DNA from: Chiloscyllium plagiosum
Taxonomy: Eukaryota
Length of the DNA: 64,000 bases
Direction of reading: 5' to 3'
Assembly (NCBI RefSeq): GCF_004010195.1
Contig: NC_057718.1
Span: forward strand, 59,631,622-59,695,621
Shown: in pieces, positions 1-64,000 of the stretch
Layout: each line of letters begins with the position of its first letter
Position numbering within the stretch: the first letter of the stretch is position 1
Notes under the pieces: generated by a model
What the model was told of the DNA's origin: nothing
The model's input: the letters and a program-made list of their open reading frames with translations, nothing else
The model's database searches: none
Translations under genes and position numbers: made by a program

Positions 1-429
1 TCGCTGAGGCATTTCCATGGAGAAAACAGTGGGGAAATTTGGGTTCAAACCTTCCAGATCATTTAGAAAGGAGTAAGACTTGAACTTACTCATTTTGTTT
101 GCAGATAATATGGCCCTCTGTATGAATGTACATCACTTCCAGTAAACATAAATGATATTCTATTCTAAACGATCTATGTTACAAGCCTGATTGATTGTCT
201 TAAATTGTTTTTTAGTGTTGGGTATAGCACACTCAGGACTGTACAACAGGGGCTGGCCAAACTCAAAATCATATCTAACAGTGAACATTTTGGATTTTAT
301 ATCCCCTGGCTACTTGAATCTGGTTTGTACTAGACCTATTATTAACAATTATAGAACCATAAAAATGATACATCACCAAAGGGAACATTTGGCCAATCTT
401 TTCCACGCCAATACAAAGACACTCAGATG

Positions 430-915
430 CTCTTTCTAATTCCATCTTCTTGCATACAGCCTATAGCCCTGCAACTTACAGCACTTAAAGCGCAGATCCA
501 GGTACTTGTTAAAAGATTTGGTGTCTCTGCCCCCACCGTCAATTCAGGCAGCAAATTTCAGACACCCACAACCCACTGTTTAAAAAATGTTTTTCCTCAT
601 GTCCCCTTTAATCCTTCTGCCACTTAGCTTCAATCTATGACCCCTGGCTTTTGCATTCTCTGGCAAGGGAAACAGGTTCCTCCTGTCTACTCTTTCTCTG
701 CCCCTCACAATTTTGTGAACCTCAATCATGCTTCCCCCAACCCCCAACACCGCTCCCCCTCCAGCCTTCTCTGTTCCAACGAATACAATCCTAACCTCTC
801 CGATCTCTCTTCACAGCTATTATTCTCCAGCCCTGGCAATATTCTAATTATAATTTCTCTGTGCTCTGTCAACACAATTATATCCTTCCTGTAGTATGCT
901 GACTTGAACTGCAAA
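430..915 (-). mobile_element. Degenerate CR1 LINE 3' fragment
   Basis: Minus-strand ORF 726..914 reads IRILPGLENNSCEERSERLGLYSLEQRRLEG, the CR1 ORF2 C-terminal motif (RMIPGL..LSYEERL..LGL.SLE.RRLRG). Confidence 0.75.
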
Positions 916-1023
916 CAGGCAAGAAAGACTGAAGGAACATGTTGTTTGATTCAATTAGCCCATCATGTCGATGTGTGCTTGATAACTGGTATCAATCCAG
1001 CAATGAAATTTCTATAAAATATT

Positions 1024-1071
1024 GTTCACTCCTTGCAACCATTTGAAGACTATCTTCAAATTAAGTTTGAT
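1024..1071. repeat. 48-bp dispersed repeat, copy 1 (copy 2 at 2659-2706)
   Basis: GTTCACTCCTTGCAACCATTTGAAGAC[T/G]ATCTTCAAATTAAGTTTGAT occurs twice with one mismatch. Confidence 0.9.
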
Positions 1072-2658
1072 GTAGTAAGCAAAATGTCTTTTTGGGCTTG
1101 GGCAGCATCATGTTAGTGAAAAATTCCACTCAGGTTAACTCTGCATAGTTATAGTATGAAGCAACAAACTTAACCGGTTGTTCAATAGTTGAGATATTTT
1201 TTCTTTCTAGGATAACATAAAATAGAGCATGGACTCTGCTACTTGACTGCTTTCGTTGTGTCCAGTGTTGAGAGATGGTTTTGTCTGCCGAAGTGTGCTA
1301 AATATGAAGGTACTATTTAATAATTGGGAGAGTGCAAATTTTTCACAGGATATTTAAACAGTAAGAGTGAATAATTTTTGCTCACGTCCTCTGCTGCACA
1401 TCAGGAATGATTACCAAGCCAAAGAGAAGAATAGTTATAACTAAAAAGAATCTGCACAACCCTCATGGAATTGAAATGGCTGCACAATATCCCAAACTTT
1501 CTCAACAGATTTGATGGACCCTTACAGTATAATCTTTGACAGACAGTGAATTGTTCTCATTGATGTGTGACTGTATTTCCATGCATATTTATCATTTATC
1601 TATAAGCTCAAGAATCCAATTTTCAGTACCTTTGGTTTTACCATTCAATGATACATTAACTCAATTATATGTAAAATGTTCATAATCCAAGTAACAAATA
1701 ATAGGACATTGCATGTTGTAAAATTCACTGCTGATGCTTTGAGTAGTCACTTAATTAAAATTAGCTTTAAAAGTAATTTGTCCATAAAATGTTACTGCCA
1801 AATATGCATATATAATTTTACAGTGAAAGTTATTGTGTGTTAATCAATATTGTATATAGTTTTCTGAAAATCAGTCATATAAATGTCAAGGCTGTTTCAT
1901 ACAATAACTTCAAAATCCTATAAAATTTTATTGTTTTTTATTGCCATATAAAAAATGTATTGAAGAAAGCACTGCAGAAAATTAAGGGTACTGCCATACA
2001 TAGCGAAATAAATGAAGAAGATCAATAAATTTCAAATTTTATGTTTAATATGTAAGTTCTTAGAATGAAAAAGCAGTTTGTTAAACCTTAAATAATTCCA
2101 AATGATTGACTTCATGATGAAGGTAAAATTTGTATGCACAATAATGTGATTTCATCGCCTCTATATTTTGGCAAGCATAGGGACATAAATAGATATTAAT
2201 AGTTTTTAAATTGATGTTATAGTATTTATTTCATAATATACTAGCATCATAATGTGCAGTGAGAAAAAATGTGTTCAGCTACTTCAACTGTATTGGGATA
2301 GCGTAGTATCATGTGCATGTGAGTACTGCAGCAGCTCAACCGTAAAGATTCTTACTGAAACGCCTACCTCTGTGTTGCTAATTATATTTGTCTTGAGTAT
2401 TAAATATTAATGATCTTCATTTTGTTTTCAAAATTTCTTATTTCCTGTTTAGCCAATGCATGTATTCCAATATCATGATTAGTTTACACCCTTTCCACAG
2501 AGTAGGGGCAAATCAATTCATTCTCCGAGGAAGATTCAGGGTTGGAGTTTCCCCAAATTTTTATACTGTTATAAAAGCCATGCGACTGAATGCCAATCAT
2601 ACCTATAGAAATGAGCAGATTCCCAGATTGAATAAGTTGGCATGGCAAATGTTTCTCG

Positions 2659-2706
2659 GTTCACTCCTTGCAACCATTTGAAGACGATCTTCAAATTAAG
2701 TTTGAT
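2659..2706. repeat. 48-bp dispersed repeat, copy 2
   Basis: Matches 1024-1071 at 47/48 positions. Confidence 0.9.
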
Positions 2707-5096
2707 TTCTTTGGAGTAATTAAACCATGAAGAGGGAGCTTTCAAGAGAATGTAGTTATTAAATCTGTTTAATTTACCAAAAATGCTAACTACCATACAC
2801 CAATGAAGCCAATGAATAATTTTCTATAGCTTTTTAAAGTAATGTTCAATTCCTTAATGTCAGGTTACTCAATATTGGTGGATGAGACAATCTTATTACA
2901 AATGCCCTTTTTTTGTGATAGACACCTCAGCTGTGTTAATAAAATTATACTGTCAAATACACCACAATTAATGCAACTAAAAAAAAATCTTCAACTGCCC
3001 AACAATACTGAGTTGTGGAAGATTTTATGCCTGCAATTATGCAGATGAGTTTATGCAGAAATCTTTACCATAACTTCACTTCAGAAAGCCAACGTAATTT
3101 CTAGGACAACTTATGCCATGATTGCTATTTGCATATAAAGCAGAAACCCCACCATTCACATTGTTAAATGATATCTCTGTTTCTAAAACACATTGTCATA
3201 TCATATTTCATTCTCCACCATATTTTCAGATCATTCACAAATTGAGAAAAATAATAGCTAACTCGATCTCCTCAGCTGTCTACTGAGATGCCCAGGTTAA
3301 GTATCTCTCTGATCCTTCATTGGTTTTTATGGGTGCCTTCCATTCTCATTCTTGATGCTATCTTTGAAATAATGAATTTCAAGTTGTAAGGAGAAATCTA
3401 TTTGATTGAGAACTAGCATTTCTGCCAATATATAAAAATATATAACAAAGCATCTGTTTCCATGCAGTTTGACTCTATGTCTCTGTATACTCGGAGAAGG
3501 ATGTGGGGGCTATGTATGATAAATTATCTACTATTTACAAGCTGAATGGGAAAGTCATTTAGAAAGCAGTATTTCATACTTTATTGCTAGTATAGTGCAA
3601 TAAAAAGTGAAGCATATTTCACAAGACCTTTTCACAGACCACATCCAGAAAATTGTACTCAGTTTTAATCCTGCCCCAAGGGATAGCATGGCTAGTATAA
3701 AATGTACCAGCACAGTACCAAGACAAAATGAACGTTATTGGGAGGGCTTGTTGTTCAAATCATTCTTGCGGTTGTGATTATTGGGTATCTTGCATTGCAG
3801 CAGCATAAAGAAGAAAAGTAGGCCAGGTGTAAAAACAGATGCTACCAAGTTACCATGCTAATCCTTGATGTAATTTATCACGAGTTGAAGACATAGCACA
3901 GACAGCATTGTTGCCTGGCCAGTTTCAGGAAATACTAAAGTCTTGCCACTATAATAGTTAAGTAACTAGAGCAATGTTTGCTAGACTGGGCTCTTTGTAT
4001 TTAGAGTCATTGGGCTGAATCTTCCCATTTGAGTTGCAGGCCTGACAATAGGCTGATTTCAGATTCACAAACCCAGAAATGGCAGGATATTAGATACAAC
4101 CTTTCTATCAGCAGTGAATTGTGAAATGGCCCTGGGAGCACTCGTCACTTAGGGTGTCAAAGGGTCAGTCGAGGCTTCTGAGATGAATGACAGTTGAGAG
4201 ATCCAATGTGAATACTGTGTGCTGCTGAGGTCAATGCAGAAAGAGGGAATATGTTATTGCTTTAAATGCTGTGTTGCTTTAAGAACTGGATATGTTAATG
4301 AGCCAAGGATAAGGGTGTAACTACACGGTCAATTGTCATGTGCAGTCCAGCAGAAACAAGCTGTTTGCATACAAAACTGTATTTATAGTGTAAGCAGTTA
4401 AATGAACCTGCATGAGATATTCAACTAAATGGAATTCATGTTTCTTGATCTACAGCTGAAACCAACACAGAGAAGAATTTTAAAAGAAATAAACACATTC
4501 TGAATTTCCACAGACTAACAGTAGCTAAACTACTATAAATACCCTAGACAGTGGCAGTATTTGTAGAAGGCAGAGACCATTAAAAGATGGCAAACAAATT
4601 TCTTAGCATGAATTGGAAGGTCACAAATGTCCTCGCCAAACTTAGACTCTGTAAAGAAAAGATGGAGGTGTGCTTTTCAGATTTAACATTGCAGAACCTG
4701 AAAAACAAATCATTAAAATAATGATAGCCACAAGAAATGAGGAGTTGCACAGAGTCGCACCTCAGGCCTATCTCAGGAGGATCACACAGATCCTATCAAG
4801 TTATACAGGAAATGCTAATTTTTTAAAAATCAGCTTCATATCAAAGTACAGTTTAGGATTCACCATCGAGAACTGATGTCTCACAAACAACAACCATATG
4901 AATCAATTAATCAGTTTGTCAGTGGATGCTGTGAAAGTAGTGAGAACTGTGTTATTCAGAGATTGAGCTGTCTTAACAGTTAATGGTGTTACTTACAGAT
5001 ATTAATATATATCACAGCTTTCCAAAAAGAGCTCTTGGAGAAATAAAAAGGTCACAACATTGAAACATGACTTAATGCTGGCAGAAAACATAAAGA

Positions 5097-7720
5097 AATA
5101 GAACATAGAACATAGAACATTACAGTGCAGTGCAGGTCCTTCAGCCCTCGATGTTACACCGACCTGTGGAAGCAATCTGAAGCCCATCTATCCTACACTA
5201 TTCCATTTTCATCTATATGTTTATCCAATGACCATTTAAATGCTTGTAAAGTTGGCAAGTCTACTGTTGCAGGCAGGGCATTGCTTGCCCCTCATACTCT
5301 GTGAGTAAAGAAACTACCTCTGACATCTATCACCCCTCAATTTAAAGTTTTGTCCCCTCATGCCAGCCATCACTATCTGAGGAAAAGGGTTCTCACTGTC
5401 CACCCTATCTAACCCTCTGCTTATCTTATATGTCTCAATTAAGTCACCTCTCAACCTTCTTCTCTCTAACGAAAGCAGCCTCAAGTCCCTCTGCCTTTCC
5501 TCATCAGACCTTTCCTCCATATCAGGCAACATCCTAGTTAATCTCCTCTGAACCCTTTCCAAAGTTTCCACATCTTCCCTATAACGTGGTGCCCAGAACT
5601 GTATGCAATACTCCAACTGTAGCTGCACCAGAGTTTTGTACAGCTGCAACATGACCTCATGGCTCCAAAACCCAATCCCTCTATCAATAAATGCTAATAC
5701 ATTGTATGCCTTCTTAACAATCCTATCAACCTGGGTGGCAACTTTCAGAGATCTGTGTACAAGGACACCAAGATCTCTCTGTCCACCTACACTACCAAGA
5801 ATTTTACCATTAGCCCAGTACTCTGCTTTCCTGTTACTCCTTCCAAAACAAATTATCTCACACTTTTCCGCATGAAACTCCATTTGCTACCTCACAGCCC
5901 AGCTCTGCAGCTTATCAATGTCCCTCTGCAACCTGAAACATCCTTCGGCACTATCCACAACTCCACCGACCTTAGTGTCATCAGAAAATTTACTAACCCA
6001 TCCTTCTATGCCCTTATCCAGGTCATTTATAAAAATGACAAACAGCAGCAGACCCAAAACAGATCTTTGCGGTAGACCACTAGTAACTGAACTTCAGGAT
6101 GAACATTTCCCATCAACCACCACCCTCATATTCTTTCAGCTAGCCAATTTCTGATCAAAACCACTAAATCACCCTCAATTCCATGCCTCCATAGTTTGTG
6201 CAATAGCCTACCGTGCAGAACCTTATCAAACACCTTACTGAAATCCATATAACACCACATCAACCGCTTTACCCTCATCCATCTGTTTGTTCACCTTCTC
6301 AAAGAACTCAATAAAGTTTGTGAGGCATGACCTACCCTTCACAAAACTGTGTTGACTGTCCCTAATCAACTTATTCTTTTCTAGATGATTATAAATTCTA
6401 TCTCTTATAATCTTTCCAACACTTTACCCATAACCGAAGTAAGTCTCACTGGTCTATAATTACTAGGGTTGTCTCTACTCCCCTTCTTGAACAAGGGAAC
6501 AACATTTGTTATCCTCCAGTCTTCTGACACTATCCCTGTAGACAATCATATCATAAAGATCAAAGCATAGACAATACATTCTCCTCCCTGGTATCCCAGA
6601 GAATCCTAAGATAAATTCCATCGGCCCAGGGGACTTATCTATTTTCACACTTTCCAGAATTGTTAACCCCTCCTCCTTGTGAACCTCAATCCCATCTAGT
6701 CTAATAGGCTGTATCTCAGTATTCTCCTCGACAACATTGTCTTTTTCCAGCGTGAATACTGACTAAAAGTATTCATTTAGCACTTCCTCGTACAACTTCC
6801 CACTACTCTTCTTAATTGGCTCTAATCTTACTCTAGTCATCCTTTTATTCCTGATATACCTAGAGGCAGCTTTAGGGTTTACCTTGATCCTATCTCCCAA
6901 CAACTTCTCATGTCCTCTTCTGGCTCTTCTTGGCTCTATCTTTAGGTCCTTCCTGGCTAACTTCTAACTCTTAAGTGTCCTAATTGAGCTTTCATGTCTC
7001 ATCTTAACATAAACCTTCTTTTTCCTCTTGACAAGAGATTCAACTTCTTTGATAACCCATGGCTCCCTTGCTAGACCACTTCTTCTCTCCCTGGCAGGTA
7101 CATACCTATCAAGGACATGCATTAGCTGTTCCTTGATTAAGCTTCACATTTTAGTTGTGCCCATCCCCTGCAGTTTCCTTCCCCATCCTATGGATCCTAA
7201 ATTTGCCTAATTGCATCATAATTGCCGTTCCCCATCAATAACTCTTGCCCTGTGGTATATAAATATCCCTTTCCACTACTAAAGTAAACATAATCAAATT
7301 GTGGTCACTATCAACAAAGTGCTCACTTACCTCCAAATTTAACACCTGGCTGAGTTCATTACCCATCACCAAATCCAAAGTGCCCTCACCCCTTGTTGGC
7401 CTGTCAACATACTGTGTCTGGAAACCATCCTGCAAACATTGGACAAAAACTGACCCATCTAAAGTATCCGAACTATAGTATTTCTAGTCAATATTTGGAA
7501 AGTTAAAGACCCCATAAAAACTACCCTATTACTCTTGCTCTTATCCAGAATCATTTTTGCTATCCTTTCCTCTACATCTCTGGAACTATTCGGAGGCCAA
7601 TAGGAAACTCCCAAGGGTGACCTCTCCTTTCCTGTTTCTAACTGCAGCCCATACTACCTCAAATGTCCTTTCTGCCACATAATACTGTCCTTGACTAACT
7701 ATGCTACGCTTCCCCTTCTT
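5097..7720 (-). mobile_element. CR1 LINE, 5'-truncated (endonuclease end plus RT), with stops and frameshifts
   Basis: (CATAGAA)n tail at ~5097-5120. ORF 5314..5883 is the CR1 RT C-terminus (MEFHAEKCEIICFG...LERVQRRLTRMLP). ORF 7235..7435 is the APE endonuclease end (PTRGEGTLDLV...SDHN). Confidence 0.92.
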
Positions 7721-8174
7721 TGTAAAGACACTGTAGCCAGATAAAAAACACCTGCAAGCATTAGGTGTAGCTACCAATACTGCCATAGCAGTTATGATGC
7801 AGAAAGCAAGCAAATTGTGTACAACATGTCTGTCCACCCACATCAAAGCTATTCTGTGTTCCATGATCTCTGCATACAGTCCAGAGAAAACTGGGCTCAC
7901 CTATGCAAGAAATTCGATTCTAAAGATGCAGTCAAAAATACAATAGGACACAACCAAATAAATAGCCAAAAGCAAATTAGAGATCTGCATAAACACTAAT
8001 ACACACATAAGGTGAGCCTTAAGACAGATCTAAGTCAAGATTTGGAGTGAAAGAATCTTTAACCAGACAGTGAACAGGCTTTTGATATTGTGAATGTGAC
8101 ACATTGTGTGGACAAAGTCAAAAGTTAGAAGCTTTTGTTATCATTAACAAATATGTCTCTACTTCCTCAGGATG

Positions 8175-8697
8175 CTAAAGAAATTTGGCATGTTGTCAAG
8201 GACTCTTACCAATATTTATAGATGCACCATACAAAGCATCTAATCCAGATACATTTCAGTGTAGAATGGTAACTGTTCTTCCCAAGACCATACAAAACTA
8301 CAGAGTTGTGAACTCAGCACAGTCCATCAAGCAAACCAGCATTCCGTCTACTGTCTCCATCTATACTACCAACATAATCAAAGTTCCCTCCCACCCCGTT
8401 ATACTCTCTTCCACCGACTTCTGTTGGGCAGAAGATATTAAAGTGTTAATGTATGTACGAACAGATTCAAGAACAGCTTCTTCCCCACTGTTATTAGACT
8501 TTTGAATGGACCTATCAAATGTTAGTGCTGATCTCTCTCTGTGCACCTTCTCTGAGGCTGTAACACTGTATTGTGCACTCTGTTCTGCTATTCTGATGCA
8601 CTTTGTATGGTACAATCTGCCTGTACAGCATGCAAAACAACACCTTTCCACTGTATCTCAGTACATGTGACAACAACATACCAATCAACCAATTAAC
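8175..8697 (+). mobile_element. Rex1/Babar LINE 3' fragment
   Basis: Decayed Rex1 C-terminal motifs (YRCTI.SI; LQRVV..AQSI; ..PSHP; GRRY; RFKNSFFP..IRLLN), followed by a 3'UTR ending ACATGTGACAACAACATACCAATCAACCAATT. Confidence 0.75.
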
Positions 8698-11600
8698 ATG
8701 CCCAAAGATAATTGATAAACATTCAAACCAAAGTTGAAAAGAGAACTCGAGCAAACATCCTATCTGCCTGAATCCAGAAGGATATGTACCTCGAACATTG
8801 GAAGTCAATGGTAGAACTTACAACAGTAAATGAAACCACAGATAATAGGACAGCCATCCATGAGCTGAACATTCCAGGTGAAACAATTTGGAAGAATTAA
8901 CTGTAAACATAAATTAAAACTATTGAAAATAATTTGGTGTAAACCAGCTTGACTACAATCAAATCTTGTCAAAGGACATGACAATATAAACTTAATATCA
9001 AACCTGATAACAAAACTACTACATCTCTGGATATGGAATTATTGTCACAACAAAGGTCATGTTTCGAAAGTAAGTTAGGATAACTCTGCCACACCATTAC
9101 TTTTCCAAGTTCTCAGAGACATAAGTCAAACCTGTTGACAAACAGGGGAATATGAAAATGCTGTATACTACATGGAGGTGTGGAACTACTTAACCTGCAC
9201 ATAGGATAGAAAGTTAGAGTTATACAGGGAACATGGTTTCCTACAGAGGCATCCAAACTGTGCAACAAACTTAGATCCTGCAAAATTACAACAGCAAATG
9301 AAGCAATGGTGTGGAGTGACAGAAACCACCTCAGGGAATTGTAGAATACTCCAAGCATGCACAAAACACAAACAAAAATAAGCTTCGATAACGAAGGTGT
9401 GGAAGAACAGCGGGACAACCACCAGCATACTAACAACATGCAAGATTCCAATACATTTACAATTCAAGAACACCTAAGTGTGCAGTCTTAATCTCCAGAC
9501 GGTGAGATCATTGTCACAAGATCGAGAAGTGTTGTCACAAATAAACTCATAAGCTCTTCATTTTTCAATTTTGTTTCAGTGGAAGTAATTTTGCAAGTGT
9601 TTTAGAATATACACATACTTGGAGTCTTAACATATTTAATTTTATTTTGTCAAATTGGGGGATGTTATATTATTGTTGGAAGAGCTGTGTTGCTTTAAAG
9701 CTGGATGTGAGAATGAGCCAAGGATCAGGATGAAACCATATGAGCAACTGCTGTGGACAATCCAACAGAAACATACCAGAGTCCAGATGTATATACAGTT
9801 TTCTGTATGAAATTTTCAAATAAACTAAAGTCATACTACTTCAGCTGTACTTACCAATAACACAAGAAAAATTAGGGAGTTGACACAAGATGGAGGAGTC
9901 AACTAATCTGACACCCCTGAGCCATCTGGTCAAGGGACCAAAAGCCAGTTCACCACAGCCAATATTGTCTGGTAGATCCATCTATGGATTATAAGTAAAT
10001 AATTATTTTGTAAATGTCCTGATGATTACTAACTTTATCCTTTAAAGTACATCACATAGTACTCTAACCTCCCAGTTTGCTTTTGCCTCTTTTGAGTACA
10101 TGCGCTGGAGAGGTATAGAGTGTCTCATGTATACTGGAATTAATATGTGGTTGGCATACAAAGTTATTTGCTTTCAAAATTACTTTAATTGGCTGGTCTC
10201 TCCTGTCACCACTTCCACACTGCAAAGCATTGACCTCGAACTCTGCATTAAACCCAAGCTCTTTGCCTGGGGAAGCAAACTTTCCAGCAGATTTGCAAAT
10301 GTGCCAGACGTATCTCTGCCAACTTTTTTCTGCAGGCTGCTCCATCAAACTCCTCATCTGAGTTGAGTCCTCTGCTGCAGATGTCATGGGCAACTTTGTC
10401 CAATGGCAAACTGGCAGGTGCTCTACTCTTGTTCCCTGTGGTATTATGGTCACTAATGAGCAACACTGAGACACATGCAGATCATACCATTATGTTACCC
10501 TTTAAAGAGCGTTCAGTGCTAATATCTAGATGGGTGGCTCTGAGTGTGAGATCACATGGTAATGTTTCATTAAGGTCAACCTCTTCCTCATTTCTCTCCT
10601 GACCCAGTGCCTTGCTGGATGGCAGTTTTTGTGTAACTGAAAGGAGACACAGGAGAGGCTAAGGTTATGGTGTGGGAAGCAGGATAAAGCAAGAGACACA
10701 ATATTAAACTATTTTTGACATGTAAAGCACAAAACATTGTAGGCTGAGAGGGCCATGGAATATCAGAAGAAGAATTAGATAAGAACATGGCAACATCACA
10801 TTGAATGTAAGATTACTATTGTGAATGGTGACTATATGGTCTTCTAATCTTCCATAAGTGACCCTGTAGAGGAACTTTTTGATCAGGCTGCTGAGCTGTA
10901 TAAATAGAACAGTAAGCATTTGTCGGTCTGAGAATCCTTCCCTTAGTCAATGATATCTTTCTTTAAATGAATTGAAACTAATTGTGATTACTTCTTGGAG
11001 TTTGGATCTATTGTAGCAATGAAAATATTTCTGAGATTGTTTGTGCTCCTTTTGAATAGTTAAGCAGAATTACTATGTGATCACAGCTGATGGTCCTGAT
11101 GTTGGGACATCAGGCTTCAATACCGTTGCTCATGCAGCATAATTGTTCTCCCTTCACTGTTACGTGGGCAAGAGGTGAGCATTTCTTAAACTGCAAGATC
11201 AAACATCCTCCACTGAGATACCTATTGAAGTCAAATGTAGAAATATGGACGTGCAGGACAAAGTGAAAAAAATAATTTTTAAAAATCTGGACAGATTGAG
11301 TGTACATATTTATCTGCACTGCACTGAGCTAACATGAGCACTTAGTGCCTAAAAAAAAAGCAGAAAATGCTGGAAGCACTCAGCAAATCAGGCACTATTT
11401 GGGCAATTCCATTATTTAAAGCATTGATCACTTTAGGCTGGATATTAACACTCAGTGGGAATCTGTGGGTGTCAGTTTCTGACTCATGTGGAAATATTAA
11501 CCGTTGGACTTATTACAATGTGGCAGGTGCACCTCCTGCCTACCAACTATACAAGGATTTGCTGGGATGAAAGCTGTTATCCAAGAAGTGTTGTGAAGTT

Positions 11601-14600
11601 AGGGATACTCCAACCTACCTCACATGGCTCAGACATGTAATTCTGTTTCTCCTCCCTTCACAATGACAACAAAAACTTTTTTTTCAGGTTCTCATCATGT
11701 TCTGCTCCTCTCCTTATGGGTTGATAGCTGAAACAAAACCATAAATCCTTCCCTGATCAGATCTTACTTGTGGGTGCCAAAGTTGAGGTGAGCCTTTACT
11801 GGAGGTTTTCTAGTCACTACATCCAGTGTATTAAAATGGAATCACAGTGTGCTGCTGTGTTAATATCACATTCTTATGTTTGTTAATGGTTTTCTTTAAG
11901 ACTGTAAAGGAACTGTTGGTGACTACTAAACTTCTGAGCAGATCTTGAGGGAACCCCTGTAAAACCAATGGCACAAGGAGCCTTGAGACTCAGCAGTCAA
12001 TATACTTTATCCACTAAGAAATGTGTCTTGGTTTTCGAGCTGTCTGACTGATGTAGATCCAAATTGACATTCAAAAGACTGAGTTACCAAGGTATTGCAT
12101 ATTGAGTAGAAAAAAATTTGCTGCTCCAAATAAAAAAAAGCATGGTAGTTCATTGTCCCTCTCCTCCATTGTTAATTTAACTACAATAACCAGGTTTCAA
12201 TATTCCACTAGCTTCAGATGTTATCCACACACAATAAAACAATATATTATAATAATATGTTCTATCTTATGTCATTATGATTTATAGAAACTCTTTAAAA
12301 AGCATGTGTTAACATTCAGCTACTTAATGTGATGGACAAGGACCTAATTTTTGAATTGTAATTTAGTGTTATTTTAGGGGGAATTTGCTGAATCTGGAGA
12401 GGTGCAACAATAATAAAACAAGTCATGCTGCCATTATCTGCATTTTAAAAAAAATTAATAAGGGAGAATGTACATCTTCAAATGACTTACTGAAAGGATG
12501 AGAAAATTCCCTAATCCCAGACACCCAATGGGAGCTACACTCAAAACAACTGAGCACTGAAAATAGAGTTTTAAAATACCCCAATTGTGCAACTCACTTC
12601 AAGAGCAACTCCATAGGGAGGGTATCAACCAATGATTAACCTATAATCAGGTTTGTAAAAATGAAAAGATAACTCTCTTGATAACTAATTTTCTACAGAT
12701 GGTCATTAAAATTAGATGTATGAAGCAGGACTATTTCTGTTAGCATGTAACATTGCCTGAAAATAAACAGATTTCAAGAAATATTCTTGATTCTATGAAT
12801 GTAGTTATTTCTAGCTCTTATACCAAGTCAATTATTAAAAACAATTAATAGAATACTAATACAAATATTTTAGTTGTCACATCATGACATTTCAGGTCTC
12901 TAGAGTCAATATTATTTGTTTTGTAGCCATTGGTATTGTGGGGCTTCAAGAGTACACTAGCTATGTTAATAGTTTTCTGCCAACCCATGATAATCTTCAG
13001 AAACTAAGATTTAGTGTTGCTTTGAACTCTGAATCACTTTGTGCAGTCTATGACTAGATAGATGATTACCACTTATTTCTAATCATTTCAGTATAAAGTC
13101 TACTTTCAAAGCATCTGATGACTGGAATAATACATGCAGTATTAGTGACTTAGTGTGTTCTATGAAGAATCTTTGATAGTGTGTCAGAGCAAATTAGCTC
13201 CTCAGTGTTGCCAATTTGGCAGACAAAGCTGATTATTCTCTGAAATCACACTGCATATGTGCACAGGATTATAATTAATCACCATAGATGTCAATCATGG
13301 TTTAATAATAATAATTTAGTATTTAGAGGCCAAAGTGGGTATTGGCATCTGTGCCATCAGATGTAAAATATAGGGCAATTAATAACGATGAATTCATCTT
13401 CAGTTCAGAGCTACAACAATTCACGCATTGTAATTTCAAAAGTCAACTTTAGCAGCTGGACATACGACCCACGATGCAATTGAGTGTAGGATTGGCTACT
13501 GAAAAGCACCTGCAGTAAATATATGCAGAATGTGCTCGGATCTTTTTCCCTTTCAGGCAAATGAGAAAAGCAATCAGCCTGACATTCATCTGACATGGGT
13601 TAAGGTACTGAATTCATAAGTTATTTCTCTTTTGCATTTTGCTCTCTGTGGAGAATAGGAAAATGATGTTATTTTCAGTAATGCAAGGCACAGATGGGAA
13701 TAGTGTCGAACAAGTGCTGAAAACGAAGAGCCTGATGGATGGCTTCCAGTGGCAGGGTCCAGCTATCAAATCATGAAATAAACCTGAAATACACAGTTTG
13801 AATGCAAGGCTGCTGAAATTGAGCATATCGTAGGCTTATGAATCAGCCTTTGACTTCTGTTGGAGTATGTTGATAAGGAATATTAAGAACCTGGCTCCTG
13901 ACACTTGCAGATTTGCTTTATACAGTAAATTTTGTTGCTTTGAGATTTCAGTCAAATATATAGACTGTCAAATGGGCTCTTTTCTCATTAACTAAGGAAT
14001 GTCATTTTCACAAAAGATTCTACAAACCCAGATGAGTTGCGGTGACATGCAAAAGGCGAGGAATAATTTATTCTTTTAAATAGACTGTTCTCAACAATAG
14101 AAGGGAACCTTTTGACTATGTACCAGTATGTAAAAACATTGGTATTAAAATACTACATTTCCACAAAATCATTTAAAGCTTTGAAAGCTGAAGTCACCTT
14201 TTATGAGTCAGTCATGTAATTGGTTGCTGCTTCACAAAGCAAATGCTAATTCTGAGAGGAGCAAGCTGGCATATCTCTCCTCTGCATACCGTCAAGCTAC
14301 TTCTTATCAACACCTGCAGTCGACAGAATCGGTAGCTGTGGGAAAGATGGCATCAAATAAATGGGACATGAGACCAGGTTTCTGACATGATCACCAGAGA
14401 TATTAAACAGACCATGTTCAAACATTAGGTAAAATTGCTGTTCTACGTGAAAAATAGTTTTAATTGCAATTAAAATGGCAAACAACATATGTTGGTACTC
14501 TGGAGATTTACTTTGCTGTAACATGCAATCATTCAAATTAAAGGTGATATTTGACAAATTAGAACTTGATTGTTTCCATGAATCACTTGCTGGTAATAGA

Positions 14601-16884
14601 AGCAGAATATTACAACAGGACTGCATGTTATTGAACAGAGATTGTGAGGAAGTAAGCTAATTAATGAGCTAATAACAAAGAATCAGTGTTTAGCAATCAG
14701 TTGCTGGGTTTGTCACTTTGAGGCCTTTCAATAAAAAGTCCAAAAAAAATTGCTGGATGAACTCATAAATTATTGTGTTTTTTTAAATGACCCTCAAAGG
14801 TAATTTTCCCATTGGTTGAGTTACAGGCATTATTTAAGACAAAGGAGAGTTAACAGTCTGTTCAGCCGATTGAAAGTTAGGAAGGTTATTTTGCATCGTA
14901 GTGGGACACAAGGGAGCACTCGGCTTGAGTAAACAAGCGTGCAGCACTAATTATCAGTGCTCTGGGCTCAGAAAGGAGTCCTAATGAAGAGAAAACTTCA
15001 ATCTGCCCAGTATGATGAATGTCCTGGTCCCTATTGGCAGAGTGAGAGAAGAGCACTTGTCTCAACTGATCTTCTCAGATGCAATTACTGCAATGGAAAT
15101 GACTGCTGACCCATAGTAAATGATAGGGAGGTTATGCATGCTGAGTGCCATGAGTGCAATGGGCAACTTGTAAGACAGCCAATTACTTTGCACTCAGTCA
15201 CATGACTGACAAATGCAACCGACATAGATTAGATGAGAGTGATCTACAGAAAACAGCAAGTGAAATTATTTTGAATTATGACAATACTCTTGACAACAAT
15301 AGCTTCTTTCATTCCACGACATACGCCTTAATGATAATTGCTGTAACTTTACCTTACGGTTAGCTGCAGGTGTGCTAGCAGTCTTATTGCATAATATCCC
15401 AGCCTCATCTATTTAGGGTTTGTGCAAACTATTTCAACAGTGAAATATGCTGCTTCCAAAAAGTAATTTGTTTCTTCCTGTCTGTGTAAATTTATCATTG
15501 CATATGCATGTTTACCACAAAATGTTTTTCAATAGCCCTTCACAAATGACACTTCTTAGTTCTTATTTGACCCTGGCAGTACTGTACTCACTTACAGCTT
15601 TTTTTTAAAGTTGGTGTACAATGTTGCATTTGTTTCCGAGTTTATCATGTAATAAATACACCTCGATGGACATGCTGCTTATAGAACTGTTGAGAATTCT
15701 GTTCTTCAAGCATAGATGACTCTCCCTGTCCAATATCTATTTTACTATTAATAATATATTTATAGATATTGCGGAAACGTGCGTAGTGTCAGCAATATTG
15801 TCATCCTGTGTATTATATTTGCTACAGGATTACACTGGCAGAAAGAGTAAACGTGAACTGTTGTTGAGAAATAACAATAAAAACTGAGTTACTTCCAATT
15901 CCCAATTTTAAAAAAATGTACTCAGTACCTGCATTTCCTTACAGTAATGCAGGGGTTTAGCTCAAGTAGATAGATCTGGCTTTGTACAGTACAGAAAACC
16001 AGATGGTAAAGAGTTGGTAGCCTTTTTTTAATCTCTGGAGATTTTCATTTCTATTGAGGAGAGTCAAGATGTAGCCAAAGTTTGGAACCAGTTTGCGGCT
16101 TGTCCAAACAGATCTTGGGGTCATGAATATTGTTGAATCTGATAAAAATAATGGTGTTTTGCAACAGGATATGAAGAAATGCATTGACCTGGATTCTGCG
16201 GTCATTAGCAAATGAACGGTAATGCAATTACAATTGCCCATTATAAGATAGTCCAACAGCCTAGGGTTAGTACAGGGATAGGCTGGGGTTTGGGGGAGGG
16301 AAGGTGGCATTGAGAATCAGTGTACTTTGGAAACAAAGTATAGAACTGTGTATCTCCCAAAGCAGTACGATTAAAGAATTCTGGTATAAGCATATAGAGT
16401 CTGAACGTGTAAGTATAAGAATGTTGAATTTAATATAAAAGCATTAATATAAAGAAACATTGAGAGAGGAGAAAAAAGATGACATTAGGAAAAAGAGTAA
16501 AGGTGACAGAAAGAAACAGTACAAAATATTCTCATTTAAAATTATCCATTAGTTAAAATATCCAATAATAATTAAAACTGAAGGATTGAGATTTCAGACT
16601 TGAACAAGTTTTTCTTTAATGTCAGAGAGTTTGTTCGACAGTGACCACAATATTAAACAATTACTTATCCTGCAATTGGCATGCCAAACTACTTCTTCTG
16701 AGTTTAACAAACATCCATCAAGTAATTTCAACAATTTCACACAACCCATGTATTTAAATATTAGAATTTCTTGGTTAGAAATTGCTGTAGTGCAGTTTCT
16801 GCAGGAGGAGGACATGATTTCTGTGTTTAACTGAGTAGAAGTTGCTGATGAAATTTGTTGCTTCAATAAAGGTGGTGGCTGATT

Positions 16885-17270
16885 TTGTTTTTATTCACTT
16901 GTGGGACATGGACATTTCTGGCTGACCAGCGTTTATTACCTGTCCCTAGCTGCCCTTGAACAGAGTGGCTTGCTAAGTCATTTCAGAGGGCAGTTGAAAG
17001 TCAACCACATTACTGTGGATCTTGAGTTACATGTAGGTCAGACCAGCTGAGGATGACAGATTTCCTTTCGTGAAGAACATTAATGAGCTAGCTAGACTAT
17101 TCTGACAATCGGCAAAGATTTCATAATTGTCAGTAAGTTCTCAATTCCAATTTTTCTTTTTGCATTCAAATTTCAACCATTTGCTGTGGTGGGGTTTGAA
17201 CCCAGGTCCCCTGAACATTAGCTGAGTTCCTGGATTAATAGTCCAGTGGTAATGCCACTAGGCCATTGCG
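16885..17270 (-). mobile_element. tRNA-derived SINE (SacSINE1/Deu-SINE-like) with a LINE-derived tail
   Basis: Minus-strand head has A-box TGGCCTAGTGG and B-box GGTTCAAACCC. The 3' tail resembles the LINE end at ~58890-58950. Confidence 0.7.
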
Positions 17271-17736
17271 TCTCTGATAACCTCATTGCAACCTTTACAG
17301 CATAAGTGGGGGAGGAAAATCCATAAATTATTTTGTTTTCTTATGTCCTAATAATATACCAAAAAACATTAAGGGTGTGTTGAAAACATTTGAACTGTCA
17401 AATACCACATAAATTGATGAAACAAACTGGATAGACCCTCCCACCCTCCTCTTTGACTGGAGAATACTAATTGGTGTCCTGGTGCTGGCCTTGGAAGATC
17501 TGCTTCATTTTGAAAGCTGGTCTTCTTTCGCATGGCAATAGCGGGCTGCTGCTGAATATCAAGGGCTTTGGAGGAGAAAGGGATTCTGATGTCTCGGCTT
17601 GGATAAGAGCTTCAAAGGTCTGATTTACTCAGCTTTGGACATTGGTTTGAATCTTAAAAGGGTATGCTTCCTTACATAGGAGGTCCTCCAACATTCAAGT
17701 GGCAGGTCTGGAATACAGTTATTCCTGATGCACCAA

Positions 17737-17920
17737 TAGAGTCATAGAGATATACAGCACGGAAACAGACCCTTCGGTCCAACTTGTCCATGCCAACCAG
17801 ATGTCCCAACCTAATCTAGTCCCATTTGCCAGCACTTGGCCAATATTCCTCTAAAGCCTTCCTATTCATATGGCAATTCAGATGCCTTTTCAAAGCCTTT
17901 TAATTGTACCAGCCTCCAGT
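17737..17920 (-). mobile_element. CR1 3' end fragment
   Basis: ATAGAGTCATAGAG tail plus ACAGCACGGAAACAGACCCTTCGGTCCAAC, shared with copies at ~27700, ~47870 and ~63020. Confidence 0.85.
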
Positions 17921-18265
17921 GACAACAAGATATGTCACTGAACATCTTTTTGAGGCCACTTCTGTGCCATTTGAACATTGGAGCATCCTGAGATTGTGAA
18001 AAATACATAAAGGCAATTTCTTACCATTTTTCTAAATGTCAAAAATAACACTTAGCTCAATGCACCAGAAACCAATCCCAATACAATTTCTTTTGAGAAT
18101 ACATGCTAAAACTGAAAAGGATGAGGAACAGAAGACTATAAAGCAATTTTTGTTCTGCCGCCTCCCCCATGAATCCTGAGCCCTGAGCCAGCTGACCAAC
18201 GACACCTGTTCTGCCACCCCTCTGCTGCATGAGCCCAAACCACCAACATTGCAGTTGCCACTCAT

Positions 18266-18571
18266 CGGGACCCCCCCAACTCCACTGCCGCCATCACCTC
18301 AATGATGCCGTGAGTCTCAACTCCAGGCCTAACACAACCAGGAGACCCCCGACTCCACCTCTGCCATCACCTCAACGATGCCGGGAGTCTCCACTCTGGG
18401 GGTCTACCACAACCAGGACCCCCCTAACTCCACTGCTGCCATCACCTCAATGATGCCAGGAGTCTCCATTCCAGGCCTAACACAACCAGGACCCCCCCAA
18501 CTCCACTGCCGCCATCACCTCAATGATGCCAAAGTCTCCACTCTGGGGGCCTACCACAACCAGGACCTCCT
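18266..18571. repeat. Tandem repeat of ~73-75-bp units x4, alternating A/B variants
   Basis: Unit is CCAGGACCCCCCCAACTCCACTGCCGCCATCACCTCAATGATGCC..GAGTCTCCA, ending alternately CCAGGCCTAACACAA or CTGGGGG(T/C)CTACCACAA. Confidence 0.9.
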
Positions 18572-19852
18572 GCAACAGGACTCCGCTGCCAGACCAGGCC
18601 CCCACCTCACCAAGGGTCCTGCTCTGGCCGCTGTCCTCCACAATGTAATCTTCTCCGCCACTGCTGACAGGAAGTAGATGAAGAAAGCAGAAAATAAAAA
18701 GAAAGAAGGTGCAAAACGGGTGAGGAAAGAAGGGAGAAAGCAGCCATCTGGAATGAATGGGCCCAGGAGAGTGCCTACCTTACTGCAGCACCATTTTGTA
18801 AAAGATTGGCAGTGGGCTGGAAATTTTTTTAGAAGGCTAGGGCATCATTCATGTCCCATTTAAATGAATAAAAATATTTTAAAGATCAATTTTGAGTGTT
18901 TATTTTTAAGAGATGTTGTTTTATATATTCTGCTCTTCTGAGCTCTTCATAAATTTGAGCTCATGCTTTTCATGCAAAGCCACTGTGCTCATTGACTTAA
19001 ATTGGCTCCTGGTTCAGCATGCTGGGATTTAAAACTTCACACTATTGGTCTCACCTTCCTCCCACACCTCAGTCCTCCTTTTCCAACAATCAACCTTACA
19101 ACTTACTTAGAATTTCACGCTTTTCCAATTCTGACCTCCTGCTCATTCCTGATTGTCATTGCTCCATTACAGACAGTGGCAGCCGGGAGCTACAGTCTCA
19201 GCTTTAAATTCTTGAACTTATGTCTTCTTATTTACATATTCCTTCAATCCCTTTGTCGCATTTTGGTCGCCTATCTTCAGTGTTGAATTTTATTCAATAA
19301 TGCTTCTTAGGATATTTTACTATTTAAAGTTTCTTTATTAACTCTTTATTGAGATTACTGACAACTGCTGGATTTTTTTCAGTTTAACCAGAAGTTTCCA
19401 GAAGATTTATCACGTGATAATGACATAAAATGTCAACTTTGCCAGCGTTATTACAACAAACTCTGTGTCTTTATCATAAATATTACTGATTTGAACTGAT
19501 ACATGCATGAAATTATTGTTGAGACTTCTAAATTCCATTTTCACCTATTCTTATGAAAGGCAATTTAATTTATGATTTTGCCGAATTGCTTTGGTAGGTC
19601 CAAGATTTCAGCTACCCCTATGCAATTGACTTCTTTCTATCTTGGCTTTATTTTGTTTCCTTTATCCAGAATTTTCTCACATGTAACCTTTTCTTTCCAA
19701 TCGACATGTTCAGAGATGTCATTACACATGTCTGGAGAAGGTGTGAATTGAAAACGCAAACCTCCCAGTACAGTATGCTACAAGAGGGCCCCTGTATGTG
19801 TGACTATTACATCACCTTTCACCGCTTTACAGTTTCCAGTTTCTGGTCCAAT

Positions 19853-20396
19853 CGGTAGCAAAAATAGAAATTTCTGTAAAAGCTTAGCATATCTGGCAGC
19901 ATCTGTGGAGAGAAATCAACGTTAACATTTCGGGTCAAGTGACACTTCCTCAGAATACAGGTGTGATAAGCAACTTTGAACAGCCAAACATCTGATTCAA
20001 TCAAACTCTTAAAATGAGACATAGATTATATTAAATTCCCAAATCAGTGAGATAAGCACATTGCCTCAGTCACATATCTCAATCCATCTAACGTCTTCAA
20101 ATCTAATGCTGATACAAAATGCATATCTCAGTGAGATAAGCAGATTGGGACATCTAAATCGCTTAATCCATCAAGCCTCTTAATGCCTGAAACTGATGGT
20201 ACAAATACAAATCTCAGTGAGATAAACACATTGTCACATCTAAATCTCTCAGTCCTATGGAGAGAAATCAGAATTAACGTTTTGGATTGAGTGACCCTTC
20301 CTCAGAACACAGATGCCGCCAGACCTTCTGTGATTTTCCAGCAATTTCTAATCTTGTTTCTGATTTACAGCATCTGTAGTTCTATTGGTTTTTATA
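19853..20396. mobile_element. Composite Penelope pLTR-derived insertion containing 3 x ~85-bp tandem repeats
   Basis: pLTR/hammerhead-type segments at ~19860-19955 and ~20258-20390 enclose three repeats starting TCAGTGAGATAA.CA.ATTG (~20044, ~20128, ~20214). TGGTCCAAT flanks both sides (19844-19852, 20397-20405). Confidence 0.65.
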
Positions 20397-20645
20397 TGGT
20401 CCAATTCTTTTTCACCATGAGTGTCCAATCCCTGTATCCCTGTAACCTACACATGAACAGTCTGAGTGTTGTCCATTTTTCCCTTAGCTGGAAGCTTAAT
20501 CACCCCCCCCCATCCAGGACATCCTTACTCTGCCTTGCTGAACTTGCCACAACATTGAATAACTTCCCTCTTCATTCATGGGATGGAGCCTTAATTATCT
20601 AGGCAATCACAAATTAACCATCCATGATTGCCCTGGAAAGGATAG

Positions 20646-20950
20646 GGTGGGATGGTGGGTCAGTGGTTAGCACTGCTGCCTCACACAGCCAGGAATCTGA
20701 GTTCGATTTCACCCTTAGGCGACTGTCTGTGTAGCGATTGCACATTCTCCCCGTGCCTACGTGGGTTTCCTCCGGGTGCTCCGGTTCTACCCCATAGTTC
20801 AAAGATGTGCTGGTTAGATGGATTGCCATGCTAAATTGCCCATAATGCCCAGGGATGTGTAGGCTTGGTGAATTATCCATAGAAAATGTGGGGTTGCTGT
20901 GGACACAATTGTCAGAATGGCCTGCTTCCACAATGTAAGTTTTCTAAGAT
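20646..20950 (+). mobile_element. HE1-like V-SINE (tRNA-derived)
   Basis: Head GGTGG..CAGTGGTTAGCACTGCTGCCTCACA..GTTCGATT, conserved core GCACATTCTCCCCGTG..CGTGGGTTTCCTCCGGGTGCTCCGGTT, and a CR1-type tail. Confidence 0.85.
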
Positions 20951-21586
20951 GGTGGTGAACTGTTGCAGTCTTTGTCTCAACTCACTTCCTCCAAATAAAA
21001 GGTGGTGCTCTGAAAACAATACGGGTGGTACCTACATCTGTCTTTTTCACTAAATATAAGGAATTTCCTTTGTTGAAGCATGTCCTCAACTCTCTCTTCT
21101 TTTTTATCTCTCAATCCATTGAGGACTGCTTCAGTGCTGTTTTGTGCAATCACTTTAAACTGGAAAAAGTCATAAACTTTGCTTCCAACTTCCACTTTTC
21201 CCATGCCTCCACAAGGTCCATCTCCAAATCTTCCTTTCACCTTTATTTCCTAGATTTCTGTTCTCACCCTTTATTCCTCTTCCCAGAACCAGAATTCCTT
21301 GTTTTTTCTTTTCCCATCACACCATCCTTCAATTTCAATTGGTTGTTTTCTGCTATTCCTGTGTCTCCAATGTGATTGTACCATGAACTTAATATTCCAT
21401 TCTCTCCCCTTGCAGAATTCTGAAGGGGCCATTCCCTCCATGACACTGACGTACTCCTCAATCAGCCCAAGACTTTGTACCTTTCCAACAGCACCCTTTT
21501 AATGCAAGCACAGCAAATGCAACACCTGCCCTTTTACTTTCTGCAATTTCCACTTATTTCTCTTTTTGACATACCTGTTATTTCTT

Positions 21587-21762
21587 TGGAGAAAAAGTAG
21601 AGTTAACGTTTCACGTCCAGTAACCCTTCTTCAGAACGTTCAGTCACTGGATGTAAAACGTTAATTCTTCTTTCTCTCCACAAATGCTGCCCAACTTGCT
21701 GAATTTTTCCAGCAATTTCTGATTTTATTTCTGATTTCTAGCATCCACAATGCTTTATTTTT
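21587..21762. mobile_element. Penelope pLTR-derived inverted-repeat insertion with hammerhead-like core
   Basis: GGAGA..AGAGTTAACGTTT..CCAGT.AC is inverted against GTCACTGGA..AAACGTTAA..CTCTCC, followed by a pLTR tail. Confidence 0.7.
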
Positions 21763-22884
21763 CTGCTGTTTCTTTATTTGTCTTTTTACTACCTCCTTTT
21801 GTGTTACACTATTTTTGTCATTTATTCTCTCCTGCCGTCTGCCTAATTACATCCTTTGCTTATTGTTCTTTCCTATCTCCTCCATTTTCCTACCTCTATA
21901 CTTGCTTAAATAATCAAGTATAATATTTTCTAGATTTGATATGAAATCATTGACCTGAAGCAATGACCTTTGGTTGCATTTTAGAAAAGACCACAGGCCA
22001 TACTGGCAAAATTTGGAAGCAGATAGTGTTTCCATTCAGAAGTTGGTGGGGAGAACGTAGGATAAGCATGTACTGCCAGTAATATGGGAAAAACCTGACA
22101 GCTCTCTTCCTGAACAGCATTCTGTCTTGCAAGGATGGTGTGCCTTTGCAAAGATCACATCTATAATTGATGGCATCCATGACCACTCTGTCCCAAAATT
22201 ATTACTTGCTGATACTTTAGCTTGCAGTGTTTTTCTTGACATCTCTATCAGTGATGTTTAGCCATTGGTTTCCACTTCCAGGGACAGGGTGAGGAGGCAG
22301 ACCCCAAATCCACCTTAGCTGGCACAGGAACCAGTTCCATGCTGTTGGCATTATTCTCAACTCTGTATATATCACCTGGGGGAAGTGCTGAGAGAAGCTA
22401 GTTTACAAAATGTATCATGGGCGAGGACTTCAATATCTAACAAAAAGGATTCAGTTATACTGATACTAAAAGATCTGACAGAGGATGTACTTAGATGTGT
22501 ACATGTGATGCCAAGGTATAGGAGGCTATGGGCCAAGCACTGGAAATTGAATTAAAATAGATGCTTGCTTTTGACTAGTTTTCTGTTTTACAGACCTCTA
22601 TAGCCCTATGATTAGGTCTTCCAGTGCTGGCAAGAGATCAAACAGGACTGAAAAAATTATAAATGCACAATGAGGTTGGATGACAGCTCTGTCATCCATT
22701 ATTCTATTCAAGCAGCTGTGCTCAAAGGATAATATGGCTCAATTGACAGGACTTTACCTTAATTGTATTTAATCAATTTCACAATGTTTATTTACATTTG
22801 CCAAAACATGTCAAGTGATTGTTGTTTCTGCCAATGATATTTTAATGGTCTGAATAATTGGCAATTTTGTAGAGCTATATTAAA

Positions 22885-23005
22885 GTCAAAAACCACACAG
22901 CACCAGATTATGGTCCATACTTACAAATAAACCTGTTGGACTATAACTTGATATTGTGTGATTTTTAACATTGTCCACCCCAGTCCAAAACTGGCACCTC
23001 CTCAT
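22885..23005. mobile_element. Collapsed Penelope pLTR hairpin of a second family
   Basis: CACACAGCACCAGATTATGGTCCA is inverted against TGGACTATAACTTGATATTGTGTG, followed by GTCCACCCCAGTCCAA..GGCACCTCC. Confidence 0.55.
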
Positions 23006-23314
23006 TAAGTTAGAGTCAGCATTTTTAAAGACAGCTATTAATCAATTACATTTAAAAAGCTTTCCCACATATACTTTTGCTATTATATGATTAATTGGTT
23101 CAATAAAGCTATTAGTTCCAGTGGAATGGAGGGGAGGAGATGGGGCAGGTGCTAGGTGGAAACCTAGGACATGAAAAGCCATTGGTGTAGATGGAATGGA
23201 ATAGGTAGGCATGGATGGGTCATGACTGGCACACATTGAATGTGAGAAAGAAATGAATGATGTAAAGGTTGAGGACTAAACAACCAATAATTAAACAAAC
23301 AACTGGGAAGAAGT

Positions 23315-23529
23315 AAGTGAGGACTGCAGATGCTGGAGATCAGAGCTGAAAAATGTGTTGCTGGAAAAGCGCAGCAGGTCAGGCAGCACCCAAGGAGCAG
23401 GAGAATCGACGTTTCGGGCATAAGCCCTTCTTCAGAAATCTGAAGAAGGGCTTATGCCCGAAACGTCGATTCTCCTGCTCCTTGGATGCTGCCTGACCTG
23501 CTGCGCTTTTCCAGCAACACATTTTTCAG
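23315..23529. mobile_element. Penelope pLTR-derived palindromic insertion (91-bp arms)
   Basis: Arms 23346-23436 and 23439-23529 are reverse complements with one mismatch. TSD AACTGGGAA[G/A]AAGT at 23301-23314 and 23530-23543. Confidence 0.88.
23440..23470 (+). ncRNA. Minimal Penelope-type hammerhead ribozyme motif
   Basis: CUGAAGA-A-GGGC(UUAU)GCCC-GAAAC-GUC: conserved core, 4-bp helix II, palindromic ACGU helix III, and a GUC cleavage triplet. Helix I is weak. Confidence 0.6.
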
Positions 23530-23701
23530 AACTGGGAAAAAGTCCCAGGGAATTGAGGCAGGCCTTTTAACAGGGCTGCCTTGGCTTTTGAGAGCCTTTG
23601 CTGTTGTCTCCACACTGGTTCAGGGGCAGTGGGACTCACTCCAATTAGCAAGTAATGGCAGAGGAATTGGAGAAATACTGCCACATTTCTTCCAGTTTTG
23701 A

Positions 23702-24302
23702 CCATAAGACTACAAGATATAGGAGCAGAACTAGGCAAAAGTGAGGACTGCAGATCCTGGAAATCAGATACAAGGTTAGAGTGGTGCTGGAAAAACACAG
23801 CAGTTCAGGCAGCATCCGAGGAGCAGGAAAATCGACATTTCAGGCAGGAGCCCTTCATCAACCCGAACCATTGATTTTCCTGCTCCTCTGATGCTGCCTG
23901 ACCTGCTGTGCTTTTCCAGCACCACTCTAAATCTAGGAGCAGAATTGGGCCATTCACTTTATCATATCTGCTCAACCTTTTGATCATGGCTGATAATTGC
24001 CTCAACCCCATTCTCCTGCCTTCTCCTTGTAACCATTGATTCCCTACTAATCAAGAGCCTGTCTATCTTTTCTAAAATCTACTCAATGACTTGATCGCCA
24101 CAGCCTTCTGTGGCAATGAGTTCCACAGCTTCACCATCCTCTATCTGAAGAAGTCACTTCTCATCTCACTTCTCAAGGGTCATCCTTTCATTCTGAGGCT
24201 CTGCCATTGGATCCTAGTACTAGTGGAAGCAACTTCTCCACATCCACTCTATCCAGGCCTCTCAGTATTCTGTAAGTTTTAGTCAGACACCCCTCATCCT
24301 TC
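23702..24302 (-). mobile_element. CR1 3' fragment, interrupted by the insertion at 23737-23933
   Basis: CATAAGAC..ATAGGAGCAGAA..GGCCATTC tail followed by typical CR1 3' sequence. Confidence 0.75.
23737..23933. mobile_element. Penelope pLTR-derived inverted-repeat insertion inside a CR1 tail
   Basis: TTAGAGTGGTGCTGGAAAA..GCAGCATC..GAGCAGGAAAATC is followed by its inverse. TSD-like TAGGAGCAGAA(C/T)T(A/G)GGC at 23720-23736 and 23934-23950. Confidence 0.8.
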
Positions 24303-25235
24303 ATGGTAGAAGACTATAATAGCATTTTAAAAAATATGAAGTAATCAAGGGGTTAAAGGGGTGGGGCATGGGGAAAAAACTCAGTAACTATCACTAGAAG
24401 AAAAGTACTGGGGTAACTAAAGGGGCCACAAGACAATATGTTCCCTGGATTTCAAAGGAAGGAGCTATAGAGTTAGTAGATGCATCAGTAGTAACCTTCC
24501 AAAAACTCTTAGATTTTGAAAAGGTCCCAGAGAATCGGAAAATTGCCAATATAACCCTTATTCAGAAAGGGAGGAAGACAAAAAGGGTAACTATAGGCCA
24601 GTTAGCTTAAAATCTGACATTGAGTCTATTGTAAAGGATTTAATAGTAGAGTATTTAGAATTACATAACATAATTAAATAGAGTCAATGTAGCTTCATGA
24701 AGGGGAATCTTACCTGACAAATTCATTAAAATTCTTTGAGGAGGTAACAAGCAGGATAGATAAAGAAGAATGAATAAATGTAATCAATTTGGGTTTCCAA
24801 AATGTGTTTGATAAGTTATCATATATAAGGCTACTTAGTAAGATGAGCCGAGTGGGTTTTGGGGGCAATATATGAGTATGGATAAAGAATTGACTAACTA
24901 TTAGAAGGCAAAGAGTTGCATTAAAAGGGGCATTTTCAGGATGGCAACCTGTAACTAGTGGAGTACCAAAAGGATTAGTTCTAGGTTCACAATTATTTAC
25001 AACATATTTCTGTGGAATTCTTTACCAAAGAGGGCTGTAGAGGTTGGGTTGTTAGGTACATATCAGGCTGAGATAGGCAGATTTTTAATCATTAAGGGAA
25101 TCAAGGGTTGCAGGCATAAGGCAGGTAAGTGGAACTGAGGGTTATCAGATTGGCTACTACCTCAGTGAATGGCATAGCAAATGTGATGTGCTAACTAGAC
25201 TACATCTGGTCCTACATCTTATAGTATTATGTTCT
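24303..25235 (+). mobile_element. Degenerate CR1 RT plus 3' end, internally deleted
   Basis: Decayed KVPE..KIAN..LFRKG..KGNYRPVSL, FMKG..LTN..KFFEEVT and VTSGVPKGLVLG motifs; 3' end resembles the minus-strand copy just upstream. Confidence 0.75.
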
Positions 25236-25864
25236 TTTTAAATTGTATACTGTAGTCTCACGCTTGCCCAGTTCCCAATTGCCTCACTCTATCTCTCCAC
25301 TCCATTATTGCCTTCCAAGTGCCCAAGGCTTATGATCCTGACCCTGATCCTGCCCTCAGTAATAAGTTGTCTGCCTCTGGACTTTGACGGATGAATGTAG
25401 TCAGCCTAGACTATAATAATGAAGCCACCAAGCCAATACATTATCGCTGTACCCCCAAACTCATTCGGCACCTCACTATCAACACAATCCAATCTGCTGG
25501 TACGATATGTAAAATTACAAACTGCCGTCTTTCAAATATTACACTTGCCTGTTTGTATTTCAAAGGTCTTATTTTGTTACAGATGCAAAGGAATCTTAAA
25601 AATGGAAGTTAAAAAGAGGTCAAATAAATGTCACTTAGAATTTGGTGCAACCTACAAAGAAACAATCCCCGTTATTCACCTTAGGCTTTTAATTCCTTAT
25701 TGATTAAAAGACAGAATAGTTTTGTGATTATTTACAATCAATTACACACAGCTACTCTCTTAGCAGCAGAATAATAAACAGGCGATATGTTACACAACAC
25801 AACCAGGACAGTCCTCCAGATAATTAAATGTTTCAAAATATACCAATGAACATAAGTTTTTTAT

Positions 25865-26178
25865 TGCTAGAGAATGTCTACAACATGGAAGAAGGCTATG
25901 CAGCCCATACCAACACTCTGAGGAGCATCCCGCCCAGACGGATCCCCCTCCCCTTTTCCCTGTATTTCCCATGGCTAACCCACCTAGCCTGCACACAGCT
26001 GCAATTTAATATGGCCAATTCACCTAGCCTACACAGTTTTGGACTGTGGGAGGAAACCCATGGAGGCAGAGGGAGAATGTATGAAATCCACACAGACAGT
26101 CAACTGACAGTTGATTCAAATCTGGGTCGCTGGTGCTGTGAGGCAACAGTGCTAACCACTGAGCCAATGTGCCACCCT
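25865..26178 (-). mobile_element. HE1-like V-SINE
   Basis: The reverse complement begins GGGTGGCACATTGGCTCAGTGGTTAGCACTGTTGCCTCACAGCACCAG, same family as 20646. Confidence 0.85.
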
Positions 26179-27689
26179 GTCATGGATAATGGTCTTTACC
26201 AGCATTATTTTGGAACTAAGACTGCATGTGAATAATTTATTCATGTATGGCTGTTCAAATTTATAATACTACTTAAGAAATGGCTCTTGCAGCTGAGAAG
26301 TATTCTTCAATTAAACATTATTCTGCTGTATTAATGGCAACATTTAATAAAGTTTGAGGATCTCATTTAACAATAACAATTGCTTTTCTCCCTAAAAAAT
26401 AATTTATAAAAATGTATAAATTTATAAAATATATAAAAGTTATTAGCTATATGTCTTAATTTTAAAATAATACTGGACATTTCAATATAAGGTGGAAAAA
26501 TTGTGCATTTCCAACAGAACTGACTCACCCAATGGAATTTTACGCTCTCCCTTTGAACGCTAATAGTGGGCAGGAGCTGTGACACCTTCCTAGCTCCAGT
26601 GCAATTAAGAATGGTCAGGCTTATTACCATTTGGCCTGAAGGGAACAATTTACCCGCTTAATGACCTCATCCCACCACCCAGCAGTGAGTGGGACAGTTG
26701 TCATGCTATATATCAACGATTTGAGAGACTCCGGTGTGGTCCTTGATTCAAAGGCACTAAGTGCTTTATTGGAAGACTTGGCATTGGAAGGAGTGGCGAA
26801 ATAAGAGCTAACCTCCCCCCACCACCACCACCACCACCACCACCAGACTGTCTTGCCGACAATTCACTCACCAATGTGCTGGAATCTATCAATGATGTTC
26901 ATTCCTGTATGGGTGCAGTACCAGCAGCAGCCACCACCTCCTGGATGGTACTATTGTCCAAGAAAGCAGTTGACCTCTGGCTGGTCAGCAGTTCTTGAGA
27001 GTGTAAGCTGGTTCCCTGGGGTCCTAGATCATAAGAAAGTCCTCCTGTTGACCAGATAAATGACTGAGGGGCACTTACTCAGATAGCCCTCCATGAAAGA
27101 TGAAATACATGAATCTCGCCGATGGTGATGCCTTTGTCATGTTCATAAATCCAGTTAACCATTTGTAAAATGGACTGTGCTCCAATTTGTGTAAACAAAT
27201 TAATATTAATATAGTGCTATCATTTAACGTTGAATGATAACCAAATTACCATTAAAGGTTGTTTCAACTGCTTCAGTGAATCGCAAGTCTTTATTAAATA
27301 TAAAGATATTCCTACTTAACTGCAAATTCCAAAAGATGTTCTGTAAACAAGAAAATAACAATGGCCCAGATTTTCTGAAGGACAAATAGTCACTTTTGTT
27401 ACTTCAATGGGAGTTATAGGACAGAACACAGTGGAATTCCTAACATAGCAGACTTCCAAGGAATCGACTGAGAAATTGAAGATTCCAATAGCCAATTATC
27501 CTGCACTGGGAACCGTCAAAAGTATCCATTGAAGTTGGAGAAATCGGAGGATTCTGCGAAGAAACTTAGGCAGTGATAAATCTAGCTTAACTCCTGGATA
27601 AGCAGTAAATTGACCCCCAACTTGCCACATATATCCCCAACAAACCACCTTCAGAACAATTCTATCCCCTGCATCCTGACTCGACACAT

Positions 27690-28930
27690 TCATAGAGTCA
27701 TAGAGTCATAGAGATAGACAGCATGGAAACAGACCCTTCAGTCCAACCTGTCCATGCTGACCAGATATCCCAACCCAATCTAGTCCCACCCATATCCCTC
27801 CAAACCCTTCCTATTCGTATACCCATCCAAATGCCTCTTAAATGTTGCAATTGTACCATCCTCCACCACTTCTTCTGGCAGCTCCTTCCATACACATAAC
27901 ACCTTCTGTGTGCAAAAGTTGCCCCGTAGGTTTCTTTTATATCTTTCCCCTTTCACCCTAAACCTATGCCCTCTAGTTCTGGACTCCCAAACCCCAGGGA
28001 ATAGATTTTGTCTATTTATCCTATCCATGCCCCTCATATTTTGTAAACCTCTATAAGGTCACCCCTCAGCCTCCAGGGAAAATAGNNNTCCTATCTACCT
28101 GTGACTCTACTTTCAAGGACCTTACCATTACGTGTATAAGTCCTGCTAAGATTTGCTTTCCCAATATGCAGCACGTCGCATTTATCTGAATTAAACTCCA
28201 TCTGCCACTTCTCAGCCCATTGGCCCATCTGGTCAAGATCCTGTTGTAATCTGAGGTAACCCTTTACGCTATCCACTATACCTCCAATTTTTGTGTCATC
28301 TTCAAACTTACTATCTGTACCTCTTATGCTCCCATCCAAATCATTTATGTAAATGACAAAAAGTAGAGGACCCAGCACCAATCCTTGTGGCACTCCATTG
28401 GTCACAGGCCTCCAGTCTGAAAAACAACCCTCCACCACCATCCTCTGTATTCTACCTTTGAGCCAGTTATGTATCCAAATGGCTAGTTCTCCCTGTATTC
28501 CATGAGTTCTAACTTTGCTAATCATGGGGAACCTTGTTGACTCGCCTTACTGAAGTCCATATTGATCACATCTACCACTCTGCCCTCATCAATCCTCTCT
28601 GTTACTTCTTCAAAAAACTCAATCAAGTTTGTGAGCAATGATTTCCCACACATAAAGCCATGTTGACTATCCCTAATCAGTCCTTGCCTTTCCAAATACA
28701 TGTACATCCTGTCCCTCAGGATTCTAATCAACAACTTGCCCACCACTGACGTCAGGCTCACTGGTCTATAGTTCCCTGGCTTGTCCCTACCATCCTACTT
28801 AAACAGTGGCACTACATTAGCCAGCCTCCAGTTTTCCGGACCTCACCTGTGACTATTGTTGATACAAATATCTCAGCAAGTGGCCCAGCAATCACTTCTC
28901 TAGCTTCCCACAGAGTTCTAGAGTCCTGCT
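27690..28930 (-). mobile_element. CR1 LINE RT fragment with 3' tail (3 Ns at 28086-28088)
   Basis: (CATAGAGT)n tail; ORFs give SLTSVVGKLL..QHGF, VTNGVPQGLVLGPLLFVIYINDL..KFEDDTKIGG and the C-terminal segment. Confidence 0.92.
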
Positions 28931-29659
28931 TCCAGGACCGGACAGAGCCCATCTTCCAGGACCCCAACACCCCACCCTCTCTCTCTTCAGGGCTCATTAA
29001 AACTGCTCACTCATGACCCCCCAAAGCATCCCTGTGATCTGAAACCCCCTCCTTCAACACCTACCACCCACTGAGTCTGACTCAATAAACCCCAACCATT
29101 TCAAGGTACTCAAAATGCTCTGTCACTCATGTGGCAACACCTCCCATTTTGCACCTTGGGATCTTGCCCAGCTGGCACTTAAACTTCACACTCATAGAGA
29201 ATAATTAACTCCTAGACATCTAAAGCAGAGAATGAGGCTATTTGGCTCACTGTATCCGTGCCAGAGTTGTTTGGGTACTCTTCCTTGGGTTTTCCTCCTC
29301 CTCATCTGGTTCATCTTCCATCTGGAGCAGACAGTGATCCGAAAACCTCCTGATGAAGGACACCAATGAAGATTTCCCTGTGCTCCTGAGCATTTCAACA
29401 TATTCCCCAATTTTTGAAGATGTTTAGCTCGGTTGTCTGCAATAGGGTTCGAGTACGGTTATAGCATTATGGCCAATGACCACGGGAAGGCTACTCATAA
29501 TTTAAGATGACTGTTGTCTCCTTGTCTAACTTGCTTGTGGAAGACAACAGACTATTGTAACACAGTTAAATAAGGTGTCATACTGCTCAGGAAACTCTGA
29601 ATATGGAATTCCATTAGCACAACATGTTAAATGGTCACAAATTTCCAACAGTCCTCAAA

Positions 29660-30510
29660 AGATTTGCTCAAATTTGTCAAGCATGACACTCCCTTAGCAA
29701 AAGCAGTATGACTATTCCTGCTTAATCCGTGGCTCTCCAAGTGCAGGCAATTTCTGTCATTCAGATTTTTTTGTAATAATTTCCTCAACATTGAGATTAA
29801 ACTGACTAGTCTGTAATGCTAAGGTCTATCCTTTCCTCCCTTTTTTAAATAATGGGAAAATGTTTGGAATTCTATAGTCCTCTAGCACATTACCTGTGGC
29901 CAGATAGAATTTCAAAATCATTGTCAGGGCTCCTGATATCTGTTCCTTTGTCTTCTTCAACAGCCTGGGATACATTTCTTCCAGGCCTAAAGATTTATCC
30001 ACTGTTAAGTCTTATAAACCCATAGTACCTCTTTCTCATTATGTTAAATCCTTCCAACAGTTCAGAGTCCTCCATCTTGATACTTATACCTGTGTTGTGA
30101 AGACTGATGCAAAGTACTGTTGCAGAACGGTGGCCACATCTTAAATGTCTACATCTGGATTACCTTTATGGTCTCTAATGGGCCTTGCCCTTTCCCCACT
30201 TACTCTTTTGGTTTACATTTTTAAATAACCCTTTGGGTTTGTCTTTATTCTACCCGCCAATGCTTTCTCATGCATTCTCCCCTCGTTCCCAATTTTCTTT
30301 TATAAAGACAATGTCTTTTTATTTTTCAGTGTTTTTTTTATAGTGGACATTTCTACAGTACTCCAGGGAAGTGAGTTCCACAGATTCACAACTCGCTGAG
30401 AGGAATAGATTCTCCTTATCTCAGTTCTGAACCTATCTCCCTCATTGTATGTCTATGTTCTCTTGTTCAAGACTTTTTACCTATTTTACATTTCTCTTAT
30501 CTACTTATCC
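29660..30510 (-). mobile_element. Old CR1 fragments
   Basis: Recognisable minus-strand CR1 ORF2 nucleotide motifs (GTCAAGCATGAC..CCCTT..CAAA; TTAAACTGACTAGTCTGTA; GAGTTCCACAGATTCACAAC). Confidence 0.55.
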
Positions 30511-30659
30511 TTTCACAGGGGCCATTCAAGTGGCTGTCTGTGCTGCTGTACATTTAAATTAACACACAAATGCACCAGCCGGCTTTGAAACAGTTTCTAC
30601 CCTATTGTTGTTAGAAGACTGAATGCACTCACAAGCTCTTAGCATTCGCTTGTACCTTT

Positions 30660-31132
30660 AGAACATAGAACATAGAACATAGAACAATACAGCACAGAAC
30701 AGGCCCTTCGGCCCACGATGTTGTGCCGAACATTTGTCCTAGCTTAAGCACCCATCCATGTACCTATCCAATTGCCGCTTAAAGGTCACCAAAGATTCTG
30801 ACTCTACCACTCCCACAGGCAGCGCATTCCATGCCCCCACCACTCTCTGGGTAAAGAACCCACCCCTGACATCTCCCCTATATCTTCCACCCTTCACCTT
30901 AAATTTATGTCCCCTTGTAACACTCTGTTGCACCCGGGGGAAAAGTTTCTGACTGTCTACTCTATCTATTCCTCTGATCATCTTATAAATCTCTATCAAG
31001 TCACTCCTCATCCTTCGCCGTTCCAATGAGAAAAGGCCTAGCACTCTCAACCTCTCCTCGTACGACCTATTCTCCATTCCAGGCAACATCCTGGTAAATC
31101 TTCTCTGCACCCTCTCCAAAGCTTCCACATCT
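30660..31132 (-). mobile_element. Young 5'-truncated CR1 with an uninterrupted C-terminal reading frame
   Basis: (CATAGAA)n tail; ORF 30739..31128 (EALERVQRRFTRMLPG...GAWNALP) is open; TACCTTT flanks both ends (30653-30659, 31133-31139). Confidence 0.92.
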
Positions 31133-31139
31133 TACCTTT

Positions 31140-31272
31140 GTTTTTATTTTACTGCTGTTTACCTATTATTTATTTACCTATGCTATTTAACTCTGTGATC
31201 TGCCTGTATTGCTTGCAAGACAAAGCTTTTCACTGTGCCTCAGTACACATGACATTAAATTCAATTCAATTA
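31140..31272 (+). mobile_element. Rex1/Babar-type 3'UTR remnant
   Basis: GATCTGCCTGTA..GCAAGACAAAGCTTTTCACTGTGCCTCAGTACACATGACA..(TTCAA)n, similar to 8610-8697. Confidence 0.6.
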
Positions 31273-32356
31273 CAGAATATGCCAACCACAGCTGTTAAAA
31301 AAAGGCATAATTTTACTTCTCCCAGCAATTCTGCACTACAAGGGACTTGTTGGATGTAAGGTACTCTGTGCATTTCTGTGAGAGCTGCAATTCCAATCTC
31401 CTGTCAGAAAGATTGAGCTCTGTCTTAACATAAAAGATAGGAGCAGAGTGGCAAGCTGTGGTTCCACTCTGAAAATCTAGCCCAAAATGTGCTTGATGTC
31501 ACAGTTTAAAAATGAAGTTAGGAATAATGTTATTAAATATGTGTTTTAATGTAATTCATTTTCTGAAGAAAGTCCAAGAACATCTATCTTATAATTTTCT
31601 TCACTTTTTTCAGCCAGAAATGGATTATTTGTTTCATGTGTGTAAAAGTTAATTTTTTTTTCTTCGTTCTTCCTTCATGCTATGGCATTATCCTCCCAAC
31701 TATTGTGCGTTCTCTGTACCATTCAATGTCACATGGCTGAGCATGTAAACATGAAATCTATGCCCGGATGTCTGCAAATGCTGCTCTCGAACAAACAACA
31801 AAACAAGGACCATCTGCTAGGTACTTCCTCAAGATCAATCCAGACAAGCCACAGGGGCATTGAAAGGCTGAACTCTGGCACTAACGCTGTTAGTGCATCG
31901 ATATATATAGCTCCGTGGTTGCTCCACTTATACTGAACATTTTCAGTACATTAACCACGTCAACAGCTCAGAACTGTAGCTATTCTTGAATAAACAGCAT
32001 GCAGAATAGTATATATCACATTTTTTCTTTGCGGTCCCCACTTCAATTTTTCTGGAATTAGAAACGCGCCATGAAATGATGTGTATGTAATTGGGTAAAC
32101 TGATGAGATCTGGTTGCATTTAACAAGCTGAGTAACTGACGACGGCTGACTTCTAAGTCAAAAATGGTAGTTAGAAAAACAGCTAAAAGTTGATTCTAAT
32201 TAGAAAGCCTTTGCCTGACATAGCTGCCATTAAAAAGCTTAATATAGGAGAGATCAATCATTATTAAAGAGTTACTGATTTGAATTCCTGCTTTGCTGGT
32301 CAATCCGCCAATTCAGTTTGCCCCTGAGGTCCATATTCAGCACCAAATGAAAGCAA

Positions 32357-32457
32357 AGATTAGAATAGTGCTGGAAAAGCACAGCAGGTCAGGCAGCATC
32401 CAAGGAGCAGGAAAGTCGACGTTTCGGGCAAAAGCCCTTCATCAGGAATGAGGCCAT
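32357..32457 (-). mobile_element. Penelope pLTR fragment with a canonical hammerhead core
   Basis: Minus strand reads CUGAUGA-A-GGGC(UUUU)GCCC-GAAACGUC. ATGAAAGCAA is duplicated at 32347-32356 and 32458-32467. Confidence 0.8.
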
Positions 32458-33794
32458 ATGAAAGCAAGTTGATCCATTCCAGCAAGAGAAACAAACTTGA
32501 ATTGCTCATGTTGGTCTCTCAAATTGTGCTTTCCACCTGTCAATCACCGACCAACATTACACATCCAACATTCTGTAGCCATGCTAGTCTCAGCTTCTTG
32601 CATGTCAATCTATCAAGAGAAACTTTTAAAATGAAAGGAAAAATTGATCTTTTCAAATAAATTGAAACTTGAAATTGGAAATTAGTCCAAATAATTATTA
32701 CATTTTTATTTACTTTTGGTGATAAGTATCTTCTTTTTTATGTTTTGTAGACCATTTCTTTCAACGAGTCAAAAAGTTGCGCTAAATATTACATGTAAAA
32801 GAAGTGATAGAAAAGATATATTTACAGTACATCGGATACAAAAGCTCACAGATTCTTTTGCTTAAATCTGATATTTCCCCTGTTCCAATGAGCAATAGAT
32901 TTTGAAACTATGTCTGGGTGGAGTCAATGAAACTAAAGGAAAATTGTGTGATATTGAACTGGACTTTTAATTTATTTTGCAGTAGATTGTTAATAATTTT
33001 CAGAGCAGCTGCTGTGAATGATTATGTGAAGATTATGAGTAAAAAAGCCATTCTTTCTTGAAGTTTGCATTAACTGAGGTCAAAAGTTATTGAGAATAAA
33101 AAGTATGAAATGGGATGAAAACTAATTACTCAATTGCCGGAGCAATCACTGTAACTGCTCAATCAGGCTGCCAGTCAATATGCACTCACCTAGTAATGTG
33201 CAGTGAACTCTTACCAGATTCTAAACATTGCTTTTGGAATTTAAACTATTAATTTTACATATAAATATAACAACATCAAAAATGATCGACTTGTACAGAA
33301 CATGTCATTGATGTGGTTTCTTTAAAAATGAATTTCAGGAATGGGTTTGAAAGCCCCACTGATAATTTGATGTATATTACTGATAAATATATTCATAATC
33401 ATTCAGCTTACAGATTTCTCAGACTTTTTGCTCATTTAGATGCTTTGTCACAACCTCTTATCCATGTTCGATTATTTGACAAGTGAATAATAAATAATTC
33501 CTTGGGAAATCATTTGTCTACCATCTCCTGTACTCTACCATCCAAAGGACTTTAAGGTTAACTATGGCATTATTTCTTTATTTTTATACTTATGCTATGA
33601 AGGCAAAGCTTAACATTTTTAACTTTGTTTCTTTTGCTTCCAGATTCAGACACGGAAGTGACTCTGGGCAAGCACATGGACGGCAGTAAACTGAAGCGTG
33701 TGTAGGTTAAGTTGATCTTAGATTACAATAAATGCTTGGCACAAAATCATGGGCTGAAAGGCCTGTACTGTGTTGTATGTACTAAGTTCTCTTC

Positions 33795-33945
33795 CAACTT
33801 TGTACCGAAGTTTTTTTGTACCCAGGTACCTTTGTACCTAAGATGGCACTGTGTGAGGCAACATTATACACTTTTCACTGTACTCCTTTATGCCAGTACT
33901 TGAGTACACATGACAATAAAATCTAAAATCTAAAAATCTAAAAAA
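33795..33945 (+). mobile_element. LINE 3'UTR remnant (Rex1-like tail)
   Basis: ACTTTTCACTGTACTC..GAGTACACATGACAATAAA followed by (ATCTAAA)n. Confidence 0.55.
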
Positions 33946-34228
33946 AGTCACTAGAACGTGTGTGAATCCAATCTCCTTTAGATTTGGCTATTTTCTTGCT
34001 TGGAAGCATTGAAAGAAGAAGTTTAATACACTTCTTTTGGACAGAGGATCTATTATTAACTTCCAGCATAGCCTTTCAAATAAAATTGTCAATGCATCAA
34101 AGGAAAAGAAAACTGTCCACCTTCTCCTAAAATATAACAATGCTCAATGTTTGGATAGTACAAACAATGAAGGCATCCTAATCACAAACTATGAGAGGAT
34201 CTGGTAATGTTTAAACATAAAAAAGGAT

Positions 34229-34500
34229 TCAGGTACCATACCCAGAAGTGTTAGTGAGGGCCTCAATGGAATTGAAGCTGAAGATGGCGTTAAAGATTCC
34301 ACTGATGATATCCACCAAGTGTGAAGCATTCAGTGGATGGGACAAGGACCTGAACAGGCAAAAGAGACAATGACACTCCAAGGCATTCCCACTCCAAGTG
34401 GTGACTTTGAAATTTTGCTGATCCCCTGGGCTTCTTATCATCTTCCAGCTGATGAATCCAGGAGGCAGAGTCTCCTGAGTATTTGGGAGGGAAATTCTCT
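34229..34500 (-). mobile_element. Highly decayed Penelope RT fragment
   Basis: LVDIISGIFNAIFSFNS..TSGYGT resembles LAELVLTLNNFSFNS..GVAMGT. Confidence 0.4.
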
Positions 34501-35017
34501 AGGAAGCCAGGCTACTTTAGTCACTATCAATTGCAAACAACAGGCAGAAGGTAAACTGTCAGTGACAGAGTCCTTAGATGTGGAAGGATGAAAAGTCTTG
34601 TCAAGGCAGTGAGGTAGTGGTAGGTACCCGATTTGACAAAAGTAAGCTCTCTCCTACTACAAGATCGTCCAACTTAAGTGTCAGTTCATGTTAAAGTTGC
34701 AAACGCTGTGTCTAGTTGATTTGGGTGAGGGTTAATAAATTTTTTAAAGTCAAGTTAAACTTCAATTTCAAATCTTGTGAAACAAACATTTAAACTGATG
34801 TTAAATAAAAGCTTGTAACCAACACTACTGAAACACAAGGAAAAACCAATTAATCAGAAATTATCTACCTTTGTGAGTGGCAGGTACTAAAATAAGACAC
34901 AGTTCAGAACCAAACCAGTGATTGCCACTTTTAGATGGAACTGCCACCCATCAAACTTTGAATCAGAGAGTCTGCTTTTTGAATAGAATGTCTGGAAATT
35001 TGTAGGACACCACATTA

Positions 35018-35322
35018 TGGGTGGCATGGTGGCTCAGTGATTAGCACTGCTGCCTCACAGCATCAGGGTCCCAGGTTCGATTCCAGCCTCAGGTGAATGT
35101 CTGTGTGGAATTTGCATGTTCTCCCTGTGTCTGCGTGGAAGCGCTCTGGTTTCCTCCCACAATCCAAGGATGTGCAGATCAGGTGAATTGGCCATGTTAA
35201 ATTACTCATAACAATAGGTCCATTAGTCAGAGGGTATTGGGTCTGGGTGGGTTACTCTTCGGAGGGTCAGGTTGGGCCAAAGGGCCTACTTCCATAGTGT
35301 AGGAAATCTAATCTAATCTAAT
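35018..35322 (+). mobile_element. HE1-like V-SINE
   Basis: GGGTGGCATGGTGGCTCAGTGATTAGCACTGCTGCCTCACAG..GGTTCGATTCC head, V-type core, and (ATCTA)n tail. Confidence 0.88.
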
Positions 35323-35839
35323 CCCATCATTTAAAGTAATCCTCTTTTGCTTTAAAAAAATGAATACCAACCTTATTTTCATGTTTTCTACTTTAGAAAT
35401 GGCATCATCCATTAAAAACAAAATTGAAGTCTGGACTCAGACACATTGGAATCACATTTCAGGAAGATGTCAATAAGTATTGGATGGTTACTGACATTGC
35501 GCTACTGGAGCTTTTTACAAGCATTTGCCCATGTGCTGTATCTTTCCTGAGTAGAGAGAAGTATAAACATGAGAAATCCTCAGCTTTATTCCACAGTAAC
35601 ACACACTCTGAGATCAAAAATCAATGTCCTTTTTTATTCAAAACACTTGTTTCCCAAATTTTCCCAAATTTCTTGTCTAATCTTTGTAGTATTGTATGAT
35701 TTTTTACAATTTGATATCATCCTGAACTTTCACCTGGATTAGCAATGAACGGAGCAGGGAGTGAAGTCAAAGTGACATTGTGGGAGGCGAAGGGAGAGAG
35801 GAATCAGTGACAGACCCTTTGAGAGAGATGCATGGCGAG

Positions 35840-36995
35840 TGCAGTCAGTGATTGGCTCTGTGGGAATGGCGCATGGGGAGAGAAGTGATTACTGTGCTCT
35901 GTGGGAATGCAGCATGGAGTGAGGAGTCAGTGATGGGCTCTGTGGGAATGGGGCATGGGGAGTGGAGTCATTGATGGGTTCTGTGGGAGTGGGGCATGGG
36001 GAGAAAAATCAGTGATGAGCTCTGTGGAAATGCAGCATGGGGAGAGAGGGGATTGATGTGCTCTGTGGGAATGGGGCATGTGGAGAGGGTTCAGAGATGG
36101 GCTCGTTGGGAATACAGCATGGAGAGAGAAGTCAGAGATGGGCTTTGTCGGAATGGGGCATGGGGAGAGGAGTCAGTGATGGACTCTGTGGGAATGGGAC
36201 ATGTGGAGAGGAGTCAGTGATGGGCTCTGTGGGAATGAGGAATGGTGAGAGAATTCAGGGATGAGCGCTGTGGGAGTGCAGCATGGGCAGTGGAGTCAGT
36301 GATGAGCTCTCTGGGAATGAGGCATGGGGAGAGGAGTCAATGGGAGGGCTGTGTCGGAATATGGCATGGGGACTGGAGTCCGTGATGGGCTCTGTGGGAG
36401 TGGGGCATGTGGGCAGGAGTCAGTGAAGAACTCTGTGGGAATGAGGCATGGGGAGAGGAGTCAGTGATGAGCTCTGTGGGAATGCAGACTGGGGAGAGAA
36501 GTCAGTGATGGGGTCAGTGGGAATTGGGTATGGGGTGCGGAGTCAGTGATGGGCTCTGTGGGAATGGGGCATAGGGAGATGAGTCAATGGTGGGCTGTGT
36601 CAGAATATGACATGGGGAGAGGAGTCCATGATGGACTCTTTGGAAATGAGTCATGGGGAGAGAAGTCAGGCATGAACTCTGTGGGAATGCAGCATGGGGA
36701 GACAAGTGATTGATGGGCTCTGTGGGAATGCAGCATGGGGTGAGGAGTCAATGGCGAGCTGTGTGGGAATGGAACATGGGGAGTGGAGTCAGTGATGGGT
36801 TCTGTGGGAAAGCAGCATGGGGAGAAAAGTCAGTGATGGGCTCTATGGGAATGGGGCATGGGGAGAAGAGTCAGAGACGGGCTCTGTGGGAATGGTCAAT
36901 AGGGAGTGGTGTCAGTGATGGGCTCTGTGAGAGTGGGGCATGGGGAGATGAGTCAGTGATAAGCTCAGTGGGAAAGCAGCATGGGGAGAAAAGTC
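35840..36995. repeat. 41-bp G-rich minisatellite (~28 visible units), truncated by an assembly gap
   Basis: Consensus GAGGAGTCAGTGATGGGCTCTGTGGGAATGGGGCATGGGGA. Confidence 0.95.
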
Positions 36996-37495
36996 NNNNN
37001 NNNNNNNNNNNNNNNNNNNNNNNNNNNNNNNNNNNNNNNNNNNNNNNNNNNNNNNNNNNNNNNNNNNNNNNNNNNNNNNNNNNNNNNNNNNNNNNNNNNN
37101 NNNNNNNNNNNNNNNNNNNNNNNNNNNNNNNNNNNNNNNNNNNNNNNNNNNNNNNNNNNNNNNNNNNNNNNNNNNNNNNNNNNNNNNNNNNNNNNNNNNN
37201 NNNNNNNNNNNNNNNNNNNNNNNNNNNNNNNNNNNNNNNNNNNNNNNNNNNNNNNNNNNNNNNNNNNNNNNNNNNNNNNNNNNNNNNNNNNNNNNNNNNN
37301 NNNNNNNNNNNNNNNNNNNNNNNNNNNNNNNNNNNNNNNNNNNNNNNNNNNNNNNNNNNNNNNNNNNNNNNNNNNNNNNNNNNNNNNNNNNNNNNNNNNN
37401 NNNNNNNNNNNNNNNNNNNNNNNNNNNNNNNNNNNNNNNNNNNNNNNNNNNNNNNNNNNNNNNNNNNNNNNNNNNNNNNNNNNNNNNNNNNNNNN
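36996..37495. other. Assembly gap (500 N)
   Basis: Run of N. Confidence 1.
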
Positions 37496-37572
37496 CTCTC
37501 TATCTTTTTTTTTGAAGCTGTTGTACTTGCTTTCTATTACATGTTTCAAAAGCACATGTTCCTCTTCTCTCT

Positions 37573-37702
37573 CTGTCTGCTTCACAGTGATCCCAACCTG
37601 CTGCACACACCTCCCAGTCTGTTTCACGGTGATGCTGACTTGCTGCATACTCCTTCTGGTCTGTATCACAGCAATGCTGACAGTTGCACACTCCTCCCAG
37701 TC
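37573..37702. repeat. ~42-bp tandem repeat x3
   Basis: GTCTG.TTCAC.GTGAT..GAC.TGCTGCACA..CCTCCCA repeated three times. Confidence 0.7.
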
Positions 37703-38890
37703 ACTGCTGCACAGTCATTCCACTGTTCCACTCAATCTCTCTCAGAATTGGTTAACTCTGTTTTTCTCTCCAGATGCTTCTTAGAGATTTTTTTGTTTTT
37801 ATTTCGTATTTCTAGCATATGTAATATTTTACGTATAACTGACTCTTAAGGAACTGCACTATAAGCCTTCTTCTGTTCTAATAAGCAACGGGTCATCAGT
37901 ACTCTGTTTGCTGTCACTCATGCTGTTCTGTTTTAACTTTGCCAACAAATCTGTGAGTTAGCACTTTATCTAAAACCTTGTGGACATCTTTGTACACTAT
38001 ACCAAACACATTACCATCAACAACTTTCTCTGTTACCTCACCAGAAAATTCAATCATGTTGGTTAAGCAAGGTCAACAAATCCATTTTGACCTTCCTTAA
38101 TTAGTCCACATCAGTCCAAGTGAGTGTTAATGTTGTCCTGGATTAAAGCTTCTGAAATCATTCCCTCTGTCAAGTTTAGACTTACTGGCCTGTTGTTGCT
38201 GGGTTTATACTTACGCTAATTTTTGTACCGGGCGTAACATTTGCTATTTTCCAGTCTGGTCATCTAGTACTGCTTTCCCTTAGAACTATGAACAAGCATT
38301 GGAAATATCATGTGATAGCCCCTCTCAATGTGACAGAAAGTCTTCTTTCATGGCACTCACTCAATCAACATAGTACAATTGAGTGCAGCTCCTCTGGCAC
38401 CAGTCTCCAGGCTCAGCTTCCTAGCCTGTGTTCTTTTAAACTGAAATGTAAAACTCCCTCGACATTGTCTCTGTCAAACATTCGCATGCCAGGTACAGCA
38501 TGGGGAGTGGATATAGAGTAAAGCTTCCTTTACTCTTTTAAACTGCAAGTAAAGCACCCTTGACACTGTCCCCATGAAACAGTCCCAGGACAACGATAGA
38601 TTCTGTAGTGTTAATTTCACCCTTTCTGGAGTTAATTTCATTTTGTTGCCAACTCTAGGGGAATCTCTCCTGTCCAGCAACAGTGATATTATCACAAGCT
38701 AGGTAGCCACTCATGCTGAAGGATTTTCACAAATAGCAAACCAAGTGTTATCATAATTGTACAGACCACAAAATAAAAATTGAGATACATGCATGGGATT
38801 AAAGTAGCAGGTGTAATGACATTAACAAAACTTAATGTAAAATTTAAAAATCTATTTGATTTCTATTATCATAGAGAAAAAATACCTTTC

Positions 38891-39481
38891 TGTTATGGAC
38901 CAGGCCAGATTCTCTCTAAAACATTTTAAGAAGATAGTCCAGAGCCTCTTTCTTTTTTAGGCAGCAGTAAAGTGGATATTCCCGGAATGATGCAGCTGGT
39001 CAAACCACTCAACTTTAAATAAAACAGAACTTATTTAATCACTATGGATGAAACATGAATAAAAGAAAACAGAATTTATATTAACTTAATTGATTTGATA
39101 ACCCAACTGACTCTATCGCAACTTAATGAAGGAGCTGTTGCAATCCCTGCAATATCTCATAAACATACCCCTTGGCAAAAGATAAGTTCAAACACAAGTT
39201 CTTACAGGCAGAAGAGATTTCAAAAAGAAAGTCCAGGCAAGATCTTGAAGCATAGAACCTTTTTTCTCTGTAATTGCTCCTCTGAGTCGCCAGCAGTTTT
39301 CTGACTGCTTGCTAAAAAAACCAAACTAGATAAAAAAGAACCTGAACCAGGAGGACTGGCCACTCCCTGCCATTATTTTCAAATAACCATTTCCAGACAA
39401 ATCAGCACCGATGCCTTTATGACTCCTGTTGAAAAAAAACCAAGGACAACACAACCTTGGTAAAGGGACAGCATCATCACA
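38891..39481. mobile_element. Solo LTR (ERV/Gypsy type) with 4-bp TSD
   Basis: Begins TGTTATG, ends CATCACA; TTTC flanks both sides; related in reverse orientation to 46705-47312. Confidence 0.7.
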
Positions 39482-41334
39482 TTTCCACAGATAGAAAATT
39501 AGTTTTTTTGGCTTAGTACCAAAGCAATTATTTTGTAGTAATAATTACTTTGTACATTGTTGAAAACCAGGTTACAGCTCATTGACGCATAGGTTTCTTT
39601 GGAGTTTCACAAAGAGAATGACATAAAGTGGAAGTTTACATCTAGACGGTGATTTCTAACTGATTTCCAATTGTGGAACAGCTTGTAGAAACTTCTGGAT
39701 TTTCACATTTAACTGTGCAAATGCAGAATTCAGAAGTTACGGTCTTGCACAAAGTAATTGCATTGCACACTGATAATTTTGCCATCATTACAAAATGAAT
39801 ATTTGGTTAAATAACAAGATAGAATAACACTATGAGAAGACAATGGTGAGAAAAATTATTTTGACATGCTTCTGCAAATCTGTCTGTTCAATGATTATAA
39901 AGATATTTAGCCAGTGGTGTCATGTGATCAGCTGTTTTGGTTGGTGTTTACAGAATTGTTGAGAGTTAAGTAAGAGTGCACTGAGCATGCATGTAGACTA
40001 TTATTTCAGGACTTCATTGGCAGATGAGAAAACACTTTTAGAATTCAGCCTCCAGCACAGAATATCAAATAGAGTTTGTATTCCACAGCGAAGGTCGCCT
40101 CTAAGATCAGGGCTTGTACATCCCATTATTGTACTTTCTTTACCTACTCATTCATCTACTGATGAACATTTGTTCAATCCAGCACCATAATATACCATGG
40201 GATTAAGCTTTGATTTTTAGCACTGTTTTACATATAGAGGATGCATTTGAGAAATTAGCGTATATTCTTGATTTACAGGTCCAGGAATTTTTATTCAGTT
40301 GTTTGAAAAAAACCTCAGACTGTGAATCTGAAATTCAGATAATGAATGAAGAAAATTTGAAACTTAGGTTAGATAAATCATCACATGTACTGAAATATAG
40401 TGAAAAGTATTGTTTTATGTGCTAATTTCAACGAGTTGCCACTCTCCAGTGCCATCTTGGATCTCTTTAAATTGAATAATATAACGACAATACATTTCTA
40501 TTGTTTTTTTCACAGTGTCCAGTTATTGTTCATCCAAGGGTTCAATTCATTATCACCCACTTGGCTGTGATCTCCTTCCCCACCCCTTACCCCATTTCTT
40601 CCTACTTTTGCTCCTCACCTGATGGTCATCCAGATGCTGCTGCTGGGCATTGACAATTATTTAGTCAGTATCTTCACCCAACCCTGGCTGCTTGCCCAGT
40701 CTGAACCAGTTGTACACATTTTCCGAATCAACTTGTTCTTAACTTACACATCTCTATTGCAGCTGGGACTTAAATCTGGGTCTCCTAGTTTAGATGTAAG
40801 AACACTACCATTGAACCACACCTTTTTAGATGTGCTCCCTGTTAGAGAATTGAACCCCTGGCTCCCACAAAACAGACAGGGAGACTAACTTCCATATATA
40901 ATCTCTTAATATTATTCAATCATGAGTTAGTTTAATGATTTGTCTTCATTCATGTTTCATAATGTGAGCCTGATAATTGCATCTTTTACACTGCTTGATT
41001 GCTTAGGCCCATAGATGGAGTTCATGATTCGTGACAGACTCCACAGAAAATGTTTGAGAGACCTGGGAACTAGCAAAACACATGCATGCTGAAACCTCTA
41101 AGTTCTGTAAAAAAAAAAAGCAGGAGTCACTCTGCATTACTCTGATATAGATCAGAAAGATGTACAGCAACCCAATCCAAACATCACACAAGGTGACAAG
41201 CAGTTAGAACACACGATAAAGAGGTTTTGGAGAACATCCACAGGCCCAGCAATATTTTTTTCTTCATCATCCCTTGTTCTGGGAATGATAGCTTTCAGGG
41301 TTCAAGATCTGCATGCTCATTATGTTGAAGGACA

Positions 41335-41715
41335 ATTTGAGTACTTGTATATTTTATTGGACCAGAAAGCAGGTGAATATTTGAGGAGCTTATAGAAGGC
41401 ATGTCCTACATTTGATGCATTAGTAAGTGCTTTCAAAAAATACTTTAGATCAAAGGAAAGTGAGATGATTGAATGATATATGTTCTATCAGCAATCCCAA
41501 AGAATTTGTGACCATCAAATACGATGTAGCATTGAGGCAGTTTACTTCCACATGCAAATTTGGAACATAACCAAATAACTATTTTGTGGCCAATTGATTG
41601 AAAAGATTTAAATTCCATAAATGAGAAAACATCTCCTCATGGAAGATGATATTGTAATCTTGGTAAAGACAATGACTTTAGTCGCCCAGATCAAATTGAC
41701 CATGCTGGATGCAAG
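41335..41715 (+). pseudogene. Decayed Gypsy gag capsid region
   Basis: Reads VYFIGPES.*IFEEL / ALVSAFKKYFRSKESEMIE*YMFYQQSQ / VALRQFTSTCKFG / GQLIEK..MRKHLLMEDD..LVKTMTLVAQI, matching the gag consensus L.H..G.EG..IF / YF.PK.N...ERY.F..R.Q / LR.LA..C.F / DQLIE. Confidence 0.7.
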
Positions 41716-41929
41716 ACATTACTCAGGAATACACCCTTAAACTCAGGGTCACAGAAAATACTACCCATTCAGTACCATTATACAGGTAATGACAAGGAGA
41801 TCTCAGCAATCTCATGCTCTGTAGCAGCCAGAAACCTTCAAAATACTGCCAAAACTATGGAAATGCTTATTAAATCACAACACTGTGCTGATCAGAACAA
41901 AGGAAGAAAAGTATAACTTAAACTCAGAG

Positions 41930-42440
41930 TGGAAACATTTTGCAAAAATATGTAGGCCATCAAAGAAGTTGTCATCAAACCAAATAGAATAATTTTTTTC
42001 CTGAGAGTGAAATGTGATATGTATATACATCAGAGCAAGTAAAGCTATCATTTTAAAGATAGCAAATCTTGCAGGAGTGGGATTGTCCACAGAAATATGA
42101 TACAAGAGAAAGAGACCATTCCAGTGCAAAGCATGTAAGGCTTTATTTCAGATTCCCTTTTTGTTGCAGAGAGATCTGCTGATACACAACACTGAACAAT
42201 CTCTCAAATCTGATCTATGTCATAAAGCTTTTGAAACCCCCTCTGTGCTTAAGAATCATTAAAAGACACGTATTGAAGAGAAAGAGAAGATTTGTCCATA
42301 TTGTAGCCAGAAATCTGCCAGCAATGAAACATTACATGTGAACATTTGGGGAGTGCTCCCACTGTGGCAAGGCTTTCAGCAAGAATGAGAGATTAAAGAT
42401 ACATTTTAGAAGATGTACATATGGGGAGAAATCTTATCAG
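41930..42440 (+). pseudogene. PRDM5: Processed, decayed PRDM5 C2H2 zinc-finger fragment
   Basis: From 42113: [73 protein letters not shown]; after a frameshift at ~42350: ECSHCGKAFSKNERLKIHFR. As recalled, vertebrate PRDM5 reads [93 protein letters not shown]. Upstream KKLSSNQ and SCRSGIVHRN match earlier fingers. Stop codon at 42260-42262. Confidence 0.82.
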
Positions 42441-43720
42441 AATAGAACTAGACTTTAATAAGGAGAGAAGCTGAGGGAATATGTGAAGACAAAAAAAAGT
42501 TATATGATAGGTCATAGTTGTTGTATACCACTGACCATTCTTAATTCATTGACACCAATTAATGAGATGAGATCACAAAGTGACATATTGAACTCCAAGT
42601 AATGAGTAGTATCTTTGTTATTTAAAACAATTAAATTGAAAACACGGTCTTTGGTTAAAATGAGAAAAAAAATTATGTTTAATAGTTTTCAGTGTTTTAT
42701 TCTGCTCACCTTCTAACTGATCCTTGTACCTTGCTTGATTGCTTAAACTTATGGGTGGAGCTAGTGAGTCATGTAGCTGACTCCACGGGGAAATAATCTA
42801 GAGATCTGGGAGCTAGCAAAACCACTTACATGCTGAAATTTCTGTGAAGTTCTAAGATGTTTAAAGTTCTGTAAACAAAATATCTGGATTAAAAGCTAGT
42901 GTTACCTTTGCATTTCTTGGATGCAGTTCAGCTCAGTAAGAGATATATTAACGTATTTCAAAATTAACAATAACTTTGAATCTATTACCCCAAGTACTCA
43001 TTATGCTCTTTGTATGACATCCACTCTCCAAAATAATAACAAATGTTTCTAAGCTCTTTTGTACAAATCTTGATTTGCATTATTTTCTGCAACCCTATAA
43101 CTCTGTGTTCAAGGTTTCAGTCCCTTAACCCACTATTTAACATTCTACAAATCCTCAGACTACACGTGCAACTCTACATCAACAACCTAATGGAATCTTC
43201 TGTGCTTTTTGTTACTGTTATTTTGGTCTTTATCTTTTTTCTGGATCTCCTAGCTTTACTGGGAGAGCTTGCAACATTTTCAATGTTACTCTTTGCAATT
43301 TCCTCCTACAGCTCTTCTAAAACTTGCCCTCACTACATTTTAAAAGTTTCTTTACACTCTATTTCGATAACCAATCTTTTGATCACTTCTCATTTTCTGT
43401 TGCTGTGCGACCATTTCTTCCTTTTCTGCAATTATTTGGCAAGACTGGCATTTTCACCCTTACAGAAAGAAATTTTAGTGCTTGAAACAATGTCAAGCAA
43501 AAATGCGTGGTACCAATTAATAAATAACATATTTCTTTAATATGTGCAGATTACACCTCTGCTTGTTCACGCAACGTTATTCTTCCCCATATCCACATAA
43601 TCCAATGAATGCAGTAAAATTGAAATAATAACATATTATTTGTACATCTTGACCATTGAATACTCAAACTCTCTGCAGTCATATTCTGATATTGAAGATA
43701 ATAAAACAAAAAAAAAAATC

Positions 43721-43758
43721 AGTGACCTATTGATAGTCATGATTATCAATAGGTCACT
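43721..43758. repeat. Near-perfect 38-bp palindrome
   Basis: AGTGACCTATTGATA-GTCATGAT-TATCAATAGGTCACT: perfect 15-bp arms around a TCATGA centre. Confidence 0.9.
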
Positions 43759-45704
43759 ATTGATAGTCAAAAGGATAGTCATGATGAGTCATTATAAAAC
43801 CCAGAAGATGATGAACTCTGAATTATTTTGGGCTTAGCCAACAACATCTATTGCTAAATCTGAAAAAAACAATCCAAATTCCCTTGTATTTTTGTCCCTC
43901 ACATTGAAAATGAGATAATTCATACATAATGCTCGACTATTTTAATTTGAAAGTGGGTGAAGAAATATATTCTTAAAAAAACTGAAATTCATACATTTGA
44001 TGTGAACTGCAAGATGCAATTAAGGTCCATGTTTATATTAAATCAATAAATTAGCTCAAAATAAACTCAAAGACATCTAAGCTATTTTGCCCTGAACATT
44101 TTAAATGAAATGAAATATATTTCACGACAATTTTTGTAAATACAAATACAAAAGATATTTAGGGTGAAATCCAATTTAATATTAGGTTTAATAATCTCCA
44201 CTGTAAAATTAAAAGCATTTGTCAATGTGGAATGAAGTTAAGTGACTATGTGAGCAGATTATGGAGTTATAGACCATCCCTTAAGAGAAACCGAGTTCCA
44301 TAATACAATTGACTTTGGATTTTCAATACTGGCAGTTACTTCACCTCTAGCAATGATGTCTCTTAGGCAAGCAACATAAAGGACCAGATTGTATCTATCT
44401 GACAGAGGATTAGAAGATCAATATCAGTAGTATTATATTTTGCCACAAACTGCGACTGAGGTCAGTTACCAAGTCAAGGTCATTTATAGATAATAAAATC
44501 TGACCCAATGTGAACAGCATTGTCCTAATTCTGTGAAATATGGTAAGCTATACATGCAGAGAGTAATGCAATATCAATAATGATCTGTCTCAGCTTCCAA
44601 ATTTATTTTTTCCAATGATTACAAGGATTGTTTAAATAAGTAATGGCTTCTATTTATATTTGCTAAAATATAGCTGTGATTCTTCAAAATAATTGAGGTT
44701 CTTTAAAAATGTTGTGGATATAGTCATTGAACAAAGGAATCATCATTAAATTCATAGACAAACAACTTGCACTTGATGTCCTGTTCTAACTTTCTTTGCA
44801 GATAATCATGTGCTCTGTACTGAAATATTGTTTTTCACAATCTTTTGTGAAACAACTAATTTGATGCTGATTTTATCTAATTACACACAGTAATTTATAC
44901 TGAACATATTTTTTTAAACCACCCCTAATTTTCCTCATTAACTCTTCAATGTTGACTCTACTCCTCACCCTCTCCAAAATCATCCTCATGTACCCTGAAG
45001 GAACCTGGCAGCAATGATCCTCGATTGGAATTGCTGCAAAGGCTGCAATGGTCACTGATTCTGATGGCAAGCTGGGACCATTGGATTGGCTCGTGGTTCT
45101 CAGAGGCGGGAATCAATGGGGCTCGGCAGGTGTAGCTGATTGCTTCTTCATGTAAAATTCTGCCCCGTGATCCTACTGGAATTTTATCAACTTAGCCTCT
45201 CGCTAAGGGTAATTGGTACATGATCATAAAACAATGGTAACGAGGATAGGTCAGTTTGGCTCATTGAAAATTTACTCTTGCAACACCTTCCTTCAACATT
45301 CATGAATGCGCACTATAGTTTGCCTTAGCTTGCGGGAGAAAATGCCTGACATTTTCCCTGACTGGGTAGTCATGCGTTCTGTGTCTAGACAAGCTCAGCC
45401 AGTGGAGAAGACTAACCAGCTTTATTATCCAAAATCTTTTTCATGAATTGAGAAGACCCCTGAAGGATTTAAATGGATCTACATTGGTGGCAGTCCAACA
45501 AGCTGACTTGCTGTTAAAAAAAAAATGAGTACAGACTGCTCACTCTGAAGCTGAAGCAGAAATATTCAGCAAATGCTGCTATATTTGAAGTGAGGTGCCG
45601 ATTCCTTCCCAGACTTACACAGAAGGAGTGGACAGTGATCAACTCATTAATGGTGATGCTGAGATACTGAGGGGAAATATTATGGTAGTGGTAGACTCCT
45701 TATT

Positions 45705-45820
45705 TCTGAAGAAGGACCTGAAACATGAACTCTGCTTTCTCTCCACAGCTGCTGCCAGACCTGCTGAGTTTTCCCAGCAATTTCTGTTTTTGTAATTGAT
45801 TTCCAGCATCCGCAGTTCTG
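45705..45820 (+). mobile_element. Penelope pLTR fragment with eroded hammerhead core
   Basis: CTGAAGAAGGACCTGAAACATG..CTCTCCACAGCTGCTGCCAGACCTGCTGAG..CCAGCATCCGCAG. Confidence 0.7.
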
Positions 45821-46704
45821 TGGATTTCATGAAGAAACTGATCTGTTTTCAAATTAACCTTTTTCAAAATCCAACCAAGGATGAGGAGGTGAGTAAAGAA
45901 GAGGAGTTGTTTCATCTCCTCACTTAGGAGCTAACATTTTAGACTATCCCATCTGGAAAGTAAAGAATTGGGGAATCCTGCCTGGAATCCGGTTTTAATA
46001 CCATTTATCACACCAGGCCAAGCAGATGCTGTAATTTCCTATCCTAAAGAGGATAGAGGAAACAAGCTTCATCAGGAGTTACAGCTCATACAGCATAGGA
46101 AGCTGTCGTGCTCGTACAAAAATCTGCTCTTAAAACTGTCTTCTCTAGAATGGAAACCTAAACTTGACCAGTTTCACCAATTTATTCCCATGACTGAAAC
46201 CCTTCATTCCTGGAACCAGTCTTGAAAGTCTTTTCTGCCCTAAAATGCCATTTCCAAATTTGAAGTCATCATTCCAATTAAGGCTGAGCTAATATTTTAT
46301 AACCTTTCTTCATTACCATGAAAGCTAAATCCTACACATGCAAGAATTCTGAAATAGAAACATCATTGTCATTATTATTTTCATGACTGTCTTTACACCA
46401 CGACTATTCCCAAATTTCTATTTTTATTTTTGGCTGAAATTATTCCAGTGGTTTATTTTCACGTACACAGTAAATATTGATGTCATTAACATCATTATTA
46501 CCATATCACTATCACTACATTCTCCCCACCACCTCTCCACAAAGTCTAAATCTCACAGGTTGAGATAATCTGGACCCTGACTAGATGTTCTGATCTGGTT
46601 CATTTGAGTTCAGCACTTGGATTCTGGTGTTGCACTGTGTCTGGAATAGTTATGCCACTTCATATCTTATATGATGTTGTATAGATACAGGGATCCCATA
46701 CCAA

Positions 46705-47312
46705 GCGAAACTGTCCCTTTAACAAGATTATGTTGTCCTTGTTTTTTTTCAGAGAGATTGTAACCAAGACAGGTTCTGAATAGTCTGAGTTTGAAGTATT
46801 TTTGGGCCAATTTGTTTACAGCTAACAGATACTGCCTCAGGCAGAAGGCTTTTAAGCCTTTAAAAAACTTGGATAATGAAAGGGGAATGGCCAGTTCTCC
46901 CAGCTCAGCTATTGTCTGGTTTGTTTTTTTCTAGTAGTAGTGAAGAAAGGCTGCTGGAAGCAAGCCCAGGCTGGTTTTCTCTCTCTTTGAGTTCATTCCT
47001 GTAAGAACTTACGTTTGATTTTACCTTTTGTGCCAAGGGGTATTCATGGAGATTGTTGCAAGTCTTTGGAACAGCATCATTAAGTTGGAATAGTCTATTG
47101 GTTTTCAGATTGGATAAGTTATTCGGTATTCTGTTTTCTGTTCTCTTTGTGTTTCATTCAGTAAATACATTCTGTTTTGTTTAAAAGTGAGATGGTTGAC
47201 CAGCTGATTCTCTCTTGGAATAGCCACTGCACACTTGCGTAAAACAAATAGCAAAGTTAGGGTCTTGGCTAAGTTCTTGAAATGTTTTGTGGGGCTCGTC
47301 AGGTCCATAACA
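46705..47312. mobile_element. Solo LTR, same family as 38891-39481 in opposite orientation
   Basis: Ends GGTCCATAACA (reverse complement of TGTTATGGACC). Starts CTGTCCCTTTAACAAG.TT.TGTTGTCCTTG, the reverse complement of the other copy's end. Confidence 0.7.
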
Positions 47313-47861
47313 CCAGTGATGATCATACTCAAGTCCAACGTTTTGCCTCAAGTAAGATCAGTGTTATCTGTTTCTCCTGAATATATCTTCAGACATTCTG
47401 ACAACATAAGTTTCTTGTTGAGCTGTTTCTCTGATGACTATGACTTTGACTTTCTCTCCGTTAATCATATTTTCTGCCCTCTCTTTGAAGTTGACAGCAT
47501 TTTCCTCCTGTATCTAGAGCTGTGCCAGCTCTGCTCCTTTTTGCTGTGGCTTTTTTTCTGTTGTCTTACATTCTCATGTTGTTGAGAGGTTATGTTTGCC
47601 TCGAAGTTTTGGTTAGAACCTTCTCCTGTTAATCATTTTGCTGGTTAATATCCATTGTTTCATGGTGTTCCGCCATAACTCAGTCAAGCTCATTCTCAGT
47701 TTGGATTCTTATGAATCAGTGTCTACGGTTTTGACTGTTTCTTTTAACTCTCCATTTGACTAAGGATGGAAAAAAGCACTTGCCACTTGCTTAATGCCTG
47801 TCACACCAGTGATCTTCCTAAAATCTTTGTTCACAAATTGATATCAATTTTCCAATTCTAA

Positions 47862-48335
47862 TTAGAGTCATAGAGTCATAGGCAACAGATGCTCCAGTCC
47901 AACTCGTCCATGCCAACCAGATGTCCTAAGTTAATCTAGTCCCATTTGCCAGCACTTGGCCCATATCCCTCTAAACTCTCCTTATTCATATACCCATCCA
48001 GATGCCTTTTGAATGTAGTAATTGTACCAGCCTCCATCACTTCCTCCAGTAGCTCATTCCATACAACCACCACCCTCTGTGTGAAAAGGTTGCCCCTTTT
48101 AAATCTTTCCCCTCTCACCTTAAACCTTTGCCCTCTAGTTCTGGACTCTCCCACCCCAGGGAAAAGACTTGTCTATTTACCCTAACCATACCCTTCGTGA
48201 TTTTATGAGCCTTCAATGCTTTAGGAAAACCAGCTCCAGCCTGTTCAGCCTCTCCCTATAGCTCAAACCCTCCAACCCTGGCAACATCCTCGTGAATCTT
48301 TTCTGAACTCTTTCAAGCTTCACAACTTCTTCCAG
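47862..48335 (-). mobile_element. CR1 3' fragment
   Basis: (CATAGAGT)n-type tail; ORF 47936..48154 is the CR1 C-terminus (SRTRGQRFKVRGERFK..FTQRVVVVWNEL). Confidence 0.9.
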
Positions 48336-48368
48336 GAAACTATGCATCACAAAGATTCTGGCACTTCA

Positions 48369-48616
48369 CCAGACGTTGCTGGAAAATCCCAGCAGGTCGA
48401 GTAACATCTGTGAAGAAAAATCAGAGTTAACATCTTGGGTCTCGTGACCCTTCCTCAGAACAGTTCAACAGGTCTGGCAGCATTTGAGGAAGGGTCACTG
48501 GACCCTTAATGTTAACTCTGTTTTTCTTCATAGATGCTGCCAGACCTGCTGAGCTTTTCCAACAACTTCTGTTTTTTTCTCCTGATTTACAGCATCGGCA
48601 CTTCTTTCTGTTCTTT
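48369..48616. mobile_element. Penelope pLTR-derived inverted-repeat insertion
   Basis: GAAGAAAAA.CAGAGTTAACAT..GGGTC..GTGACCCTTCCTCA is inverted against TGAGGAAGGGTCAC..GACCC..ATGTTAACTCTG. TTCTGGCACTTCA is duplicated at 48356-48368 and 48617-48629. Confidence 0.8.
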
Positions 48617-48952
48617 TTCTGGCACTTCAATCCTTCTTGTATTATAGGTGACTGGACTAACATAATCTTCACTCTAAGATCAAACAGATCTGCTATGAAT
48701 CTTTCCTATTTCATTTCAGATAATCTTGATGAAATAATTGGCTTGGGGCTTGGCTGTGTATGGCACATGTTTAGCATTAAGAAATATAATTCTGTATGTC
48801 TTTTAAACGCCTTGACAATATACTGGCTGTTGTGCTCTTCCTTTACACTTTATGATACCTGTGTGTCCCCAGCCAAATTTCTGTAGGATTTTTTATTACA
48901 ATAATTAAGGTACAACCCTTCTATGATCATTCATCAATACTGTTGTTAAGTG

Positions 48953-49073
48953 AAATCAGAGGTAACGTTTTGTGTCGGGTGACCGTTCCTCAGATACTGC
49001 CAGACCTGCTGAGCATTTCATGTAATTTTTGTTTTTGTTTCTGATTTACAGCATCCACAGTTCTTTCAGTTTT
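48953..49073. mobile_element. Short Penelope pLTR-derived insertion
   Basis: pLTR motifs; TACTGTTGT[T/C]AAGTG duplicated at 48938-48952 and 49074-49088. Confidence 0.75.
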
Positions 49074-51339
49074 TACTGTTGTCAAGTGTTGTTTATGCTC
49101 GTGTACATTTTCAGTTTTACAAGACTATATTTCAACTGTGTTTGCAGACAGAGTTATCGGACCATTCTGTACACCTTGTCAGATGATTGAGCTGCAAAAA
49201 TGTTTCCTTAGTTGTCAGTAACATGTTGGTTATTCCTGTAGAATAACACTCTGCTTCTCTGACAAGAATAAGATCTATTGGCTGTTTGATCCACGGGTGC
49301 CCTCAAGCATGTACTCACCTATACTTGCACCTTGTCTGGAATGTGATATATTCCATGATCATTTCTCACTGGATTACGCCTAAATCTCTGTGTGCACAGA
49401 ATTTTTGTGATTCTTTAAAATCTCAATAATGTCACCAAAGGCACATCATGCAGATCAATTTAAAATTTCAGTCCCATGATTTAGTCTGCAAATCTTTCAT
49501 ATACCCATGTAACTGCTAATGCATAATTGTCTATAACTGTTCAGTCACCATCAGTGCTCGATATGTAAATTAGATTAGTTTTCATGTTCTGTCAGTTTTT
49601 CACTTGAATAGGTATTGTTCTTAGTCTGTGAACAAAGTATCTGTGGCTACTATAGTAAAGAAGCCTAAGTATCAGGGGAAAATAACTTTTCTTTAATCCT
49701 TTCAAAGCATCAGTCTGTTTCAGAGTCAAATACCATTCCTGGCCATTTTCAAAACCCCCTTAAGAGTTGAGTGAGTCCACATATGTTGGGGGTGAACCTT
49801 CCAATTTGATTTGCCATACCTAAGACTGCACTGTACATCACTTATACATTTTGGTGCCAGACTCATTCAAGTCTTTTGACTTCCTTGGATCCACAACAAT
49901 GCCTTCCCAGAAGGATAAACCAATAAAAGAGGTGAATAAAATATATTGGTCTGACTCATCTTGTAAACTTCAAAATGGAGGATCAGTACAACATGCACAT
50001 ACATTTCCAAATATTACTTTTTTGCCACTGATTTGTCCCTCTGATTTGTTCTTTGATAATGTCTCCTAGAACTGTGAAGTCTTTGTTTTGAAAAGAAAGG
50101 TATATTTCATTTACTTCATAGTTTTATCATGCCCCAACCCTCTGATTGTGTTCCTTCTTTGTTTTACCATGCATGAGGATATTATCTATTTGACAAATTG
50201 TTTCCCTGTTTCTTTTTCAGGATTTTTGATGTTGCCCTTTGGAAAATCTCAGGCACAAAGGAGATCCTAAGTGCTAACCAGTTGAAAGAACACTACCCTA
50301 AAATGATGTAATAAATATAATCATCAATCTTGACTCTTTGTCAAGGGTTATCTGCCAGGATCCACTGTTGGCATTCAGTTTTGTGGAATCTTGCTCATTG
50401 CCAATTTTGCCAAGCTATCATTGACAAATGAAATAGGATAGTTTACTTTCTGGCTCCTTTGTATGTGGATCTCCTTTAGTTAAGCAATGTTATTTCTACA
50501 TTTGTCTTGAGAACAATTATTAACCCTAAACATCATTATATCAATTCTATCACTGGCAATATGACTATTCTTTCAATCATGCTGTCTAACTAAGATTTTA
50601 TTATTCCAAAAAAAATGACGATGAATATTCTTGTAATGTGCCAACAAATGGGTTTAGCACCTTCTTGTAGCCATATCCACACTCTCAAAAGATCTTTGTT
50701 TTTGAGGTGATGAAGGATCTGTTAATTTACAATATCTTTTAAAATATCCCAATCGGCCATCTGATTAACAATCCATTCACCCTGCTGGACGGTTGTTGAC
50801 TTTGAATCTGCTAGTGAATTTGTTTGAAGCCTTGTCTTATATATCCTCATATGGTTAGTGATGTTGGTTTCTGCTGTCTTGGCATTTTGGCAGGCATTTG
50901 GGAGGAATATGATGCTTTTATGGGGTTTCTCCATCCAACTGTGTCAGAATAGGGGGGGACTTGTTGGGCAAAAGGGTCTGTTTCTACACTGTAGGAATTC
51001 TAATTCTAATTTTAATAATCCCTGATGATTTCTTGCAGGATTGACTGATTTAGAACCCTGATTCCTGCCCTTGTAGCAAATTGCATTATCTGCCATCATT
51101 AAATTCTCTTTGAATTGAAGAGAGTTTGATACCTTTCATTATTCACATCAACAACAATGTGATCTCTAACTAACTCATCCTTCAAAGTTCCACAGACAGA
51201 ACAGCTTACTAGATAATATAAATCTGTTACAAAGACTTCCATTAAATCCCCTAAATGTTGAAATTGTTCGTTAACTGTTGCCTGTTGGATCACTAAATTT
51301 GTTCTGGGCTAAAGGGCAGGTTAAATGTTTTAATCAACG

Positions 51340-52310
51340 TAACATATTTCGTAATACCACCACGACCATCACGTATTCCCGTGCTCCCTCTTGTCAGCAT
51401 TCTGCAGGGGCCATTTCTTTCCTGGTCCACTCCTCCTCCATTCCCAATAGTCTCAACTTCCAACATTCCTCACACTCTCATGTCACCCTACCGTGCAATC
51501 ACAGAAGGTGCAACATTCATCCTCTTACTTCCTCCCTTCCTCCTGACTATCCAAAACCCTCAATAATCTTCCAGGTGGAGTATTGATTTATCTGCACTTC
51601 CATCAACTTTTTGACTGTATTCATTGCTCAAAATGTGGTCTCCTCTACAATGGGGAGATGAACATAGACTGGATGGCTACTTTGCACCACAGCTACATTC
51701 TGTTCATAAAAATGACCCCAAATTTTCAGTTGCCTGTCACTTCAACACAGCTCCATGCTTCCATGCTAAGATTTCTGTTTCAGGTCTGCTGCAGTGCTCC
51801 AGAAAAGTTCAATGCAAGCTGAATGAAAAGCACCTCATCTTCTGCTTGGGGACCTTACAGCCTTCAAGACTCAGTACCAAGTTTAATCATTTTAGATGTT
51901 GACCACCCCCTTCCATGTCTATTACCTTCCCCACACCCCAGGTTCTATCATAAAATGGGTCACTTTCAGGGCAGTGAACCCATTTTCACCTACTCATAAC
52001 CCCCATTGTCACTTATCTAGCTTCTCTCCTTCCTTGACATACTATCAAAAATCCCTTTGTTTGCCAACTCTTCTTCTCTCTCACTCTCTGGCCTCTCTCT
52101 CCACTTATTCACTAACTCCTCTCAATCATCACATCCCATTACCCACATAAACCCTTGTCACTAGCATAAATATCAACTTTTCTCAGCTGCTATCAGCATG
52201 GATATTGATACACTGAAGAAGGGTCACTGGATTCAAAACACGAAAGCTATTTCCATTCCACAAATGCTGCCAGACCTGTTGAGTTCACCAATAATTTCTG
52301 CCTTTATTTA
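51340..52310 (+). mobile_element. Penelope-like element 3' part: GIY-YIG endonuclease remnant, 3'UTR and pLTR with hammerhead-like core
   Basis: DCIHCSKCGLLYNGE..LHSVHKNDPKFSVACHFN..KLNEKHLIFCLGTLQPSRL matches the PLE GIY-YIG (YCIRCSRCGLLYIGET..PVA.HFN..LGTLQP.GLN). CTGAAGAAGGGTCACTGGA.. at ~52213. Confidence 0.85.
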
Positions 52311-52610
52311 CATCATACTTTGCTGTTTTGAGTTTATCTGACCAGAATATTGTCAGCTTTTCACCTGCAGTATATGAAATCGTGTTCACTTGTTGCCATT
52401 GCTCCTTTGTGAATAAGCATGAAACAGTTGTGTAGTGCTGAAAATGTCACTTCCAGACTGCATATATCTGACCATGTTGTGGGCTTTATATATTATCAAA
52501 TAGTTGAGGTAATGGCAAAAACTACCACCTTTATTGACAAGCATGTCTTACTATCCAGGTAAGGACTTGCATTTTTCCCTTTTTACTATGCATTCTTTGG
52601 TATCTGTGAA

Positions 52611-52905
52611 AAATAGAAACATAGAAAATAGATGCAGGAGTAGGCCATTTATCCCTTCAAGCCTACACCACCATTCAATATGATCATGACTGATCATGCA
52701 AATTCATAATCCCATTCCTGCTTTCTCTCCATACCTCTTGATTCCTTTAGCTGCCAGTGCCACGCCCAGCTCCCTCTTGAAGTATCTGGAGAACTGGCCC
52801 CAACAGCTCCCTGTGGGAGAAAATTCCACAGGTTCACAACTCTCTGAGTGAAGAAATTCTTCCTCATCTCAGTCCTGAATGGCCTACCCCTTATTCTTAG
52901 ACTGA
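52611..52905 (-). mobile_element. CR1 3' end
   Basis: ATAGAAACATAGAAAATAG..GCAGGAGTAGGCCATT tail and typical CR1 3' sequence. Confidence 0.8.
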
Positions 52906-53289
52906 GGTATCATCAGTTCATGCCTTGAACTCAAATTCTTCATGCCGTGTAGTCCCATGTTCCAAGTCTTAATTTTCTTGAAGTCTTGCTGGACTTTGGA
53001 GTCTTAATAATAGCCTTCCACATTTCTCCTGTGACAGATTTTAAACAAACTGTCCTGTACCTTTTTTACTTTCTGTCTCCCCTTTTGATTAAATGTGTAT
53101 ATTCATTATTTCCAATCCAATGGGATATTTTCCAAATAAAAAGTTTTTTTTAAAAAATGAAACCAATGCATCAATGCAATCTTTGGATGAAATCCAATAG
53201 CATCAGGGTACCTCTCAGCAACATTCCCTGTAAGCTATGCAGTTATGTGGCCACATACCAATCTGTGTGCTTATGACATTCTTAGCAAT

Positions 53290-54525
53290 GCTGGTAGGGA
53301 GGGTATTCCAGGATTTTCATCCAATGATATTAAAAGAACACCAAGATATTTTCAAGTCAAAATGGTGAGTTGCTTGTTCCATTATCTGCTTTTATTCTTT
53401 AGGATGGTAAAAGTTGTGGGTTTGGAAGTTGCTGTCTAAAGAGACTTAGTGCATTGCTACAGTGCATCAATGTTTGTAGATGTGAAGCCAATTAAGGGGG
53501 CTTTGTCTTTGTAAATGCCAAACTTCTTGAGTGTTATTGGAACTTTCCTTATCTAGGGAAGTGGGGAGTATTCTATCATACTCCTGACATGTGCCTTATA
53601 TGCGGTGGATGGGCTCTGGGCATTTAGGATCTTAACCTCTGACCACAGTATTTATATGGCTAGTCTAGATTAGTTTCTGCTCTACAGTAGCACCAAAGTA
53701 TGTTCATTGTAGAGGACTCAGAGATGGTAATATTATTGAATGACAAAAGGGCAATAGTTTCATTCTCTCTTGTTGGAGATAGCAATTACCTGGTGCTTGT
53801 GTAATATGACAGCCCAGTCTGTATTTTGTCAGATCTTACTGCATTTGAACTTGGACTGCTTTAATATCTGAGGAGTCTTCAATGGTGCTGAACATTGTGC
53901 AACTATTGGCGAACATTCCCACTTCAGATGGAGGGAAGCTCATGGATGAGGCAACTGAAGATGTTTGAGTCAAGAACACTATCCTGAGGAACTCCTGCCG
54001 AGATGTGCTGGAGCTGAGATGACTGACCTTCAACAGCCACAACCATTCCTATTGATTCCAGCTTTCCACTTGATTCCTATTGATTCCAGCTTTGCTCAGG
54101 CTCCATGCTGCCACATTCAGTCAAGTGTTGCCTAGTTGTCAAGAGAAGTCACTTCCGCCTTGAGTTCAGTTCTTTTGTTCATGGTTGAACTAATGCTGTG
54201 ATGAGGTCAGGAGCTGAGAGGTCCCAGTGGAACCAAACTGAAAATCAGTGATCAGGTTATTACTAAGCAAGTGCTCCTCGTTAGCACTGTTATTAAACAG
54301 GTCCAGATGATCAAGAATAGACTGATGGGGTGGTATTTAGTGGGATTGAATTTCTTCCACATCGTTTTTGTACAGGATATACCCAGGTAATTTTCCATAT
54401 TGCTGAAGAGTTACTGGTGTATTAGCTGCACTGGAACAGCTTGGCTTGGGGCCCAGCTAGTTCTGGAACCCAAGCCTTCTGTACTATAGAATGTTGTCAG
54501 GGCCCATAGGCTTTGCAGCATCCTG
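53290..54525 (-). mobile_element. Degenerate CR1-group LINE RT (second family)
   Basis: Minus strand gives ISAGVPQDSVL and SEVGMFANSCTMFSTIEDSSD (decayed MFADDC RT motif). Confidence 0.7.
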
Positions 54526-56429
54526 TCCAAAGCAGGCTTCCAGTCAGGGAATGGGTTCCACGTTTGTGGCACCAATCTGGACCACACTACCGTCCAACTA
54601 AATGAATCAACCAACCAAATTGCTGTGGCAACATATATTTTTACATGCGTGTTGTTACCTGGAGCTGCGGGTAATGATGATTTTTTACATCACATGGCTG
54701 ACCAATTTCATAGTCTGTCATTGGAAAGACTTAAAGTTTATTGTCAACCTGTTTAGCCATGATATAAATATACTCCCCTTAGTCATAGGACTTGGAATGT
54801 GATTTGAATCCTGAGCCTCTGGCTCAGAGGTAGGGATGCTACCATGGTTCCACAATGACCACCCATGAACAATGTTCTGCACTGTTAATGTAGCAGTATG
54901 TGAAATAATATGACGCTGATAGCAATTGTTACACTTAAGATTGCACTATCTAAAGTACAGAGATTTATTGCTTCTATATTTAAGAGAGCTTTGGATTTTA
55001 TTTGATGACTTTAAACCAAAACAATTAATCCCGTGCATTTCCCTTTAAAATGGTTTTCATAGAAGCAGCAGCTAACAGCATAAATTTCAGTCCTTTTTAG
55101 AGAAGAATTAGTTTCAACTCAAACAATCAATTCTTCTCTTATTAAACTTAAGTTGACCAGTGCACAGTAATGTATTCAGCATTGATCGTTTCTGTTGATC
55201 TTCTGTTGCCAGTCCACTTCTCACATACAAAGTTTGTCAATGCAGTGGCCCTTCTTGAAAGAAAGGGAGATTAATAAAAAACAAATTAGACTGTAAATCA
55301 ACTACTTTATTAGTGAATCAGCTTCTTTTATTCCCAATGAATCAATTGGGGCATCCAAATTACACATTTTCAAAAAAATCTCTTAATTGATATTGTAAAA
55401 TATTACACACACAAATGAGTTTTCAATAATTTGGAGTATTTGTATGTAAAATTCATCTATTCTCACCTTGGTGTAGAAATGCTGTCATTAATCTGAGAGA
55501 ATTAAAGCTAAATTCAATGTCTGATTTTGTTTACTGCTGTGACATATGTATATTATTGAGTAGATATGAGCAAATTAAGCTGACAGCACAGGATGTAATG
55601 ATCCAAACAGCCAAGGTCATTTTACTCTGCCTGTGGGCTGAAAAATCAATAACTAATCAATATCTTTTTATTAAAAAAACAAAGCAATTCTGATGTAATT
55701 AAAGTAAACAAAACAACCATAACAAAAACCTCAATTGATAGGTTTAAATATTTCAGAATGAAGAACTGCTTTGCAAACTTCTACTTAATTGCAAAGTCAT
55801 ATTCAAAATGTGACTTGTTTAGAAGTGTTATTAATAATAAACACTTGAACAAATCACAGACTGTTATGTTTCACTGTGTGTGCAGTAGCTGGATGGTTAC
55901 ACTTACAGCTGCACTCCAATAAAACCCCAGCTTTAACTCTTGACAGGCAGGGACCACAGTGAGCAGCAACCTGAGCCAATGGCAACAATGTGAGGCCCAG
56001 GCCTCATCCAACTTAGGCCTTGTCAGTCACCTTCCTTTAATGCATTCTTAACAGCAGCTGGTTGCCTGGAGAAAGTGGAAGTCAGTTATAAGGACGTTGG
56101 CCCATGCATTTTAGTTAAACAACTGGTATGTGGCTTCGTTCAGAAGATCATTTAACTGATTCTTAACATTACCTTTACTGGAGTTATCTACTACTCAATT
56201 CCTTGTTACTTCCACTTTCCTTTTATGTTCCAGGTCGGTGTGCTTATATTGTTTAAGATATAGCCAAAGATGCACTTTAATATGCTTCTGTTTATTTTTG
56301 GCAATGCAAGATAGTGTTCTACTATTACTAACAACACAATAAATCCTTTCAAAGGAATTGATGAGGCAATCACCTATTCAACTCTTGTGGAATAAAAGCA
56401 TTAATGTTGAATATACAAATAAAGAGGAT

Positions 56430-57690
56430 GAGTATACCATTCAGCCCCTCAAATCTGCTTCATCATTTAATAAGATCATGGCTGATCTCATTGTAACTTC
56501 AAATCCATATTCCTGCTACCTCTGATAGCCTTTCACCCTCTTACTTCACAAGAATGTATCCATATCTACCTTAAAAATATTAAGATTCTGTTTCCACCAC
56601 ATTTTAGTAAGGGAGTTCCAAAGAATCATAACACTCTAAAAATGGCCTCCTCTGTGTTTGAATCCCTTATTTTCAACAGTGACCTCACCTTCTAGATTCA
56701 CCCGTAAGAGGGACCATCCTCTCTATATCGGTTCTGTGAAGATCCCTCAGGATCTTAAATGTTTCAATCAAATTGCCTCTGAGACATCTAAACTCCAGCA
56801 GATACAATCATATCCACAAACCTTTCCTCATTATACAGCACACCCATTCCAAGTTTCAGTCTTGTAAACCTTCCCTGAACTGTTTTCAGCACATTTACAG
56901 CTTATCACTGCCTTGTAGCAATGAAGGATAGCCACCCTACATTTGTATTCCAGTCCTCTTGCAGTAAATAATAACATTCAATCAGCTTTCCTAGTTACAT
57001 GTTGTAACTGCGTAATAGACTTTTGTAAGTGATGCATTATGAAACCCAGATTCCTCTGCATCTCAGAATTCTGCAACCTTTCACCATTTAGATAATACGT
57101 TTTTAAAACTTTTTTCCTACCAATATGAACAATTTCACATTTTCCGATATTAGTCTCCATTTGCCATGTCTTTGTCACTCACTTAAATTAACTATGTCTT
57201 TTCAAAGAATCCTTACGTCCACTTTACAATTACTTTTCTATCTACTTTGGTTAATTAGCAAATTTGGCAACTGCATCTTCGGTCCCTTCACATAAGTCCT
57301 TGACATAAAATGTAAACAGTTGAGGTCCCAACACTTTGGCACACCACTCATTACACTCTGCCAACCTGAAAATTACACATTTACATCTACACTGCTTCTT
57401 GTTAGCCAGCCAAGCTTCTATCCATGCCAGTATGCTACAACTTACACCATGAGCTTTGCTTTTTTGCAATAGCTTTGATGTGGAACTTTATCACATTCAT
57501 TCTGGAAATGAGTATATCTTCAGCACTCTCCCTTTATCCACAGCATATTTTACATTCTCAAATAACTCCAGTAGATTGGATATCCCTTTCAAAAAACCAT
57601 TTGACTCTGTCTAATTACATTTAACTTACCTAAATGCCCTGCTATAAATATATTATGGTAGTTTCTAACATTTGATCTTTGACAGATGGA
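56430..57690 (-). mobile_element. Old CR1 RT and 3' end
   Basis: KAHGV..ILAWIEAWLANKKQ; LGPQLFTFYVKDL..VAKFAN; WQME.NIGKCEIVHIG. Confidence 0.75.
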
Positions 57691-57959
57691 TGGAATTATT
57701 CATGACCATTTTAAAATCTTTTATAATTTTGGAAGTTGTTATTAGACAGATCTCCCTTTTAACTTGCTAATCCAACAGGTAAAAGCTCTAATTCTTGAAC
57801 CTTTGATCCCTATAGTCTCTAATTTCTACTATCACTGCATTTATCTATATGATTACCTTCCTATGTCCTACAATCCCTTCTTCTAAGTACATAATAGTCC
57901 ACCAATGGCCTGACCAATATAATGAATAGTAGATTGAGAAATGATAGATGAAAACACTT

Positions 57960-58284
57960 TCTAAACAATTGGATCCCCCCAAAAATGTGAAAGTCTAAGA
58001 GATGCAGGTACACAGATGATCAATATATTCCATACAAGTCCAGAAAATAATGAAGAAATCTGTGATGATAAACTGGTCTCTATATATATATAAAGCATTT
58101 GAAAACTGAAGGGCAGGGTAGAAGTATGTGACAGTTCTATAAAACTTTGGCTAGACTAAACTTGGAATACTGTGTTCTAATTTGGGCACCAGACCTTGGG
58201 AAAGATGAACACCTTTGCAGTGAGTGCAGCACAGATTTACAGAAATATGCCTGACCGCCAAGGGTTAAATCTCAAGGAGAGATT
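57960..58284 (+). mobile_element. Old CR1 RT C-terminal fragment
   Basis: FYKTLARLNLEYCVLIWAP..VQHRFTE..P motifs. Confidence 0.55.
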
Positions 58285-58950
58285 ACCATCGCTGAATCCT
58301 CCACTGTCAACATCCTGGAGGTTACCATTGACTAGAAATTATCTGGAGTCACCACATAAACACAATGGCTACAATAAGAGGTCAGTGACTAGGAACACTG
58401 CGGCAAGTAACTCATCCCCAGACACTACAAAGCCTATCCACCATCGACAAGGCACAAGTCGGGAGAATATTGGGATACTCCCCACTTGCCTGAATGAGTG
58501 TGGATTCAACAACACTCAGGAAGCTTGAAATGCTGTTAAGGACAAAGCAGCCGCTTGATTGGCACCATATCCACAAAACATCCGCTTCTTCCACCACTGA
58601 GGCTTAGTTGCAGCAGTGTGTAAGCTCTATAAGATGCACTGCAGAAATTAACAAAAGATAGCACCTTCCCACCCACTTCCATCAAGAAGAACAAGGGCAA
58701 CTAATACGTGGGAACACCATCAGCTGAAAGTCCTCCTCCAAGCCACTCACCATCCTGACTTGGAAATCTATCACCATTCCTGCAGTATCTCTGTGTAAAA
58801 AACTTGGAATTCCCTCCCAATGGCATTGTGGGTCTACCTCCAGCAGGTGGACTGCAAGGCAACTCACCACCAACTTCTCAACGACAACCAAGGACAGGCA
58901 ATAAATACTAGCCAGCCAGGAACATCCATGTCCCTTGAGTGATTAAAAAC
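58285..58950 (+). mobile_element. 3' end of a CR1-group LINE (same family as 53290-54525)
   Basis: INILGVTID-like and LSTI.KAQV..EYSP-like motifs; ends GGACAGGCAATAAATACTAGCCAGCCAGGAACATCCATGTCCCTTGAGTGATTAAAAA. Confidence 0.75.
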
Positions 58951-58989
58951 ATTCAAGTAGGGTAGGAAATATGAATGTATTTGACAGTA

Positions 58990-60185
58990 TAATTTAGGCG
59001 ATAGATAGTGTAGCTAAAATTGTGTTGGCAGCCCAATGCCAGGGTTAAGAATATCTTCTCAGGCCTGAAGAGTAAACTGTCATGAGAGAGATCCATGTTT
59101 TTGTCCATGTTGGTACTAATGACATTGATAGGGCTAGAAAGGAGGTATTGCTGAAGTAAACTGAATGGTTAGAATTTAAATTAGAAAGTAGAACTTCCAA
59201 GTATTCATAGGATTACTTCTTGAGCCATGGACGACTAATATCAGGCAAATCAAGCCAATGAGTTAAATGCATGTGTAGAAGGAATGGGCTTCAATTTATA
59301 GGACATTGATACAAATATGGGGATAGAGGGGAGCTGTTCCAGTAGGATGGGCTTCACTTGAACCGTGCTGACAATGTCCTGCTGAATTAAGGATGTAGAT
59401 AAGGCCTTAAACTAAATAGATGCATGGAGGACTTGGGAGAGGGAAACATAGGCTTCCAAAGTAAAAGGATATGTCAACATTTCAGGGCAACAAATCTCTC
59501 CCAGATGGAGAAAGGAAGGGACAGATTATATAAATATTACAAAAAAGCAGCAAATAGGGTCAAAGAGAAGGAAACAATAAAAAGACAAAACTAATGTATC
59601 TTTATTTAAATGCACATGATATTTAAAACTAAATAAATGAATTAATAGAGGTTAATGAGTCTGATATTATAGCCTTTGCAGAGACATGATTTGAAGGAAC
59701 ACATTTGAGGGAATGTGATTTTTAAAAAGGGTCGGTAGGAAGGAAAGGGTGGTGGGGTAGCTTTACTTGTAAGAGATGGATTAAGTATCAGCAAGAATCA
59801 ATCTTGGATTGAAAGATGTACAACCCATATGGTTGGAGGTAATAAATAACAACAAGAAAACATACTGATGAGAGTAGTTTATACACTTCCTAACAATACC
59901 TGTACTGTAGGAGAGAGAATAAATCAGAGTCAGTGAGGGCATGTATAAGGGCAATACATTAATCATGGGAGACTTTATTCCATGTAGATTGGGGAAATCA
60001 AATTGGCAGAGGTAGCCAGCAGGGAGAATTTGTGGAGTACATACAGTACAATTTCCTAGGACAATGTGTTATGGATCTAACAGGGATTAGGCTATTTTGG
60101 ATCTGGTAATGTTTAATGAGGTAGATTTAATAAATGATCTCGGAGTACAAAGATACCCCAGGCACCAGTGACCGTAGCATGGAAG
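58990..60185 (+). mobile_element. Decayed CR1 5' region: ORF1 SGNH esterase plus ORF2 APE endonuclease
   Basis: VHVGTNDI and WDRGELFQ*DGLHLN (esterase); LYLNA, KGGGVALLVRD, IMGDF and AILDLV (endonuclease). Confidence 0.7.
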
Positions 60186-60729
60186 CCAGTTAATACTGTA
60201 AAAGCAAATGCTTGCCTTATCTGACTGGAGCCATCAGTGGCAAAGTGCACCTAATTTCCTGTCCTCTCAAACATGACATCAGTCATGTCTGTGATGAATT
60301 TTGAGCAAACCTTGATATATTAACCTGGATTTTTTTAAATAATAGTGTCGTTATTCCCTAGCATAGAATACTCCAATGGAATTGCTTGGGAAGCTGATTA
60401 CCTGTATTCCTCTGGGCAACTCCTCTGCCTCTGGTACCCTCTAAATGTTTCCATTTAAATCACAATGTTAGTTATCACAACACACGCTAGCCACCTGGCA
60501 CACAACTTACGTGCTACACTATCCCCTATTCATCTGCTGCCTACCATCTCAACTTCATGCTTACCTTGTGCAATTACCCTTTTACAACCAATGTCAAAGT
60601 GGCTGTCAGGACCTTTAAATTTCAGCAGATAGCAGCTGATCTCTGTGGCAAGGGGATGTGGTTTGCCTTCCCCGAAGTTATGTGCTATGGAAGTGCAGTC
60701 AGAATGGAAGCACAGCTCCACATCACTTA

Positions 60730-61440
60730 CAGTCCCCATAAGCTGACACCCCCACTCATTCCTTTAGAATCCAACATCTCTGAACACTCCAGACCCACTT
60801 TCCCCTTCCTCCACTTGATACCCAATACCCCTTCACCATCCAGGAGCCTTCAGCCCTACCCATCTCCCAACCCCTCCCCATCCCACACCACCTTTCATTC
60901 ACTTTGATCTAGCACTTGTTCCCTTCCTTCTCTCCAGACCTGAAACCTCCTTCTACTTGTTTCGATCCTCACCCTGCCTCGATCTTCACTCTGCCTTTGC
61001 ATACTCCAGACTCTCTCCCTGCTTACTCTTCAACCTATCTTCCCCCATTCCTCTCAATTCTGGAGCTGTAACTGTTTTTCCCTACTCCAGACCCACTCCC
61101 TATTCCCCACTCCAGTCTCACTGTCCCCTCACTCTAAGACCTGAACCTTCCATCCCTCTGGCCAAAATTCCCATTCACCTGCTGCTGAGCCCAATTCGCT
61201 TCCCAACCTCTCCTGCCTCTGCTGGACCTGATTTTTCCCAACCATCCTGATCTACTCTAAACTGTGCATCACTTACCTGGTTTGCTTAACATCTTGCACT
61301 CTAGCATCCTATTCCCTGACACTCAACCTCCTACACTCCTGGCACTCTACACCCTGATACCATTTTCCCTACCCAGCCAGACTTTACCTAGCTGGCACTC
61401 TGTTTACCTGAATAACTCACAGCTTACTCATATAGTATGC
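60730..61440. repeat. Pyrimidine-rich degenerate low-complexity repeat
   Basis: C/T-rich, with recurring CTCCAGACCC-like motifs. Confidence 0.5.
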
Positions 61441-62116
61441 TTTCCTTTCATTTACCTTATATAAAAGTAGGAAAGGCCGCCAGTAATTCTGGACCTTTAC
61501 ATAGTACGTGCTATGGAAGGACTGTTGGAATGAAAGTATGGCTCTGCATTCCTGAGGCAGATCTACGCAGAATGCCCTCTTAAGAAATCAGAACTCTTTT
61601 CTTTCACTGAACTGGCAATCTGAGGGAGGTTACTACCCCTAACTTTGGCATTAAAGTAGGAGTGGGGGAGCGTGAACATGCAGAGTGCATGACCAGCAAA
61701 CCCTGTTATGTTTGGTTACCAACTTCCAGGTTAGGACACTTAAGGCCTCATCAAGGAACCCGGCATAATTTTGGTGAAAGGTCACAGAATTGAGATTTTA
61801 ACTTCTGCTTCTCCCTGTGTCGATGCTGACAGATTTGCTGACCATTTTACTCACCATTTGTGCATCTGCTACTTGAAACTCAACTGCAAATTTCACATTT
61901 GGTCAATCTAGGAGACCATTTTGAAGTTCCACTCCCACCACCAATGATCGCAAGCCTGAAAGTTATGTTATAATTTATCATCCTGTTTCCACGACGACAG
62001 ACAGCTCTATACCAGGCGATGACTTTGCAGTATGATGCTGTCACAAAGTCTACATTTGCCTGCGTTAGGTATGGTGTAAGTGAAGTTTGTTGGAGTGGTT
62101 GTTAGAGTTCAGTTCA

Positions 62117-62430
62117 GAATTGGTAGCAAAATCATAAATGTATTCTGTATATTCTGATTTATAATTTACTTATAATTTTATAAGTAAATGCGCTTAAAAA
62201 TGTGTTGCTGGAAAAGTGCAGCAGGTCAGGCAGCATCAAAGGAACAGGAGAATCGATGTTTCGGGCATAAGCCCTTCTTCAGGAACACATTTTTAAGCGC
62301 ATTTACTCGCAATATATAGTGAAATCATAAGTCAGAATATACAGAATACATTTATGATTTTGCTACCAATTCCTTGAAAAAGCTCTCCTCCTCCCTCTCT
62401 CCAGCATCTGCAGTCCTCACTTTCTCCTAG
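62117..62430. mobile_element. Penelope pLTR-derived insertion with ~90-bp AT-rich inverted arms
   Basis: 62117-~62206 and ~62284-62371 are inverted; the hammerhead-bearing segment lies between them; a pLTR end (CCAGCATCTGCAGTCCTCACTTTCTCC) follows. Confidence 0.8.
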
Positions 62431-63018
62431 TTGATTGAGAGTAAATGATCTTTCTCAATTCACAATTAGTGAAAAATATATATTTTCTGATGAAAAACTT
62501 TCTTCTCTTTTACTCTGTGTTGTTTCAGCAGTTCTTTCTTTTTCATGTATTTGTCTTTTATCACTGTCCCAATGGTTTGCATACAACAGAATTCCATCAC
62601 TTTTATGAGTATTTAGAGATGAAATACATTATTTTTCCTGATATTACAATTCTTCAAATACACAAATAAACCAAATCCAATCACTAATGTATAATTTATG
62701 GCTAAACATAAAAAGGACATGACCATCTGTGTAGTGTTTTGCTGTGGACTCGTAATGTACTCATTGCAGTGATCCACAGTGCCCAAGAGAGGGCATTAGT
62801 TTGTCTTCTGACAATAATGCATAAACATTAAAGACTGAGAAGCAACTGAAATTTAAACTTGAAATTCTTTCTCATTATCAAAAGCTATTTCAGTGTTGAC
62901 CTCTCTGATTATAAACCTGCAAATATCTCTAATATTATACTGATAGTTATTTTTAATAGTTCATGATTATGAGAACACATTATTTTTAATGATTATTGGG
63001 TTTTGGTTGATAGTGTTA

Positions 63019-63605
63019 ATAGAGTCATAGCATTGTACAGCACAGAAACAGACCCTTTGGTCCAAATCGTCCATGCCAACCAGATATCCAAAATTAATCC
63101 AGTTCCATTTGCCAGCATTTGACCCATATCCCTCCCGAACCTTTCTTATTCATATACACACCCAGATGCCTTTTAAATGTTGTAATTGTACCAGCCTCCA
63201 CCACTTCCTCTGGCAGCTCATTCCATACACCATTTTGCATGAAAATGTTGCCCTTAGGTCCCTTTTAAATCTTTCCCCTCTCACCTTAAACATATGCCCA
63301 CTAGTTTTGGACTTCCCCACCCTGGGGAAACTATTTTGGCAATTCACCCTATCCATGCCCCTCATGATTTTATACATCACTGTAAGGTCACAACTCAGTT
63401 TCTGATGCCCCAAGGAATATTGCCCCAGCCTATTCAGCCTCTCCCCATAGCTCAAACCCTCCTTTTCTGAACGCTTTCAAGTTTAACAAAATTTTTCCAA
63501 TAACAGGGAGTCAGAATTGCATGCAATATTCCAAAAATGGCCTAACCAATATCCTGAACAGTCACAACATGATCTCCCAACTCCTACACTCAATGCACCG
63601 ATCAA
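63019..63605 (-). mobile_element. CR1 3' fragment
   Basis: ATAGAGTCATAG tail; ORF 63150..63455 reads SYGERLNRLG.YSL..MYKIMRGMDRVN. Confidence 0.88.
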
Positions 63606-64000
63606 TACAGGCAATTTGCTTTATAATTTCATTTTGAGAGAAAGATTATGGGTAACTCAAGATGGAGAATGGGAAAAACGTGTGGCTGTAAGAGTTGCTC
63701 CTTCATTGAGGCATTTTAGGTGCTAGTAATTACTGCTTATGAGCTGTTGCATTGTTTTGGAAATTGGGGAGGAAAAGATCAAAACAACAGCACGGTATAA
63801 AGGAAGAAGAGAGACAAAGGCAGTGACCACATGGTCAGTGAATCAAATGAGAAAGAGACCTAACTGCTGCCTGACACAGCAGTGAATCTGCACAGCTACT
63901 GCCTTTGCTGTTTAATTTCAAGAATCTCTGGACATCTGGACATCTCGGAAAAATTAACAAACAACAAAATTCACAGCTGACCATGGAGGAACCTGTGTGG

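What the first reader, a model, noticed from the sequence alone, without database searches (positions are those of the whole stretch)
40950..42950. LTR retrotransposon carrying a captured host PRDM5 zinc-finger mRNA in place of pol
Seen in sequence: diverged direct repeats enclose a decayed Gypsy gag followed directly by consecutive C2H2 fingers with no introns. Knowledge: the finger sequences (RPFQC..[41 protein letters not shown].H) are characteristic of PRDM5, whose finger array is split over many exons in vertebrates. Inference: a PRDM5 mRNA piece was incorporated by template switching during reverse transcription, making a ~2-kb non-autonomous gag-ZnF chimera. LTR-mediated retroposition is known in principle, but I know of no description of such an element in a cartilaginous fish. 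If multicopy, it would be a retroelement family spreading a host transcription-factor DNA-binding domain.
Basis: partly seen in the sequence, partly recalled or inferred. Interest (0 to 1): 0.85.

Follow-up and report, generated by a model that had tools for sequence, protein, structure and literature searches.

The report
Gypsy element family carrying spliced PRDM5
This is a dead copy of an old jumping gene whose polymerase region is replaced by an intron-free piece of the host's PRDM5 zinc-finger gene, likely picked up from messenger RNA and then copied to several places; such capture is a known process, and this is a new example.

Summary
Direct repeats at 40927-41188 and 42673-42969 (73% identical) enclose a decayed Ty3/Gypsy gag (41260-41990) followed at once by PRDM5 finger sequence (42004-42440); no pol is left. 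The PRDM5 piece runs over four exon borders seen in isoforms, and a likely fifth, without an intron. It lacks one whole finger, a gap found in none of 119 PRDM5 proteins compared. Contigs of a public DNA run of the same species hold at least two other, about 83% identical copies with the same gap; one of them also holds the gag end, so the chimera likely moved as a unit. The locus is shared with a second species (2.9% different), and the two LTRs differ about eleven times more. Best reading: LTR-mediated mRNA capture by template switching, then a small burst as a non-autonomous element, then decay. This is the known kind described by Tan et al. 2016 and in crocodilian ERVs. Not shown: target-site duplication, switch-point microhomology, origin of 42441-42656, an in-frame or functional fusion, expression, host lineage. 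In passing: a separate, conserved gag-plus-20-finger gene of spiny-rayed fishes that I did not find in print.

The parts
40927..41190 (+). 5' LTR (left direct repeat), ends in CA at 41189-41190; first bases decayed
41191..41200 (+). possible primer-binding site; 7 of 10 letters fit the tRNA primer site I recall for this clade, two of three misfits are CpG-decay type
   Evidence: sequence; the motif is recalled, not tested
41260..41990 (+). decayed Ty3/Gypsy (K02A2.6-like) gag: capsid region and end of zinc knuckle, many stops and frameshifts
42004..42440 (+). intron-less PRDM5 piece, about residues 327-539 of P0002, with internal gaps
   Evidence: four sub-pieces, each 0 of 200 shuffles as good; the 5' one only narrowly, 38.5 vs 37.0
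42206..42216 (+). site of a 29-residue (one finger) deletion between two K-C-D repeats of PRDM5, shared with other copies
   Evidence: records 3 and 4
42265..42266 (+). likely exon border crossed without intron: genomic contigs of two species begin to match at 42264, an RNA-like contig runs across
   Evidence: records 5, 13, 18
42441..42656 (+). unassigned: faint PRDM5 likeness not significant (61 of 200 and 12 of 200 shuffles as good); no integrase tail
42657..42672 (+). purine tract, 15 of 16, just before the right repeat: polypurine tract or poly(A) remnant
   Evidence: 94 of 63451 16-mers of the window are as purine-rich
42673..42969 (+). 3' LTR (right direct repeat), TG at 42676, ends in CA at 42968-42969; many other contigs match it

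Best explanation
This is a decayed copy of a small family of non-autonomous Gypsy LTR elements in which a spliced piece of PRDM5 stands where pol would be, likely taken up from mRNA by template switching during reverse transcription and then likely copied as one unit by an intact helper element. Shown: two LTR-like repeats, gag up to its zinc knuckle, intron-less PRDM5 sequence directly behind it, no pol, other copies with the same one-finger gap, one of them joined to the gag end, and an orthologous copy in a second species. Inferred: co-packaging of PRDM5 mRNA in a particle; a switch from element RNA to mRNA at the end of gag and back before the 3' LTR; the one-finger gap as a further slip between two K-C-D repeats before the family spread; mobilisation in trans; neutral decay since.
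For: Repeats far above chance. Gag-pol relatives are single frames of about 1300 residues, while only 235 bases lie between the last significant PRDM5 match and the right repeat; tails of 52 polyproteins match that stretch no better than shuffles (best 38.5; null best-of-all 29-41 in 12 shuffles): pol is replaced, not interrupted, the test used by Tan et al. Isoform breakpoints among 119 PRDM5 proteins mark exon borders at residues 389, 421, 505/506 and 534, all inside the matched 437 bases; genomic contigs in both species match 42264-42346 only (records 5, 13), whereas an RNA-like contig spans 42239-42346 (record 18) and its loose ends read as intact spliced PRDM5. X1 records 3 (42165-42233, 12 differences, no gap) and 4 (42174-42295, 21 differences, 3 gap letters) are colinear across the one-finger gap, which 0 of 119 proteins show (P0098 has a different gap). 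Record 3's depth (8.59) is that of the joint 41968 to 42165, and depths add up at 41957, so that contig holds both gag end and fingers. A second joint, 41815 to 42245, stands in both species. Copy-to-parent distance (JC 0.15-0.19 in four pieces) is close to half the LTR-LTR distance (0.33), as expected if capture and insertion were close in time.
Against: No target-site duplication of 5 or 6 bases, and four 4-base matches of which only one has TG inside and none has CA. The A-run before the right repeat could be a poly(A) tail. At two of the borders (389 and 505/506) the junction bases themselves are deleted, and border 421 rests on a single isoform. The joints have short sides (32 and 25 letters), and the tool warns of joints under 30 letters or at low likeness. 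Only 19 of 99 pieces and 17 of 143 loose ends were shown; no other copy was seen whole with two LTRs. The 80% filter biases the distances to parent and paralogues low. The intron-like flank of records 5 and 13 was not among the loose ends shown, so their being the parent exon rests on their start position. No microhomology could be tested.
Confidence: 0.8

Rival explanations
1. A LINE-made processed pseudogene of PRDM5 landed in an existing gag-only (pol-deleted) LTR element, and the composite was then copied by the LTR machinery.
For: A-rich tract at 42657-42672 and a T-run at the 5' junction; LINE fragments abound in the window (by eye); retrocopies in vertebrates track non-LTR content, 14,081 in cartilaginous fishes (bioRxiv 10.64898/2026.06.26.734816, passages).
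Against: Significant PRDM5 match ends at residue 539 of 623, well before the stop; the piece starts exactly where gag ends and is in the same sense; the purine tract sits where a polypurine tract belongs.
Confidence: 0.12
2. The element first sat in or next to the PRDM5 gene; an LTR-driven read-through transcript was spliced from the end of gag into PRDM5 exons, and recombination with element RNA supplied the 3' end (retroviral oncogene-type transduction).
For: The 5' end of the piece (residue 327-341) lies close to the exon border at residue 336. The route is the one summarised in PMC4299795 (passages).
Against: The 5' end is too decayed to place on the border; no LTR remnant in the parent intron could be looked for. 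The end product is the same as in the best explanation.
Confidence: 0.15
3. One insertion only; the other copies arose by DNA-level segmental duplication.
For: One contig in species B is 93% identical over 70 bases (record 14); no second whole element was seen.
Against: Extra contigs match inside the element and at the LTR, not in the right flank 42970-43220, where depth is that of the single locus contig in both runs (table 2); most paralogues are 17-20% different.
Confidence: 0.06

Closest known systems
LTR-mediated retrocopies of animals (Tan et al. 2016, PMC5131818; abstract, sections 5 and 6 read)
   Same: Partial, 5'- and 3'-truncated mRNA piece replacing part of the internal frames between two LTRs; same sense; Gypsy among the carriers; some copied again as non-autonomous elements (CG17604_r); found in zebrafish (5 of 7), chicken, mouse, human.
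   Different: Their cases are young, with visible microhomology; this one is old (LTRs 27% apart), shared by at least two species, with a shared internal deletion; no cartilaginous fish among the species in the sections read.
Host-mRNA capture by crocodilian ERVs: nectin3 in CrocERV31, KIT-ligand in CrocERV29 (Chong et al. 2014, PMC4299795; passages read)
   Same: Captured host mRNA replaces an element gene; several copies (six); five share a small deletion; capture predates a species split.
   Different: Carrier is a retrovirus-derived ERV and env is replaced; their frames are partly intact and under purifying selection; here the carrier is a Gypsy element, pol is replaced and the copy is dead.
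SCAN-zinc-finger genes (gag of Gmr1-like Gypsy fused to C2H2 arrays; PMC8321522, passages read)
   Same: Gypsy gag sequence in front of C2H2 fingers.
   Different: SCAN genes are working host genes using part of the capsid; here whole gag, LTRs kept, no open frame, fingers traceable to one host gene.
Gag-plus-20-finger proteins of spiny-rayed fishes (P0179 and 15 others)
   Same: Capsid region of the same broad gag group fused to a C2H2 array.
   Different: Fingers are not PRDM5 (30-33% identity); their gag scores 84-128 against the window versus 239 for the best element: an independent fusion.

Membership tests
Ty3/Gypsy LTR retrotransposon (non-autonomous) | Two long direct repeats enclosing the internal region | tested here: met
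   repeat also matched by many other contigs
Ty3/Gypsy LTR retrotransposon (non-autonomous) | Gypsy-type gag | tested here: met
   Pfam on the window frames and one word-index search found nothing
Ty3/Gypsy LTR retrotransposon (non-autonomous) | TG...CA ends, primer site, polypurine tract | tested here: inconclusive
   right repeat TG/CA, left repeat CA only; primer site 7 of 10 by recalled motif; purine tract 15 of 16
Ty3/Gypsy LTR retrotransposon (non-autonomous) | Target-site duplication | tested here: inconclusive
   none found; at 27% divergence a 5-base duplication would survive intact about 1 time in 5 (inference)
Autonomous Ty3/Gypsy element | pol (protease, RT, RNase H, integrase) | tested here: not met
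   no match above chance; two weak tblastn hits (E 0.003, 0.006 among 52 queries) fall inside the PRDM5 piece
LTR-mediated retrocopy (Tan et al. 2016) | Intron-less copy of a multi-exon host gene | tested here: met
LTR-mediated retrocopy (Tan et al. 2016) | Retrocopy replaces internal element sequence between 5' and 3' LTR | tested here: met
LTR-mediated retrocopy (Tan et al. 2016) | Microhomology at switch points | not testable with these tools
   no nucleotide sequence of the parent mRNA or of an intact helper element in hand
LTR-mediated retrocopy (Tan et al. 2016) | No LINE hallmarks (poly(A), own duplication) | tested here: inconclusive
   A-rich tract at 42657-42672 is ambiguous; 42441-42656 unassigned
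Domesticated gag-zinc-finger gene (SCAN-like) | Open fused reading frame kept by selection | tested here: not met
   8-12 stops and 5-6 frameshifts in gag, more in the fingers; no gag in the 120 listed finger hits (30 further hits were not listed)

The most novel reading that the evidence does not exclude
The capture put PRDM5's DNA-binding fingers in frame behind a whole gag, the family spread while making a capsid-finger protein, and one copy elsewhere still keeps the frame: a snapshot, with LTRs and donor gene still readable, of the route by which gag-zinc-finger transcription factors (SCAN-ZNF, and the fish gene seen here) are born, and one of a series of host-mRNA captures that make LTR elements a main retroposition route in this genome.
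Probability: 0.1. Interest if true: 0.75.

Novelty: new member of a known kind. Interest (0 to 1): 0.42.

Why it matters
It is a clear, old, multi-copy case of an LTR element carrying host coding sequence in a vertebrate, with a conserved transcription factor as donor and a shared deletion that marks descent from one master. It shows how a gag and a zinc-finger array come to lie side by side, the architecture of SCAN-ZNF genes. As this copy is dead and the process is described, the gain is an example and a marker for dating, not a new principle. Unchecked notes on KMT2D, RBPMS2 and CLIP1 captures in the same genome suggest that a genome-wide count would matter more than this one locus.

Tried and rejected
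No whole genome was held, so copies were counted only through contigs. Pfam on six frames found only sub-threshold C2H2 hits and no gag; a word-index search with the gag frame found 0 of 65 candidates; tblastn against phages found nothing; Rfam found nothing in the window. No RNA holder was listed, and 0 reads of RNA run X21 were laid from about 2 in 100 of the run, which the tool marks as no test: nothing is concluded on expression. PRDM5 likeness at 41779-41886 was rejected (24 of 200 shuffles as good); the gag alignment covers it. PRDM5 likeness at 42454-42627 is not significant. The idea that the fish gag-finger proteins descend from this chimera was rejected. The idea that the missing finger is a skipped exon was rejected: no isoform among 119 has that gap. 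I first read the loose end before 42263 as an intron; it belongs to another contig and, by eye, is decayed PRDM5 coding sequence (15 of 27 letters, mostly transitions), so it points to one more copy and not to the intron. An absolute date was dropped: the pedigree rate of 7e-10 per generation (PMC10587355, passages) would need about 2.4e8 generations, which is not credible, and the host lineage is untested. Literature searches with no relevant result: PRDM5+retrotransposon+shark, 0 papers; PRDM5+pseudogene+retrocopy, 0; non-autonomous LTR+captured+host gene+zinc finger+fish, 1 review; Gypsy+LTR+gene capture+elasmobranch, 3 reviews; listings only.

Full report
Observation. The stretch 40927-42969 is bounded by two direct repeats, 187 of 255 aligned letters identical, K2P 0.33, score 145 against at most 56 in 200 shuffles and 49 in 185 random stretches of the window. 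No other copy of any part lies in the window. The right repeat has TG at 42676 and ends in CA at 42969; the left ends in CA at 41190, followed by ten bases that resemble the tRNA primer site I recall for this group; a 15-of-16 purine tract precedes the right repeat. No target-site duplication is recognisable. CpG is depleted to 0.12 of expectation.

Gag. Pfam and a word-index search missed it, but phmmer without word index returned 5 proteins at E 8e-7 to 8e-5, one named K02A2.6-like with a reverse transcriptase domain. A profile of these found 87 proteins among 6659 candidates, mostly single-frame gag-pol polyproteins. Frameshift-aware alignment places gag at 41260-41990, ending with the zinc knuckle, with 8-12 stops and 5-6 frameshifts depending on the guide. 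Neither protease and RT nor the tails of 52 polyproteins match the rest above chance.

Fingers. The frame 42101-42340 hits PRDM5 at E 4e-41, 156 bits; the best solved finger protein of another kind scores 67 bits. 119 of the 120 listed hits are at least 85% identical to the PRDM5 core and the last is a gapped PRDM5 form; 30 weaker hits were not listed. Four sub-pieces from 42004 to 42440 beat all of 200 shuffles; pieces upstream and downstream do not. The copy lacks 29 residues, exactly one finger, between two K-C-D repeats, and three shorter stretches.

Splicing. No PRDM5 gene sequence was held, so exon borders were taken from isoform breakpoints among 119 proteins: residues 336, 389, 421 (one isoform), 505/506, 534 and 569 of P0002. 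The matched 437 bases cover 389 to 534 without an intron; at 389 and 505/506 the junction bases are deleted, at 421 and 534 they run through. A further border at 42265/42266 is suggested: one contig in each species matches 42264-42346 only, while a contig of an RNA-like run spans it, and that run's loose ends read as intact spliced PRDM5. That this run is RNA is the tool's guess.

Copies and age. laid four runs at 80% likeness. The locus is whole in one 5.3-kb contig of species A and present with both flanks in species B, 69 differences in 2414 letters. Beside it, 40 of 41 contigs laid in A and most of 43 in B match only in part, piling up on the LTR, on gag and on 42197-42358. Two contigs of A are colinear across the one-finger gap at 17-18% difference; one of them also holds the gag knuckle end (joint 41968 to 42165, same depth, sums checked). 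A joint 41815 to 42245 occurs in both species. A further contig at 42263-42313 has loose ends that look like decayed PRDM5 coding sequence on both sides (by eye). So species A has at least three copies with the gap, counting this one, and likely four or five chimeric or related copies; this is a floor, since copies under 80% are unseen and only 19 of 99 pieces were shown. The LTRs differ about eleven times more than the two species (0.33 against 0.029), and the copy differs from its parent by about half the LTR distance, with the caveat of the filter.

Mechanism. Most likely a Gypsy particle packaged PRDM5 mRNA; reverse transcriptase left the element RNA at the end of gag and returned before the 3' LTR, so that pol was replaced (inferred; the pattern is that of Tan et al. 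2016). The product kept LTRs, primer site and purine tract and could be copied in trans (inferred). The one-finger gap arose before the spread, since copies share it (shown for two other contigs), likely by a slip between repeated finger starts (inferred). All that is seen now is decayed. Rivals are a LINE-made pseudogene landing in a gag-only element, read-through and splicing from an element inside the gene, and segmental duplication; the first two stay open because the parent mRNA could not be aligned to 42441-42672 or to the 5' junction. Whether gag and fingers were ever one frame is left open.

Comparison. It works like, and meets the testable defining features of, an LTR-mediated retrocopy (PMC5131818: abstract, sections 5 and 6 read). 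The closest vertebrate parallel is nectin3 in CrocERV31, six copies of which five share a small deletion (PMC4299795: passages). A survey of 244 vertebrate genomes counts 14,081 retrocopies in cartilaginous fishes and, in the passages found, speaks of non-LTR elements only and does not name PRDM (10.64898/2026.06.26.734816: passages; its supplements are closed and may list this locus). Searches found no description of this element; the library lacks most subscription papers and repeat databases. Earlier notes of this scan, unchecked, report KMT2D, RBPMS2 and CLIP1 captures by LTR elements in the same genome and call it a shark; I did not test either point. They lower the singularity of this locus.

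In passing. 16 of the 87 hits are fish proteins of about 1000-1130 residues with a gag capsid region and about 20 C2H2 fingers, 54-82% identical to P0179. They are not PRDM5-derived and not the closest gag. They are not among the seven animal gag co-options named in PMC8321522 (passages; supplements not read), and (listings) showed no paper on them. They show that this architecture can become a lasting gene.

Verdict. Real, well supported, a new member of a known kind; interest 0.42.

Noticed in passing
proteins P0179-P0183, P0185-P0192, P0194, P0195, P0209: A conserved gene of spiny-rayed fishes (Micropterus, Epinephelus, Sebastes, Centroberyx, Corythoichthys and others): Gypsy gag capsid region fused to about 20 C2H2 fingers, annotated only as zinc finger 585/665/420-like. 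Looks like a domesticated gag-finger gene independent of SCAN; not found in print.
   Followed up: partly
window 47700-50400, minus strand: Remnant of a Gypsy-type pol (tblastn E 7e-7 and 2e-6), separate from the element studied.
   Followed up: no
window 42683-42925: The LTR is matched by many other contigs in both species (depth three to seven times the locus): a wider LTR family or solo LTRs.
   Followed up: partly
window 40740-40890: Two decayed tRNA-like SINE heads on the minus strand just left of the element (by eye; not tested, no Rfam hit).
   Followed up: no
window 35750-37000 and 18268-18570: A G-rich tandem array running into a gap of about 500 N, and a shorter array of about 75-base units.
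   Followed up: no
window 23346-23529, 23776-23930, 48370-48571: Palindromic repeats of 150-200 bases with copies elsewhere in the window (MITE-like).
   Followed up: no
window 43721-43758: A near-perfect 38-base palindrome.
   Followed up: no
P0169, P0170, P0193: Predicted proteins in which this gag group is joined to unrelated domains (B9, C2, P-type ATPase); may be gene-model artefacts.
   Followed up: no
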